IMG/VR virus record: IMGVR_UViG_3300045988_027065
Span: 1-36,735 of that record
Reading direction: 5' to 3' (one strand)
Source of the DNA: a virus
Length of the DNA stretch: 36,735 bases
A program made the translations under genes and the position numbers. The notes under the pieces are model-generated. The model saw only the letters and a program-made list of their open reading frames with translations. It ran no database searches and was not told where the DNA came from. How positions within the stretch are numbered: the first letter of the stretch is position 1; every line of letters starts with the position of its first letter. This document shows, piece after piece, positions 1-36,735 of the stretch.

Positions 1-55
1 AGCCGTCGCCGGAGCCGGAGACGGGATTCAGAAATGCCAGGATCTTCTGCTCAAG
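1..55. repeat. Terminal overlap, identical to 36681-36735 (circularisation signature)
   Basis: Exact 55-nt identity read directly: agccgtcgccggagccggagacgggattcagaaatgccaggatcttctgctcaag at both ends. Confidence 0.95.
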
Positions 56-70
56 TGTCAGACCTTCCAT
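1..70 (-). CDS. 5' end (N-terminus MEGLTLEQKILAFLNPVSGSGDG...) of the Gly-Tyr repeat protein that continues at 36735 across the circular junction
   Basis: ATG at 70-68 lies inside the end of the upstream ORF. The frame runs LEQKILAFLNPVS into the GS/GD/GY array and joins 36010-36735 in frame when the 55-nt overlap is collapsed. Confidence 0.7.
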   Translation of the reverse strand, partial: MEGLTLEQKILAFLNPVSGSGDG

Positions 71-345
71 GGCTTCACCGCCTCAATGGATTTTACGGCT
101 GCATCGGTGCAGGGTAGGATCTCGATTGCGTCCAAGACCTCCAAGCTATCTACCATCACGGTGAACTTGCAACTCTCTGGCTGGTTCACGCCCTCAAGCG
201 CCAACTGCATAAGGCTTGCCGCTCCATACCATCTCCATAGACACCGAGCGTTTTTCATAACTACGTCCTGTCCGTTCCGGCTTTCAATTTCGCCGTAGAA
301 TACGCCGCTGCGGTCGCACCGCACAATGTACTGCTGATTTCCCAT
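58..345 (-). CDS. Hypothetical early protein (95 aa)
   Basis: ORF-track ORF with an AAAGGGA RBS-like motif upstream. It is co-oriented in the early operon. Confidence 0.65.
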   Translation of the reverse strand: MGNQQYIVRCDRSGVFYGEIESRNGQDVVMKNARCLWRWYGAASLMQLALEGVNQPESCKFTVMVDSLEVLDAIEILPCTDAAVKSIEAVKPWKV

Positions 346-388
346 ATTTTTCCCTTTCTGCGTTTCAGCTCGCCAGCTTATTCGTAAA

Positions 389-745
389 TTACACGATTCC
401 AGCCGAAATCATCATGGCGAAAATAATAATGGCCGCACAGATTGCACCGATGCTCATGCCATTCAAAAACCGTGCCAGCTCTCGGCTGATCTTCTTATTT
501 ACCTTCTGTGCTTCCGCCGAAGGTTCCGCCGCCTGCTGGGTCACCGCCGCCGGAATGATCACCGCCCTGGCCTGCAGAACCTGGTTCCGCTTGGCAAGCG
601 CCCGTTCATAGGCGGCTTCCCATGCTTCGGGATTCCCAAGTACGTCTTCTTTCCTGGCCTTTTCCGCCGCCTCCTGCCGCTCCAGCAGAATTGCTGCTTT
701 CCGGCGCCGGTTCTGATCCCGGTCATTCGGTGTTTCGATTCTCAT
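389..745 (-). CDS. Hypothetical protein with a charged helical N-terminus and a C-terminal TM segment (118 aa from MRIETPN)
   Basis: Internal ATG at 745 is preceded by TGGAGGA. The C-terminus GMSIGAICAAIIIFAMMISAGIV is hydrophobic. Confidence 0.6.
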   Translation of the reverse strand: MRIETPNDRDQNRRRKAAILLERQEAAEKARKEDVLGNPEAWEAAYERALAKRNQVLQARAVIIPAAVTQQAAEPSAEAQKVNKKISRELARFLNGMSIGAICAAIIIFAMMISAGIV

Positions 746-762
746 GCAGATTCCTCCATTTT

Positions 763-939
763 TTATTGATCGCCGTTGAACCGGCGTGGTGTCCATCTTC
801 GGTGATTCCGGTATACCCGGTTATCACGGTCTTTCTCACGGTTGATTCTGTCCCGTTCCTCGCGGAATGCTATGTATTTCAAGCATTCGCTGTGGCACAG
901 GGTGTGACGTTCCGGGCAATTCTTACAGGGTGCATTCAT
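763..939 (-). CDS. Small Cys-rich (CxxC...CxxxC) zinc-finger-like protein, 58 aa
   Basis: Hand translation gives MNAPCKNCPERHTLCHSECLKYIAFREERDR... There is an ATGA start/stop overlap with the upstream gene at 936-939. It is below the ORF-track length cutoff. Confidence 0.5.
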   Translation of the reverse strand: MNAPCKNCPERHTLCHSECLKYIAFREERDRINREKDRDNRVYRNHRRWTPRRFNGDQ

Positions 940-1151
940 ACATCCACCCCGTAAGCCCTGAGGAAAGGGATCCTCGGTATTTTCGTCCTATTTCCAACAA
1001 CGGAAACAGGGAAATGAAGCAGTTCTGGCTTCTGCCTGGCTGCCACTCGGATCAAATCCGGGCTACAATGCATCACCTGTGCGGCCTCTGCCGGTGTCAG
1101 GTTTGCCTTATCCATTTGCCGGATACTTTCCAGCAGTTCCACGTCTGTCAT
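936..1151 (-). CDS. Excisionase-family / MerR-like HTH DNA-binding protein (71 aa)
   Basis: Motif LTPAEAAQVMHCSPDLIRVAARQ...FPVSVVGNRTKIPRIPF is typical of excisionase-type HTH proteins. ATGA overlap with the upstream gene. Confidence 0.55.
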   Translation of the reverse strand: MTDVELLESIRQMDKANLTPAEAAQVMHCSPDLIRVAARQKPELLHFPVSVVGNRTKIPRIPFLRAYGVDV

Positions 1152-1366
1152 GATACCGCCCCCTCTAGCTCTATCACCAATGTATCATCCTTGATGTGCC
1201 AACCAAGCACCCGGCAAAACACCGTCCACACCGGCATAGTTCCGGTGCTGTTCTCCACGGAACATTTCCCACGGATGAACCGGCGCTTTCCGGTATTCCA
1301 TGCCGCTGCCCGGAAATCCGGGTCATTTCGGAGCAGATCAACCGGGTTATTATTCGCCGTTTTCAT
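1148..1366 (-). CDS. Hypothetical early protein (72 aa)
   Basis: Strong RBS TAAGGAGG lies 6 nt upstream of the ATG at 1366. Confidence 0.6.
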   Translation of the reverse strand: MKTANNNPVDLLRNDPDFRAAAWNTGKRRFIRGKCSVENSTGTMPVWTVFCRVLGWHIKDDTLVIELEGAVS

Positions 1367-1502
1367 CCTTGGCCTCCTTATCCATGTCAGCCCGCATTTT
1401 AAGCATCTTCGCCCCGGCGTTTACCAGTGCGAGGCTTTTCTGGTCAAGCTGTTTCAGCATTTCCACGGTCTCTTTAATGGTTTTCTTGGTTTCTTCACTC
1501 AT
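1350..1502 (-). CDS. Small helical hypothetical protein (50 aa, MSEETKKTIKETVEMLKQLD...)
   Basis: Hand translation. RBS AAAGGAGG lies upstream of the ATG at 1502. The 3' end overlaps the next start. Confidence 0.5.
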   Translation of the reverse strand: MSEETKKTIKETVEMLKQLDQKSLALVNAGAKMLKMRADMDKEAKDENGE

Positions 1503-1565
1503 GTTATAGCCTCCTTTTCGGTGGAATTTATGGGATGCGGCGATTCAGGCTCACCGCTCAGGGCC

Positions 1566-1769
1566 TTATTTCAGGTTGATGTGCAGCCGGTTTCGGTCCG
1601 CCCAATAGCTCAGGCTCTCAACCGGTTTATCTGATTTCTCAAGGATTCCATCCTCAAACCACTTACCCGCAGCCACGAAATTATTTTCTCTGTCCCGGAT
1701 GATGATCTGAGTATCATCAGTTATCATCCGGTGGCCCTTTAACAGGCCCTCTAATGTTAAATCGTCCAT
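1566..1769 (-). CDS. Hypothetical early protein (67 aa from MDDLTLEG)
   Basis: Internal ATG at 1769 is preceded by AAGGAGGTAAGCAC. Confidence 0.6.
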   Translation of the reverse strand: MDDLTLEGLLKGHRMITDDTQIIIRDRENNFVAAGKWFEDGILEKSDKPVESLSYWADRNRLHINLK

Positions 1770-1781
1770 GTGCTTACCTCC

Positions 1782-1821
1782 TTGTTTTCTCCCGTTCCTG
1801 CATGGTAAAATGGAACGGGAG
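1782..1821 (+). promoter_or_regulatory. Putative extended -10 promoter (TTGTTT-18-TGgTAAAAT) overlapped by a 10-bp perfect inverted repeat CTCCCGTTCC/GGAACGGGAG
   Basis: Read directly. The inverted-repeat arms are at 1789-1798 and 1812-1821. The right arm covers the RBS of the 1831 gene. Confidence 0.4.
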
Positions 1822-1830
1822 GTGATATTC

Positions 1831-2154
1831 ATGCTTTCTAGCGCCCAGTACCATAAGCTACAGCGTATTTGTCTTTTTCACGGGACTACTGCCCGGGATT
1901 ATAAAAGGCGGAAAGAGCTGTATCAGTATCTGGGGAATTCGGGATATATCCGCAAGCACCCGGTCCGCAATTATGATGGTTATGTAATCACGGAATCAGG
2001 TAGGGCGGCTCTGCACCAGCACCGGGTGGAAGTGTTCCATTTCTGGATTCCTACTGTAATCTCGTTGCTTGCCCTGATGCTTAGTGCGTTTTCTGTCCTT
2101 ACAGAAGTACCCGGAGCAATATCCGTCCTGCGAAGATTGCTACATTTAGGATAA
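1831..2154 (+). CDS. Opposite-strand small membrane protein: winged-helix-like N-terminus plus C-terminal TM (107 aa)
   Basis: RBS GGGAGGTGA lies 5 nt before the ATG at 1831. The motif GYIRKHPVRNYDGYVITESGRAAL is followed by the hydrophobic stretch FWIPTVISLLALMLSAFSVL. Confidence 0.55.
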   Translation: MLSSAQYHKLQRICLFHGTTARDYKRRKELYQYLGNSGYIRKHPVRNYDGYVITESGRAALHQHRVEVFHFWIPTVISLLALMLSAFSVLTEVPGAISVLRRLLHLG

Positions 2155-2389
2155 ACAGCCATTTTGTGATAGTCGCATACACATAAGCCTCATTGCAAAT
2201 ACCAATGATGATGTTGGTGTATGTCTCACGATCCATGCCATCCAGTCCCATTTCTTCATCTGGGTACTCTATCTCTTTCCCTCGCAAGTCCTTCGGGATT
2301 TTCTCACCGGGCCAGAGGATTTTAGCATCCTCGCCTTTGCCGATAATGGTAGGATTGCTGTAACGTTCGAGCTTTGGGAGTTTTCTCAC
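2099..2389 (-). CDS. First gene of the leftward early transcript, hypothetical (96 aa from a GTG start), not HTH-like
   Basis: GTG at 2389 is preceded by GGAGGTGA. The upstream ATGs at 2443 and 2515 lie inside or upstream of the -10 of the leftward promoter. The region is AT-richer than its flanks. Confidence 0.45.
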   Translation of the reverse strand: MRKLPKLERYSNPTIIGKGEDAKILWPGEKIPKDLRGKEIEYPDEEMGLDGMDRETYTNIIIGICNEAYVYATITKWLFILNVAIFAGRILLRVLL

Positions 2390-2441
2390 GATCTCACCTC
2401 CATGTGATTTTGCTTTGTTTGTAATCTCAATTTCTGAGATC

Positions 2442-2470
2442 ATTATACCTAATAATTTTAGATTTGTCAA
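2442..2470 (-). promoter_or_regulatory. Leftward (early lytic) promoter: TTGACA-17 nt-TATAAT
   Basis: Perfect consensus hexamers on the minus strand, with -35 at 2470-2465 and -10 at 2447-2442. Confidence 0.7.
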
Positions 2471-2499
2471 TAGCAAAAATCTAAGTTTTTTAGATTTTT
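2456..2499. promoter_or_regulatory. Operator cluster: three TTAGATTT half-sites
   Basis: TTTTAGATTT at 2456-2465, AAAAATCTAA at 2475-2484 and TTAGATTTTT at 2490-2499. The last two form a palindrome. The first abuts the leftward -35 and the last lies next to the rightward -35. Confidence 0.6.
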
Positions 2500-2502
2500 G
2501 TA

Positions 2503-2531
2503 TTGATTTTTTCATTCGATTCTGCTATTAT
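2503..2531 (+). promoter_or_regulatory. Rightward (lysogeny) promoter: TTGATT-17 nt-TATTAT
   Basis: Hexamers with 17-nt spacing, followed by RBS GGGGAGGTG and the ATG at 2557. Confidence 0.55.
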
Positions 2532-2556
2532 ATAAGAGCAGAGGGGAGGTGCAAAA

Positions 2557-2967
2557 ATGCCAGAAAACGAAACAGTTGGGCGGCGAATCAAGACTGTAAG
2601 GCAAGAAAAGGGAATGACCCAAGCCCAACTTGCAGATCACAAAGATGTTAAGGTGACGAAAAACTACATCTATCTGATCGAGAGTGGGAAAACAGCTCCA
2701 GCAGAAAAGTTAGTTAAAGATATCGCAAAAGCGTTTGGTGTATCGGCAACGTGGCTGCTGACCGGAGATGGTAATAAATACCCGCTCCCAGAGGACGAAA
2801 CCGCCGCGTATGTTGACCAGCTCTTGCATGATGCAGAAAACCCGCTATACGACATAATCCGGGCGATCATGAAAACGTACAGCGAGCTGGACGGAAACAG
2901 CCAGGCCGTGATCAGAAACACGGTTGAACAATTTCAGAAAAACCTAAAAAAAGAGGGTCGGGGTTAA
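2557..2967 (+). CDS. XRE-family HTH repressor (CI-like, no S24 peptidase domain), 136 aa
   Basis: VGRRIKTVRQEKGMTQAQLA...IYLIESGKTAP...IAKAFGVSATWLLTGDG is a classic XRE HTH. It sits at the divergent switch on the integrase strand. Confidence 0.8.
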   Translation: MPENETVGRRIKTVRQEKGMTQAQLADHKDVKVTKNYIYLIESGKTAPAEKLVKDIAKAFGVSATWLLTGDGNKYPLPEDETAAYVDQLLHDAENPLYDIIRAIMKTYSELDGNSQAVIRNTVEQFQKNLKKEGRG

Positions 2968-2980
2968 TCCCCGGCCCTCT
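2952..2980. terminator. 12-bp GC-rich hairpin shared by two convergent genes; the strong T-tract is on the minus-strand side
   Basis: AGAGGGTCGGGG-TTAAT-CCCCGGCCCTCT. On the minus strand it is followed by TTTTTTTAGGTTTTT. Both stop codons lie in the loop. Confidence 0.7.
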
Positions 2981-3080
2981 CTATATGTCGTTTTACCAGC
3001 GTGTATATCTGACTCAAAAATGTTAGGTCATTAACTTTCTGTATCATTCTAATGATCTCGTCTCGGTATTGCTGTTCCAT
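2964..3080 (-). CDS. Small helical peptide, 38 aa (MEQQYRDEIIRMIQKVNDLTFLSQIYTLVKRHIERAGD)
   Basis: Hand translation. RBS AGGAGA lies 5 nt before the ATG at 3080. It ends in the terminator loop and is below the ORF-track cutoff. Confidence 0.4.
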   Translation of the reverse strand: MEQQYRDEIIRMIQKVNDLTFLSQIYTLVKRHIERAGD

Positions 3081-3298
3081 ATGTATCTCCTATTCGTCTC
3101 GCTTTGCCGAGCAAAGCCCAAACTGGAAAATCCCGTCGGTTTTTTCGGCAAAATGCTCAACTACTCCAATTGGGGGACAGTTGATCTAGCTTGGATAGAT
3201 GCTTGTCTAAGCTCGGTTAAAAAATTCACCTAAGTCAAGCCTAGACAAGCTCTATTATTCTGTGCTTTCATTTTTTATCAATTTTTCCGTTTTTCCTC

Positions 3299-3327
3299 TT
3301 GCGCTCTCCCGTGATTTTTAGTAAAAT
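3299..3327 (+). promoter_or_regulatory. Putative promoter TTGCGC-17 nt-TAAAAT for the 3544-4722 pair
   Basis: Hexamers and spacing read directly, about 215 nt upstream of the ATG at 3544. Confidence 0.4.
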
Positions 3328-3543
3328 CATATTGTGATTGAGCCGTTGTAAAATGGTATGTGGGCTCCGTCTAAACTCTTCCGTTTCTAGCGGCGGGAGG
3401 TCTTCATGGCACTGCATCATCGTCCCCACCTCCTTGCGGTGCCTATGCTTAGATTATACCAGTCCATTTATTCCAATCAATACCATTTATGTGCTCATTT
3501 AGTGCTCTTTGACGTTCAAATTGCGCCAAATCTGGAAAGGTCG

Positions 3544-4062
3544 ATGGGAATGAGCCAGAATCAGTCTGAGCTGATACGGCAGCTCCAGCAAATGCGGATG
3601 GAGAAGGGGCTGACCTACCAGGCCATAGTAGACGCTTGCGAGATGGCAGGGGAGCCTGTGTCTATGTCCTCTGTCCGGCGGATTTTTTCCGATGATCCAG
3701 ACCGTCCGGAGGCTTTCCGGGTCACCACGCTCCAGGCTGTGGCTCGGGCCGTAATCGGTAATGCATACAACGCGGAAACAGTCCCGCCGTCTGATTTAGC
3801 GGCGCTCCGGGCCTTGCTAGCTGTCCGCGAGGAGACAGACAAGGATCGGCAGCAGGGGATCATAGACAGGACAGAGCAGATAGCCCGGATGCAGTCCACC
3901 ATAGATGAGCTACAAGCCGAGATCAAGCGGAAGTCTAAGACCATCAAAATCATGATCCTTTGGGCCTCTGTTATGACGATGCTGCTAATTGCGTTTTTTG
4001 TGGCCCTTGCGGTCTATGTTGTTTGGGATTTGTCGCACCCTGGGTGCGGGATATTAAGATAG
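3544..4062 (+). CDS. Membrane-anchored HTH-like protein: N-terminal HTH, coiled coil, C-terminal TM (172 aa; alternative start at 3406)
   Basis: LIRQLQQMRMEKGLTYQAIVDACEMAGEPVSMSSVRRIF is HTH-like. QSTIDELQAEIKRKSK looks like coiled coil. ILWASVMTMLLIAFFVALAVYVVW is hydrophobic. Confidence 0.6.
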   Translation: MGMSQNQSELIRQLQQMRMEKGLTYQAIVDACEMAGEPVSMSSVRRIFSDDPDRPEAFRVTTLQAVARAVIGNAYNAETVPPSDLAALRALLAVREETDKDRQQGIIDRTEQIARMQSTIDELQAEIKRKSKTIKIMILWASVMTMLLIAFFVALAVYVVWDLSHPGCGILR

Positions 4063-4074
4063 GAGGAGTTAAAA

Positions 4075-4722
4075 ATGGAGCAATTAGTTGGTACGCTGCT
4101 CCTGTTGTTCGTCTTTTCCGCTATCCTGATTGGGGCCCTGATGTGGCAAAAATCCGGCACAAAGCGGGCACAGAAAAAAGCGGAAGATCAAAATCGGCAG
4201 GATGAGACCCGGCAGAAGATCGCGGAGGCAGAGGCCGAGTGGAGGAAGCAGCCCCACTCTTGGGATGCTCCAGCGGCCCCGGAAAAGCCAAAGGAGGAGC
4301 CGAAAAAGGATGATGGCGTAACATTTAAGGCCACCGGGATGGCCTACCACATGGACGGTCTAGAAAAAATCGCCGCTGAAAACTGGGACTATGAGATGAC
4401 AAACGCGGAAATAAAAGAGGAGTATGAGCAGTACGACAGAATCTATAAGTACGAGTACCCGGTAGAGACCGTGGAGCTTGTTCCGGAGCCAGACAACGAG
4501 GCCGACCCAAACGCCATTGCTGTTCACATCAATGGAGAAAAGGTGGCCTATATTAAGAGAGGTAGCACCACCAGGGCCCGGAACCTCCTGGCAAGCGGAA
4601 ACAGAAAAATAACCGCTGAGGTGTACGGTGGGCCCTACAAAATGGTGGAGGAGGACGATGATGGCAGGTTGACCGTCATCAAAGGCGAGAGCCCCATCCG
4701 CGTTATTATCAAGATCAAATAA
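4075..4722 (+). CDS. Membrane-anchored HIRAN-domain protein: N-terminal TM, charged linker, C-terminal HIRAN (215 aa)
   Basis: RBS AGGAGG upstream. The TM is LVGTLLLLFVFSAILIGALMW, followed by KSGTKRAQKK. The HIRAN-like core is FKATGMAYH...VELVPEPDNEADPNAIAVHINGEKVAYIKR. Confidence 0.6.
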   Translation: MEQLVGTLLLLFVFSAILIGALMWQKSGTKRAQKKAEDQNRQDETRQKIAEAEAEWRKQPHSWDAPAAPEKPKEEPKKDDGVTFKATGMAYHMDGLEKIAAENWDYEMTNAEIKEEYEQYDRIYKYEYPVETVELVPEPDNEADPNAIAVHINGEKVAYIKRGSTTRARNLLASGNRKITAEVYGGPYKMVEEDDDGRLTVIKGESPIRVIIKIK

Positions 4723-4726
4723 AAAT

Positions 4727-4753
4727 GCCCCCGGTGTACCGAGCACCGAGGGC
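4727..4753 (+). terminator. Hairpin after the HIRAN gene (weak T-tract)
   Basis: GCCCCCGGTG-taccgag-CACCGAGGGC pairs at 9 of 10 positions and is followed by GTTTCGC. Confidence 0.4.
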
Positions 4754-4797
4754 GTTTCGCAAATTCGGGGAGATACAAATTGGAGAAATCCAGATTT

Positions 4798-4831
4798 GAG
4801 GAATCTGCGTATTTATTATAACAGATTCCTC
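4798..4831. promoter_or_regulatory. Perfect 10-bp inverted repeat GAGGAATCTG-14 nt-CAGATTCCTC upstream of int
   Basis: Read directly. The AT-rich spacer cgtatttattataa contains a -10-like TATAA. Confidence 0.45.
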
Positions 4832-4855
4832 CCGGAAACACAAGGGGAGAATCAT

Positions 4856-5962
4856 ATGCAATGCAGGAAATGCCATTCAGAAGCACCGGAGGGGGCTAAT
4901 TTCTGCCCAAAGTGCGGGGCCAAATTAACTGTAACCACAAGCGTAAAAAGCCGTGGAAACGGACAGGGGACGGCCATCAAGCGAGGGAAAACGTGGACAG
5001 CTATATGGTCTGCCCCGCGCTACATCGGCGAGGATGGGAAGGTACACTATCCACGGAAGTGGAAGGGCGGATTTGCCACAAAAAAAGCCGCCCTGGCGTA
5101 TGCGTCATGCCATCCGGAAACTGTCGTAAAAGTGCCTACACTCCGCGATTATCATAAAACATGGCACTCGGCTGCATTTACCAAGCTGGGAAAATCTAAG
5201 CAGACGGCCTATGAGATCGCTTGGAAGCGTTGGGACGGCCTGTACGACAAGCCCGTAACCGAGCTATCCATCGGAGATTTACAGGGGCAGGTGGACACTG
5301 AGACCTCCACATACTACCCAGCACGTGACATGAAAACTGTAGCGTCCCACCTTCTGAAAATGGCCGTTGCAGAGGGCCATCTCCGGGCAAATCTGGCGGA
5401 ATATATTGAGCTTCCGCCGCTGGATGAAAAAGAGATGACCCCGTACACCGAGGACGAGATTAAACTATTCTGGGCGGCATACACCGCCGGTGATACGTTT
5501 GTGGGCTACATCCTGCTGATGATCTACACTGGCATGATGCCCGGGGAGCTGTTTATCTTAAAAAAAGACATGATAGATTTTGAAAAGTTCGAGATACGTG
5601 GGGCTGGGCTCAAAACGAAAAAACGCAAGGAAACGTCCATGGTATTTCCGCAATCCATTGCCCCCGTGCTCCACAAACTCTGTGACTGCTCCAACAGCCG
5701 GAAAGATTACGTCCTCTGTATGGATCGTGACCGATTTTACCCGGAATATCACAGAGCTGTCAAGAGCGCCGGATGCAGAGACCTCCCGCCATACTCATGC
5801 CGCCACACTACCGCCACGGCGCTGGCTCTTGGTAATATTGCACCGTCCGTAATTCAGGAGGTTATGCGCCACACCAAATTTACAACAACACAGCGCTATA
5901 TCCATCCAGATACCGCCGCTTCTCATGCCGCCGTAAATCAGATGGCGGCAACGTCTGAGTAG
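4856..5962 (+). CDS. int: Tyrosine-recombinase integrase with an N-terminal zinc ribbon (368 aa from MQCRKC)
   Basis: RBS AAGGGGAG upstream. N-terminal CRKCHSEAPEGANFCPKCG. C-terminal SCRHTTATALAL...VMRHTKFTTTQRYIH is the HxxR...Y catalytic box. Confidence 0.85.
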   Translation: MQCRKCHSEAPEGANFCPKCGAKLTVTTSVKSRGNGQGTAIKRGKTWTAIWSAPRYIGEDGKVHYPRKWKGGFATKKAALAYASCHPETVVKVPTLRDYHKTWHSAAFTKLGKSKQTAYEIAWKRWDGLYDKPVTELSIGDLQGQVDTETSTYYPARDMKTVASHLLKMAVAEGHLRANLAEYIELPPLDEKEMTPYTEDEIKLFWAAYTAGDTFVGYILLMIYTGMMPGELFILKKDMIDFEKFEIRGAGLKTKKRKETSMVFPQSIAPVLHKLCDCSNSRKDYVLCMDRDRFYPEYHRAVKSAGCRDLPPYSCRHTTATALALGNIAPSVIQEVMRHTKFTTTQRYIHPDTAASHAAVNQMAATSE

Positions 5963-5967
5963 CATTG

Positions 5968-5987
5968 TTGTTAGCAAATCGTTAGCA
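5968..5987 (+). repeat. Putative integrase arm-type site (TTGTTAGCAAATCGTTAGCA), copy 1
   Basis: A near-identical direct copy is at 6219-6239. The two copies flank the tRNA-derived core. Confidence 0.45.
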
Positions 5988-6024
5988 TATCCCGAATTTT
6001 TCTTGTAATTGCAACGCATTTTAC

Positions 6025-6087
6025 GCCCCTGCTAAGGGAGTAGGCCGGGAAACCGGCGCGAGGGTTCAAATCCCTCCTTCCGCGCCA
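6025..6087 (+). other. attP core: 3' segment of tRNA-Ser(GCT), comprising anticodon loop, long variable arm, T arm, acceptor 3' strand and CCA
   Basis: CTGCTAA loop, GCCGGgaaaCCGGC variable arm, GAGGGTTCAAATCCCTC T arm, then CTTCCGCGCCA. No matching 5' acceptor strand (GCGGAAG) is present upstream. Confidence 0.7.
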
Positions 6088-6136
6088 AAAGTACCGCATT
6101 TGCACTTGAATTTGTGTAAATGCGGTACTTTTTTAC
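6087..6136. terminator. Rho-independent terminator after the tRNA fragment; also closes the minus-strand cassette
   Basis: AAAAGTACCGCATTT-loop-AAATGCGGTACTTTTTT. T/A tracts lie on both sides. Confidence 0.7.
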
Positions 6137-6218
6137 TGTATTTGTTTGAAAATCTGTGCTTTGAAAATCCACGAGGAATCATGCAGGATCATGCTGAATC
6201 AGGCAAAAATACAGTCTA

Positions 6219-6239
6219 TTGTTAGCGTAATCGTTAGCA
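6219..6239 (+). repeat. Putative integrase arm-type site (TTGTTAGCGTAATCGTTAGCA), copy 2
   Basis: Direct repeat of 5968-5987 with one substitution and one extra base. Confidence 0.45.
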
Positions 6240-6240
6240 C

Positions 6241-6717
6241 TTATCCCACGACAATCCCATGATAGTATGCTGCCAGCTTGGCTTCCGGCCCCGGGCCGTC
6301 CTTGTCAAACAAAAACGCCTTTGCGAGGTCGGCGTAAAACTCTACCTTGTTGCATCCGTGCTTTGTTGCCACGCTGCAATAGTCCGAGTACATCATATTC
6401 ATGGCGGCATTCCATCCATTCGGTGTAATGTGCTCCATTACTACCCCTGCGGTTTTTGCCGCGTCGGTGGTCTGGGCTACTGTCCAATGTCCACCGGTGC
6501 TACCATCATCGTTTTTCATGTTGGCATTCCATGTCTCCAATGCGTGATCGTCCAGCTTCTCACTATGGCATACACAATGTTCCATGTCATTGACGTGCTC
6601 CCAGCACTCGATCATAGCATCAACAGCGGCCATGGATCTAGTCCCGATTGGCTGATCGAGGTATTCCGCCAATTCGTGCTCCAACTTGGATTTATAATCG
6701 CTCAATTTGGATTTCAT
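6241..6717 (-). CDS. Hypothetical protein E of the moron cassette (158 aa)
   Basis: ATG at 6717 is preceded by GAGGTGA, 10 nt after the upstream stop. Motif NAAMNMMYSDYCSVATKHG...FYADLAKAFLFDKD. No family recognised. Confidence 0.6.
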   Translation of the reverse strand: MKSKLSDYKSKLEHELAEYLDQPIGTRSMAAVDAMIECWEHVNDMEHCVCHSEKLDDHALETWNANMKNDDGSTGGHWTVAQTTDAAKTAGVVMEHITPNGWNAAMNMMYSDYCSVATKHGCNKVEFYADLAKAFLFDKDGPGPEAKLAAYYHGIVVG

Positions 6718-6727
6718 GGCGATCACC

Positions 6728-7168
6728 TCACGCCAGCTTTACGGCGCTTGCGCATACATGGGAAACCGTGCCTGCTACACCGCCGAGCGTCGCGCTGATT
6801 GTTGGAGCGCCATTGCAGCACACTGGGACATATATTGTAGTCTCTGCGTGGAGCGTGTACACAGAGCCAGCGGCTACCGTTTCCTGCGCATTGAGGCAAG
6901 GGAGCGTTGCCGTGTCCTTGAGTCCCTGGAGCACCGCCACGCCAGCAGCTGACGGTGTGAAGGTCACGTCATAGGATACGCGGTAAAGTCCAGAGGCGTT
7001 GATCCGGAAGCCCCCTGTGACTGTATCCACAGAGCATCCGGTATCAGTGTTGAGCACGCCCAGCACGGATACTGGGGTGCCGGTGGCAACAAACGCCTGT
7101 GATGCGTCGTTATAAGCGTTCTGGGCGCTCTTATAGTGGGGATTTTTAAGATTTCTGTTGCAGCTCAT
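6728..7168 (-). CDS. BclA C-terminal-domain-like (C1q/TNF jelly-roll-like) protein without a collagen region (146 aa)
   Basis: The pattern GTPVSVLG...FRINASGLYRVSYDVTF...VAVLQGLKD...TLHAETTIYV...ISATLGG...ASAVKLA resembles exosporium BclA C-terminal domains. RBS AAAGGAGA upstream. Confidence 0.45.
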   Translation of the reverse strand: MSCNRNLKNPHYKSAQNAYNDASQAFVATGTPVSVLGVLNTDTGCSVDTVTGGFRINASGLYRVSYDVTFTPSAAGVAVLQGLKDTATLPCLNAQETVAAGSVYTLHAETTIYVPVCCNGAPTISATLGGVAGTVSHVCASAVKLA

Positions 7169-7188
7169 ATTGTTCTCCTTTCAGAAAT

Positions 7189-7212
7189 GCCCGGGGCAAA
7201 TCCGCCCCGGGC
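7189..7212 (-). terminator. GC-rich 9-bp hairpin between cassette genes C and D (weak T-tract; attenuator or stabiliser)
   Basis: On the minus strand: GCCCGGGGC-ggattt-GCCCCGGGC followed by ATTTCT. Confidence 0.4.
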
Positions 7213-7243
7213 TTATCGCTGTTAGAGCGGTTTTTGAACGTTG

Positions 7244-7879
7244 TTATGCGCACCCGCAGCCGCTATTGCAGCCGCAGAACGGGGAAGGCCCGGCGGTGTA
7301 AGTGTAGCCGTTGGGATAGCGAACCACACCATACATGCGGTTGTCAGCCTCCAGAGCAGAGACCTTATCCCGCAGGCTCTGGATCTCGTTTGCCTGCATC
7401 AGTGCCCTGGTCTGCTCACCCTCGGCGTGGATCGCCGTAGTGATGTCGCAGGTCTGTCGGTCAATTTGTGCGGACAGGTTTGCGGTGGCCAGTCGATTCT
7501 CGCAGCAGCACTGAGCAATCTGAGACTGGATGGCATTCCCAGTCTGCATGATTGTGGTGTTGGTGCCAGCCTGCGCCAGTGCGACCTCCTTGCCGAGCTG
7601 CCCGATATTGCCCTGCATCTCATACCCGAGGTTGCAGATTCCGTTGCCGAGATTTGTCAGCCGGTCATTGATCTGGCCAAACTGCTGTCCATAAAGGATC
7701 TCCTGCTGGGATGCCGCCGTGGCGTACTGTCCATACTCTCCCTGGCGGTTAAACCCACTCCAACCTCCGCCCATGATGACAAACAGAAACAGGATGATGA
7801 TCCACCATGCACCGTTGCCCGCCATTCCGTCAGCGTCCTTGGTTACAGCCGCGAGATCGGAAAGAGAATAGTTTTCCAC
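7244..7879 (-). CDS. Membrane protein C of the cassette: one TM, Q/N-rich helical repeats, CCC motif and Cys-rich tail FCGCNSGCGCA (211 aa)
   Basis: GTG start with AAGGAG 7 nt upstream. TM is WWIIILFLFVIMGGGW. Motifs IAQCCCENR and the C-terminal CGCNSGCGCA. Confidence 0.6.
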   Translation of the reverse strand: MENYSLSDLAAVTKDADGMAGNGAWWIIILFLFVIMGGGWSGFNRQGEYGQYATAASQQEILYGQQFGQINDRLTNLGNGICNLGYEMQGNIGQLGKEVALAQAGTNTTIMQTGNAIQSQIAQCCCENRLATANLSAQIDRQTCDITTAIHAEGEQTRALMQANEIQSLRDKVSALEADNRMYGVVRYPNGYTYTAGPSPFCGCNSGCGCA

Positions 7880-7925
7880 TGTATCACTCCTTTTGTAATT
7901 TATATAATCCCGTTGCGCACCGGGG

Positions 7926-8141
7926 TTATTTCAAAAATTTTGAAAATTCTTGCGCTTGCGCTTTGAGCTGATTAAATTGCTCCTGCGACATTTGCCCGGA
8001 GGCTAGGAGCTGCTCCACTTGCTTTCGCGCGCCGTCCGGCGTCATTCCCGCCGCAAACTCGCGAAATTTGGAGATCATAGCCATTGGATTATTTTGTTGG
8101 CTTTGGCTTTGCGGCAGAAACTGGTTCAGCGGATTTACCAT
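7926..8141 (-). CDS. Small Q-rich protein B (71 aa), start embedded in the 3' end of gene A
   Basis: ATG at 8141 with GGAGGA 8 nt upstream. 53-nt out-of-frame overlap with the upstream gene. Confidence 0.5.
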   Translation of the reverse strand: MVNPLNQFLPQSQSQQNNPMAMISKFREFAAGMTPDGARKQVEQLLASGQMSQEQFNQLKAQAQEFSKFLK

Positions 8142-8463
8142 TTACAATTTCCTCCAATCGTTTAATTCGGTTTTCTAAATCACCGACAGATGCCGTCTGT
8201 GCGTCCTGATGAGGAGCTATATCAAATGCTCTAACCGTTTTGTACCCGGCACCGTCAGTCTGACAGAGCCAAATCAGCGGGGCAGTATCATCCATCACGA
8301 TAGCACTGCTATTGGGAGCCATTTGGAGCGCCTGTGCTCCATTCTGGCCGTTGACATGGATCACCTCAGTCCTCTGCGGCTGTTGATTGTAGCCGCCATA
8401 TTGATTCCCATATCCTGTATAGCCGCCATATTGATTGCCATATGGCATATATCCATAGGCCAT
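8089..8463 (-). CDS. Protein A: Gly/Tyr/Asn/Gln low-complexity N-terminus, globular core, C-terminal coiled coil (124 aa)
   Basis: AGGAGGTGA lies 5 nt before the ATG at 8463. The N-terminus is MAYGYMPYGNQYGGYTGYGNQYGGYNQQPQ. Confidence 0.65.
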   Translation of the reverse strand: MAYGYMPYGNQYGGYTGYGNQYGGYNQQPQRTEVIHVNGQNGAQALQMAPNSSAIVMDDTAPLIWLCQTDGAGYKTVRAFDIAPHQDAQTASVGDLENRIKRLEEIVNGKSAEPVSAAKPKPTK

Positions 8464-8558
8464 ATTACTCACCTCCTGATTTAATGTTAGCACGTATATC
8501 TGCCAGCTGGAATGCGCATATATTGCTCAAAAAATATTCAAAAAATCTTGAAAAAAGC

Positions 8559-8587
8559 TTGACATACCGCCCGATGGGCGTTATAAT
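8559..8587 (+). promoter_or_regulatory. Perfect consensus sigma-70-type promoter TTGACA-17 nt-TATAAT
   Basis: Read directly: -35 at 8559-8564 and -10 at 8582-8587. The spacer contains the small palindrome CGCCCgatGGGCG. Confidence 0.75.
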
Positions 8588-8618
8588 ATAGACAGTTAAT
8601 AACAAGGGGGAACCAAAA

Positions 8619-8966
8619 ATGGAAGAGCTGGTTTTGAATGCGCTGATCGAGAACAACAACAAATACTGTGTATATGGCCTCCGCACGGATGACCGTGTAC
8701 TCAAAGTTGGGGACGAGCTCGGGTGCTCCCGTGATCTGTACTGGGAAAACACCGAAGAAACCTATCTCTCAGGCACCTGCGCTACCGGCTTTGGATACCT
8801 CTGGTACGATGAGGATGACATTGATGAGGTGCGCAAGGCGCTGGCGCGTCAGCAGGACTATGACGGCGCACACATGTACCTGATCGCCGGTGATGACAGC
8901 GAGTACGGCAACGACCCGGCTGAGATCATCATCCGCAACGCCGTGGTGGTTACAGCGATCAGATAA
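8619..8966 (+). CDS. Acidic hypothetical protein (115 aa), first gene of the plus-strand moron
   Basis: RBS GGGGGA upstream. No recognisable motif. Confidence 0.6.
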   Translation: MEELVLNALIENNNKYCVYGLRTDDRVLKVGDELGCSRDLYWENTEETYLSGTCATGFGYLWYDEDDIDEVRKALARQQDYDGAHMYLIAGDDSEYGNDPAEIIIRNAVVVTAIR

Positions 8967-9019
8967 TACAGCGGGCATCTGATGGAGTGAGAATAATGTA
9001 GACTAAGGAGGTCAAAAAA

Positions 9020-9310
9020 ATGAAAACAATCTCAATTTATTACAACACTGGCAACATCGGCAGCGCCAACATGGCGTATCTCCGCTGCATGGACGGTGTG
9101 TGGCAGTGGATTCCGGCACCGTCTCCCAGCGTGTTGGGTGCCAGCGCTGATGATCGGCGTGCATGGGCTACCAATCCTGATTATCCCAAACTCAGCGCAG
9201 ATGTCGCCCAGCGCCTTGCTACAACGCCTGTGGATCAGTACACATACCAGATGATTTTCGGTATTCCGGGCGATGATCCAGAATACCGGTGGATGACATT
9301 AAAAAATTGA
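9020..9310 (+). CDS. Hypothetical protein (96 aa)
   Basis: Strong RBS TAAGGAGGT upstream. The stop is 1 nt before the next start. Confidence 0.6.
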   Translation: MKTISIYYNTGNIGSANMAYLRCMDGVWQWIPAPSPSVLGASADDRRAWATNPDYPKLSADVAQRLATTPVDQYTYQMIFGIPGDDPEYRWMTLKN

Positions 9311-9311
9311 G

Positions 9312-9536
9312 GTGACAAAAATGACACCAGCCGAACAGGTCAAATCCATCCGGGCCAGCACCGGCCTGTCTCAGGTTAAATTTGCCGCAGCGTTTGGAAT
9401 CTATCCACGCACACTGCAAAAATGGGAGGGCGGTGAGCGGAACCCGCCGCCATATGTAATCAACCTCCTGCGGATCGCTGTGGAATACACGATGCCGAAC
9501 ACCAATCTCACCGATCTCGCAGACGATCATGGCTGA
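9312..9536 (+). CDS. Small XRE/MqsA-HigA-like HTH protein (74 aa)
   Basis: IRASTGLSQVKFAAAFGIYPRTLQKWEGGERNPPPYVINLLRI matches the antitoxin-type HTH pattern. RBS GAGGTGA upstream. Confidence 0.65.
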   Translation: MTKMTPAEQVKSIRASTGLSQVKFAAAFGIYPRTLQKWEGGERNPPPYVINLLRIAVEYTMPNTNLTDLADDHG

Positions 9537-9656
9537 GCGGATTGCCCCTGGCCAGAGGTACGGCAGGCTAACCATCATCAGCGGCACCACCGGCGTGTTG
9601 TGGGACAAATCCGTGCGGGTGTTGAAAGCGCACATCACATTTAAGGGTCACAAGAA

Positions 9657-9722
9657 AACACCCCCACCTTTTGATATGTACCCAGTATTGGGGGTACATA
9701 TCATTTCGGTGGGGGTGTTTTT
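9657..9722. terminator. Large nested bidirectional terminator between convergent units
   Basis: AACACCCCCACC...GATATGTACCC-loop-GGGTACATATC...GGTGGGGGTGTT, with T-tracts on both strands. Confidence 0.75.
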
Positions 9723-9723
9723 G

Positions 9724-9921
9724 CTAAACCCTATCTATTTTCCGCTTTACCTTGCCGGAAATACGCCGGATGCCGCCCATAGAATAATCCAGTTCCCCGC
9801 AGCAATCCTCTAATGTAGCGCCGCTGGCTCTCAGATCAAAAAACGCCATTTCAGTGTCTGTAAAATTACATAAACTTCTAAATCTATCTAATTCCGGCTT
9901 TGTGTAGTCTTTGATCTGCAT
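9724..9921 (-). CDS. Small sigma-70 region-4/LuxR-like HTH protein (65 aa from MQIKDY)
   Basis: ATG at 9921 is preceded by GGGGGT. FTDTEMAFFDLRASGATLEDCCGELDYSMGGIRRISGKVKRKI resembles region-4 HTH. It is the last gene before the terminator. Confidence 0.45.
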   Translation of the reverse strand: MQIKDYTKPELDRFRSLCNFTDTEMAFFDLRASGATLEDCCGELDYSMGGIRRISGKVKRKIDRV

Positions 9922-9933
9922 TTTTACCCCCAA

Positions 9934-10956
9934 TTACACTCGATTCAATATGATAATTGCTCTCAATGCGCTCTCACTCATATCCAGCACCATATTCTCC
10001 CCAGTGCCGCTCTTGCCCTTGAACTTCCCGGCTTCAATCAGCGGGTCGATCTCCTTCCGGTAGTAGTCCGGCAGGTCGGAGCGCAGATGGTAATACCGCT
10101 CCATGGGCCGGAGCTTGCCGTCTGCCCCCAGTCCCACCAAGCGGTTTGTCATCATCTTGCCGTCCGCTCCCAGATAATAGGTGCCGGTGCTGTCCACTTT
10201 CCATGTATCCATCAGCATATACCCCTTTTCGTCAAAATAGTACCAGTTGCCGCCGAGCTTCGCCCAGCAGTCTGCATAATAAGTTGTCTCCGTATCGGCG
10301 TACCACCACCCCTTGCTGTCCTTGTGCCAGCCGAGGGTGTATTTTTTCCTCAGCAGCGCTGTGTTTTCCAGCAGATTGACGTCAAACCGCCCGGAACAAC
10401 CCGGAATGGTGTAGCTGCTGGAATACTGCCAGATGTCATGCCCCGCCGCGCTGGCCGTGCTGGAATACTGGGCATACCACTGTACATACCCGCCGACTTG
10501 ATCCATGTCCACATATTTGCGGAGATAGTCCAGATTGTAGTATGTACCGGTCGTATAGCCAGCCGCCTTGATCGTCTCACAGAATGCCACAGTATGGGCG
10601 TTAAACGCCTCCTTGCCCAGGGTGACGCCCTGCTTCTTGGCATAGTTCACAGTATCGTACTCAAAATCGAAGAACACCGGGAGGGTGATCTTGTCCTTGT
10701 ACGGCTCCAGCAACTTGAGGACAAATGCCGCCTCCGCTTTTGCCCCTGCAGCGGTCAGAGCATAGGAAAAATGATAGATGCCGATGGGGATACTTTGCGC
10801 CGCAGCTCCTGCCATGTTTGCCGCAAACTGTTTGTCAACGTGGCTGGTGCCGTATCCGGTGCGGATGACTGTGAATCCGATACCGGCTTTTTTGACCGCA
10901 GGCCAGTTGACCACGCCGTTATGCTCGGAAACATCAATGCCGATGATTTTTCCCAT
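9934..10956 (-). CDS. Endolysin: GH25 muramidase, cell-wall-binding (CW_binding_1-like) repeats, and a C-terminal extension
   Basis: IGIDVSEHNGVVNWPAVKKAGIGFTVIRTGYG...GIYHFSYA is GH25-like. GWWYADTETTYYADCWAKLGGNWYYFDEKGYMLMDTW contains aromatic-Gly repeats. Confidence 0.85.
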   Translation of the reverse strand: MGKIIGIDVSEHNGVVNWPAVKKAGIGFTVIRTGYGTSHVDKQFAANMAGAAAQSIPIGIYHFSYALTAAGAKAEAAFVLKLLEPYKDKITLPVFFDFEYDTVNYAKKQGVTLGKEAFNAHTVAFCETIKAAGYTTGTYYNLDYLRKYVDMDQVGGYVQWYAQYSSTASAAGHDIWQYSSSYTIPGCSGRFDVNLLENTALLRKKYTLGWHKDSKGWWYADTETTYYADCWAKLGGNWYYFDEKGYMLMDTWKVDSTGTYYLGADGKMMTNRLVGLGADGKLRPMERYYHLRSDLPDYYRKEIDPLIEAGKFKGKSGTGENMVLDMSESALRAIIILNRV

Positions 10957-10959
10957 CCG

Positions 10960-11223
10960 TCAATCCTCCTTTTTGGCCTGCTTAGCAATCTGATTTACGC
11001 CCGTAGCCGCAAAGCCAGACACAGCGCCGATCGCCGCCGCCGTGATAGGATCGTCCGCCGGGAAATCCGGCATGATGTACAGAGCCACGATGCCAAGCAC
11101 CAGACCAGCAATTCCGCAGATAACCGGGATCCACTTGTTAGCCAGACCAGAGGATTTAACACCCTGCCCGATGAGATAGGCGAGTACGGTGATAGCCGCA
11201 ACGCCAGCAATGCCAAAATCCAT
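10960..11223 (-). CDS. Holin (87 aa, multi-TM)
   Basis: MDFGIAGVAAITVLAYLIG...KWIPVICGIAGLVLGIVALYI...AAAIGAVSGFAATG with a charged tail KQAKKED. It lies directly upstream of the endolysin. Confidence 0.75.
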   Translation of the reverse strand: MDFGIAGVAAITVLAYLIGQGVKSSGLANKWIPVICGIAGLVLGIVALYIMPDFPADDPITAAAIGAVSGFAATGVNQIAKQAKKED

Positions 11224-11236
11224 GATTACGCCCTCC

Positions 11237-11476
11237 TTAATCGTCGTGTTTTTCTGCATCTTCTAAATCCTTGATTCGGTGGTTAATCACCTTGATTTGT
11301 TCCTCCACCACCGGAACGCGCCGTGCGAAATTGTTGTGTTCCCTAACCTCACGGGTCAGCTCGTCAATTTTCGTCTCCGTGACCGCCTGACTTTTGCCGT
11401 TTGAAATCAGAATGCCAACCAGAGTGACACCGCCGGTGATAACCGCCGTGATAACCGCGCTTAAAACGTCGCTCAA
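11237..11476 (-). CDS. XhlA-like lysis-associated membrane protein (79 aa, TTG start)
   Basis: N-terminal TM VITAVITGGVTLVGILI followed by coiled coil. RBS AAGGAGG lies 7 nt before the TTG. The position matches PBSX xhlA. Confidence 0.45.
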   Translation of the reverse strand: MSDVLSAVITAVITGGVTLVGILISNGKSQAVTETKIDELTREVREHNNFARRVPVVEEQIKVINHRIKDLEDAEKHDD

Positions 11477-11631
11477 GCGTTTTCCTCCTTTTCCGCCAGC
11501 TTTTCTGCCAGCTCCGCATACTCGTCCGTGGTCAGACGGTCAGCCGCCAGATAGGCGTCCATTTTCTCCTGCAACCCATCGGTTTTTCCCCGGGAGATCA
11601 GCAGCAGGCACAGATTTTTTACACTCGTCAT
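11473..11631 (-). CDS. XkdX-like small protein (52 aa)
   Basis: Hand translation gives MTSVKNLCLLLISRGKTDGLQEKMDAYLAADRLTTDEYAELAEKLAEKEENA. ATGA overlap with the upstream gene. The length and ...LTTDEY... pattern are XkdX-like. Confidence 0.45.
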   Translation of the reverse strand: MTSVKNLCLLLISRGKTDGLQEKMDAYLAADRLTTDEYAELAEKLAEKEENA

Positions 11632-11903
11632 AACGTTTCACCTCCATTCAGCTCCAGCATGCACAGCCGGTACTCATGATCCGCCGTCAGCTCCAGCAGG
11701 GTGTCCTCGGTGCTGGGCGCAGCATCCGCCTCATAGGGCGTGTAGATCATCACGGGCTCATAGTCCTCATCTGTGTAGGCAAATTTTGTGATGTTGTCGA
11801 TGGGCACCGCATCCGGGCGGATGCGCACGGTCTGGGTGAGGCTGCCCTTTGCGGCATCATACTCGGTGATCTCTTCCATGGCCTCGTTCAAAATGGTCAT
11901 TCC
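11628..11903 (-). CDS. Hypothetical protein downstream of the receptor-binding protein (91 aa; positional equivalent of PBSX XkdW)
   Basis: Internal ATG (MTILNEAMEE) lies just after the upstream stop. The longer ORF-track form would overlap the upstream gene. Confidence 0.5.
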   Translation of the reverse strand, partial: GMTILNEAMEEITEYDAAKGSLTQTVRIRPDAVPIDNITKFAYTDEDYEPVMIYTPYEADAAPSTEDTLLELTADHEYRLCMLELNGGETL

Positions 11904-11914
11904 AGATTCCTCCT

Positions 11915-13336
11915 TTACACGCCGCAGGCGTAGATATAGATGTCCGTTGAGATGCTGGCCGTGCTGGTAGTGGTCACAAATGCCATGTAGGCATTTGCAA
12001 TCGTGTCCGCCCCGGAGGCCGGGGTGGACGGAATCGCCCAAATTGGCTTGTTGTTCACACTGCGCACCCCCACATACATGGTGGGTTTCTCGGTAAAATT
12101 CACCGGATAGGGATAGGGCACAGTGGATGAGTAGTACAGGCTGCCGCTGGCCTGTTTTATCTCATGCTGGAGCGTCGTCCGGAGCCAGCACTCCTTTTTC
12201 CCGTCGTTCCAAATGCGATACCGCCACGCCCCGGAGGTGCCCTCCTGCGCAACGTAGGATGCCGGTGCCGGGCGCTCATCCCATGCATACCACTGGCTGT
12301 TGGTGTAGCACCGGGTGGCCACATAGCCGCTGCCCGTGTTGAAGCTCACGAAGGTCTGATAGATCACGTTGCTTGTTGGGCTTGTGGTGACAATCAGCAT
12401 GCCGGTGCCGCCGTTGGGGGTGTTGGTCACCGTGGTCTTGTTCAGCCAGTACAGCCCAGCGCCTGTGTAGTCATTGATGTTCGCGGACGAACCGGACACC
12501 ATCTGATCCAGCGGGGAGGCCGGGCTGATCTCCACCCATTTCTCGCTCCACTTCCCCGTGGCGGCGTAGTAGGTGCGCAGCCACCGGCGGCCCAGCACCG
12601 GCTCGTATTCCTCCAGCTCCACGGTGATGTGCTCGCTGCCGGTGGGATTTCTGACCGGGTACACCGTCCGCCGGGCCCAGAAGCCCCCGGAGGTCACGGG
12701 GCTGTTCGTCAGGGTAGAGGCGTCCTCGGTCATGATGGTGGCGGGCTGGTTCTTCTCCGCCGTCAGGGTGTTGCCCTCCCCGGTGGCAATGGCGAGGACG
12801 TTGGTGGAAACCCCGGTGTCGTAGCGCCGCCATGCCCCGTAGGGAATCAGCCAGCGCTTGTAGGCGTCCGCCTCGGCGGCGCTGGCGGCGGCGGCATTGG
12901 CACTGGTGGCGGCGTTGGAGGCGGCAGTCTGGGCGGCGTTTTTAAGCTGCTGGAAGCTGCTGAAAACCGTTTCGGACAGGTCGGGATTCTCCGGCAGCGC
13001 CGAAGGCTCCACCACCAGAAGGAAGGTGGCGGAGCCTAAAATGGTGCCGGATTTGGTAACGGTCAGCTGACAGCGAACGTCCCCGGCCACGGCGGCCATC
13101 TGCTCCGTCACCGTAAAGCTGACGCCGGTGCCGGAGAAGCTGGCGGTGGAGGAGAAGCTCTTGCCGTCGGGCTTGGTGCCCTCCACGGTGACGGCCGACC
13201 CGGCGGGCACCGAAAAGGCGCCGGAGCCGTTCCACAGGGTCATGGTGATGGTGCGGCTGCCCTTGTCAAACTGCCGCACCGGCACTCGCAGGGGATTGCC
13301 CCCGGGGATCATGTTCAGGGAATAGGTTTGGTTCAT
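11915..13336 (-). CDS. Receptor-binding / tail fibre protein with a BppU-like N-terminal domain (473 aa)
   Basis: N-terminus LNMIPGGNPLRVPVRQFDKGSRTITMTLWNG...VRCQLTVT is BppU_N-like. An Ala-rich coiled coil is followed by a roughly 300-aa C-terminal head. Confidence 0.7.
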   Translation of the reverse strand: MNQTYSLNMIPGGNPLRVPVRQFDKGSRTITMTLWNGSGAFSVPAGSAVTVEGTKPDGKSFSSTASFSGTGVSFTVTEQMAAVAGDVRCQLTVTKSGTILGSATFLLVVEPSALPENPDLSETVFSSFQQLKNAAQTAASNAATSANAAAASAAEADAYKRWLIPYGAWRRYDTGVSTNVLAIATGEGNTLTAEKNQPATIMTEDASTLTNSPVTSGGFWARRTVYPVRNPTGSEHITVELEEYEPVLGRRWLRTYYAATGKWSEKWVEISPASPLDQMVSGSSANINDYTGAGLYWLNKTTVTNTPNGGTGMLIVTTSPTSNVIYQTFVSFNTGSGYVATRCYTNSQWYAWDERPAPASYVAQEGTSGAWRYRIWNDGKKECWLRTTLQHEIKQASGSLYYSSTVPYPYPVNFTEKPTMYVGVRSVNNKPIWAIPSTPASGADTIANAYMAFVTTTSTASISTDIYIYACGV

Positions 13337-13351
13337 TGCTGTACCTCCATA

Positions 13352-15052
13352 TCAGGTAATGTTTGTCCATTCATCGCCCTCGCTGCCTCTCCGGAACAGC
13401 CGCCCGGTGATATACACCCCGGCGCCCTTGTCCCCGGAGGAGGTGATGAGCACGCTTCCGGCCTTGCCCGTGAGCTTCGCCACCCCGGTTTTTGTGACGT
13501 AAACGCTGTAGTCCCCGGCCTGAAGCCGGATGCCGGAGCCTGTGGCAATGGCATAGCAGTCCCCGGAGGCGTTGCCCACGCCGATGCCGCTGGTGGTGCC
13601 GGATTCCGTGGCGCCGGTCATATAGCCAAGGTAGCCGCTGAGGGTGCCGTCCGGGCTGTCATAGGAGGAAATGGTGCCGGAGGTGGAAAACTCCCCGGTC
13701 TCCATGTTCCAGAAGTTCTTCCCCCGGTCATCGGTGAGCACCCCGGCCTTGATAAGCCCGGCGTTCAGGGTGCCCACGGTGATCCGGTCGGCCACAATGG
13801 CCCCGTCCTTGGTGATGGCCAGTGAAAAGGGGCCGTTATAGCCGGTATCGGAGTGCCCAAGGCCCCCCTCGTTCCAGCGCCAGAGGCTCCGGGCGGTGGC
13901 AAGATCCTCGGAATCCGACAGAATGCAAAGCTCTATGGGCTTGCCGTCCTCATCCTGCACAAGTACTACACGTCCACCGTGGCTTCCGGCTATCAGCTGC
14001 GTTGCATTCTGGATGGCCGCATCTCGCTTTGCATTAAAATCACTGTTGGGGTTTTGGATTTCGTCTTTCAGACCGGAAATCGTGTTGATTGAGTTCCTCG
14101 GGATACTGTTCACCGCTACGGTATTGTTTTCCGGGTGATATGGATGGATTTCCTCCTCCGCAATCAGTGCTGTGATAGTGCTGCCGTTGTATGCCACCCG
14201 CACCCGCTGGTATAACTCCACCTTGTGATCGCTCCAGCGCTGCGGATCACTGCGGTACAGGTCAAACAGCGATACCTCCCAAGATACCTCCGGCGTGGCC
14301 AGAGAGTCCAACAGAGCCTGTGCGGCGCTTCTGAGGCTTATGGAGTTTTCATACCGTTCATCCTTCCACACCTTGCAGATGATCTTGTCTGTATAGTGGA
14401 GATTTTCCACATAGTCCCTTCCACCGTTGATGTGCCCAATGGTCAAACCGTTCGCTCCTATGGGGTACACTCTGGTGACCAGGTCAGTAGATTTCCCTGT
14501 GCGGCTTGGACGCCGACGCATGGCTGCGCTTTCGGTGAGCAACGTCCCGCTGATCGGATTCGCTTGCGGATAGTACACCGTGCAGATGTGTCGCCCTGTG
14601 TCAAAGCGCATGGCACATCCGTAGCTGTCCTGCGCAGTAAGTGCAATGTCCAGCGGGGTACCACCTGCATCCAGCAGTACACTCCGTCTCTGGGTGTCCA
14701 TGGTTTCATAGACCATGCTCCAGCCGCTGGGCACTACCTGCTGCATGGTCACAGGCAGGCTGGATGTGTTGTTGTAGTAGTAGAAGACAGCGGTAGATTG
14801 CCATGCTTCCAGATTCAGCTGGCAGTCCACGTCTGCGGTACTGCTGCCGGCATCAATGCCCTTGATGACGTAGGTCTGTTCCTCGGTTGTCTCATAGATA
14901 TAGGCCTCTTCCGCTAGCTGGGGGAACGCAGGATCATCCAGATAGAGTTCAAAATGCAGTGTATCTATGCCATTCCATTTATGTGTAACGGCATAATTGT
15001 TTCCTACATCGTGGATTGGGACATTCCCCTCAGCTGTAATCAGTTCAAGCAT
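13352..15052 (-). CDS. Tail-associated protein Tal (prophage-tail/endopeptidase-tail family), 566 aa
   Basis: N-terminus MLELITAEGNVPIH...HKWNGIDTLHFELY. It follows Dit. Confidence 0.7.
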   Translation of the reverse strand: MLELITAEGNVPIHDVGNNYAVTHKWNGIDTLHFELYLDDPAFPQLAEEAYIYETTEEQTYVIKGIDAGSSTADVDCQLNLEAWQSTAVFYYYNNTSSLPVTMQQVVPSGWSMVYETMDTQRRSVLLDAGGTPLDIALTAQDSYGCAMRFDTGRHICTVYYPQANPISGTLLTESAAMRRRPSRTGKSTDLVTRVYPIGANGLTIGHINGGRDYVENLHYTDKIICKVWKDERYENSISLRSAAQALLDSLATPEVSWEVSLFDLYRSDPQRWSDHKVELYQRVRVAYNGSTITALIAEEEIHPYHPENNTVAVNSIPRNSINTISGLKDEIQNPNSDFNAKRDAAIQNATQLIAGSHGGRVVLVQDEDGKPIELCILSDSEDLATARSLWRWNEGGLGHSDTGYNGPFSLAITKDGAIVADRITVGTLNAGLIKAGVLTDDRGKNFWNMETGEFSTSGTISSYDSPDGTLSGYLGYMTGATESGTTSGIGVGNASGDCYAIATGSGIRLQAGDYSVYVTKTGVAKLTGKAGSVLITSSGDKGAGVYITGRLFRRGSEGDEWTNIT

Positions 15053-15068
15053 TTACGTCCTCCTAAGC

Positions 15069-15812
15069 CTATAAAAATGTCGGCGTAAATTCTACTGTTG
15101 CAGCCACCGACGCTGTGCCGCATTCGATATCTAGCACATTTTCACCGGGCGTAAGGTATGGGTAGTCTGTCCACCGCATTGTCCCGGCCCGAAGGTTCCC
15201 GCCGTTGTAGAGATTCTGCATTCCCTGCCCATCCAGCACAAGGTCACCCCCGGTGATGTAACCAATCAAGGGCGTCAACGTCCATTCCGTAATTAGTTCG
15301 GTGGCATGGAACAATCTAATGATTGCCAGTGTACCGGCCGGGATGGACAGTGCCCGGATGGTCAGCTTGCAATCGGTCTTCGGCCATGTGCCTGGATTGT
15401 ACACACGCAGCGGTGCGGTGCCGGATACCTGCATTGGTACCCCGTGCTTGAAGCCGCTTAGCGTGATATCTACACTGCATATTTCGTCATTGATCCATGC
15501 GGTTGCTCCGATCTCTTTGCATGTGCAGGTATATGCGTAGCCGTCAGACAGATCCAACTCGAAGGCGCCGGTAAGCAGTGCCATGATGCCGGTCAGATGG
15601 TCCATGGTTTCTCGTTTGTCTTTGCCGTAGATGTCCAGTGGCAGGGTGATCTCCAAGGGTTCGCGGCTTTGACGGAGCAGCAGTGTGCTGCTCCGTCCTG
15701 CTCCGCGGTTGGTAATGTTTTCGATTTCCCCGCCGCTGATGGCATAGTCCATCTGCAGCTTTGCACCGTACTCTCGAATGTCATGCTGATTGATATAGAT
15801 CCCTCGGTGCAT
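15069..15812 (-). CDS. Distal tail protein Dit (247 aa)
   Basis: It lies immediately after the tape measure with a TAATG overlap. Size and position are typical. Confidence 0.7.
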   Translation of the reverse strand: MHRGIYINQHDIREYGAKLQMDYAISGGEIENITNRGAGRSSTLLLRQSREPLEITLPLDIYGKDKRETMDHLTGIMALLTGAFELDLSDGYAYTCTCKEIGATAWINDEICSVDITLSGFKHGVPMQVSGTAPLRVYNPGTWPKTDCKLTIRALSIPAGTLAIIRLFHATELITEWTLTPLIGYITGGDLVLDGQGMQNLYNGGNLRAGTMRWTDYPYLTPGENVLDIECGTASVAATVEFTPTFL

Positions 15813-18800
15813 TACAATCCCTCCAGATAGGCCATTTGACGGCCCGTATATTTCGCAGATGCACGGGCGATCTCCCGACCGTCCAGATACACCGGTGCTT
15901 TTAGGACTACCGTGTTTCCACGATTGGCAGAGTAACTGTAGTTGGAAATGGTGTTGTTGACGTAATGTGCTTCCTGCATCGTTCCGCTTGGCCGTAGCGC
16001 TGCTCTGGTGGCCCGAAGCAGTTGTTCGGATGTCAGCTCCACAGCCTTCTGGGCCTTGGGCGTTGCCATGGCGATGCCCTGAGCCATACCAGCGGGGATC
16101 ATGGCGCCCACCTGATCCCGGAACACCCGGGAAGGGGAGTTGACCCCAAGCGATTTCTTTGCAGAGGCCAGCGCACTTTGTGCGGCAGATTGAGCGGCCT
16201 GCGTAATGAGATAGCTGCCGCCACGAACGCCGGAGGCCACACCGGCGGAGATATTATAGCCAAGGTTATACCATCCATCAATCTGCATGGCATAGTATGC
16301 CGCATTGGCTACGCTGGAAGCGGCATTGGACACGATGCCTCTCCCACCGGAAATGCCCTGTGCGACTGCGGACGATGCCGATGCACCGGCACTTTGAAAC
16401 TGCCCGTTTGCATTTGCCCAGACGGTCAGCACAATGGCGGTGAGGGTTTGTGCGCTGTTTCTGATGGCATCCGACCGACTTGCCAAGCCGGTTGACAGTT
16501 TCCCCCCTGCGTTGGATCCGGATTGCTGAAAAGCCCCGGACTTGGATGTCCAAACAGATGTAACCGAGTCGGCAAGCCGTTGGCCCGCTGAACGTACCGA
16601 ACCGAGCTCCCCTGAAAGCCCGGACTGAATTCTGGTTCCCGCATTAGCCCCAGCCTGCTTGAAGGTGCCAGATTTGCCATTCCAAGCCGAAACGACATCC
16701 GTGGCAAGCCCTTGTGCCGCAGTACGCATGGCTGCAGACTGACTTGTCATTCCAGATGCAAGGCCTTGTCCCACAGCGTCGCCCAAATCCGTCCAGCTGA
16801 TATTTGCAATGGCCGTATGGGCAGCCATACCCAGTTGCTGGCCGGCAGCTTCCACAATAGGAGATTGTGCCGTGATGCTGGCTGCCACGTTTCCAGCCAG
16901 CGCAGCGCCAGAGGCTGATGTATCGGTACTGGCATAGCCTTCGCTGAACTGCGTACCCATTTCTACGCCAGAATCATACAGCATTCCGGCTCCCATGGCA
17001 GCGCCCAGTGCGGCATTTTCGGTTGCTTCATTGCCAGCATCAGCAAACAGGCCGCTCCACTCTGCAAGCTCTTCGTCTGACATATTAACGAACTGCGCTA
17101 CCTGCTCTGCGCCCTCAAGCCCCATGTTGTAGAGCTGCTGCACCAACGCTCTTGTCCCAGAATCTCCGCTGGTAACAGCGCGATTCCAGAGAGTTTCCAT
17201 GTTGTTATTCCAATTGGCCTGTGCCTCAATGTTGGCAGTAAGGTTCTCCTTCATTTCGCTGAGGCTCATATTGAGGCTGGTAGAAGCCTTTTGGAAACTG
17301 TTGACTACGTTATCTGTAGCACTGGCTACGTTGTCCTGAAATTCCTCCACGGACATGTCTGCGCCCGCAAGATATGCTGCAACTTCTTCGGTGGATATTC
17401 CGATATCCCCGGCCATATCACCAACCGCGGTGCCCAGCTCCTGCGTGGTGGCTGCAACATTCAGCTGGTATAGGGCCTGATTTGCCAGACCTTCAATGTA
17501 AGCGTCTCCTGTACCCGTCAACTCTTCCAACTGACCCGATAGCTCGTCGTATTTTGTGCGGAGGTCTCCGCCGGCAGCCGCTGCATTCTGTGCGTCCAAG
17601 GCGATCCGTGCAATGGATTTGGTCGCCTCCGCTGCAGCCTGCTCCTGCGCTTCCACGCTCTGCGTGCTGCTGTCTGTGCTGTCAGCAAATTGCTCTGCGT
17701 CTGCTGCGGCCTGATCCAATGCGTCTCCGTAGGTATCTACATCTGCCCGGGCGGTGCGCACAGCACCTTTAGCATTGTCCATAGCTGTGTTCGCATCGGT
17801 CAGTGCATCTTTTGCCTCCGTAACAGCGTCTTTTGCGTTTTTCCAAGACAGTTCATAGCCGCTATTGGCTATGCGGTTCCCGTTTACAATGTGGGTATGC
17901 TCTTCCTCAAAGGCGTTAAGCTTGTCCTGCGCAGAGCTTAAGTTTGCTCGCGCTGTCTCCAGCTTTTCGGTCGCATCTGCCTCATTGTCCAGCATATCTG
18001 TCAGGTTCTTTTGGGCCGATTCATATTGCTGCTGTGCTTCGTATTGCTCATTCAGAGCCCGCATAGCTTCCTCGGATCGGTTTAGCGATCCTGTCTGCTG
18101 ATCAAACTCCAAATTCAAGCCGGGGATTGCTGCATTAAGCTCGTCCACAAGAGCCTGCACATCTGCTGCAGAAGATGCCGTGCCGTCATAGGCAGCCACC
18201 AATCCCACCAGACTGGTAATCATCTTGTCATTGTCCTCGGCGCTGGATGACACCTGCCCCTTAAACTCAGAATAAGCGGTATTGGTTTTATCGATCTGCT
18301 CAGCCAAACCAGCCGTAGCCTCGGAATTGGCCTCAATGTCACTTTCCAGTTGTTCTGCGGGGGAAAGTGTCTCGCCCATGCTGTTGGCCAATCCGCCGAG
18401 TGCGGCAGAAAGCCCGATAACGCCGGCTACCGCCAACGCAATCGGATTGATTGCCAGCGCTGCAGTGAATCCCTTCGTGGCGATTGTTGCCACCAGTGCT
18501 GCCGCTTTATATGCAACAATGCCGGTAACGATGCCGCCCACAACAGAAACGATATTCCCGCCATTGTCCAGCACCCATGCAGCGCCTTCAATGAGCTTTG
18601 GGAGCACATCTGCGGCCAACTCAGCACCAGTGCTGATCAAGTCGGCCACACCGGCGCTGATCTGCTCCATCTGCTCCGATAATGACCCGCCTTCCACCGA
18701 ATCCGTTAATTCCAGAAATGCGTCAGACAAGCTTTTCACGCCTTCTGTGATGGAATCGTCAAAATAGCTATATACTGCAGTCCCCAGATTGGTGATCCGG

Positions 18801-19840
18801 GTTTTGAGCATATCGGTCTGGAAGCTCAGGGTATTGGCCATGGTCTCATAGGCCGTTTCGGTAAGGCCGGTGCTGTTTCGCAGCTGCTCCAGGTTGGAAT
18901 TGAAGGTTTCCACACCCTGTCCGGCTATTGCCGATGCCGCCTTGCCAGCTTCGGCGGATCCCCACAGGTTCATCAATGCCTCTGTATCGCCATTGACACT
19001 GTCCAGCAGGATTCCCAGCACGTCACCTAGAGAAGCCCCCGACTGCATCAATTGCCCGAAGCTCTTTCCGGTTTTATCCTGAATGACCTTCGCCACATCC
19101 GAACCGGAATCACCCAGCTCATTAAACATAGAAGACAGATAGGTGGTAGATTCCTCCGTGGAAATACCGGCTTTGGTTAAGGACACATAGGCAGATTCCA
19201 GATTGCCAAGATCAATGCTGTAGGCAGATGCCGTTGCAATGGCCTTACCCATGGAGCTTGCCAACTGTCCCACTGTGGTAACACCGAGGTTCTGGGTTTG
19301 GATCAGACTGTCCGAAATGTTGCTGGCATCTTCGGCAGACATGTTGTATGCGTTGATGATGGTGGTCAGTACGCCCAGCGCGTCGCTCTCATCTGCAAAT
19401 CCTGCTGTAGCCAGCTTAGATGCATCTGCTACCAGAGAGACCGCATTGGCTGTGTCGCCGGTGGCGGAAATGGCGTTATATACGCTGTCAGACAGTTCCG
19501 TGGCCGCAGTGCCGGTTTTGTTGGACAGGTCCAGAATAGCGTCTGACATATCTCCTGCAGATACGACGGCCTGATCCATGATGGTCATGGTCTTGGCAAA
19601 TGCGGTTTCATAGGCGCTGCCCGCTGTAACTGCCGCCGTAACACCTGCCCCCAAGGCGGTTGCCACAGCCGATGCAGCCCCAACGACAAGCTTTAGGGCT
19701 TTGGTTGCATTCTCGTTGGCCTTTGCATAATCTGTCGTGGCCCCGGCTGCGTCCGTTGCGGTACCCTTTACCTTATTTAAGCTGGTTTCAAACCCTGAAG
19801 TCTCCGCATCAATTTCGATGACAACCTTACCGTCAGCCAT
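15812..19840 (-). CDS. Tape measure protein (1342 aa from MADGKVV)
   Basis: Very long, Ala/Gly/Ser-rich and helical. ATG at 19840 is preceded by GGAGGTG. Confidence 0.9.
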   Translation of the reverse strand: MADGKVVIEIDAETSGFETSLNKVKGTATDAAGATTDYAKANENATKALKLVVGAASAVATALGAGVTAAVTAGSAYETAFAKTMTIMDQAVVSAGDMSDAILDLSNKTGTAATELSDSVYNAISATGDTANAVSLVADASKLATAGFADESDALGVLTTIINAYNMSAEDASNISDSLIQTQNLGVTTVGQLASSMGKAIATASAYSIDLGNLESAYVSLTKAGISTEESTTYLSSMFNELGDSGSDVAKVIQDKTGKSFGQLMQSGASLGDVLGILLDSVNGDTEALMNLWGSAEAGKAASAIAGQGVETFNSNLEQLRNSTGLTETAYETMANTLSFQTDMLKTRITNLGTAVYSYFDDSITEGVKSLSDAFLELTDSVEGGSLSEQMEQISAGVADLISTGAELAADVLPKLIEGAAWVLDNGGNIVSVVGGIVTGIVAYKAAALVATIATKGFTAALAINPIALAVAGVIGLSAALGGLANSMGETLSPAEQLESDIEANSEATAGLAEQIDKTNTAYSEFKGQVSSSAEDNDKMITSLVGLVAAYDGTASSAADVQALVDELNAAIPGLNLEFDQQTGSLNRSEEAMRALNEQYEAQQQYESAQKNLTDMLDNEADATEKLETARANLSSAQDKLNAFEEEHTHIVNGNRIANSGYELSWKNAKDAVTEAKDALTDANTAMDNAKGAVRTARADVDTYGDALDQAAADAEQFADSTDSSTQSVEAQEQAAAEATKSIARIALDAQNAAAAGGDLRTKYDELSGQLEELTGTGDAYIEGLANQALYQLNVAATTQELGTAVGDMAGDIGISTEEVAAYLAGADMSVEEFQDNVASATDNVVNSFQKASTSLNMSLSEMKENLTANIEAQANWNNNMETLWNRAVTSGDSGTRALVQQLYNMGLEGAEQVAQFVNMSDEELAEWSGLFADAGNEATENAALGAAMGAGMLYDSGVEMGTQFSEGYASTDTSASGAALAGNVAASITAQSPIVEAAGQQLGMAAHTAIANISWTDLGDAVGQGLASGMTSQSAAMRTAAQGLATDVVSAWNGKSGTFKQAGANAGTRIQSGLSGELGSVRSAGQRLADSVTSVWTSKSGAFQQSGSNAGGKLSTGLASRSDAIRNSAQTLTAIVLTVWANANGQFQSAGASASSAVAQGISGGRGIVSNAASSVANAAYYAMQIDGWYNLGYNISAGVASGVRGGSYLITQAAQSAAQSALASAKKSLGVNSPSRVFRDQVGAMIPAGMAQGIAMATPKAQKAVELTSEQLLRATRAALRPSGTMQEAHYVNNTISNYSYSANRGNTVVLKAPVYLDGREIARASAKYTGRQMAYLEGL

Positions 19841-20390
19841 TGTTTCCACCTCCGCTCCTTGCAATGATCTCGTCCAAATGCCGTAAATGATCGGCCACAG
19901 TCTCTACTCCGTTCGGGTGGATTGCGTAGAGATTGCGCAGCCTGATCCACTGGGCCCGTTCTTTCGCCTTCATACTGCCAAGATCCTTTGTTCGGATTTC
20001 CACCCGGCGTGAGAAATCGGGGCCGCACAGCCCCTCCAGCAGCGCCATAAAGCGCCACCAGTGCATATCTGTTTCAGGGGCTGTCAAGTCGATCCCATAC
20101 CGCTCCAGAAAGCCTGCAGCGATCACGTCGGAATCTGCTGTCAGGTCATACGGCACCGGTCCGTTTTGCTGTTCCGCCGTTGCGGGAGCCGCATCCTTCC
20201 GCCGTATGAATCGGGATATCCCCTCAATAGCCGCCGATACGTACTCTGGTTGGCTGTCTGGAAACCAGAGATCTAAAAAAGATGCCGCTGTCAGTGTTCC
20301 TGCAGCGGCAATCCTCTGATATTCAATCCCCGTGCGGAAGTCTGTGCGGATCGGGTAGATCTCTCCGTTGATCCGCAGGGCGTTTGGCAT
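19833..20390 (-). CDS. Gp15-like tail assembly chaperone T segment, probably made only as a -1 frameshift fusion with the upstream G gene
   Basis: Motif IYPIRTDFRTGIEY is Gp15-family-like. There is no SD before its ATG. Its frame is open back to the slippery site at 20444-20450. Confidence 0.7.
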   Translation of the reverse strand: MPNALRINGEIYPIRTDFRTGIEYQRIAAAGTLTAASFLDLWFPDSQPEYVSAAIEGISRFIRRKDAAPATAEQQNGPVPYDLTADSDVIAAGFLERYGIDLTAPETDMHWWRFMALLEGLCGPDFSRRVEIRTKDLGSMKAKERAQWIRLRNLYAIHPNGVETVADHLRHLDEIIARSGGGNNG

Positions 20391-20407
20391 ATGCCACAGG
20401 CTGTATG

Positions 20408-20737
20408 TTATTTCCGGCTCCGCCCAGCCTTGGCGGCCTGCAGGTTTTTTGTTTTACCCTCAATATAGGTGCTGTGGATGTAAAGCAGCACCTGATCCAG
20501 CGCATACCCGTCCGCCTCGTCCATCCGTTCAAGGATCTCGCTGGTATTCTCTTCGCCGATCAGATCATTGAGGATTCCGATTTTATCCGCAGCCGGCATC
20601 GGCTTCTGAAGCTTCTTGAATGCGCTGTCGATCTTTCGGTCCATGTCGTCTCCGATGAAAAGCGTGACCTTCACCTGGTCCTCTTCAAAGAATTCCAGAG
20701 TGAGATAGCGGTCAACAAATGTAAAATACTTGCCCAT
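20408..20737 (-). CDS. Tail assembly chaperone G (109 aa)
   Basis: It lies between the major tail and tape measure genes and carries the slippery heptamer near its 3' end. Confidence 0.75.
   Translation of the reverse strand: MGKYFTFVDRYLTLEFFEEDQVKVTLFIGDDMDRKIDSAFKKLQKPMPAADKIGILNDLIGEENTSEILERMDEADGYALDQVLLYIHSTYIEGKTKNLQAAKAGRSRK
20444..20450 (-). promoter_or_regulatory. Programmed -1 ribosomal frameshift heptamer A_AAA_AAC (G/GT chaperones)
   Basis: In the zero frame it reads ACA AAA AAC. The -1 frame opens at a TAA immediately upstream and runs without stops into the Gp15-like ORF. Confidence 0.65.
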
Positions 20738-20806
20738 GGTATAGGCTCCTTTCTCATTCAGTTTTTCAGTGTTGCCCCCTCACAGGGAGGGGGCGGGAAT
20801 GCTTAC

Positions 20807-21307
20807 TCAGGTTTCGGCGTAGGTGTACTCAGACACAGGGCCGCTGGACTTGAGCTCCACGTCAATGTCCGCAGGGGAGGACGCTGCACCATTGCCGTCA
20901 TTGTTGACGATGATGGTCATGGTGCCGGTCTCGCCCTTTTTGGTGGCGGAGTGGAAATACACATACTTCCGCTGCACGGTGCTGCCCTTACCAAACTTGA
21001 TTGCAAAGGAACGGATGAAGTCTACAAACTCATCGGAAATGTATGCCTGACCGGTGATCTGGAAGGTGCGCTGGGTAGAGGTCTTGATGGTGCTGTCGCC
21101 CTCGTAGACATAGGACTTGTCCTCGGTCTTGGCACTCAGCTTTGCACCGTAGTCTTCCACGTGGACGCCTACATAGGTGTAGTCGCCGGGCTTTGCTGCG
21201 GGGCTTGTAGTCTCGCTGCAATCCAGACCCAGCACCATGTCACGGCCCACATATTCGCCGGTGGCTTCTGCCGCAGTGACCTTCGCCATGTATTCGGAAA
21301 TTTTCAT
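20807..21307 (-). CDS. Major tail protein (166 aa from MKISEY)
   Basis: ATGA overlap with the upstream gene. Position and size fit, and the sequence is beta-rich. Confidence 0.7.
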   Translation of the reverse strand: MKISEYMAKVTAAEATGEYVGRDMVLGLDCSETTSPAAKPGDYTYVGVHVEDYGAKLSAKTEDKSYVYEGDSTIKTSTQRTFQITGQAYISDEFVDFIRSFAIKFGKGSTVQRKYVYFHSATKKGETGTMTIIVNNDGNGAASSPADIDVELKSSGPVSEYTYAET

Positions 21308-21732
21308 AATGTTCCCTCCTGTAAATAGGTGATCCCCATTTGCAGCTGATACCGGGCGAGGCCGTTCTCGTCCACGGCAACCGGGTATGCGCTGCTGAGG
21401 ATTTCGATTGATTGACATTTCCGGCCGGCCCCAAGATCGGGGAGCCGCCGGAAAAGATTCTGCGTCTGAATCCAGCTGTCGAAGGATTCAAACCACTCCA
21501 TGTTTTCCGTTTGGTTTTCCACATCAGAGCTGTAGAACATAGAGGATGCGAGGTTGAACTGGAACTGCCGCCGGGAACTGCCGCTCATGTACTGCTTGAG
21601 CACCGGTTCGCACGGCACACTCTCAATGCTGTAGTATCTGGCGCTCTCGGGGAGCCAGTCCACATGCATCATGCCGTCAGACAGTCCCGGATAATTTTCC
21701 AGGTAGTTCCGGATTGCTGATGTAATGCTCAT
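21304..21732 (-). CDS. Tail completion / head-tail joining protein (Minor_capsid_3-like)
   Basis: Position immediately upstream of the major tail protein. Overlapping stop/start. Confidence 0.5.
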   Translation of the reverse strand: MSITSAIRNYLENYPGLSDGMMHVDWLPESARYYSIESVPCEPVLKQYMSGSSRRQFQFNLASSMFYSSDVENQTENMEWFESFDSWIQTQNLFRRLPDLGAGRKCQSIEILSSAYPVAVDENGLARYQLQMGITYLQEGTL

Positions 21733-22073
21733 TTCCCGGGCCTCCCTTTGATGTACGCTTCCAGCTCACGCACGACTGCATCGCCCTCTGCCGCCATCAT
21801 GGCGCGATCCCAATACTGGCAGCGCCGTGGATCACGATGGCGGTATGGCGTGGTGTACTGCTTCCGGGCATATGGCATGACGTAGGTAATGGCGCTGCCG
21901 TCCCCCGCAATCTGGAAGGTGTTTTTCAGGTTGCCCTGATCCATTGGCACATACTTATCACTGCGGCGACGCACGTTGGCAGCCAGCGCTTTCCGTGCGG
22001 CGTTGGAACTGCCCAGTCCGTACTTCCGGCAGATTGCGGTGGTGTCAATATTGGAAAATACCTTGATACTCAC
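21729..22073 (-). CDS. Head-tail joining protein (HK97 gp10 / Minor_capsid_2-like), GTG start
   Basis: GGAGGTGA lies upstream of the GTG at 22073, with a GTGA overlap. Motif MPYARKQYTTPYRH. Confidence 0.5.
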   Translation of the reverse strand: MSIKVFSNIDTTAICRKYGLGSSNAARKALAANVRRRSDKYVPMDQGNLKNTFQIAGDGSAITYVMPYARKQYTTPYRHRDPRRCQYWDRAMMAAEGDAVVRELEAYIKGRPGK

Positions 22074-22468
22074 TTGCACGTCACCTCCCAGTGATCCATG
22101 GTGGAGCCGTACCAGTGGTCTGTAATGCTGGCAATCAGTTTGCATCCCGGTACGGCCTTTTGGATTGCCCCAGTGATCTCTCCATCGGGCCCTTCTCCGG
22201 GAATCACAGCGTCCCCGGGCTGTAGCGTCCAGATATCGTCATGACTCTCAGCGGAAGCATACATGGTGGGGGAAACATATCCATCACGATGGGGCAGAAT
22301 CAACAGGCATTCCAGCTGCCCGCCAGTGACGCCAGTAACGCTGAGGGACGTACCAACGCCTGCGCGCCAGTACACCCCTTGAAGTAACCTCCGGCCCCAA
22401 CGTGCGGGATTATCATTGCCGTACCGGTTGTAGATGGTAACCGTCTGGCCAAACATCATCCGGGCCAC
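22070..22468 (-). CDS. Head closure / head-tail joining protein (132 aa)
   Basis: Position. Motif TVTIYNRY...W.RRLLQGVYW...HWEVTCK recurs in this gene slot of Firmicutes siphophages. Confidence 0.5.
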   Translation of the reverse strand: MARMMFGQTVTIYNRYGNDNPARWGRRLLQGVYWRAGVGTSLSVTGVTGGQLECLLILPHRDGYVSPTMYASAESHDDIWTLQPGDAVIPGEGPDGEITGAIQKAVPGCKLIASITDHWYGSTMDHWEVTCK

Positions 22469-22800
22469 CCCCGATACAATAGGCCGGTATCACCCAACCA
22501 CTGCCGGATGATGTCAGCATAAATCTGGTCGCTTGTCTGGCTGCCATCTGCATAGGACTGGCTCCAGCTGCCCACGGACTGGGACGCGAGGTTGCCGCCG
22601 TGCCAACGCTGGTGTACGGCATCAACCAACTCGTCGAAGCACTGCTGAATCAGCTCCCCGTGGTCGTCGCTGCTGTACACCCGCCCAAACGTCCGGTCAT
22701 AGAGGCAGCGCCATGCGGTGCGGCTTGCCGCCCGGAGATCATCCCCGGACAGCTTGCCGCCGTCGGCGGTGTAGCCGGAAATCAGCTCATTGAGCGTCAC
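22456..22800 (-). CDS. Head-tail connector/adaptor (114 aa from GTG)
   Basis: GGAGGTGG lies 6 nt before the GTG at 22800, just after the capsid stop. The longer ORF-track form overlaps the capsid gene. Confidence 0.5.
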   Translation of the reverse strand: MTLNELISGYTADGGKLSGDDLRAASRTAWRCLYDRTFGRVYSSDDHGELIQQCFDELVDAVHQRWHGGNLASQSVGSWSQSYADGSQTSDQIYADIIRQWLGDTGLLYRGWPG

Positions 22801-22816
22801 GCCGCACCACCTCCGA

Positions 22817-23722
22817 TCATGCCTTGGTGTGCAGGTAGATGCCGGCAGACTTATTCTTGTAGGTTTTAGCGATACCCACATTGCGGTAGCCGAACTTGTA
22901 AGCATCGGCGCTTTGGTTCTGCTCCGGGGTGATGATCTTGGGAACTACGTGCTTCTCAAACTGGATGACGGCGGGCTTGTGGATCACCATGAAGTTGATC
23001 TCCTTTGCGGAGTCACCCTTGACATAGCCGCCTGCGGTCTCATCGGTGGTGGTGGGTTTCTCGGTGGCACCGCCGGTGATGACTTTGCCGGACTTCTGGG
23101 CGATTTGGGTGTAGAACCGGGTCTGGGGCACGTCCACTACCTTGGCGAACCGTGCCAGTACCTCCCGGCTCTTGGTGGTGTCCATGTCCTGAATCAGGCC
23201 GTGAAGGGTGGGAGTGATGTAAAGATACCGGTTCTCCATGGGGACTTCGTCTTCATCCATCTTGGTGGTTGCGGCCCGCAGCGCCTTGATAACGGCATCA
23301 CCGGTGGAAAGGGTGGCAGCGGTTGCCTTGCTGATATTATCGGCAGAGGCGTACTGAGAGAAGCGGAAGGCGTCCAGCTCCGGAACCACCTTGGTGCGGA
23401 TGAACTCACCGGCCAGATTGCCAAATGCAATGCCCGCAGTCTCCATGTTGTCCATGGTGTCCACAGTGAACATGCGGCCACGGTCAAAGTTGCAGGTGAC
23501 GGTCTCGTTGGTAAGGGTCACATCGCCCTCCACATAGCCGCTGTTGCGACTGTAGTCCCCCAGACCCTGCATGGTCATCATGGGGATAATCAGCTCATTT
23601 GCATTGGCTCCCTGCCGTGCCAGGTCGGCAGCGCCGTCCAGATCAGATGTCAGGGATGCCTGCTGATAGGTTTCGTCCAGAAGAGGGACGAACTGCTGCG
23701 CAAGTGCAATAGAATTTGCCAT
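22817..23722 (-). CDS. Major capsid protein (301 aa)
   Basis: It follows the scaffold gene. The N-terminus MANSIALAQQFVPLLDETYQQASLTSDL is typical of this capsid family. Confidence 0.85.
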   Translation of the reverse strand: MANSIALAQQFVPLLDETYQQASLTSDLDGAADLARQGANANELIIPMMTMQGLGDYSRNSGYVEGDVTLTNETVTCNFDRGRMFTVDTMDNMETAGIAFGNLAGEFIRTKVVPELDAFRFSQYASADNISKATAATLSTGDAVIKALRAATTKMDEDEVPMENRYLYITPTLHGLIQDMDTTKSREVLARFAKVVDVPQTRFYTQIAQKSGKVITGGATEKPTTTDETAGGYVKGDSAKEINFMVIHKPAVIQFEKHVVPKIITPEQNQSADAYKFGYRNVGIAKTYKNKSAGIYLHTKA

Positions 23723-23725
23723 AAA

Positions 23726-24310
23726 TTATTTTCCTCCTTTAGGTTCCAGTCCGAACGCTGCCCGCAGAGCGGAATCTGATGCAGTGCCGGTCTGTGTTTT
23801 CTGCCCGCTTCCAATGGTGAAAGAGGGCGCGGGTTCATTGGACGCAAATGCGCCCGGATCGGCTTCTTTATAGTCTTTCGTGAAATCCTCCAGCCCCAGC
23901 AGCTTGCCCTCCTGAATAGGCAGCTTCTTAGCGGTCAGGTCTGCAAGAAAGGCTTTCTTGGCGGACTCGCTAGTGAATTTCAGGCTACCCACGGCATTTT
24001 CCACCGCATAGCCGTATTTGGTGCTTTCCAACTGATCTTTCAGGGCCTGCGTGTCGGTGTTGTACTTGGTTTCCCAGTCCGCCGCCGCCTTTTTGATGCC
24101 GTCAATGTCCATGTCTTTGTAGGCCTGGATTGCGGTATTGGCGTCGCTGAGCTGGGTTTTCAGTCCGTCCCGCTCGGCAGTCAGGGTATTGATGGTGTTC
24201 TGGAGTTCGCTTTTGGCTTTGCCGTCCTCTGCCATGATCTGCTCAATAAGCTCATCCGACAGATGGGCACCGCCGCCGATATCCAGATTCTTGAGATAGT
24301 CGCGTTTCAT
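23726..24310 (-). CDS. Scaffolding protein (GP20-like), 194 aa
   Basis: MKRDYLKNLDIGG...LSDELIEQIMAEDGKAK followed by long coiled coil. Confidence 0.8.
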   Translation of the reverse strand: MKRDYLKNLDIGGGAHLSDELIEQIMAEDGKAKSELQNTINTLTAERDGLKTQLSDANTAIQAYKDMDIDGIKKAAADWETKYNTDTQALKDQLESTKYGYAVENAVGSLKFTSESAKKAFLADLTAKKLPIQEGKLLGLEDFTKDYKEADPGAFASNEPAPSFTIGSGQKTQTGTASDSALRAAFGLEPKGGK

Positions 24311-24402
24311 GTTGTTCTCCTTCCTGCTCCGTTAATATTTACCGGGGTTACGACCCCCGCGCAGGCGTGCCACGTCCCACCCGGCATCCGGTGAAATGGT
24401 AT

Positions 24403-24434
24403 AACAAAAGCCCACACCCCAAAGGATGCAGGCT
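24403..24434 (-). terminator. Second of two tandem hairpins upstream of the scaffold gene
   Basis: On the minus strand: AGCCTGCATCC-TTTG-GGGTGTGGGCT (with G-U pairs) followed by TTTTGTT. Confidence 0.4.
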
Positions 24435-24455
24435 TGGTTATATGAAATTGGGTAC

Positions 24456-24486
24456 AGAAAAACCGCCGTCCCGAAGGAAAGCGGTT
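24456..24486 (-). terminator. Rho-independent terminator-like hairpin that includes the stop codon of the 67-aa gene
   Basis: On the minus strand: AACCGCTTTCC-TTCG-GGACGGCGGTT followed by TTTTCTG. Confidence 0.55.
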
Positions 24487-24688
24487 AATCTTCGATTTTT
24501 ACCCAGCGTCCGCCAGGATGATTCTTGACGGCAATGGGCTTGGGATTGGTTGTAGAGTATAGATAATCCTCGCCGCTATCGTCGATAACACGGTAGGCAT
24601 CCAACTCGGCATCATACTCAGCGTCATATGTCTTGCCATCCGTAAGACCGTCAACGCCAAAGCTGACACCAACATATTTCAGCTTCAT
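24485..24688 (-). CDS. Small acidic hypothetical protein (67 aa)
   Basis: ORF-track ORF. Its start overlaps the upstream stop by 1 nt. Confidence 0.6.
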   Translation of the reverse strand: MKLKYVGVSFGVDGLTDGKTYDAEYDAELDAYRVIDDSGEDYLYSTTNPKPIAVKNHPGGRWVKIED

Positions 24689-26208
24689 TACTTCGCCCCC
24701 TTGAGCTTAATTTCTTCCGCCGGAACCTTGCCGTTATTCTGATACCAGTGTACCACATAATGGTGGTGTTTTCCATATACAGTTGCAGAAACTTTTTCCC
24801 AACCGGAAGCGTCACCATATTCGGGATACGCCTCATAGAGCCGCCGGAGGTCTCTGATCGGTGTGGATGTCCCGTTTCCAGCCATTACATATGCATCCGT
24901 TCCTGTTGTACCGGAGGGGACAACGCCTTGGAGCTTCCCAATGTTGACATCAAGCGTGTGCTGAATTTCCACATCTGATATTGTTCGTTTCTTTGGCAAT
25001 GAGCTTGCTGCCTTTGCGGCAGCGTCATTCAAAATAAAAGCTCTATTGCGCTCAGCAGTCTTTGCTTGCCACGTTGCCTTCCCGGCTTCGCTCCTGCCAA
25101 ATGTCCCGATCTGTGACCGGCTGGAATCCTGCCTGCGGCCCGTTTGCTTTAGGAAGTCTGCTTCCCTCTCCCGCCACTGTTTGAGCTTCACAGATGCCTG
25201 CGTGGTGTCTAGACCGGCTGCATCCATGGCGGTGTATTCCCGTTTCCAGCGGCGTATACCACGTTCAAAGTAACGCTGCTGTTGGGACGCTTCGTAATCC
25301 GTCAGTGCCTTACCGTTATAGGTGCAGGTCTTGCGCTGGTACTCTTTGAGGATATCATCGGAGTAGGCCGATTCGTAACCGGGGAAAAAGGGATGATAGG
25401 AGTGGCGGCAGTTCCAGCCGCCCAGTCCCGCGCCAGTGCCAAAGCCGGTACCGGCTGCCAGCGTTGCATAGCCCGGCGTCCGCCCAAATCTGGAAAATAC
25501 TTTGCCCTGCCATAGGGCATGCTCCGGGCGTGCTCCTGCATGGGCGGTAGTTTCCACAAGATCACAGTCCAGTTCGCCCATAAGCTCATCCTGCACCGCC
25601 ATAGCCCCCTGATTGACGCCGGTGACCAGTGCACGGCGTACCGCCACCTCCACATGGTCGGTGTGCCCGCTGGGATAGCTGACTGCCTGAATGCCCTTGG
25701 CGCATAGCTCCTTGATGGCTCTGCGGCCTGCCGTCGGTGCATCAATGGTACCTGTGGACACCTCCAACCATGCCCGATCCATGGCTTTCGTGAACTCTTT
25801 GGCCGTTTCCTTTGCCAATGTGCCGGTGAGGTTTAGGAAGGTGCCTTGTGTGCGCCGAATCCCGGCGTTAATCACCTTGTTCATGGCTTCCCGGTTGATT
25901 GCTTCCTCTCTCCACATTCCAGCGGCCTCATAGTACCGCCGATCCTGCGCAACAGTTGTCCGCCCAGCGTCCGCCATGGCGTCCTGTATTGCCTGCTCCG
26001 TTTGCCCGGTATATTGGGACAGGATGCGCACAATGTCGGAGCGGACAACGCCCACGGCCTCCAGACGGTCCTTCTCCCACTGGCTTTGATCCGTCCAGCC
26101 ATACTTGGTGATACGGATCGCCATTTTGGAGAGGATGGCATCCTCCATCTCGCGGATCAGCTCCACCACATTGTCAGGGAGCGATTCCAGGTAGCCCGGC
26201 GGCAGCAT
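24688..26208 (-). CDS. Minor head protein (SPP1 gp7 / Mu F-like head morphogenesis) with an extra C-terminal domain (506 aa)
   Basis: Central GGWNCRHSYHPFFPG motif. It follows the portal gene. The C-terminal roughly 130 aa extend beyond the conserved core. Confidence 0.75.
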   Translation of the reverse strand: MLPPGYLESLPDNVVELIREMEDAILSKMAIRITKYGWTDQSQWEKDRLEAVGVVRSDIVRILSQYTGQTEQAIQDAMADAGRTTVAQDRRYYEAAGMWREEAINREAMNKVINAGIRRTQGTFLNLTGTLAKETAKEFTKAMDRAWLEVSTGTIDAPTAGRRAIKELCAKGIQAVSYPSGHTDHVEVAVRRALVTGVNQGAMAVQDELMGELDCDLVETTAHAGARPEHALWQGKVFSRFGRTPGYATLAAGTGFGTGAGLGGWNCRHSYHPFFPGYESAYSDDILKEYQRKTCTYNGKALTDYEASQQQRYFERGIRRWKREYTAMDAAGLDTTQASVKLKQWREREADFLKQTGRRQDSSRSQIGTFGRSEAGKATWQAKTAERNRAFILNDAAAKAASSLPKKRTISDVEIQHTLDVNIGKLQGVVPSGTTGTDAYVMAGNGTSTPIRDLRRLYEAYPEYGDASGWEKVSATVYGKHHHYVVHWYQNNGKVPAEEIKLKGAK

Positions 26209-27587
26209 TATGCACCTCCGAAGAGGTCAACGGTATCCGTCTGCTCTTTGAGATATTCCGTCTGAGCGGTTTCCACGTCTACGCCGAAGTACCATGCAAG
26301 CAGCTGTTCCGGCTTGAGGATATCTGCCTGCACCATCTGTATCCGGCGGGAAAACTCCTGCTGGGTATCCTCAAATACGCCGTCACCATAAGTGACCGCC
26401 GGAACCAGTTCGCCGGCAGGGGCCAGCTGATACAGCTCACACATTGCATTCATGGCAGTGATTACGTCCAAAAGCCCCTGCGTAACGCCCTGTTGCTGAA
26501 TGGCAGAACAGGTGTTGTAGGTGGTGCGATCCTGCGAAATGACCTGTGTCGCCGTCACAGTACCTGTGCGTTCGTCAATTGCCATGGTTCCCGGGGACAA
26601 ATGGCACTGGTTTTCTACTATGTGCAAAATGGCTTTTAGCCCGGTCATATACTCTGCTGTCCGTAGTGCCGGCGAATAGTCCTGGAACGGCTTGGCCTGC
26701 TCTGCTGGATCTAGGATATAAACGTCGGAAGTCGGATCAAAATAGTGGAAACGCTTCCCACGTTTATTCGTGTCCTTCGGCATAGGAACAAGCGCCTGAC
26801 GCTCTACAATGCTTTTCCGCCTGCCAGAGTGCAGCTCATAGAGCATTTCGGAGTACACCTTATCAAATTCCATGATGCTGTCCATGGCATTTGCATAGAT
26901 ACTCACCGGGAGCGGGGATGCGTCGTCTACCGTGTTGGCAAACGGCATTTGAATGCAGCCGAACAATGGCTGCTTAATCCCGTTGATTGTAATTTCCGGC
27001 TCCAACTCTGCCCACTGCGGAACGGTAGCCAGCGGAACTTCTGAGCCCATAATATCCCCGGCGGAACGGTACGCCTTATTGCTGACAATCATCTGCTTTC
27101 CGTCACAGTCAAACCGCTCAATTCGGATGTACTCCTTGCCCTTTACATCCCGATAGTCCACAAAGTAGCCAGCCATAACCCGGCCATCTGGATTAAAGCG
27201 GGTGGGAAAGAAGCGCCCAGGCTGCACCAAATCAAAATAAAACTTCCCATCCTGAACAAACGGGCGGATGATGATTTGCCCGCCTGCCGTTGCCAACTGC
27301 ACCGCATTGTGCAGTTTCCGAGTAAGCGGCTGTAGTTGTTCCTCGATATACTTTGCCCTTGTGCTGGTGCCACAGGAAATAGACAGCTCATTTGTTACCA
27401 GCGTTGCCACGAACCCGGTGATGGTGGAAGGCAGTGCCGATAGCCGTACCTGATTGGTGGCCCAGTTCGGATTATTGTAAAAGGCGTTAAGCCAGCCTGT
27501 GATTGCCCGTGCCATCGGCAAGGAAATGTCCGCTTCATCCCAAATGCCTGCCTGATTCCGATTCAGCAGCTTATCAAACAGCCACAT
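26208..27587 (-). CDS. Portal protein (459 aa)
   Basis: Size and position immediately after TerL. Confidence 0.85.
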   Translation of the reverse strand: MWLFDKLLNRNQAGIWDEADISLPMARAITGWLNAFYNNPNWATNQVRLSALPSTITGFVATLVTNELSISCGTSTRAKYIEEQLQPLTRKLHNAVQLATAGGQIIIRPFVQDGKFYFDLVQPGRFFPTRFNPDGRVMAGYFVDYRDVKGKEYIRIERFDCDGKQMIVSNKAYRSAGDIMGSEVPLATVPQWAELEPEITINGIKQPLFGCIQMPFANTVDDASPLPVSIYANAMDSIMEFDKVYSEMLYELHSGRRKSIVERQALVPMPKDTNKRGKRFHYFDPTSDVYILDPAEQAKPFQDYSPALRTAEYMTGLKAILHIVENQCHLSPGTMAIDERTGTVTATQVISQDRTTYNTCSAIQQQGVTQGLLDVITAMNAMCELYQLAPAGELVPAVTYGDGVFEDTQQEFSRRIQMVQADILKPEQLLAWYFGVDVETAQTEYLKEQTDTVDLFGGA

Positions 27588-27589
27588 GA

Positions 27590-28828
27590 TTACTCACCTC
27601 TCCGCTTCCACACTGATTCCATTGCATATCGCACGGCGTCAATGTGGTGGTTGTTGCGATCCGGATAGCCGGAGATTACTTCGCCCGACTTATCCCGATC
27701 ATATTCATAATTCAAAAATTCCGCCGCCGTGTCCGGGCAGCGGTCAGGGTCTATTACGATTTGTGTCAGCGACTGGAGCCACTTGTGGGAATAATCCACA
27801 CTGCCAGGGCCTTTGATGGCAGCTCGGCAATCCAGGCCATACTCCCGGTAGTCCTGCACGGACTTTTTCTCCGCAGAATCAGCAGTGATCCGATCCGTGC
27901 CGGTGATCCCGTACTCGATCAGTGCATCCGCTGTCTCCCGGTTGCCGGCCTTGCGCCGGGTCAGCTCCCCGAAGATGTACAGTGTCCGCCGTCCGGCATC
28001 ATAGTGCATCTGATTGAACGCCCAGGGATCGGGATAATAGCCCCAGTCCACTCCGTTGTAAATGCGGTCAAACCCATGGATTTCCTCTGGGGTAATTATC
28101 CGAATATCCAGATTGTCGAATACCTGTCCGCCGCTGCCATTGGCAACGCCCAGATACTCATGCTCATAGGCAGGAAAGTTGGTATCCCGTAGATGCTCCG
28201 CATCGGCTATAAATCGAGGCCCCAGCCAATCCGGCGGAGCCTGTAGATAGGTGCTTTTATGTACCAGCTGCCCGGGCTTGCTCTGGAGAATGTACCGGTT
28301 GGCAAAATTGTCTCGTGTTTTCGGCGGGTTGAAGGTCTTGAACTCCAGTGCAATCGCACCGCCACGGAGCACCGACTGCTCAATGTTTCTGGTCTCCTCT
28401 AGCCCGCTGAACTGATCCCACTCCTCAAAATGCAGAATCCCGATGTACCCGAATGGTACCTTGATTGACTTGAGGTTTGCTGGATCGTCCGTGCCGAAAA
28501 ATAGAATCTTCTGCCCGGTGGGCAAATAGGTCAGCTCCATAGGGGAGACAGTGGCGAGGAATTTGCTGGACAGTCCCAGTTTATCAATCGCCCACTGATA
28601 CTGGGCATATACGCTTTTGCGCAGGGTGTTGGCGACCTTGCGCAGCACCACCGCATGGATACCCGGGTGCTGGAGCAGCTGGAGGATTACCTCCGCCGAT
28701 ACATAGGAGCTTTTCAGACTGCCACGCCCTCCTGCAAGGACGAACTGATTATAGCTGCCGCTCTTTACGGCCTTATGAACGTCCCTGTATGCTGGGCCCA
28801 TGACCTCTGAGAGCCTACATATCGTCAA
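27590..28828 (-). CDS. terL: Terminase large subunit (PBSX-type), TTG start
   Basis: Walker A-like FVLAGGRGSLKSSY. 412 aa. GGGGTGA lies 6 nt before the TTG at 28828. It overlaps the end of terS. Confidence 0.9.
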   Translation of the reverse strand: MTICRLSEVMGPAYRDVHKAVKSGSYNQFVLAGGRGSLKSSYVSAEVILQLLQHPGIHAVVLRKVANTLRKSVYAQYQWAIDKLGLSSKFLATVSPMELTYLPTGQKILFFGTDDPANLKSIKVPFGYIGILHFEEWDQFSGLEETRNIEQSVLRGGAIALEFKTFNPPKTRDNFANRYILQSKPGQLVHKSTYLQAPPDWLGPRFIADAEHLRDTNFPAYEHEYLGVANGSGGQVFDNLDIRIITPEEIHGFDRIYNGVDWGYYPDPWAFNQMHYDAGRRTLYIFGELTRRKAGNRETADALIEYGITGTDRITADSAEKKSVQDYREYGLDCRAAIKGPGSVDYSHKWLQSLTQIVIDPDRCPDTAAEFLNYEYDRDKSGEVISGYPDRNNHHIDAVRYAMESVWKRRGE

Positions 28829-29237
28829 TGATGGTCACCCCGTCCCCTGCGGCAGTTGGCATAGGCTTGTCCCGCCACCTGTCCGGGCGGCGATTTTTCA
28901 GCCAGAATATTTGCGCCGTGGTATCAGCGGCAATGTGCTTGGTGATTTGGATTACCTTTCGACCATCCTTTTCGCTGATCTCTACACGTTCTTCGGTGTA
29001 ATCATATCCAAGGGCACGTTTCAGCAGGGCGTTCTCCACTTCTATGTCTACGACTTCCTTGCCCCTTTTTAGGGCTGCCGAAAGTGCCGGATACTTGTCT
29101 CTCCAGTCTCTGAGCGTGGAGTATGCGCACCCCATGTTGTGAGCGATCTGCTCTTCTGTCAGGCCATCTCTGGCCCATCCCTCCAGCAGCAGGAGCCCAT
29201 CAGGCTCCAGCCATCTTTGGTATTTACCGTTTGCCAC
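28815..29237 (-). CDS. terS: Terminase small subunit (140 aa from GTG)
   Basis: HTH LTEEQIAHNMGCAYSTLRDWRDKYP and the signature TTAQIFWLKNRRPDRWRDK. AAGGTGGTGA lies upstream of the GTG at 29237. Confidence 0.8.
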   Translation of the reverse strand: MANGKYQRWLEPDGLLLLEGWARDGLTEEQIAHNMGCAYSTLRDWRDKYPALSAALKRGKEVVDIEVENALLKRALGYDYTEERVEISEKDGRKVIQITKHIAADTTAQIFWLKNRRPDRWRDKPMPTAAGDGVTIIDDM

Positions 29238-29265
29238 AATGTGCTCACCACCTTGTGCGTAAAAT

Positions 29266-29338
29266 TGGTGCCGGGTGGTGGACTTGAACCACCATAACAG
29301 CCGAAAGGACGCAAAACTGCCCCGCACCATGCCCCGGC
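29266..29338 (-). ncRNA. 73-nt tRNA-like element: canonical T arm, 6/7-paired acceptor and encoded CCA, but no recognisable D or anticodon arms
   Basis: On the minus strand: GCCGGGG-38 nt-GGTGGTTCAAGTCCACC-ACCCGGC-A-CCA. I could not fold the middle 38 nt into a cloverleaf by eye. Confidence 0.4.
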
Positions 29339-29340
29339 AT

Positions 29341-29373
29341 AGAAAAGGTGAGCAGGCATTCCCCCGCTCACCT
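29341..29373 (-). terminator. Hairpin plus T-tract between the late regulator and the tRNA-like element/terS
   Basis: On the minus strand: AGGTGAGC-12 nt loop-GCTCACCT followed by TTTTCT. Confidence 0.5.
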
Positions 29374-29388
29374 AGCTTTTGCATTGTA

Positions 29389-29397
29389 ATCATATCA
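29389..29397 (-). promoter_or_regulatory. Candidate extended -10 late promoter element TGaTATGAT
   Basis: Read on the minus strand, about 15-20 nt upstream of the hairpin. There is no good -35, as expected for an activator-dependent promoter. Confidence 0.3.
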
Positions 29398-29423
29398 CAT
29401 TGTTGTTTCGCTATACAGTGAGA

Positions 29424-29843
29424 TTATGTCAGATTATGTGAGATCTTTTTCATAGCGGAATTGTGAAGCTGAACGCAATAGCGGTATACATAATGCAAGT
29501 TGCTGGCTACCTGATCCCAGGAGTTGCACAGGATATAGCGCTGCGTCAGCACGTCCCGCTCTGGCCCTTCCGGGAGCGAATGAACAATTTCAATTGCGTC
29601 AGCGCGTATGGAAAACTGGTTCTGTATTGCCGCCGAGAGTTCTGCCTTGCGGTCTGCAATTCGGATGGCGGTGGTTTCCACCTCACCATGCCCGCCAGAG
29701 GCTTGCACAATCGGCTTGCTATAGTCAACGGATTTTAGCGTTTGCAAGTCCCTATCCAGTTTCTCCAGCTCATCGGCAAGAAGCGCAACCCGGCGGTCTA
29801 CGTTCCGGGCCTTTTTTAGGATTTCACTGGGGCTGCTGCTCAC
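29424..29843 (-). CDS. Late-gene transcriptional regulator (DUF1492 / ArpU-RinA-like, sigma region-4-like HTH), GTG start
   Basis: C-terminal ERDVLTQRYILCNSWDQVASNLHYVYRYCVQLHNSAMKKI. It lies immediately upstream of terS. Confidence 0.65.
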   Translation of the reverse strand: MSSSPSEILKKARNVDRRVALLADELEKLDRDLQTLKSVDYSKPIVQASGGHGEVETTAIRIADRKAELSAAIQNQFSIRADAIEIVHSLPEGPERDVLTQRYILCNSWDQVASNLHYVYRYCVQLHNSAMKKISHNLT

Positions 29844-30175
29844 CGGTATTCCCTCCCATCATTGTCCCGAAGCACGATCCGCCCCACCAGCTCGAAGTCG
29901 CTGAGCCCGATTACATATTTCAGCATCTTAATCAGCCGCGCAAGCTCGTCCTCCCTGGTGTTCTCGGACTTGATGGCACCGTATGCTGTAGGGTCGTTGT
30001 AGCCCTCACTGTTTTGCCATAGTTCCATACCGATTCCTCCTGTATTGTTTTCCACCTGTTGATTAAATGCTGCACACTCGCTTCCGTCATTAAACTCTGC
30101 TTCCCCTGCGGAACCACAGAATCGATTGTATGGGCAGCGGGAAAACGCCTTTTTACTGCAATAGTAAGTAGCCAT
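29840..30175 (-). CDS. Hypothetical Cys-rich protein (111 aa)
   Basis: ORF-track ORF. N-terminus YYCSKKAFSRCPYNRFC. The GTGA overlap couples it to the downstream gene. Confidence 0.6.
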   Translation of the reverse strand: MATYYCSKKAFSRCPYNRFCGSAGEAEFNDGSECAAFNQQVENNTGGIGMELWQNSEGYNDPTAYGAIKSENTREDELARLIKMLKYVIGLSDFELVGRIVLRDNDGREYR

Positions 30176-30184
30176 TATTCGGTG

Positions 30185-30310
30185 TCAACCTCCTACAAAA
30201 AGGCTCTGTTGGGCCGTAAATTCTTGAGCTGTGCAAAATCCGCCGACTGCTGTGCAATTACCGTTCCCAGCGTGAAAATACGTGCAACTTGCGCAGTTAT
30301 TAATTTCCAT
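30185..30310 (-). CDS. Small Cys-rich protein (41 aa, MEINNCASCTYFHAGNGNCTAVGGFCTAQE...)
   Basis: ATG at 30310 lies inside the ORF-track 61-aa ORF. It overlaps the upstream stop by 11 nt. Confidence 0.4.
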   Translation of the reverse strand: MEINNCASCTYFHAGNGNCTAVGGFCTAQEFTAQQSLFVGG

Positions 30311-30731
30311 CGTGTGTGCCTCCAAGCAAAAGCCTCCCGTTTGAATACGCCTGATACAGCGTATTCCCATCTTCGTCCATCAAATACGGGAGGAAAACTT
30401 CATCCATTTCGGCATCGCAGGATTCCACAAGGGCTATCTGCGCCAGAACCCAGTCACGGACGTTCCGCCATGCAGTCCGCTCGGCCTGCGCACGATCAGC
30501 CTTAACTTTTTGCCTTGCGAACACTCTGATAGTACCATCAACCGCAGCAGGAAGCCGAAAACCTCGAACACCAGCAGCTGTCTTAATTCCAAATGTCACA
30601 GCTACAGGCTTGGTGGAATCGTAATCCACCATTATCTTTATTGCACCGGCCTTGGCAAGTGCCGCCTGTATTTCACCGAGACTGACGTACACATCAACGC
30701 TGCTTGTGTAGTTTTTTATCGCCATTTTCAT
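30300..30731 (-). CDS. Hypothetical conserved phage protein (143 aa)
   Basis: ORF-track ORF. The N-terminus MAIKNYTSSVDVYVSLGEIQAALAKAGAIKIMVDYD is a pattern recurrent in phages. Confidence 0.6.
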   Translation of the reverse strand: MKMAIKNYTSSVDVYVSLGEIQAALAKAGAIKIMVDYDSTKPVAVTFGIKTAAGVRGFRLPAAVDGTIRVFARQKVKADRAQAERTAWRNVRDWVLAQIALVESCDAEMDEVFLPYLMDEDGNTLYQAYSNGRLLLGGTHDGN

Positions 30732-30808
30732 TCTCCCCCTCTCAGCAGTGCTGCAACCCCAAACCCAACCACGGCACCGATGGTTAAGCCTACAAGTAAC
30801 ATTATCAT
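30728..30808 (-). CDS. 26-aa single-TM micro-protein (MIMLLVGLTIGAVVGFGVAALLRGGE)
   Basis: Hand translation. ATGA overlaps at both ends (30805-30808 and 30728-30731). Confidence 0.4.
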   Translation of the reverse strand: MIMLLVGLTIGAVVGFGVAALLRGGE

Positions 30809-31464
30809 GTTAACCCTCCCCACTGTTCTGCCATCGCCCTGGCGATCCCGGGAAATGACCTGCTTCTTACCTTTGGATCACGCTCGTTTCTGCCTTGGAA
30901 TCTTATGTAGTTTCCGTTAGCATCCTTGCAACCACCGTTGACGTATGGCATGTGCTCTGCAATGATTTTTGTTGGCACCAGCTTCGGCAGCCCCTTGAGC
31001 CACAAGCACGTCCTTTTGCTGTATGGGTGTCCATGCTCATACGGTTGTATTGCCTGTGTATATGGTGGCAACCCAACAATTTTCATCGGCGTTGGATTTT
31101 CTACTGCGATTCGCGGAATCTCAGAGTTCAAAAAAGCCATGAAGAACCGTTTCGCCTCCATTGCTTTTTCATATCTTTCTTGGACGATCTGCCCCTTTAC
31201 CCGCATTCGCACCGCCCCGGAGTTGGTAAGATATGTACAGGGTGGATGCGCTATCATCAAATCCCATCCGGGTATATCATGTGTCTGTCCGTCCATGGTG
31301 GTTATCCGTCCCCCCCTCACGGCTACCAGCGCATCCCCAAGGATATGCCATTCCGGGTGTCCGCCGCTCGGCTCCTGTATATCGCAGCTGTACGCCTCAT
31401 GTCCCAACGCCCGGAACGCCATGCACTCGGTCTGGGATTCCTCGCAGGCTATCAGGACTCGCAT
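30805..31464 (-). CDS. Compact C5-cytosine DNA methyltransferase-like protein (219 aa)
   Basis: HPPCTYL (PC catalytic motif), AVENP (ENV-like) and the C-terminal RSFPGIARAMAEQW. The N-terminus VLIACEESQ replaces the usual FxGxG. Confidence 0.5.
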   Translation of the reverse strand: MRVLIACEESQTECMAFRALGHEAYSCDIQEPSGGHPEWHILGDALVAVRGGRITTMDGQTHDIPGWDLMIAHPPCTYLTNSGAVRMRVKGQIVQERYEKAMEAKRFFMAFLNSEIPRIAVENPTPMKIVGLPPYTQAIQPYEHGHPYSKRTCLWLKGLPKLVPTKIIAEHMPYVNGGCKDANGNYIRFQGRNERDPKVRSRSFPGIARAMAEQWGGLT

Positions 31465-31607
31465 TCTGTCACCTCCTGTTCCGCCCGCTGGAGCACTACC
31501 CGTAGCGATTCGGTATATTCCAACAAGGTATCTTTGTCAATTTCATATCCGAATGAAAGCATGATTGATCCTTTGATGACGATGCGTAGGGCGTCAGTAT
31601 AGCTCAT
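31452..31607 (-). CDS. Small hypothetical protein (51 aa, MSYTDALRIVIKGSIMLSFGYEIDKD...)
   Basis: Hand translation. ATGA overlap with the upstream gene at 31604-31607. The 3' end overlaps the methyltransferase-like start. Confidence 0.4.
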   Translation of the reverse strand: MSYTDALRIVIKGSIMLSFGYEIDKDTLLEYTESLRVVLQRAEQEVTECES

Positions 31608-31897
31608 GATTTCACCTCCGTCGCATTCTGTACAGCGCCGCTTTCGATTTCTGCTCCGCAGGCGGCATACCCGGCCAGGTCAACCCAGTTGTCCTCCTTG
31701 GCGTGGCCCTCGGCGACCCTTGCCAATTTGAGCAGCGCCATCATTGCAGCCACATCTACCGGCGTAATCTGCTGATTGAGGTACGTCCCCCAGAACTCAG
31801 AGATTCGCTGGAAGCTGTTTTCCGGGCTGCCGTAATCCTGTTCCCGGTCACCGCAAACGGTTGTTTTCGCCTTCTCTAGAAGCTCAGTTCTCGTCAT
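31604..31897 (-). CDS. DUF6378-like phage protein (97 aa)
   Basis: GDREQDYGSPENSFQRISEFWGTYL...ITPVDVAAMMALLKLARV...DNWVDLAGYAACGAE matches the pattern of that family as I recall it. Confidence 0.45.
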   Translation of the reverse strand: MTRTELLEKAKTTVCGDREQDYGSPENSFQRISEFWGTYLNQQITPVDVAAMMALLKLARVAEGHAKEDNWVDLAGYAACGAEIESGAVQNATEVKS

Positions 31898-31926
31898 TTA
31901 CGTCACCAAACGCCTTCCGTATAGCT

Positions 31927-32070
31927 TCACACAAGCGCCGCTACCTCGTCCTCAATGGACGCTGCATCCGGGGACTTGCTCCCGATGAAATCGCTGTAGA
32001 TGTCCTCGTTGGACGGGGCTGTACCAAGCAAAGGCTCGGTAAACGTGAGTTTTACATGGATTTTTTTCAT
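31927..32070 (-). CDS. Small ORF (47 aa, MKKIHVKLTFTEPLLGTAPSNEDIYSDFIGSK...), possibly an N-terminal remnant of a longer gene
   Basis: Hand translation. ATGA overlap with the upstream gene. About 30 nt of non-coding sequence follow. Confidence 0.35.
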   Translation of the reverse strand: MKKIHVKLTFTEPLLGTAPSNEDIYSDFIGSKSPDAASIEDEVAALV

Positions 32071-32591
32071 TTTTGTTTTCCTCCAGTCGTAATATCAATC
32101 CCAAACGCCTCTTTCAGCCGTTTGGCGGCCTGCTTATTGATTCGCTTGCGTTCGTATGCGCATTTTAACCCACCGATGCTCATGCCTGCAATCTGAGCGA
32201 TCTCCCGCCATTTTTGCATGGATTTCAGCATTTTCGCCTTCTGCATATCCAGCGCAATGGTTGTGCAATAGTTTTTTCGCTCCACTTTTTTCTTCGCAGG
32301 AGGTTCTATCCCACGTTCCCTTGCCAAGAGCGCCCATGCCTTATCAGTAACCATCGCCGGATCATCCTGCAACAATGATAACTTATCCTTTGGGTTCCCC
32401 GGCATCCACTCGGTGCAGTTGGCGTCGAATGTCATTCCGTCCAAACTCTCACGTCCTGTCCTCTGGTAATGCAGCCATAGCCGGGAGTGGTGGGTGAGGC
32501 AGAGTGAATAGCCGCAGTGAAGGCCCTTTGTGCTTCCTGCGTTTACCAGCCTCCACACGCAGGTTTTACAGCTTCTTTTTGGCGCACTCAT
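32067..32591 (-). CDS. Hypothetical protein with a Cys/His-rich N-terminus and an HTH-like C-terminus (174 aa)
   Basis: AAGGAGG lies 6 nt before the ATG at 32591. Motifs CKTCVWR...LHCGYSLCLTHH and WREIAQIAGMSIGGLKCAYERKR. Confidence 0.6.
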   Translation of the reverse strand: MSAPKRSCKTCVWRLVNAGSTKGLHCGYSLCLTHHSRLWLHYQRTGRESLDGMTFDANCTEWMPGNPKDKLSLLQDDPAMVTDKAWALLARERGIEPPAKKKVERKNYCTTIALDMQKAKMLKSMQKWREIAQIAGMSIGGLKCAYERKRINKQAAKRLKEAFGIDITTGGKQK

Positions 32592-33370
32592 CACTCGCCT
32601 CCTTTCAGTTCAGCGAGAAACGCCTGCAAATTCTTCACGGATTCTTTCTCCTCCAAGGCGCTATTGCCGTCTGGCAGTCCTGACGCCTTTTGTGGCGTTT
32701 TCTCCCTGTCCTTCCGTGCCCAGTTGCGGATGGTGGCCAGATGATTCTTGTAGCTTGCGCCCTTGGACGCCATGTAGCTACTGAGGTTCTCAATTCTGGC
32801 CTGCCAATCCGTTGGAAATTCCGCTTTCAGCTTTTCCAAGTCTGCATCGGACAGCAAAACATTCCGGTATTCGCCATACTGGTGGCGTTTTTCGGCAGGG
32901 GAGGTGGACGCAGGCGCTTCGCCTGCGTCTTCCGCATTCGTATTCGGATTACGAATAGGATTCGGATTGGATTGGATTACGGGGACATTTGCATTCATCT
33001 GATTGCAAATGATTTCAGATGTATTCACGCTTTCACATCCGTCTTCCGGTGCAGGGTACTTGCTACGCTTGGCACGTACAGTCTGGTGGTAATTCCAAGT
33101 TGGTAGGTACAGGTACGGCTTGCCCTCAAACACATACAGAGCAACTAAACCTGCACTCGCCAACTTATTGATCGCCCCAGTGACGGCTTTCACGGTCAAA
33201 GTCTCTTTCAGCGGAAACAAACGGTTTTTGATAATAGCGGGACGTCCATCAAATCGCCCGAAATCGTCACAGTTTACGATAAGACGGTAGAACAGCACCT
33301 CTTCAAACCAGCCTAGCCCGTCTATGCTGTCGCTAGTGCAGATGCTTTCCTTTAAGATCCTGTTGGGCAT
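32591..33370 (-). CDS. Phage replisome organizer (Phage_rep_org_N plus DnaD-like C-terminus), 259 aa
   Basis: GWFEEVLFYRLIVNCDDFGRFDGRPAIIKNRLFP and the C-terminal YKNHLATIRNWARKD. GGGGAGGGA lies upstream of the ATG at 33370. Confidence 0.7.
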   Translation of the reverse strand: MPNRILKESICTSDSIDGLGWFEEVLFYRLIVNCDDFGRFDGRPAIIKNRLFPLKETLTVKAVTGAINKLASAGLVALYVFEGKPYLYLPTWNYHQTVRAKRSKYPAPEDGCESVNTSEIICNQMNANVPVIQSNPNPIRNPNTNAEDAGEAPASTSPAEKRHQYGEYRNVLLSDADLEKLKAEFPTDWQARIENLSSYMASKGASYKNHLATIRNWARKDREKTPQKASGLPDGNSALEEKESVKNLQAFLAELKGGE

Positions 33371-33717
33371 TGGCGTTCCCTCCCCAGAATCTCTTCGAAA
33401 TATGGTCGATACATGGTGATCCACTCCGGGAGTCGCTGCACTACCAGAATGTCGTGGTAGTTTTTTGTACAGAATACGGTGGGCAGGTCACCCTCTGCGG
33501 CGTCGTGTACGGCCTGACCTATCCAATCGTAGATCAATAGCCTTTCCTGGTGTTTCGCCTCAATGTGGATGCCTGGGAGCCCCACAAGGTCGGCGGCGTC
33601 CCCGGTGTTCCCACAATACTGCGCTGTCCGGCGGCAATCCTGGAAACCGTAGTCTCGCAGGATGCCAGCCAGTCGCAGCTCAAAGCGCTTGCCCTTTGCT
33701 TTGCTGTTAATCGGCAT
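33352..33717 (-). CDS. PD-(D/E)xK nuclease, putative Holliday-junction resolvase (121 aa)
   Basis: KGKRFELRLAGILRDYGF...GDAADLVGLPGIHIEAK contains the D...E-x-K motif. Confidence 0.5.
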   Translation of the reverse strand: MPINSKAKGKRFELRLAGILRDYGFQDCRRTAQYCGNTGDAADLVGLPGIHIEAKHQERLLIYDWIGQAVHDAAEGDLPTVFCTKNYHDILVVQRLPEWITMYRPYFEEILGRERQCPTGS

Positions 33718-33728
33718 ATGTACACCTC

Positions 33729-34139
33729 CTAAAACGGAAGATCGCTGTCGTCGTCCTCCAGCGGGGTAAAATCAGCAGAACCGCCGCTGGGAGCATCATA
33801 GCTGCCGGAAGTGGTATCGCGCTTGGAGCTGCCGAAGTAGACACTATCTGCCACTACCTCGGCACTCCGGCGTTTATTGCCCTCCTTGTCCGTCCAGCCC
33901 CTAATCTGGAGCCTGCCGGATACCACCGCCATGCTGCCCTTGTCAAAATACTTGGAGACGAACTCCGCCGTGTTTCTCCATGCAACGATGTCAATAAAAT
34001 CGCATTCCTTCTCGCCGTTCTGGCTCTTGTAATCACGGTCAACAGCTAGCGTGAAGGAAGCAACCGAAATCCCGCTGCCGGTGTGCCGAAGCTCCGGATC
34101 ACGGGTCAAGCGGCCCATGAGAACAATATGGTTCAGCAT
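33729..34139 (-). CDS. ssb: Single-stranded DNA-binding protein
   Basis: OB-fold signature NHIVLMGRLTRDPELRHT...DFIDIVAWRNTAEF...VSGRLQIRGW and the acidic tail DDDSDLPF. Confidence 0.9.
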   Translation of the reverse strand: MLNHIVLMGRLTRDPELRHTGSGISVASFTLAVDRDYKSQNGEKECDFIDIVAWRNTAEFVSKYFDKGSMAVVSGRLQIRGWTDKEGNKRRSAEVVADSVYFGSSKRDTTSGSYDAPSGGSADFTPLEDDDSDLPF

Positions 34140-34951
34140 CAGGTTTCACCGCCCTCAGAAGCTGCTACAACCTCGCCCGTCTCGGAATCCACGATTGTTA
34201 CGTCAGGCTCGGCGAACATATCGTCCGAAATGGTGTCCTTGATGGTTTCGTCGGTGCTGATGGCTCTGACAAAATCGGATTTCAGCGGGGCGTATTTGAG
34301 CACACGTTTAAGGACAGTCTTTTTTGCCATTTCCTCAAAATTGGTCTGCCAAGGCCCGTTTCCGTAGGACTTGGAATATTTCTGCGCGTGAGTTTGTACA
34401 TCCTCAATGGACATAACTTCGAATCCGTATCCGCCGTCTTTGGTATGGAATACGGCATAGAAAAAGATAGGGGCGCCGCGATCAGATTTTGCAGGAATGT
34501 GATGCAGTTTAGGTTCCAGGCCCAACTCATAGGTAAAATCGTCGTTTTCGTAGACGGTGTGGGCCTGAATCATCTTGACTTCGCCAGAACGATAGGCCAA
34601 ATCAATCAAGCCCTTGTAGCCCAACTGGAACTGGCATTCCAGCCGTCCGTGATTGCGGTAGGGAATGAGGTAAGCCTGTCCAAGAGGTGTGTTGGGCTCA
34701 ACGCCAAGCTGGGCGGCAGTCATCATAGCACCGAGGAAGCTGTTCGCGCTGCATTCTGACAGTTTTGGGTTGGTGCTAAGAGCGGAAAGCGTAATCCGGG
34801 TGAAACGTTCCGGCGTAATGACAGAGGGGAGCGCTTTAGTGATTTCTCCTTCCATGCTCTTTATCAAGGAGCGGATGCCCTTGGGCTGTTTACTTGTGGC
34901 AACGGCCTTTTGCTCCTGGGCCTTAGAAATAATTCCTTCGTTCATGTTCAA
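34139..34951 (-). CDS. recT: RecT-family single-strand annealing recombinase
   Basis: ITPERFTRITLSALSTNPKLSECSANSFLGAMMTAAQLGVEPNTPLGQAYLIPY. Confidence 0.85.
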   Translation of the reverse strand: MNMNEGIISKAQEQKAVATSKQPKGIRSLIKSMEGEITKALPSVITPERFTRITLSALSTNPKLSECSANSFLGAMMTAAQLGVEPNTPLGQAYLIPYRNHGRLECQFQLGYKGLIDLAYRSGEVKMIQAHTVYENDDFTYELGLEPKLHHIPAKSDRGAPIFFYAVFHTKDGGYGFEVMSIEDVQTHAQKYSKSYGNGPWQTNFEEMAKKTVLKRVLKYAPLKSDFVRAISTDETIKDTISDDMFAEPDVTIVDSETGEVVAASEGGET

Positions 34952-35922
34952 ATCTCCTTTACCTCAAATTTTCTGTATTCAGTGGTATGGTAGTAGTCAC
35001 TCAGATTTAATTCAGGGTGTGCCGCCTGAAGCTGTTTGGTATCCAGACTCCGGCGGCTCTGGCTTTTCCAGCTTACAGCAAAGTCGGAACAGGTACCGCG
35101 CTCTGCATCTCCAAGCCGTCGCTTGAGCTGATTGGCGATTGCATCGGCTTCCTGCGCAGCTGCTTTGGAGCGCTTTTTTGCGGACAGGTAATCCTCAACG
35201 AGGCGGTCACATCCGAATAGGTCAATGGTGGTACCATCGGAATGGGGGTGTACTGCCAGCAAGGCTTCTGCCGTTCCCGCTCCGCTATCTGCGGGAGGCT
35301 CAGTATCCGACTCGATGTAATGCCAGAACTCAGCCGCAGCGTCCCGGATTGCGACGAATTCCACTGGACTGACGTATGTAGAGCCCTCACACCATTCAGG
35401 TGTAGCGGCATCCGACACAGTGGTAAGCTGGAATACCTTGAATTCTTTACCGAGTACCACCACGGCCAAGTACCAGTATGGATACCCGGTGATTGCCATA
35501 TAGGCAACACACTGAGCGTAGTAGCTTTCGGGGAAATTTTCACCAGCAAACCGCCCAGCGCTATAGGCAGAAGCGGTTTTGCATTCCAACCCTGCTTTCT
35601 GGCCGATGATCCGGCGATCAATGTTAGCATGGAGGTGGGGATAATCAGTGTTGCGGATGATGTAGTTCTCACGGGCTACCTTCAAACCGCTCAGTTCTGA
35701 AAAACGCTGGGCCACATAGTCCTCTAAATCTGTGCCCTGACGCATAGCCTCGTTGGGTTCGGCATCGGGCACCCTCCCGGTCTTATTCGCCCAAACGGAA
35801 TAAGCCGAGGCGTATTTGTTCAGGCCCAGAATGGATCCAATCTCAGACCCACCAATAGACTTCCGGCGCTCGGAAAGCCAATCAGCGCGGCTCATATCGC
35901 TGGTTTTTATTTTAATAATCAT
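34948..35922 (-). CDS. YqaJ-type (lambda Exo-like) recombination exonuclease (324 aa from MIIKIK)
   Basis: WLSERRKSIGGSEIGSILGLNKYASAYSVWANKTG. AAGGAGA lies upstream of the ATG at 35922. ATGA overlap with recT. Confidence 0.8.
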   Translation of the reverse strand: MIIKIKTSDMSRADWLSERRKSIGGSEIGSILGLNKYASAYSVWANKTGRVPDAEPNEAMRQGTDLEDYVAQRFSELSGLKVARENYIIRNTDYPHLHANIDRRIIGQKAGLECKTASAYSAGRFAGENFPESYYAQCVAYMAITGYPYWYLAVVVLGKEFKVFQLTTVSDAATPEWCEGSTYVSPVEFVAIRDAAAEFWHYIESDTEPPADSGAGTAEALLAVHPHSDGTTIDLFGCDRLVEDYLSAKKRSKAAAQEADAIANQLKRRLGDAERGTCSDFAVSWKSQSRRSLDTKQLQAAHPELNLSDYYHTTEYRKFEVKEI

Positions 35923-35973
35923 ATTGCATTTCTCCTTAATTCGGGCTATAATTGCCATGGTTAATCTATGTTT

Positions 35974-36010
35974 GCCGCCTTCGGAGTTCCCGCTCCAAGG
36001 CGGCTTTTCT
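35974..36010 (+). terminator. 12-bp hairpin with its T-tract on the plus (antisense) side, between two minus-strand genes
   Basis: GCCGCCTTCGGAG-TTCCCG-CTCCAAGGCGGC followed by TTTTCTTA on the plus strand. The minus strand has no T-tract. Confidence 0.4.
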
Positions 36011-36735
36011 TATGCTTCGTTGTATCTCAACATTGTGCGGCGGATGATATCCCCGCCATAGCTGTCCTTGGTCAATTCCAGAAACTCTTTGGTGGTCATG
36101 CTACCGTCAATATCAATTTCGTGATCCTGCGCAAATGCCGTTCTCCCTTGCAGGCAGCTTCCGGTCAATCGGTGGTGCCAACTGAAAAAATCCCGGTTCG
36201 GATATCGCTCATGGATGCTGTGCGATTCCATAAACTTTTCAATACGTTCCTCCTCCGGCATGTCGTCGAACAGCTTTTCAAGGAGTGCGTCTCGCGCCTC
36301 TCTCAGCGTTTTCCCGTGTGAAAACATCCCGTCCTGCTTGACTATAAAGCACTTCTCCGTGGTCAAATCCGAGTGGAGTATCCGTCCCATAGCGTAGGCG
36401 TCGTGGCACACGTCAATGAGCGTTCTCACCCTATCAACCAGATAGACCGTCTGACCGTTTAGCGCCTTGATGCCGTCGCCGTAGCCGTAGCCGTCGCCGG
36501 AGCCGTCGCCGTCGCCGTAGCCGTAGCCGTCGCCGGAGCCGTCGCCGTCGCCGGAGCCGTCGCCGTAGCCGGAGCCGTAGCCGTAGCCGTAGCCGTAGCC
36601 GTCGCCGTAGCCGTAGCCGGAGCCGTAGCCGTAGCCGTCGCCGTAGCCGTAGCCGTAGCCGTAGCCGTAGCCGTCGCCGGAGCCGTCGCCGGAGCCGGAG
36701 ACGGGATTCAGAAATGCCAGGATCTTCTGCTCAAG
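36010..36735 (-). CDS. Early protein with a 76-residue (Gly-Tyr/Asp/Ser) dipeptide array and a conserved C-terminal domain; total about 246 aa, N-terminus at 70-1 across the junction
   Basis: The frame is continuous from the window end through the array into the ORF-track ORF 36010-36429. The listed M is an internal GTG/Val. Confidence 0.7.
   Translation of the reverse strand, partial: LEQKILAFLNPVSGSGDGSGDGYGYGYGYGYGDGYGYGSGYGYGDGYGYGYGYGSGYGDGSGDGDGSGDGYGYGDGDGSGDGYGYGDGIKALNGQTVYLVDRVRTLIDVCHDAYAMGRILHSDLTTEKCFIVKQDGMFSHGKTLREARDALLEKLFDDMPEEERIEKFMESHSIHERYPNRDFFSWHHRLTGSCLQGRTAFAQDHEIDIDGSMTTKEFLELTKDSYGGDIIRRTMLRYNEA
36472..36699 (-). repeat. Tandem array of 38 hexamers (GCCGTA / GCCGTC / GCCGGA on the plus strand) encoding GY/GD/GS dipeptides in frame
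   Basis: Counted by triplets directly from the sequence. Only three unit types occur, differing at 1-2 positions. Confidence 0.9.
36681..36735. repeat. Terminal overlap, identical to 1-55
   Basis: Exact identity read directly. Confidence 0.95.

Follow-up and report, generated by a model that had tools for sequence, protein, structure and literature searches.

Transmembrane proteins carrying a HIRAN domain have already received a name, thaL, in pneumococcal prophages. The naming, and only the naming, comes from a study of the conflict between prophages and transformation, in which SzaL and SpaL, two other membrane proteins of lysogeny modules, modulate prophage activation or induction rather than exclusion (PMC12637031). 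AbiP of Lactococcus and PdpSau of S. aureus prophages are membrane-anchored nucleic-acid-binding proteins of abortive infection (PMC10127798; AbiP through Domingues 2008, cited there). The first-pass annotation of the DNA analyzed in this work had stated that no system was described with the architecture found here, i.e. a membrane-tethered HTH protein encoded next to a membrane-tethered HIRAN protein. This statement is outdated, since thaL has been named in pneumococcal prophages and since AbiP and PdpSau provide examples of defence proteins, anchored in the membrane and binding nucleic acids, that have been tested (PMC10127798).

The window, i.e. the whole stretch of 36,735 nt that was analyzed, represents a temperate phage of the human gut with a siphovirus-like genome. 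Among cellular sequences, a contig of an Oscillospiraceae MAG matches it most closely, and the probable hosts of the phage are Oscillospiraceae. The genes of the lysogeny module are ordered as follows: XRE repressor, P1, P2 and tyrosine integrase. The XRE/CI-type repressor (136 aa, plus strand, 2557-2967) is the left border of the module and is divergent from the minus-strand early genes; it matches Pfam HTH_19 (7e-15), HTH_3 (2e-13) and PHROG families of transcriptional repressors. The integrase (plus strand, 4856-5962) has an N-terminal zinc ribbon (Pfam Phage_integrase at 1.3e-15, Zn_Ribbon_1 at 2.9e-7). It counts 368 aa from the ATG at 4856, which is also the length in its relatives (82-86% identical), and its ORF is open from a TTG at 4796. 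As first annotated, the two plus-strand ORFs P1 (170 aa, 3550-4062) and P2 (215 aa, 4075-4722) are located between these two genes, the P1 stop codon (4060-4062) and the P2 start (4075) being spaced by 12 nt. For P1, the ATG at 3550 is a more likely start than 3544, because it gives the 170 aa of the homologues and places a GGAAAGG 9 nt upstream. The AGGAGG ribosome binding site reported for P2 is present at 4061-4066 (plus strand), as read from the sequence; it overlaps the P1 stop codon and precedes the P2 ATG by 8 nt. The integrase starts 133 nt downstream of P2, in an apparent shared operon. No tRNA remnant or known RNA was detected above threshold by ARAGORN and Rfam, at the attP side or elsewhere.

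Signals surrounding the two genes were also considered. A GC-rich hairpin is indeed found at 4727-4753, with 10 pairs of which 8 are G-C, and forms the right edge of the cargo slot; a T-run is present on its minus-strand side, the plus strand having only GTTTCG after the hairpin. The promoter proposed for the P1-P2-int operon (TTGCGC-17-TAAAAT, plus strand, 3299-3327) is a weak sigma-70-like site which scores under the threshold of the scan, with 3 matches out of 6 in the -35 box. It is plausible because a promoter-like site is found in the equivalent place, about 105-125 nt ahead of a conserved element, in the relatives L001, L003 and L013 as well as in the window. A small minus-strand ORF (3268-3420) is conserved only for its Shine-Dalgarno site and its first 12 codons, M[MRK]QCHEDYPPPE. 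Its conserved extended -10 promoter (minus strand, 3480 to 3453) is face-to-face with the plus-strand promoter and was found in the seven lineages out of seven carrying the conserved element. Differences between lineages in this ORF are mostly synonymous and located at third codon positions, which leads us to prefer a probable peptide-coding function for the element at 3385-3445 over an RNA pseudoknot. The pseudoknot, suggested by complementary arms (GGTGGG/CCCACC and GGCACTGC/GCAGTGCC), was rejected on these mostly synonymous differences in the minus-strand frame.

P2 is composed of three parts: an N-terminal TM helix (residues 3-25, nt 4081-4149) identified by hydropathy, a linker rich in K, R, E and P (residues 26-81, from the AF2 model), and a HIRAN domain (residues 82-214, nt 4318-4716) which contains a helical insert. 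The linker is charged, as initially described, but its length is about 56 aa and not 70. The presence of a HIRAN core in the C-terminal segment is confirmed by Pfam (PF08797, 26.6 bits for a gathering cut-off of 24.7, E=5.3e-6), and the family profile of P2 matches the HIRAN domain of HLTF (E=3.5e-6). The AF2 model has a pLDDT of 93, with an N-terminal helix spanning residues 2-58, and its 16 best PDB matches with Foldseek are all HIRAN structures (3K2Y, 4S0N, 4XZF/G, 5BNH and 6KCS; probability 1.0, E from 8e-4 to 9e-3). TM-scores are modest (0.4-0.5), owing to the helical insert (residues 89-116) and to a long C-terminal beta-hairpin. [quoted passage not shown] Relatives with a single TM segment have 58 K/R on the HIRAN side versus 18 on the N side, and those anchored by a hairpin are K/R-rich on both flanks.

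HIRAN domains of the HLTF type bind 3'-OH single-stranded DNA ends. We take the 3'-end pocket of HLTF to include N91, D94, Y72 and Y93, and D144 and N141 of P2 to be the counterparts of D94 and N91, respectively. The pocket motif of P2, PEPDNxxDxNA, is invariant; N141 and D144 are found in 75 relatives out of 75, and position Y91 is aromatic in 67 of them. The equivalent of HLTF Y93 is Ala143 in the window P2 and is Tyr or His in 55 of the 75 relatives, the window P2 and its closest relatives having Ala, Val or another non-aromatic residue at this stacking position. P2 has no recognisable effector domain, and searches of PHROG, PADLOC and NCBIfam gave a functional name for neither P1 nor P2.

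The distribution of HIRAN genes with and without a membrane anchor was then compared. TM segments are present in 86 of 121 relatives and in 45 of 79 HIRAN loci of IMG/VR. An integrase is located directly downstream of 26 of these 45 TM-HIRAN genes versus none of the 34 soluble ones (Fisher p=5e-9, about 11 distinct clusters). With serine-recombinase queries added the count becomes 27 of 45, the extra case being L038, and in additional loci an integrase is found no more than about 1.5 kb away. The HIRAN architecture with a TM anchor at either end recurs beside integrases in many unrelated Firmicute prophages, and TM-HIRAN genes without P1 are found beside other repressor types (XRE+ImmA, XRE-S24 and streptococcal cI). 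Homologues of P2 are present in many pneumococcal and oral streptococcal prophages, also between repressor and integrase: P2 matches the TM-HIRAN protein of Javan349 (E=4e-12 over 96% of P2) and is homologous to the TM-HIRAN genes of prophages IPP12/17/20/21/28/29/30. Membrane-anchored HIRAN genes are stand-alone lysogeny-module cargo in unrelated Firmicute prophages, widespread from gut Clostridia to pneumococci. Judging from its sequence, we classify P2 as a ThaL-type lysogeny-associated transmembrane HIRAN protein.

Comparison with close relatives shows that the interval separating P1 from the integrase is an exchangeable cargo slot, filled here by P2. In these relatives the slot contains HIRAN, a DUF5067 protein or nothing, and a second slot, upstream, contains Ltp, PH_gly_zipper or an IS. 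Homology to the relatives carrying DUF5067 resumes at 4717, and identities are mosaic from module to module (in L001, 98% for P1 and 24% for the repressor). Ltp-type lipoproteins are a known exclusion family. In line with the idea that genes between repressor and integrase often serve exclusion or defence, the slot is a cargo hot-spot, and an Ltp-type lipoprotein is present in the lysogeny module of relatives. The constant partner of P1 is the integrase gene, of tyrosine or serine type, and not HIRAN. An integrase of one or the other type lies just downstream of P1 in the 13 close IMG/VR relatives, out of 13, which have enough downstream sequence; in a broader set of 49 loci, P1 and integrase are adjacent in 22, frequently overlapping or spaced by <170 nt.

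P1 itself contains an XRE-like HTH domain (residues 3-69, nt 3556-3756, predicted fold), a heptad helix, a TM anchor (residues 134-158, nt 3949-4023, from hydropathy) and a short external tail, WDxxHPxxG.I (residues 159-170), conserved in the family. The anchor had been correctly located at the hydrophobic C-terminus. The coiled coil is also supported, by a single long helix in the AF2 model (residues 80-162) and by the heptad a/d positions of residues 80-133, which are 67% LIVMA versus 23% elsewhere. The HTH-like N-terminus falls below the Pfam threshold (HTH_31, E=0.003, 18.2 bits for a cut-off of 27), but it is recovered as an XRE-type HTH by structure comparison: the AF2 model (pLDDT 79) has helices at residues 3-19, 23-32, 39-47 and 58-69, and the best ~25 PDB matches with Foldseek are almost all XRE-type HTH. 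Canonical HTH domains are moreover present in distant family members (HTH_3 at 1.1e-8 in L042; HTH_31/HTH_3, precomputed, in L174). Leaving aside the BFVD homologue itself, the best-ranked PDB and BFVD matches are nearly all XRE-type HTH proteins and have probabilities of 0.5-1.0, TM-scores to the target of about 0.6 and E-values of 0.005-1, which are weak because the HTH domain represents only 70 of the 170 residues. The HTH domain is predicted to be cytoplasmic. The family of P1, made of tail-anchored XRE-like HTH proteins, is undescribed; it counts 343 representative clusters, with no match among Pfam, NCBIfam, PHROG and PADLOC models.

Other identities suggested for P1 were rejected. SpoIIIAB (PF09548) scores 29.3 bits, under its cut-off of 32.5, and is matched by a single family member out of 70; the PDB searches gave no SpoIIIAB structure. 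The match of the P1 profile to TAL-effector (E=1e-12) is the sum of many repeat matches of 3-7 bits, none significant singly, and is a helix-loop-helix resemblance only. The name "Vesicle-associated membrane protein 2", given in UniProt/BFVD to a P1 homologue, is an annotation artefact of the coiled coil and TM segment.

The explanation we favour, tentatively and with slightly less than an even chance of being right, is that P2 would be expressed from the prophage and bind DNA 3' ends at the inner membrane face, resulting in exclusion or abortive infection, P1 having a regulatory or lysogeny role. The pocket containing PEPDNxxDxNA would be the site that binds free 3' ends. Two outcomes may be considered: P2 may capture the entering end of superinfecting phage DNA and exclude it, or it may sense phage DNA and act through the TM helix in the manner of AbiP and PdpSau, leading to abortive infection. 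P2 could probably work without P1. From its position in the membrane, P1 would most likely control the P1-cargo-int operon or have some other function in lysogeny. Several observations point against this explanation: the lack of an effector domain in P2, the Ala at the Tyr93 position, the modest Foldseek TM-scores, the modulation of induction rather than exclusion by other membrane proteins in the study that named thaL, and a number of P1-like neighbours above a rough chance estimate.

The last of these observations bears on a first alternative, that P1 and P2 are a facultative two-component module acting together, HIRAN sensing for example DNA ends and P1 being the transducer or regulator. 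P1-family proteins adjoin HIRAN genes in about six divergent lineages, among which the order and orientation of the genes are shuffled: the window group; L174, with overlapping genes (P1-like, E=1.9e-8); L036; L022/23 (E=1e-29); L038, in the order TM-HIRAN, P1-like (E=1.3e-12), serine integrase; and L042, where P1-like (E=1.4e-20) and HIRAN are divergently oriented. A nearby integrase is absent in three of them. Contigs of IMG/VR with both P1-like and HIRAN number 4, for 0.03-0.7 expected from a rough Poisson estimate (about 33 loci for P1 and 105 for HIRAN, without a neutral control set), and this excess argues against full autonomy of P2. In addition, the window and L003 keep both genes while diverging in parallel (P1 65% and P2 57% identical). 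Against the pair, HIRAN is carried by only 1 of the 14 P1 loci of close relatives and by 3 of the 49 in the broader set, a P1-like gene lies beside HIRAN in 4 of 35 HIRAN clusters of IMG/VR, and the XRE+ImmA, XRE-S24 and streptococcal TM-HIRAN modules have no P1-like gene. The two families each independently favour integrase-proximal lysogeny modules of gut Clostridia phages, so that their co-occurrence is inflated. Taken together, we hold joint action to be unlikely. An obligate two-gene system (HTH-TM plus TM-HIRAN) is not supported, each gene being mostly found without the other, and of the pair initially described there remains an adjacency in about six divergent lineages which is recurrent but facultative.

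A related scheme, which we regard as quite doubtful, would make the P1 family and HIRAN proteins a loosely linked membrane-associated module of gut Firmicute phages. A membrane-held 3'-end sensor, anchored in many of the lineages concerned, would signal to a membrane-tethered transcription factor controlling the integrase operon, the lysis-lysogeny decision or exclusion, the face-to-face promoters and the PPP-containing leader peptide being part of the same circuit. The shuffling of gene order would then reflect a link of function and not of structure.

It appears improbable, to a greater degree, that the tethered HIRAN, instead of acting on phage DNA, caps the 3' end leading ssDNA uptake in natural transformation, either to protect the prophage from being deleted by recombination ("chromosomal curing") or to report incoming or damaged DNA to an induction circuit. 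The study in which thaL was named does show a conflict between pneumococcal prophages and transformation, with prophage activation modulated by SzaL and SpaL (PMC12637031). P2 homologues are common in prophages of pneumococci and oral streptococci, which are naturally competent hosts. The binding of 3'-OH single-stranded ends by HIRAN, as in HLTF, is in agreement with such a role. To our knowledge the probable Oscillospiraceae host is not known to be competent, which counts against it, and so does the cargo found elsewhere in the slot, which is extracellular or of lipoprotein type, as is typical for exclusion functions. Very improbable, finally, is a role of P2 in the own DNA transactions of the phage (integration/excision, or protecting or positioning the genome ends following injection or prior to packaging) and not in defence: P2 shares the apparent operon of the integrase, whose start is 133 nt further, and eukaryotic HIRAN domains work in DNA repair and fork remodelling, but close relatives with 82-86% identical integrases have no P2 or have the unrelated DUF5067 protein instead, P2 being therefore dispensable for the life cycle, and HIRAN is linked to both tyrosine and serine integrases and to several repressor types.

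If, as in the explanation we favour, TM-HIRAN proteins capture 3' ends at the site of entry, they would provide a simple single-gene exclusion of phage or transforming DNA. This would be a first role of HIRAN outside replication-fork repair. The unannotated tail-anchored HTH family, tightly linked to integrases of both recombinase classes, constitutes a separate lead into the control of integrase expression. Concrete test objects also come out of the survey: thaL of cultivable pneumococcal and S. oralis prophages, and the pocket residues D144 and N141.

Compared with known systems, P1 and P2 resemble superinfection exclusion proteins of Firmicute phages, such as Ltp of TP-J34 and those of the Sie2009 type, which are also small, associated with the membrane and encoded between repressor and integrase. 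These exclusion proteins act outside or within the membrane and have no DNA-binding domain, unlike P2, and Pfam and PHROG searches revealed no homology of P1 or P2 to them. The PADLOC candidate PDC-M03 associates a HipA-like kinase with a small bacterial HIRAN protein; P2 weakly matches PDC-M03B (E=6.6e-4) over the HIRAN core only, and its membership was rejected, the module having no HipA-like kinase and a different genomic context. HIRAN domains of the HLTF type (PDB 4S0N, 4XZF, 5BNH) and the bacterial stand-alone lp_0118 (3K2Y) share with P2 the fold and the core motif around the 3'-OH-binding Asp. P2 differs by the absence of SNF2 or RING context, its membrane tether, the helical insert (89-116), an extended C-terminal beta-hairpin and an Ala for Tyr93. 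AbiP and PdpSau have, like P2, whose topology is predicted, a single N-terminal TM helix and a cytoplasmic nucleic-acid-binding domain; each acts as a single gene, and PdpSau belongs to the accessory cargo of prophages. Their DNA-binding part resembles an OB fold whereas P2 has the HIRAN fold, pdpSau belongs to the lysis module and P2 to the lysogeny module (PMC10127798), and PHROG and PADLOC searches detected no sequence or profile similarity. The relation is an analogy and not membership. From streptococcal TM-HIRAN proteins P2 differs in sequence (only about 27-37% identity, the genes compared being those of INPHARED and not phiRMV8 thaL itself), in host clade and in its anchor, a single N-terminal helix, where Javan349 has a hairpin of two helices and IPP12 a hairpin at the C-terminus. 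The window subclade, unlike most of the HIRAN family, also has no aromatic residue equivalent to HLTF Y93. ThaL and P2 have in common the TM anchor joined to a HIRAN domain, and a position in the lysogeny module between repressor and integrase.

The window is a phage-like genome of ~36.7 kb, with structural genes on the minus strand and the lysogeny module on the plus strand. An XRE/CI-type repressor (2557-2967, Pfam HTH_19 at 7e-15) is followed, after a gap of 577 bp, by the HTH-TM gene P1 (3544/3550-4062), the TM-HIRAN gene P2 (4075-4722) and a tyrosine integrase (4856-5962) that begins with a zinc ribbon; all lie on the plus strand, in an operon-like arrangement. This order agrees with the first-pass annotation, which had placed both genes between repressor and integrase. 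The 12 nt separating them, the AGGAGG ribosome-binding site 8 nt upstream of the P2 start and the hairpin at 4727-4753 were likewise recovered; 8 of the 10 hairpin pairs are G-C and the T-run is on the minus-strand side. The promoter proposed at 3299-3327 (TTGCGC-17-TAAAAT) scored below the scan threshold, but a promoter-like site occupies the same relative position in three related loci (L001, L003 and L013). A perfect consensus sigma-70 promoter (TTGACA-17-TATAAT, 12/12) at 2442-2470 on the minus strand, within a 138-aa ORF (2099-2515), is probably an early lytic promoter pointing away from the repressor. Relatives carry genes of 68-74 aa at the position of this ORF, and the true cro-like gene is probably shorter than listed. 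The integrase zinc ribbon (Pfam Zn_Ribbon_1, 2.9e-7) precedes a weak arm-binding match and is kept in relatives. G+C content is 0.63-0.64 at about 12000-14000, spanning minus-strand ORFs 11915-13336 and 13352-15052, versus 0.50-0.58 elsewhere in the window. The closest public matches are IMG/VR contig 3300045988_041547 (98-100% protein identity) and a contig of 4.2 kb from the bin of an uncultured Oscillospiraceae MAG (98% nucleotide identity over 2.2 kb); gut metagenomes, human or animal, are the source of all remaining relatives.

P1 and P2 had been proposed to form a two-gene system. P1 has numerous relatives and P2 only five close ones, and in all related phages compared P1 lies a short way upstream of the integrase, in varying surroundings. 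The slot between P1 and integrase contains HIRAN in related loci L001 and L003-6 and a DUF5067 protein with zinc ribbon and TM segment in L010-12, both groups with a tyrosine integrase; it is empty in L007-9 and L013-16, which have a serine integrase. In these last loci the slot between repressor and P1 is taken up by a PH_gly_zipper protein, an Ltp-family lipoprotein of 380 aa, unknown genes or an IS (DDE transposase insertion). P1 is flanked by two cargo slots in this phage group (2968-3549 and 4063-4722 in the window); the Ltp family is known for exclusion. Of 14 window-type P1 loci in IMG/VR, 13 extend far enough downstream to be judged, and every one of these has an integrase immediately downstream (4 tyrosine, 9 serine); HIRAN is present in only 1/14. 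In a broader set of 49 P1 loci that likewise extend far enough, 22 have an integrase at most 1.6 kb away, often overlapping, and three have HIRAN, all of the window lineage. Nucleotide homology with the DUF5067-carrying relatives restarts at 4717, at the P2 stop codon and hairpin. One of these, L010 (logan SRR29133706_24912), has DUF5067 in place of HIRAN, a P1 59% identical and patchy nucleotide identity of 74-92%; it is a different phage, and its length of 36,735 bp, the same as the window, is probably a coincidence. Its DUF5067 cargo protein also begins with a CxxC...CxxC ribbon. Identities between window and L001 (repressor 24%, P1 98%, P2 74%, integrase 82%) form a typical mosaic. An obligate pair therefore fails: P2 behaves as a cassette and P1 belongs with the integrase, as a member of an unannotated integrase-linked family.

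A looser, facultative partnership is possible, though rather unlikely in our estimation, and we keep it as a rival. P1-family proteins do adjoin HIRAN genes in varying order, in several lineages that are far diverged: P1-like overlapping HIRAN (L174, E=1.9e-8), XRE, XRE, TM-HIRAN, P1-like and serine integrase (L038, E=1.3e-12), TM-HIRAN ... P1-like and serine integrase (L036, E=7.5e-8), a divergently oriented pair (L042, E=1.4e-20) and HIRAN ... P1-like (L022/23, E=1e-29). In L173, HIRAN is followed by an HTH-coiled-coil protein without TM segment. Four IMG/VR contigs carry both families, from about 33 P1 and 105 HIRAN loci, against a roughly estimated 0.03-0.7 under independence (universe of 1e5 to 5e3 contigs). 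This estimate is rough, however, and both families favour the integrase-proximal modules of gut Clostridia phages.

Between repressor and P1 we also observed a minus-strand unit (3268-3480), with equivalents in six related loci (L001, L003, L007, L010, L013 and L108). Its extended -10 promoter (TTGATT-16-TGnTATAAT, 3480 to 3453) is conserved in 7/7 lineages and it has a strong Shine-Dalgarno site. Conservation of the ORF, 30-62 aa in total, is limited to the first 12 codons (M[MRK]QCHEDYPPPE), the tails being unrelated between lineages; since lineage differences are mostly synonymous, selection seems to act on the peptide. A PPP motif within it is of the ribosome-stalling type. The unit points towards the putative P1 promoter, so that the two transcripts would overlap by about 110 nt, and it may control the integrase operon by antisense or interference. 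Small minus-strand ORFs of 32-41 aa between HIRAN and HTH genes (L022 4021-4119, L173 4024-4149) echo this placement; they share the motif C[T]D..LLD.I..LL..G and differ from the window's ORF. In L003, beyond the structural-gene end of the module, a small MqsA/HTH_3-like gene is followed by a gene cut by the locus end (9513-9596) with a precomputed Pfam match to the anti-CRISPR family AcrIC5.

P1, an XRE-like HTH protein anchored by its tail, represents an undescribed family. At sequence level the annotated HTH is weakly supported (HTH_31 E=0.003, below threshold), but the predicted fold is of XRE type: the AlphaFold model (pLDDT 79) has four short helices in residues 3-69 and one unbroken helix in 80-162, and the top PDB and almost all BFVD matches of Foldseek are XRE-type HTH (probability 0.8-1.0), including C.Esp1396I, ClgR and lambda cI-NTD. 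The coiled coil (67% aliphatic at heptad a/d positions versus 23% elsewhere, residues 80-133) and the C-terminal anchor (residues 134-158, KRKSKTIK just before) held up. An exhaustive profile search gave 343 representative clusters, of which 109 reach E<=1e-10. All members have 85-250 aa and an identical layout; a short tail, D/WDxx[HD]PxxG.[FI], follows the TM helix in all clusters, and distant members have a canonical HTH_3. No model of the family is present in Pfam, NCBIfam, PHROGs or PADLOC. Similarities to SpoIIIAB and to TAL effectors are artefacts, summed E-values against TALE structures being inflated because the HTH motif (GLSYQxIVDxxExxGxxVSLSTVKRVF) looks like one TAL-effector repeat; the UniProt/BFVD name of a 54%-identical homologue (A0A8S5U9H8), "Vesicle-associated membrane protein 2", is an annotation artefact. 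The likeliest role of P1 is that of a membrane-tethered regulator acting on the P1-cargo-int operon; the conserved external tail and tail-anchored topology suggest, speculatively, control by a membrane protease.

P2 is by prediction a membrane-anchored HIRAN protein facing the cytoplasm. The domain call stands (Pfam HIRAN 26.6 bits, gathering score 24.7), and the profile built from 75 relatives finds the HIRAN domain of HLTF (E=3.5e-6) as well as the bacterial stand-alone HIRAN protein lp_0118. In the AlphaFold model (pLDDT 93) a helix (residues 2-58) and low-complexity sequence (to 81) precede a beta-rich domain (82-214), for which the 16 top PDB matches of Foldseek are HIRAN structures without exception (probability 1.0, E between 8e-4 and 9e-3); a helical insert and a long C-terminal hairpin keep the TM-scores modest (0.4-0.5). 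There is next to no variation in the core motif PEPDNxxDxNA. HMMER aligns D144 with HLTF D94, the Asp that contacts the 3'-OH, and N141 with N91. The Y72-equivalent position is aromatic in 67/75 relatives; at the Y93 equivalent the window protein has Ala, and 55/75 relatives have Tyr or His. [quoted passage not shown]

In a profile search 209 small HIRAN proteins came up, and 121 of them were surveyed for anchors. They are distributed as follows: N-terminal anchors in 72 (57 two-helix hairpins, 15 single helices, both placing HIRAN in the cytoplasm by charge distribution), C-terminal anchors in 10, other arrangements in 4, and no TM segment in 35, many of which have an amphipathic MGLFSRLF-type or W-rich segment at the N-terminus. 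Membrane anchoring of HIRAN is linked to lysogeny-module position: in 79 IMG/VR loci an integrase is directly downstream of 26/45 TM-bearing versus 0/34 soluble HIRAN genes (Fisher p=5e-9, about 11 distinct 50% clusters). Adding serine-recombinase queries raised the count to 27 (L038 gained), and in further loci an integrase lies no more than about 1.5 kb away. TM-HIRAN also sits between repressor and integrase in three contexts that have no P1 homologue: behind XRE+ImmA (L019-21), behind an XRE-S24 repressor, where it is a DUF4236-TM-HIRAN protein (L024/25), and behind cI in streptococcal prophages Javan349 and IPP12. Stand-alone TM-HIRAN is a recurrent cargo of lysogeny modules.

The observation made in the first-pass annotation is confirmed, and its interpretation, an exclusion/defence module of lysogens, is partly supported. 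P2 would be expressed by the lysogen and bind DNA 3' ends at the membrane, and could then block incoming phage DNA (exclusion), or sense phage DNA and act through its TM segment and long helix, as an abortive infection by analogy with PdpSau and AbiP. Alternatively, it may cap transforming single-stranded DNA, which enters 3' end first, or feed into the induction circuit. That it serves the phage in handling its own DNA is less likely, since close relatives do without the gene. The hypothesis on P2 is directly testable in cultivable streptococcal lysogens.

Among known systems, PDC-M03 (PADLOC) is a HipA+HIRAN pair and is ruled out, the window module having no HipA. In the study that named thaL, the membrane-anchored HIRAN gene of pneumococcal prophages, other membrane proteins of its module, SzaL and SpaL, modulated prophage activation (PMC12637031). 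The annotation knew of no described system with this architecture, a statement that is outdated: the tested defence proteins AbiP and PdpSau combine an N-terminal TM helix with a cytoplasmic OB-like nucleic-acid-binding domain, and PdpSau depolarised the membrane on infection (PMC10127798). They are therefore precedents for the general plan of P2, whose cytoplasmic domain is HIRAN instead of OB-like, and the window gene is a member of an already named, uncharacterised kind, that of thaL.

Follow-up and report, generated by a model that had tools for sequence, protein, structure and literature searches.

The window analysed here, the whole 36,735-nt stretch of viral DNA in IMG/VR record IMGVR_UViG_3300045988_027065, contains five minus-strand open reading frames, here called A to E, in a cassette that spans from a partial tRNA-Ser gene (attP) and a hairpin terminator to a divergent promoter region. 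An earlier reading made from the letters alone (the sequence-only reading) had placed a five-gene cassette at exactly these coordinates, and all the reading frames and sequence features that it described are present. Independent gene calls on eight metagenome contigs returned the same five products (124, 71, 211, 146 and 158 aa, from A to E), and the numbers of homologues of A, C and D and the Pfam score of E, given below, exceed what chance reading frames would yield. The features of the locus, in order of position, are as follows.

~6024 to 6088, plus strand: 3′ part of a tRNA-Ser gene, the attP core (94–97% identity to tRNA-Ser genes)
6087 to 6136, both strands: hairpin terminator, by folding, closing the cassette as well as the tRNA gene that integration would restore
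6241 to 6717, minus strand: gene E, 158 aa, DUF7841 (PF25223; 73.3 bits against a cut-off of 25.2)
6728 to 7168, minus strand: gene D, 146 aa, a stand-alone C1q/TNF-type jelly roll
7189 to 7212, minus strand: GC-rich hairpin of 10–12 bp just before the ribosome-binding site (RBS) of D (dG −25 kcal/mol, z −4.3)
7217 to 7229, minus strand: small hairpin CGCUCUAACAGCG in the C–D spacer, from inspection of folds
7244 to 7879, minus strand: gene C, 211 aa, GTG start, phrog_16490
7926 to 8141, minus strand: gene B, 71 aa, phrog_22984
8089 to 8463, minus strand: gene A, 124 aa, phrog_21718
8484 to 8492, minus strand: putative extended −10 box TGCTAACAT, inferred from sequence, without a −35 box
8559 to 8587, plus strand: divergent sigma-70 promoter (12 of 12 consensus positions), driving the plus-strand genes at 8619–9536
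9724 to 9933, minus strand: sigma-region-4/GerE-like protein, 69 aa, the likely cassette regulator judging by gene order in relatives

At the attP end only the partial 3′ end of tRNA-Ser was found, with no complete tRNA, and this end adjoins the integrase gene, which backs the attP call of the sequence-only reading. Folding energies confirm both terminators that it had proposed: the hairpin at 6087–6136 (dG −25 and −29 kcal/mol on the two strands, z −7 and −8) has T-runs on both sides, and the strong one at 9657–9722 (dG −46 kcal/mol, z −8) is also bidirectional. Together with a −10-like box before A that is enriched in relatives (found in 63 of 82 distinct ones; shuffles gave 21.8 ± 3.9), these flanking terminators bear out the proposal that the cassette is an autonomous unit. 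The divergent promoter region that had been placed at 8464–8560 exists, but its bounds need adjusting, with the sigma-70 promoter lying just outside them. The plus-strand genes that this promoter serves are an insert outside the cassette and in opposite orientation to it. In the L185 lineage, gene E is the last phage gene and host genes begin directly after it.

Gene A starts with MAYGYMPYGNQYGGYTGYGNQYGGYNQQPQ, as had been described, and Y, G, N and Q make up 80% of the first 30 residues. This disordered Tyr/Gly/Asn/Gln-rich N-terminus is followed by a conserved core of ~55 aa (VNGxNGA...TDGAGY), whose TDGAGY motif is invariant in 38 sequences, by a short coiled coil and by a Lys/Pro-rich tail; the homologues of A form 334 clusters. 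Gene B, correctly described as Q-rich (13 Gln in 71 aa) and as beginning within A, combines an N-terminus rich in Gln, Met, Asn and Pro with a helical C-terminus; its start at 8141 gives it a 53-nt overlap with the 3′ end of A, and in related loci it always lies directly upstream of C. A programmed A–B frameshift is rejected, because the overlap varies from 4 to ~60 nt among lineages and B has its own ribosome-binding site (GGAGGA at 8155–8150). Compared by pairwise BLAST with their counterparts from C. perfringens phages, A and B gave no match; for A the link consists of architecture and of phrog_21718, which is also matched by the Dulem virus 36 counterpart, itself clustering with C. perfringens proteins, and for B of architecture and position only. 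Inspection of A, B, D and E revealed no signal peptide.

The hallmark protein of the cassette is C, whose homologues form 3600 clusters and whose family has about 900 representatives at 50% identity. It consists of an acidic N-terminal peptide, a single transmembrane segment (residues ~24–40), a long helical/coiled-coil region and a conserved tail (GVVRYPxGYTYxAGPSPFCGCxxGCGC), so that the one membrane segment, the CCC motif and the terminal FCGCNSGCGCA noted earlier are all there. The hydrophobic segment is Trp-flanked, ~17 residues long and strongly hydrophobic, as is typical of a membrane helix; the CCC motif (residues 124–126) is found in 41 of 49 sequences and the Cys-rich tail in 45 of 49. 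An average of 3.5 Asp/Glu against 0.6 Lys/Arg in the N-terminal flank, with a conserved Asn-Arg after the membrane segment, gives a charge distribution which suggests that the bulk of C is cytoplasmic. The AlphaFold model of C (helices 6–14, 24–35, 60–105 and 110–182) is of low confidence, with a pLDDT of 53 that is too poor for a fold search.

Single-pass membrane and coiled-coil architectures are known from BhlA/XhlA, the i-spanin Rz, T4 holin T and phi29 p16.7. As in C, an N-terminal membrane helix precedes a long helical domain in these proteins, which are often encoded near lysis genes, and Rz has functional cysteines in its helical domain. On the other hand, C has no sequence or profile match to holin or spanin families, and no lipobox-bearing ORF that could encode a lipoprotein partner lies within or adjoining it. 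We reject C as a holin, given the lack of a family match and the Hol44-family holin elsewhere in the window (10960–11259, 71.7 bits), and as a spanin (Rz/Rz1), given the lack of a family match and a Gram-positive host: spanins have no role in Gram-positive hosts, which most hosts of cassette phages are, and the endolysin of the window has choline-binding repeats, a feature of Gram-positive cell walls. The Cys-rich tail is not a RiPP/SCIFF-like precursor either, as no maturase gene lies nearby and the tail follows a conserved protein of 180 residues. A known anti-phage defence system was likewise dismissed, the PADLOC models giving for the five proteins chance-level coiled-coil matches to ZorA only (E 0.037 in one search; E 0.0019 in another, at 16.5 bits against a cut-off of 190). 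Sequence searches of the PDB with A, C, D and E yielded chance or coiled-coil matches only.

D had been likened to the C1q/TNF-like C-terminal domain of BclA without its collagen repeats, and the structural comparison agrees: the AlphaFold model (pLDDT 90, pTM 0.82) is a C1q/TNF jelly roll, preceded by a conserved extension of ~20 residues (MSCN..KSAQNAYN), and the sequence has no Gly-X-Y collagen repeats. The PDB entries that it matches best are those of the exosporium proteins BxpB/ExsFA and of the C-terminal domain (CTD) of BclA (Foldseek probability 1.0). In the BxpB/ExsFA test (8d02, 7r1m, 7r5i and 9h3d), E ranges from 3e-8 to 1e-6 and TM reaches 0.77; in the jelly-roll fold test (1wck, 2z5w and 3tyj), E is 5e-8 to 5e-7 and TM 0.69–0.75. 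Identity to these proteins over the structural alignments is only 13–18% (15–18% for BxpB/ExsFA); D has no detectable sequence relationship to ExsFA, and a PDB profile search gave no significant match. Although some close homologues carry a precomputed PF18573 label, D itself scores below threshold against both Pfam BclA_C (PF18573; 22.8 bits, E 9.2e-5, threshold 38 bits) and Pfam C1q (PF00386; 16.1 bits, E 0.014, threshold 23.7 bits). What the cassette proteins share with spore proteins is fold and composition; they are not members of the same families. D also resembles the tips and knobs of phage fibres, namely PRD1 P5, the Sf6 and HS1 needle knobs and cyanophage fibre domains. The notion that D is the missing head of a collagen-like tail fibre was discarded, as the tail-fibre genes at 11915–15052 have no collagen repeats. 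The last gene, E, most likely starts at ATG 6717 (158 aa) and not at GTG 6726, and its RBS extends over the stop codon of D, an arrangement that couples translation of the two genes; gp22 of crAss cr52_1 is also a DUF7841 protein (145.7 bits).

The GC-rich hairpin that had been described between A–C and D–E is present at 7189–7212 and looks like a partial terminator or attenuator; as the U-tract after it is weak (CAUUUCU), any termination in this phage would be no more than partial. Of 65 distinct loci, 59 have a hairpin of 8 bp or longer after C, compared with 22 of 495 random windows, and these stems comprise 31 different octamers and covary, with compensatory changes among relatives. The small hairpin CGCUCUAACAGCG has a counterpart in most related loci, its stem sequence differing by group (62 distinct spacers, by inspection), and no cassette hairpin has an Rfam match. 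On the promoter side, A/T-rich direct repeats at ~8500–8545 lie upstream of the putative −10 box TGCTAACAT, and by inspection the promoter-like element has the look of a −10 box of the housekeeping type and not of one recognised by sigma-E or sigma-K. In several lineages a GerE/sigma-r4-like gene immediately precedes A, and in the window the plus-strand insert lies between the two; the L022 member matches GerE at 1.5e-11, and the window copy itself has no Pfam match.

Genome comparison bears out A-B-C-D as a unit, conserved in about 180 retrieved loci, as the sequence-only reading had anticipated for the five genes, with the difference that the last slot varies. The order kept is (GerE/sigma-r4-like gene)–A–B–C–hairpin–small beta-rich protein–helical protein, in which the small beta-rich slot is filled here by D and the helical slot by DUF7841, the latter being rubrerythrin-like or other in relatives. 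Compared by hhalign, the proteins that replace D in C. perfringens phages, in crAss-like phages and in the L099 lineage have no detectable homology to it and are thus called positional analogues only. C-like proteins are also found in crAss-like phages and in Bacteroides phage C3_41T2LP, usually beside a DUF7841 gene and a small beta-rich protein; a DUF7841 gene adjoins a C-like gene in at least 10 records (Pfam 8.6e-43). Furthermore, the N4-like Vibrio cholerae phage 12VC501 has C alone. None of the homologues was found to be a known virion protein, in keeping with what the sequence-only reading presupposed.

The position of the cassette in the genome differs widely among phages. It follows the lysis genes near attP in the window, where holin and endolysin adjoin it, and in L185; lysis-type genes also adjoin it in L093, L094 and L099, and BhlA/XhlA-like membrane proteins lie inside or beside it in several lineages. 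In another lineage the cassette sits inside the head-gene block, between head-morphogenesis and scaffold/capsid genes, and in some it follows the receptor-binding-protein (RBP) gene. The C. perfringens phages and C3_41T2LP carry it among early/recombination genes, and crAss cr52_1, Dulem virus 36 and the L102 lineage within structural gene blocks. Placement near attP had been taken as a sign of a lysogenic-conversion moron, a view that the occurrence of the cassette in head, RBP and recombination regions does not support.

Our leading interpretation, which we put forward tentatively, is that A to E represent one copy of an accessory operon, mobile and self-regulated, that tailed phages carry and that encodes a membrane-tethered envelope complex, a candidate for superinfection exclusion or for the control of lysis and egress; the 'uncharacterised envelope system' that the sequence-only reading had offered as its alternative is still a fair description. 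Conservation as a unit with a common core, variable genome positions, the putative promoter, the upstream regulator gene and the covarying hairpin all point this way, as do the charge-based hint at the topology of C, the fold of D with its conserved N-terminal extension, and the adjoining lysis genes and nearby BhlA/XhlA-like genes. In the proposed sequence of events, an activator-dependent promoter with only a −10 box would fire, the GerE-like protein being the candidate activator, and A, B and C would be made in excess, as the conserved hairpin would pass only part of the transcripts into D and E. C would then sit in the cytoplasmic membrane, its short acidic N-terminus outside and its coiled coil of ~170 residues and Cys-rich tail inside. 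D, probably a trimer like other C1q/TNF domains, would dock on the C stalk through its conserved N-terminal peptide, and cysteine or metal links between the two may take part. The low-complexity A and B and the helical E would join the complex as partners or chaperones.

Several observations run against the envelope-complex interpretation. Exclusion proteins known so far are single proteins, and a cytoplasmic complex of five proteins, with partners of low complexity, would be out of the ordinary; the five proteins match no PADLOC model. Lysis genes usually belong to the late operon, from which the terminators set the cassette apart here, and this phage already has a canonical holin. D-type folds are typical of virion fibre tips, and the coiled coil of one crAss-side partner protein matches phrog_473, annotated 'virion structural protein'. 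With a model of such low confidence, the oligomeric state and topology of C are only putative.

In a less probable alternative, C and D form a two-part virion fibre: C would be a trimeric coiled-coil shaft, D an exchangeable receptor-binding knob joined by the Cys-rich tail of C, and A and B assembly chaperones, the whole being a late structural add-on such as a head or side fibre. The resemblance of D to PRD1 P5, the needle knobs and cyanophage fibre domains favours this, as do the 'spike protein' or 'viral fibre' annotation of crAss-like C homologues, the phrog_473 match, the cassettes within structural blocks and the lack of signal peptides; the small beta-rich protein after C is swapped among lineages, as receptor-binding modules are. 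Yet C has a membrane-helix-like segment, and integral membrane proteins are rare in tailed-phage particles. Unlike the known distal domains of PRD1 P5, of the Sf6 and HS1 tail needles and of collagen-repeat tail fibres, which share its fold, D is not fused to a shaft or anchor domain and is encoded outside the tail-gene block of this phage. In the window, terminators and the oppositely oriented insert isolate the cassette from the late operon; its neighbourhood in C. perfringens phages and C3_41T2LP is one of early and recombination genes; and the attenuator implies less D than C, where a shaft–knob pair would need equal amounts.

A bolder form of the envelope-complex interpretation, which we regard as unlikely, sees a hitherto unrecognised phage machine that spans phyla, with a membrane-tethered C stalk crosslinked by cysteines or bound metal, an exchangeable C1q/TNF-like or beta-sandwich head (D), A and B as dedicated chaperones and, as helper, a DUF7841 or ferritin-like protein. 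Such a machine would parallel BclA–ExsFA anchoring on the phage side and provide a new form of superinfection exclusion or egress control, and the C–D hairpin would set the ratio of stalk to head.

It is improbable that C instead forms a membrane-tethered scaffold or condensate, holding the low-complexity A and B (and, in relatives, proteins with Arg/Asp/Tyr-rich tails) at the inner membrane face as a site for phage DNA replication or particle assembly. Protein p16.7 of phage phi29 is a precedent for a membrane-tethered organising scaffold. C does have both a membrane segment and a coiled coil, low-complexity regions of prion-like or mixed-charge type occur in A, B and the last-gene products of several lineages, and the neighbourhood in C. 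perfringens phages and C3_41T2LP is one of replication and recombination genes; however, a search for DNA-binding or replication domains detected none, the variable C1q-like protein would have no role, and in most lineages the cassette lies beside lysis or tail genes.

The cassette can also be set against phage morons and superinfection-exclusion genes, such as lambda bor and lom, HK97 gp15, Lactococcus Sie2009 and S. thermophilus Ltp. Like these, it is self-contained, includes a gene for a membrane protein, is found at the prophage end and varies in position among phages, and its terminators, confirmed by folding, and its putative promoter match the moron pattern of separate transcription. 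It differs in having five or six genes instead of one, most of whose products look cytoplasmic, and in its occurrence in crAss-like and N4-like phages. Its base composition does not deviate as that of a moron would: G+C is 0.515–0.544 across 6–8 kb, equal to that of the rest of the phage, where most values are 0.49–0.58 with extremes of 0.45 and 0.64. CrAss-like phages are not classical temperate phages.

The cassette is probably not a spore-specific moron. The sequence-only reading had favoured a prophage-expressed lysogenic-conversion module whose Tyr-rich, Cys-rich and BclA/ExsFA-like products would be built into the spore coat, exosporium or cell surface, and some features do suit it: the closest structural matches of D, the Tyr/Gly-rich A and Cys-rich C and D, the lack of signal peptides that coat and exosporium proteins share, the GerE-type regulator gene that travels with the cassette, the rubrerythrin-like gene of some relatives, reminiscent of CotJC, and the location at a prophage end with a putative promoter and a terminator. 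We nevertheless consider it very improbable, and a spore-coat role unlikely, since the core is not restricted to phages of spore-forming hosts: it also occurs in crAss-like and Bacteroides gut phages, and C alone in a Vibrio phage, whose hosts do not sporulate. The housekeeping-type −10 element, the subthreshold BclA_C score and low identity of D, and the undeviating G+C also speak against it, and no homologue of A, B or C has a spore-protein name or domain. BclA-CTD and BxpB/ExsFA of the Bacillus cereus group share the jelly-roll fold with D (TM 0.65–0.77, E 3e-8 to 5e-7), and D is, like BxpB/ExsFA, a stand-alone domain of ~150 aa with a short N-terminal extension; D differs from both in being phage-encoded, with partner genes in phages of non-sporulating hosts, and from BclA in lacking the collagen-like repeats that, with an exosporium-targeting motif, define that protein. 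A 'BclA protein' label on phage genes does not imply spore biology.

By profile score, C, A, B and E are members of phrog_16490, phrog_21718, phrog_22984 and DUF7841, families without an assigned function, and solving the cassette would give a function to several PHROG and DUF families at once. The operon linkage of these families with a conserved attenuator is unrecorded in the libraries and papers searched, and literature searches on BclA in prophages or Caudoviricetes, DUF7841, Faecalibacterium exosporium and C3_41T2LP returned nothing relevant. With its candidate regulator, conserved attenuator, membrane anchor and swappable C1q-like module, the operon is a well-defined experimental target that might reveal a new phage action at the host membrane. 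Its core is common to Clostridia phages and to crAss-like phages, among the most abundant viruses of the human gut, and one related lineage alone has more than 600 matches in IMG/VR. The homologues of D form 101 clusters, and the exact D protein of the window is indexed in 504 blocks of a public assembly collection.

The cassette studied here forms an operon that is mobile, self-contained and conserved as a unit. Inspection of the open reading frames in the window recovers five tightly packed genes on the minus strand (6241-8493), and the details that the sequence-only reading had listed for them are all present, including the Tyr/Gly-rich start of A, the Gln-rich B, the features of C and a D without collagen repeats. 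The products of A to E are identical in gene calls from eight independent metagenome contigs. The three hairpins proposed in that reading are likewise real, with stabilities far above those of shuffled controls, and its location of attP is consistent with the partial tRNA-Ser that adjoins the tyrosine integrase gene, a combination that fits an attP core. A tRNA search found no complete tRNA beside the hairpin at 6087-6136.

Features of the cassette and its flanks in the window
4796-5962, tyrosine integrase gene
about 6024-6088, 3' fragment of a tRNA-Ser (similarity match)
6087-6136, hairpin with T-runs on both sides, adjoining the tRNA-Ser fragment
6241-6717, minus, gene E, 158 aa; its ribosome-binding site overlaps the stop codon of D
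6728-7168, minus, gene D, 146 aa
7169-7243, minus, two-hairpin RNA element: a small hairpin of 4-5 bp, then a GC-rich hairpin of 10-12 bp with a U-run
7244-7879, minus, gene C, 211 aa, GTG start preceded by AAGGAG
7926-8141, minus, gene B, 71 aa, starting 53 nt within A and preceded by GGAGGA
8089-8463, minus, gene A, 124 aa
8484-8492, minus, putative -10 box TGCTAACAT
8484-8545, minus, this promoter-like -10-only box with direct repeats upstream of it (about 8500-8545): TTTTTCAAGAT / TTTTTGAATAT / TTTTTGAGCAATAT
9657-9722, strong bidirectional terminator hairpin
9724-9933, minus, sigma-region-4/GerE-like gene, 69 aa, right after the endolysin gene
9934-10956, lysis gene, GH25 endolysin with choline-binding repeats
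10960-11259, lysis gene, Hol44-type holin

Conservation of the gene order, which had been left for comparison across genomes, was examined in 80 IMG/VR loci retrieved with C (64-100% identity), whose neighbouring reading frames were clustered transitively. B and C occur together in 80/80 of these loci and A in nearly all; the order A, B, C and a D-family member of 132-164 aa is constant, and the last gene is E or an alternative whose helical product, about 100 aa long, weakly resembles rubrerythrin (19.8 bits; cut-off 22.8). A second scan, using a C that is 33% identical as the query, added over 600 matches from another phage lineage, one of 45 kb. The same architecture is found in the Clostridium perfringens phages HMD-PC1, vB_CpeS-17DYC and vB_CpeP_PMQ04 and in Dulem virus 36, where it comprises a protein with a Tyr/Gly/Asn-rich N-terminus (matching the PHROG of A in Dulem virus 36), a small Met/Gln/Asn-rich protein, a C that has the membrane segment, the CCC motif and the Cys tail, and a small beta-rich protein starting MSC or MPC.

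Beyond phages of Bacillota, C-type proteins that keep the membrane segment and a QCCCE motif occur in crAss-like phages (cr273_1, 4e-34 against phrog_16490), in Bacteroides phage C3_41T2LP and in the N4-like Vibrio phage 12VC501. By tblastn, E directly matches a dozen crAss-like genomes (1e-8 to 1e-11). At least ten records have an E-like gene immediately upstream of their C-like gene; gp22 of cr52_1 is itself a DUF7841 protein (Pfam, 8.6e-43). A small beta-rich protein also follows C in these records, and comparison detected no homology between it and D. The hallmark of the system is a single-pass membrane coiled-coil protein, C, which is linked, in phages of different bacterial phyla, to a DUF7841 protein and a small beta-sandwich protein. 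The annotated genes at 2859-6748 of locus L101, from cr52_1, and at 3893-6102 of locus L098, from cr273_1, contain in-frame stop codons (table 11), which fit the stop-codon recoding known in some crAss-like phages. A reverse-transcriptase gene adjoins a tail-protein gene just upstream in cr52_1, a pair that looks like a diversity-generating retroelement.

The position of the cassette in the genome varies by lineage, and its orientation always follows that of its neighbours. In the window and in related locus L185, where E is the last phage gene and host genes come next, it follows the lysis genes, at the end that is proximal to attP. Its other positions are between a head-morphogenesis gene and the genes for scaffold and capsid in the L102 lineage; directly after the receptor-binding-protein gene in Dulem virus 36; among antirepressor, Gam and recombinase genes in the C. 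perfringens phages; among recombination genes in C3_41T2LP; and within the structural block of cr52_1, adjoining two small membrane proteins. A contig with an identical cassette (L186) carries a large serine recombinase (4008-5342) in place of the tyrosine integrase of the window, a swap of the integration module beside an unchanged cassette.

C belongs to phrog_16490, which has no assigned function, and its family numbers about 900 representatives at 50% identity, all stand-alone and 170-250 aa long. It has one hydrophobic segment, the CCC motif and the tail FCGCNSGCGCA. The AlphaFold model is poor (pLDDT 53); it predicts a short helix at the N-terminus, then a membrane helix (residues 24-35), two long helices (60-105 and 110-182) and a tail without structure. 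Among 49 diverse members scored, the CCC motif is kept in 41 and at least two Cys within the last 15 residues in 45; acidic residues prevail in the N-terminal flank (3.5 Asp/Glu, 0.6 Lys/Arg), and Asn-Arg follows the membrane segment. This charge pattern suggests that the N-terminus lies outside and the bulk of the protein in the cell. The tail GVVRYPxGYTYxAGPSPFCGC is near-constant regardless of the protein encoded after C.

D had been likened to the C-terminal domain of the exosporium protein BclA, a likeness that holds for the fold and fails for family membership by sequence; the Pfam BclA_C match is below threshold (22.8 bits against a cut-off of 38). Its AlphaFold model (38-sequence alignment) is all-beta and confident (pLDDT 90, pTM 0.82), and Foldseek ranks exosporium BxpB/ExsFA and the BclA C-terminal domain highest in the PDB (E 3e-8 to 5e-7, TM 0.65-0.77), so the structural guess was correct; C1q-like and TNF-family proteins and phage fibre or needle knobs come next. 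When predicted viral structures are searched, many stand-alone gut phage metagenome proteins of 130-150 aa match best, followed by the distal domains of collagen-repeat tail fibres. D, the beta-sandwich protein of the window, is a C1q/TNF jelly roll and a new stand-alone member of that fold.

A combines a variable low-complexity N-terminus (Y, G, N and Q make up 80% of residues 1-30) with an invariant TDGAGY core motif and a short coiled coil. A falls in PHROG 21718 and B in 22984, neither with an assigned function, and E is the sole product recognised by Pfam (DUF7841, 73 bits). The protein that replaces E in many relatives (L014 6160-6468, L043 6139-6477, L094 7103-7402) carries an EExxH motif, a sign that it may be a helper of ferritin-like or di-iron type. 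Taken with the Cys-rich tail of C, this hints at chemistry involving metal or redox.

Four profile libraries assigned no function to any of the five proteins, NCBIfam and PADLOC profiles gave nothing past chance coiled-coil matches, PDB sequence searches with A, C, D and E returned no significant match, and the searched literature describes no member of the cassette. Tested as a system against holins, spanins, known defence systems and exosporium proteins, the cassette matched none of these characterised modules.

We propose that C would tether a complex to the membrane's inner face, that a D trimer would attach to C through the conserved N-terminal extension of D, that A, B and E may serve as partners or chaperones, and that the GerE-like protein would switch on the promoter. 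Our confidence in the architecture is moderate. For function we favour, at low confidence, an envelope-level role of benefit to the phage, either superinfection exclusion or control of lysis and egress. This choice rests on the membrane anchor, on a cassette that is autonomous and mobile, on how rapidly the protein after C is exchanged, and on the holin, endolysin and BhlA/XhlA-like genes that often adjoin it. Its main rival, a virion fibre in two parts whose shaft would be C and whose knob would be D, is supported by the fold of D and the positions inside structural blocks, and is opposed by the membrane-type segment of C and the positions in early regions. The spore-layer module of the sequence-only reading is least likely, as the core genes also occur in phages of non-sporulating hosts and only fold and composition link them to spore proteins.

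In 59/65 distinct loci C is followed, just ahead of the next ribosome-binding site, by a hairpin that is GC-rich and at least 8 bp long, with 31 different stem octamers among them; such a hairpin occurs in 22/495 random windows. The two-hairpin spacer is common to about 60 related loci, from Oscillospiraceae phages to C. perfringens phages, with compensatory stem changes, and matches no family in an Rfam search; it is a covarying, conserved, terminator-like element. Its simplest reading is an attenuator that would keep expression of the genes after it lower than that of A, B and C.

Upstream of A, a TAnnnT-type -10 hexamer lies 12-45 nt before the start in 63/82 distinct loci (21.8 +/- 3.9 in shuffles), with no -35 box. 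It is often preceded by a terminator-like hairpin and T-run, directly abutting in many loci. Group-specific direct repeats upstream of this box (GGCGTAGAT three times in L021 and GACCAAACGAT twice in L085) look like activator binding sites. In several lineages a small sigma-region-4/GerE-type gene sits directly upstream of A (Pfam GerE, 1.5e-11 for the L022 member), which makes the product of 9724-9933 the likely regulator of the cassette. Its counterpart in relative L010 lies directly upstream of A, so that the three plus-strand genes separating cassette from lysis genes in the window (8619-9536) seem to have been inserted between the regulator gene and A. These genes are driven by a perfect sigma-70 promoter (8559-8587, TTGACA-17-TATAAT), and the whole unit (8559-9536) is absent in L010. 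Its products, a 115-aa protein (phrog_18666), a 96-aa protein and a 74-aa XRE/MqsA-like HTH protein, could form a toxin-antitoxin or regulatory module.

Elsewhere in the window, G+C reaches 0.63-0.64 across 12001-14000 against about 0.53 outside it, a stretch spanning the tail-fibre/receptor-binding genes at 11915-13336 and the start of 13352-15052, which suggests a recently exchanged host-range module. Proteins ending or flanking the cassette in distant lineages carry mixed-charge tails rich in Arg, Asp, Glu and Tyr (for example DRDYDRDYDRE), a third low-complexity type beside those of A and B.

Proteins with mixed-charge tails in related loci
L102, 6320-6880
L101, 4132-4731 (C-terminal part)
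L100, 6798-7031
L098, 5168-5518
L096, 5395-6174
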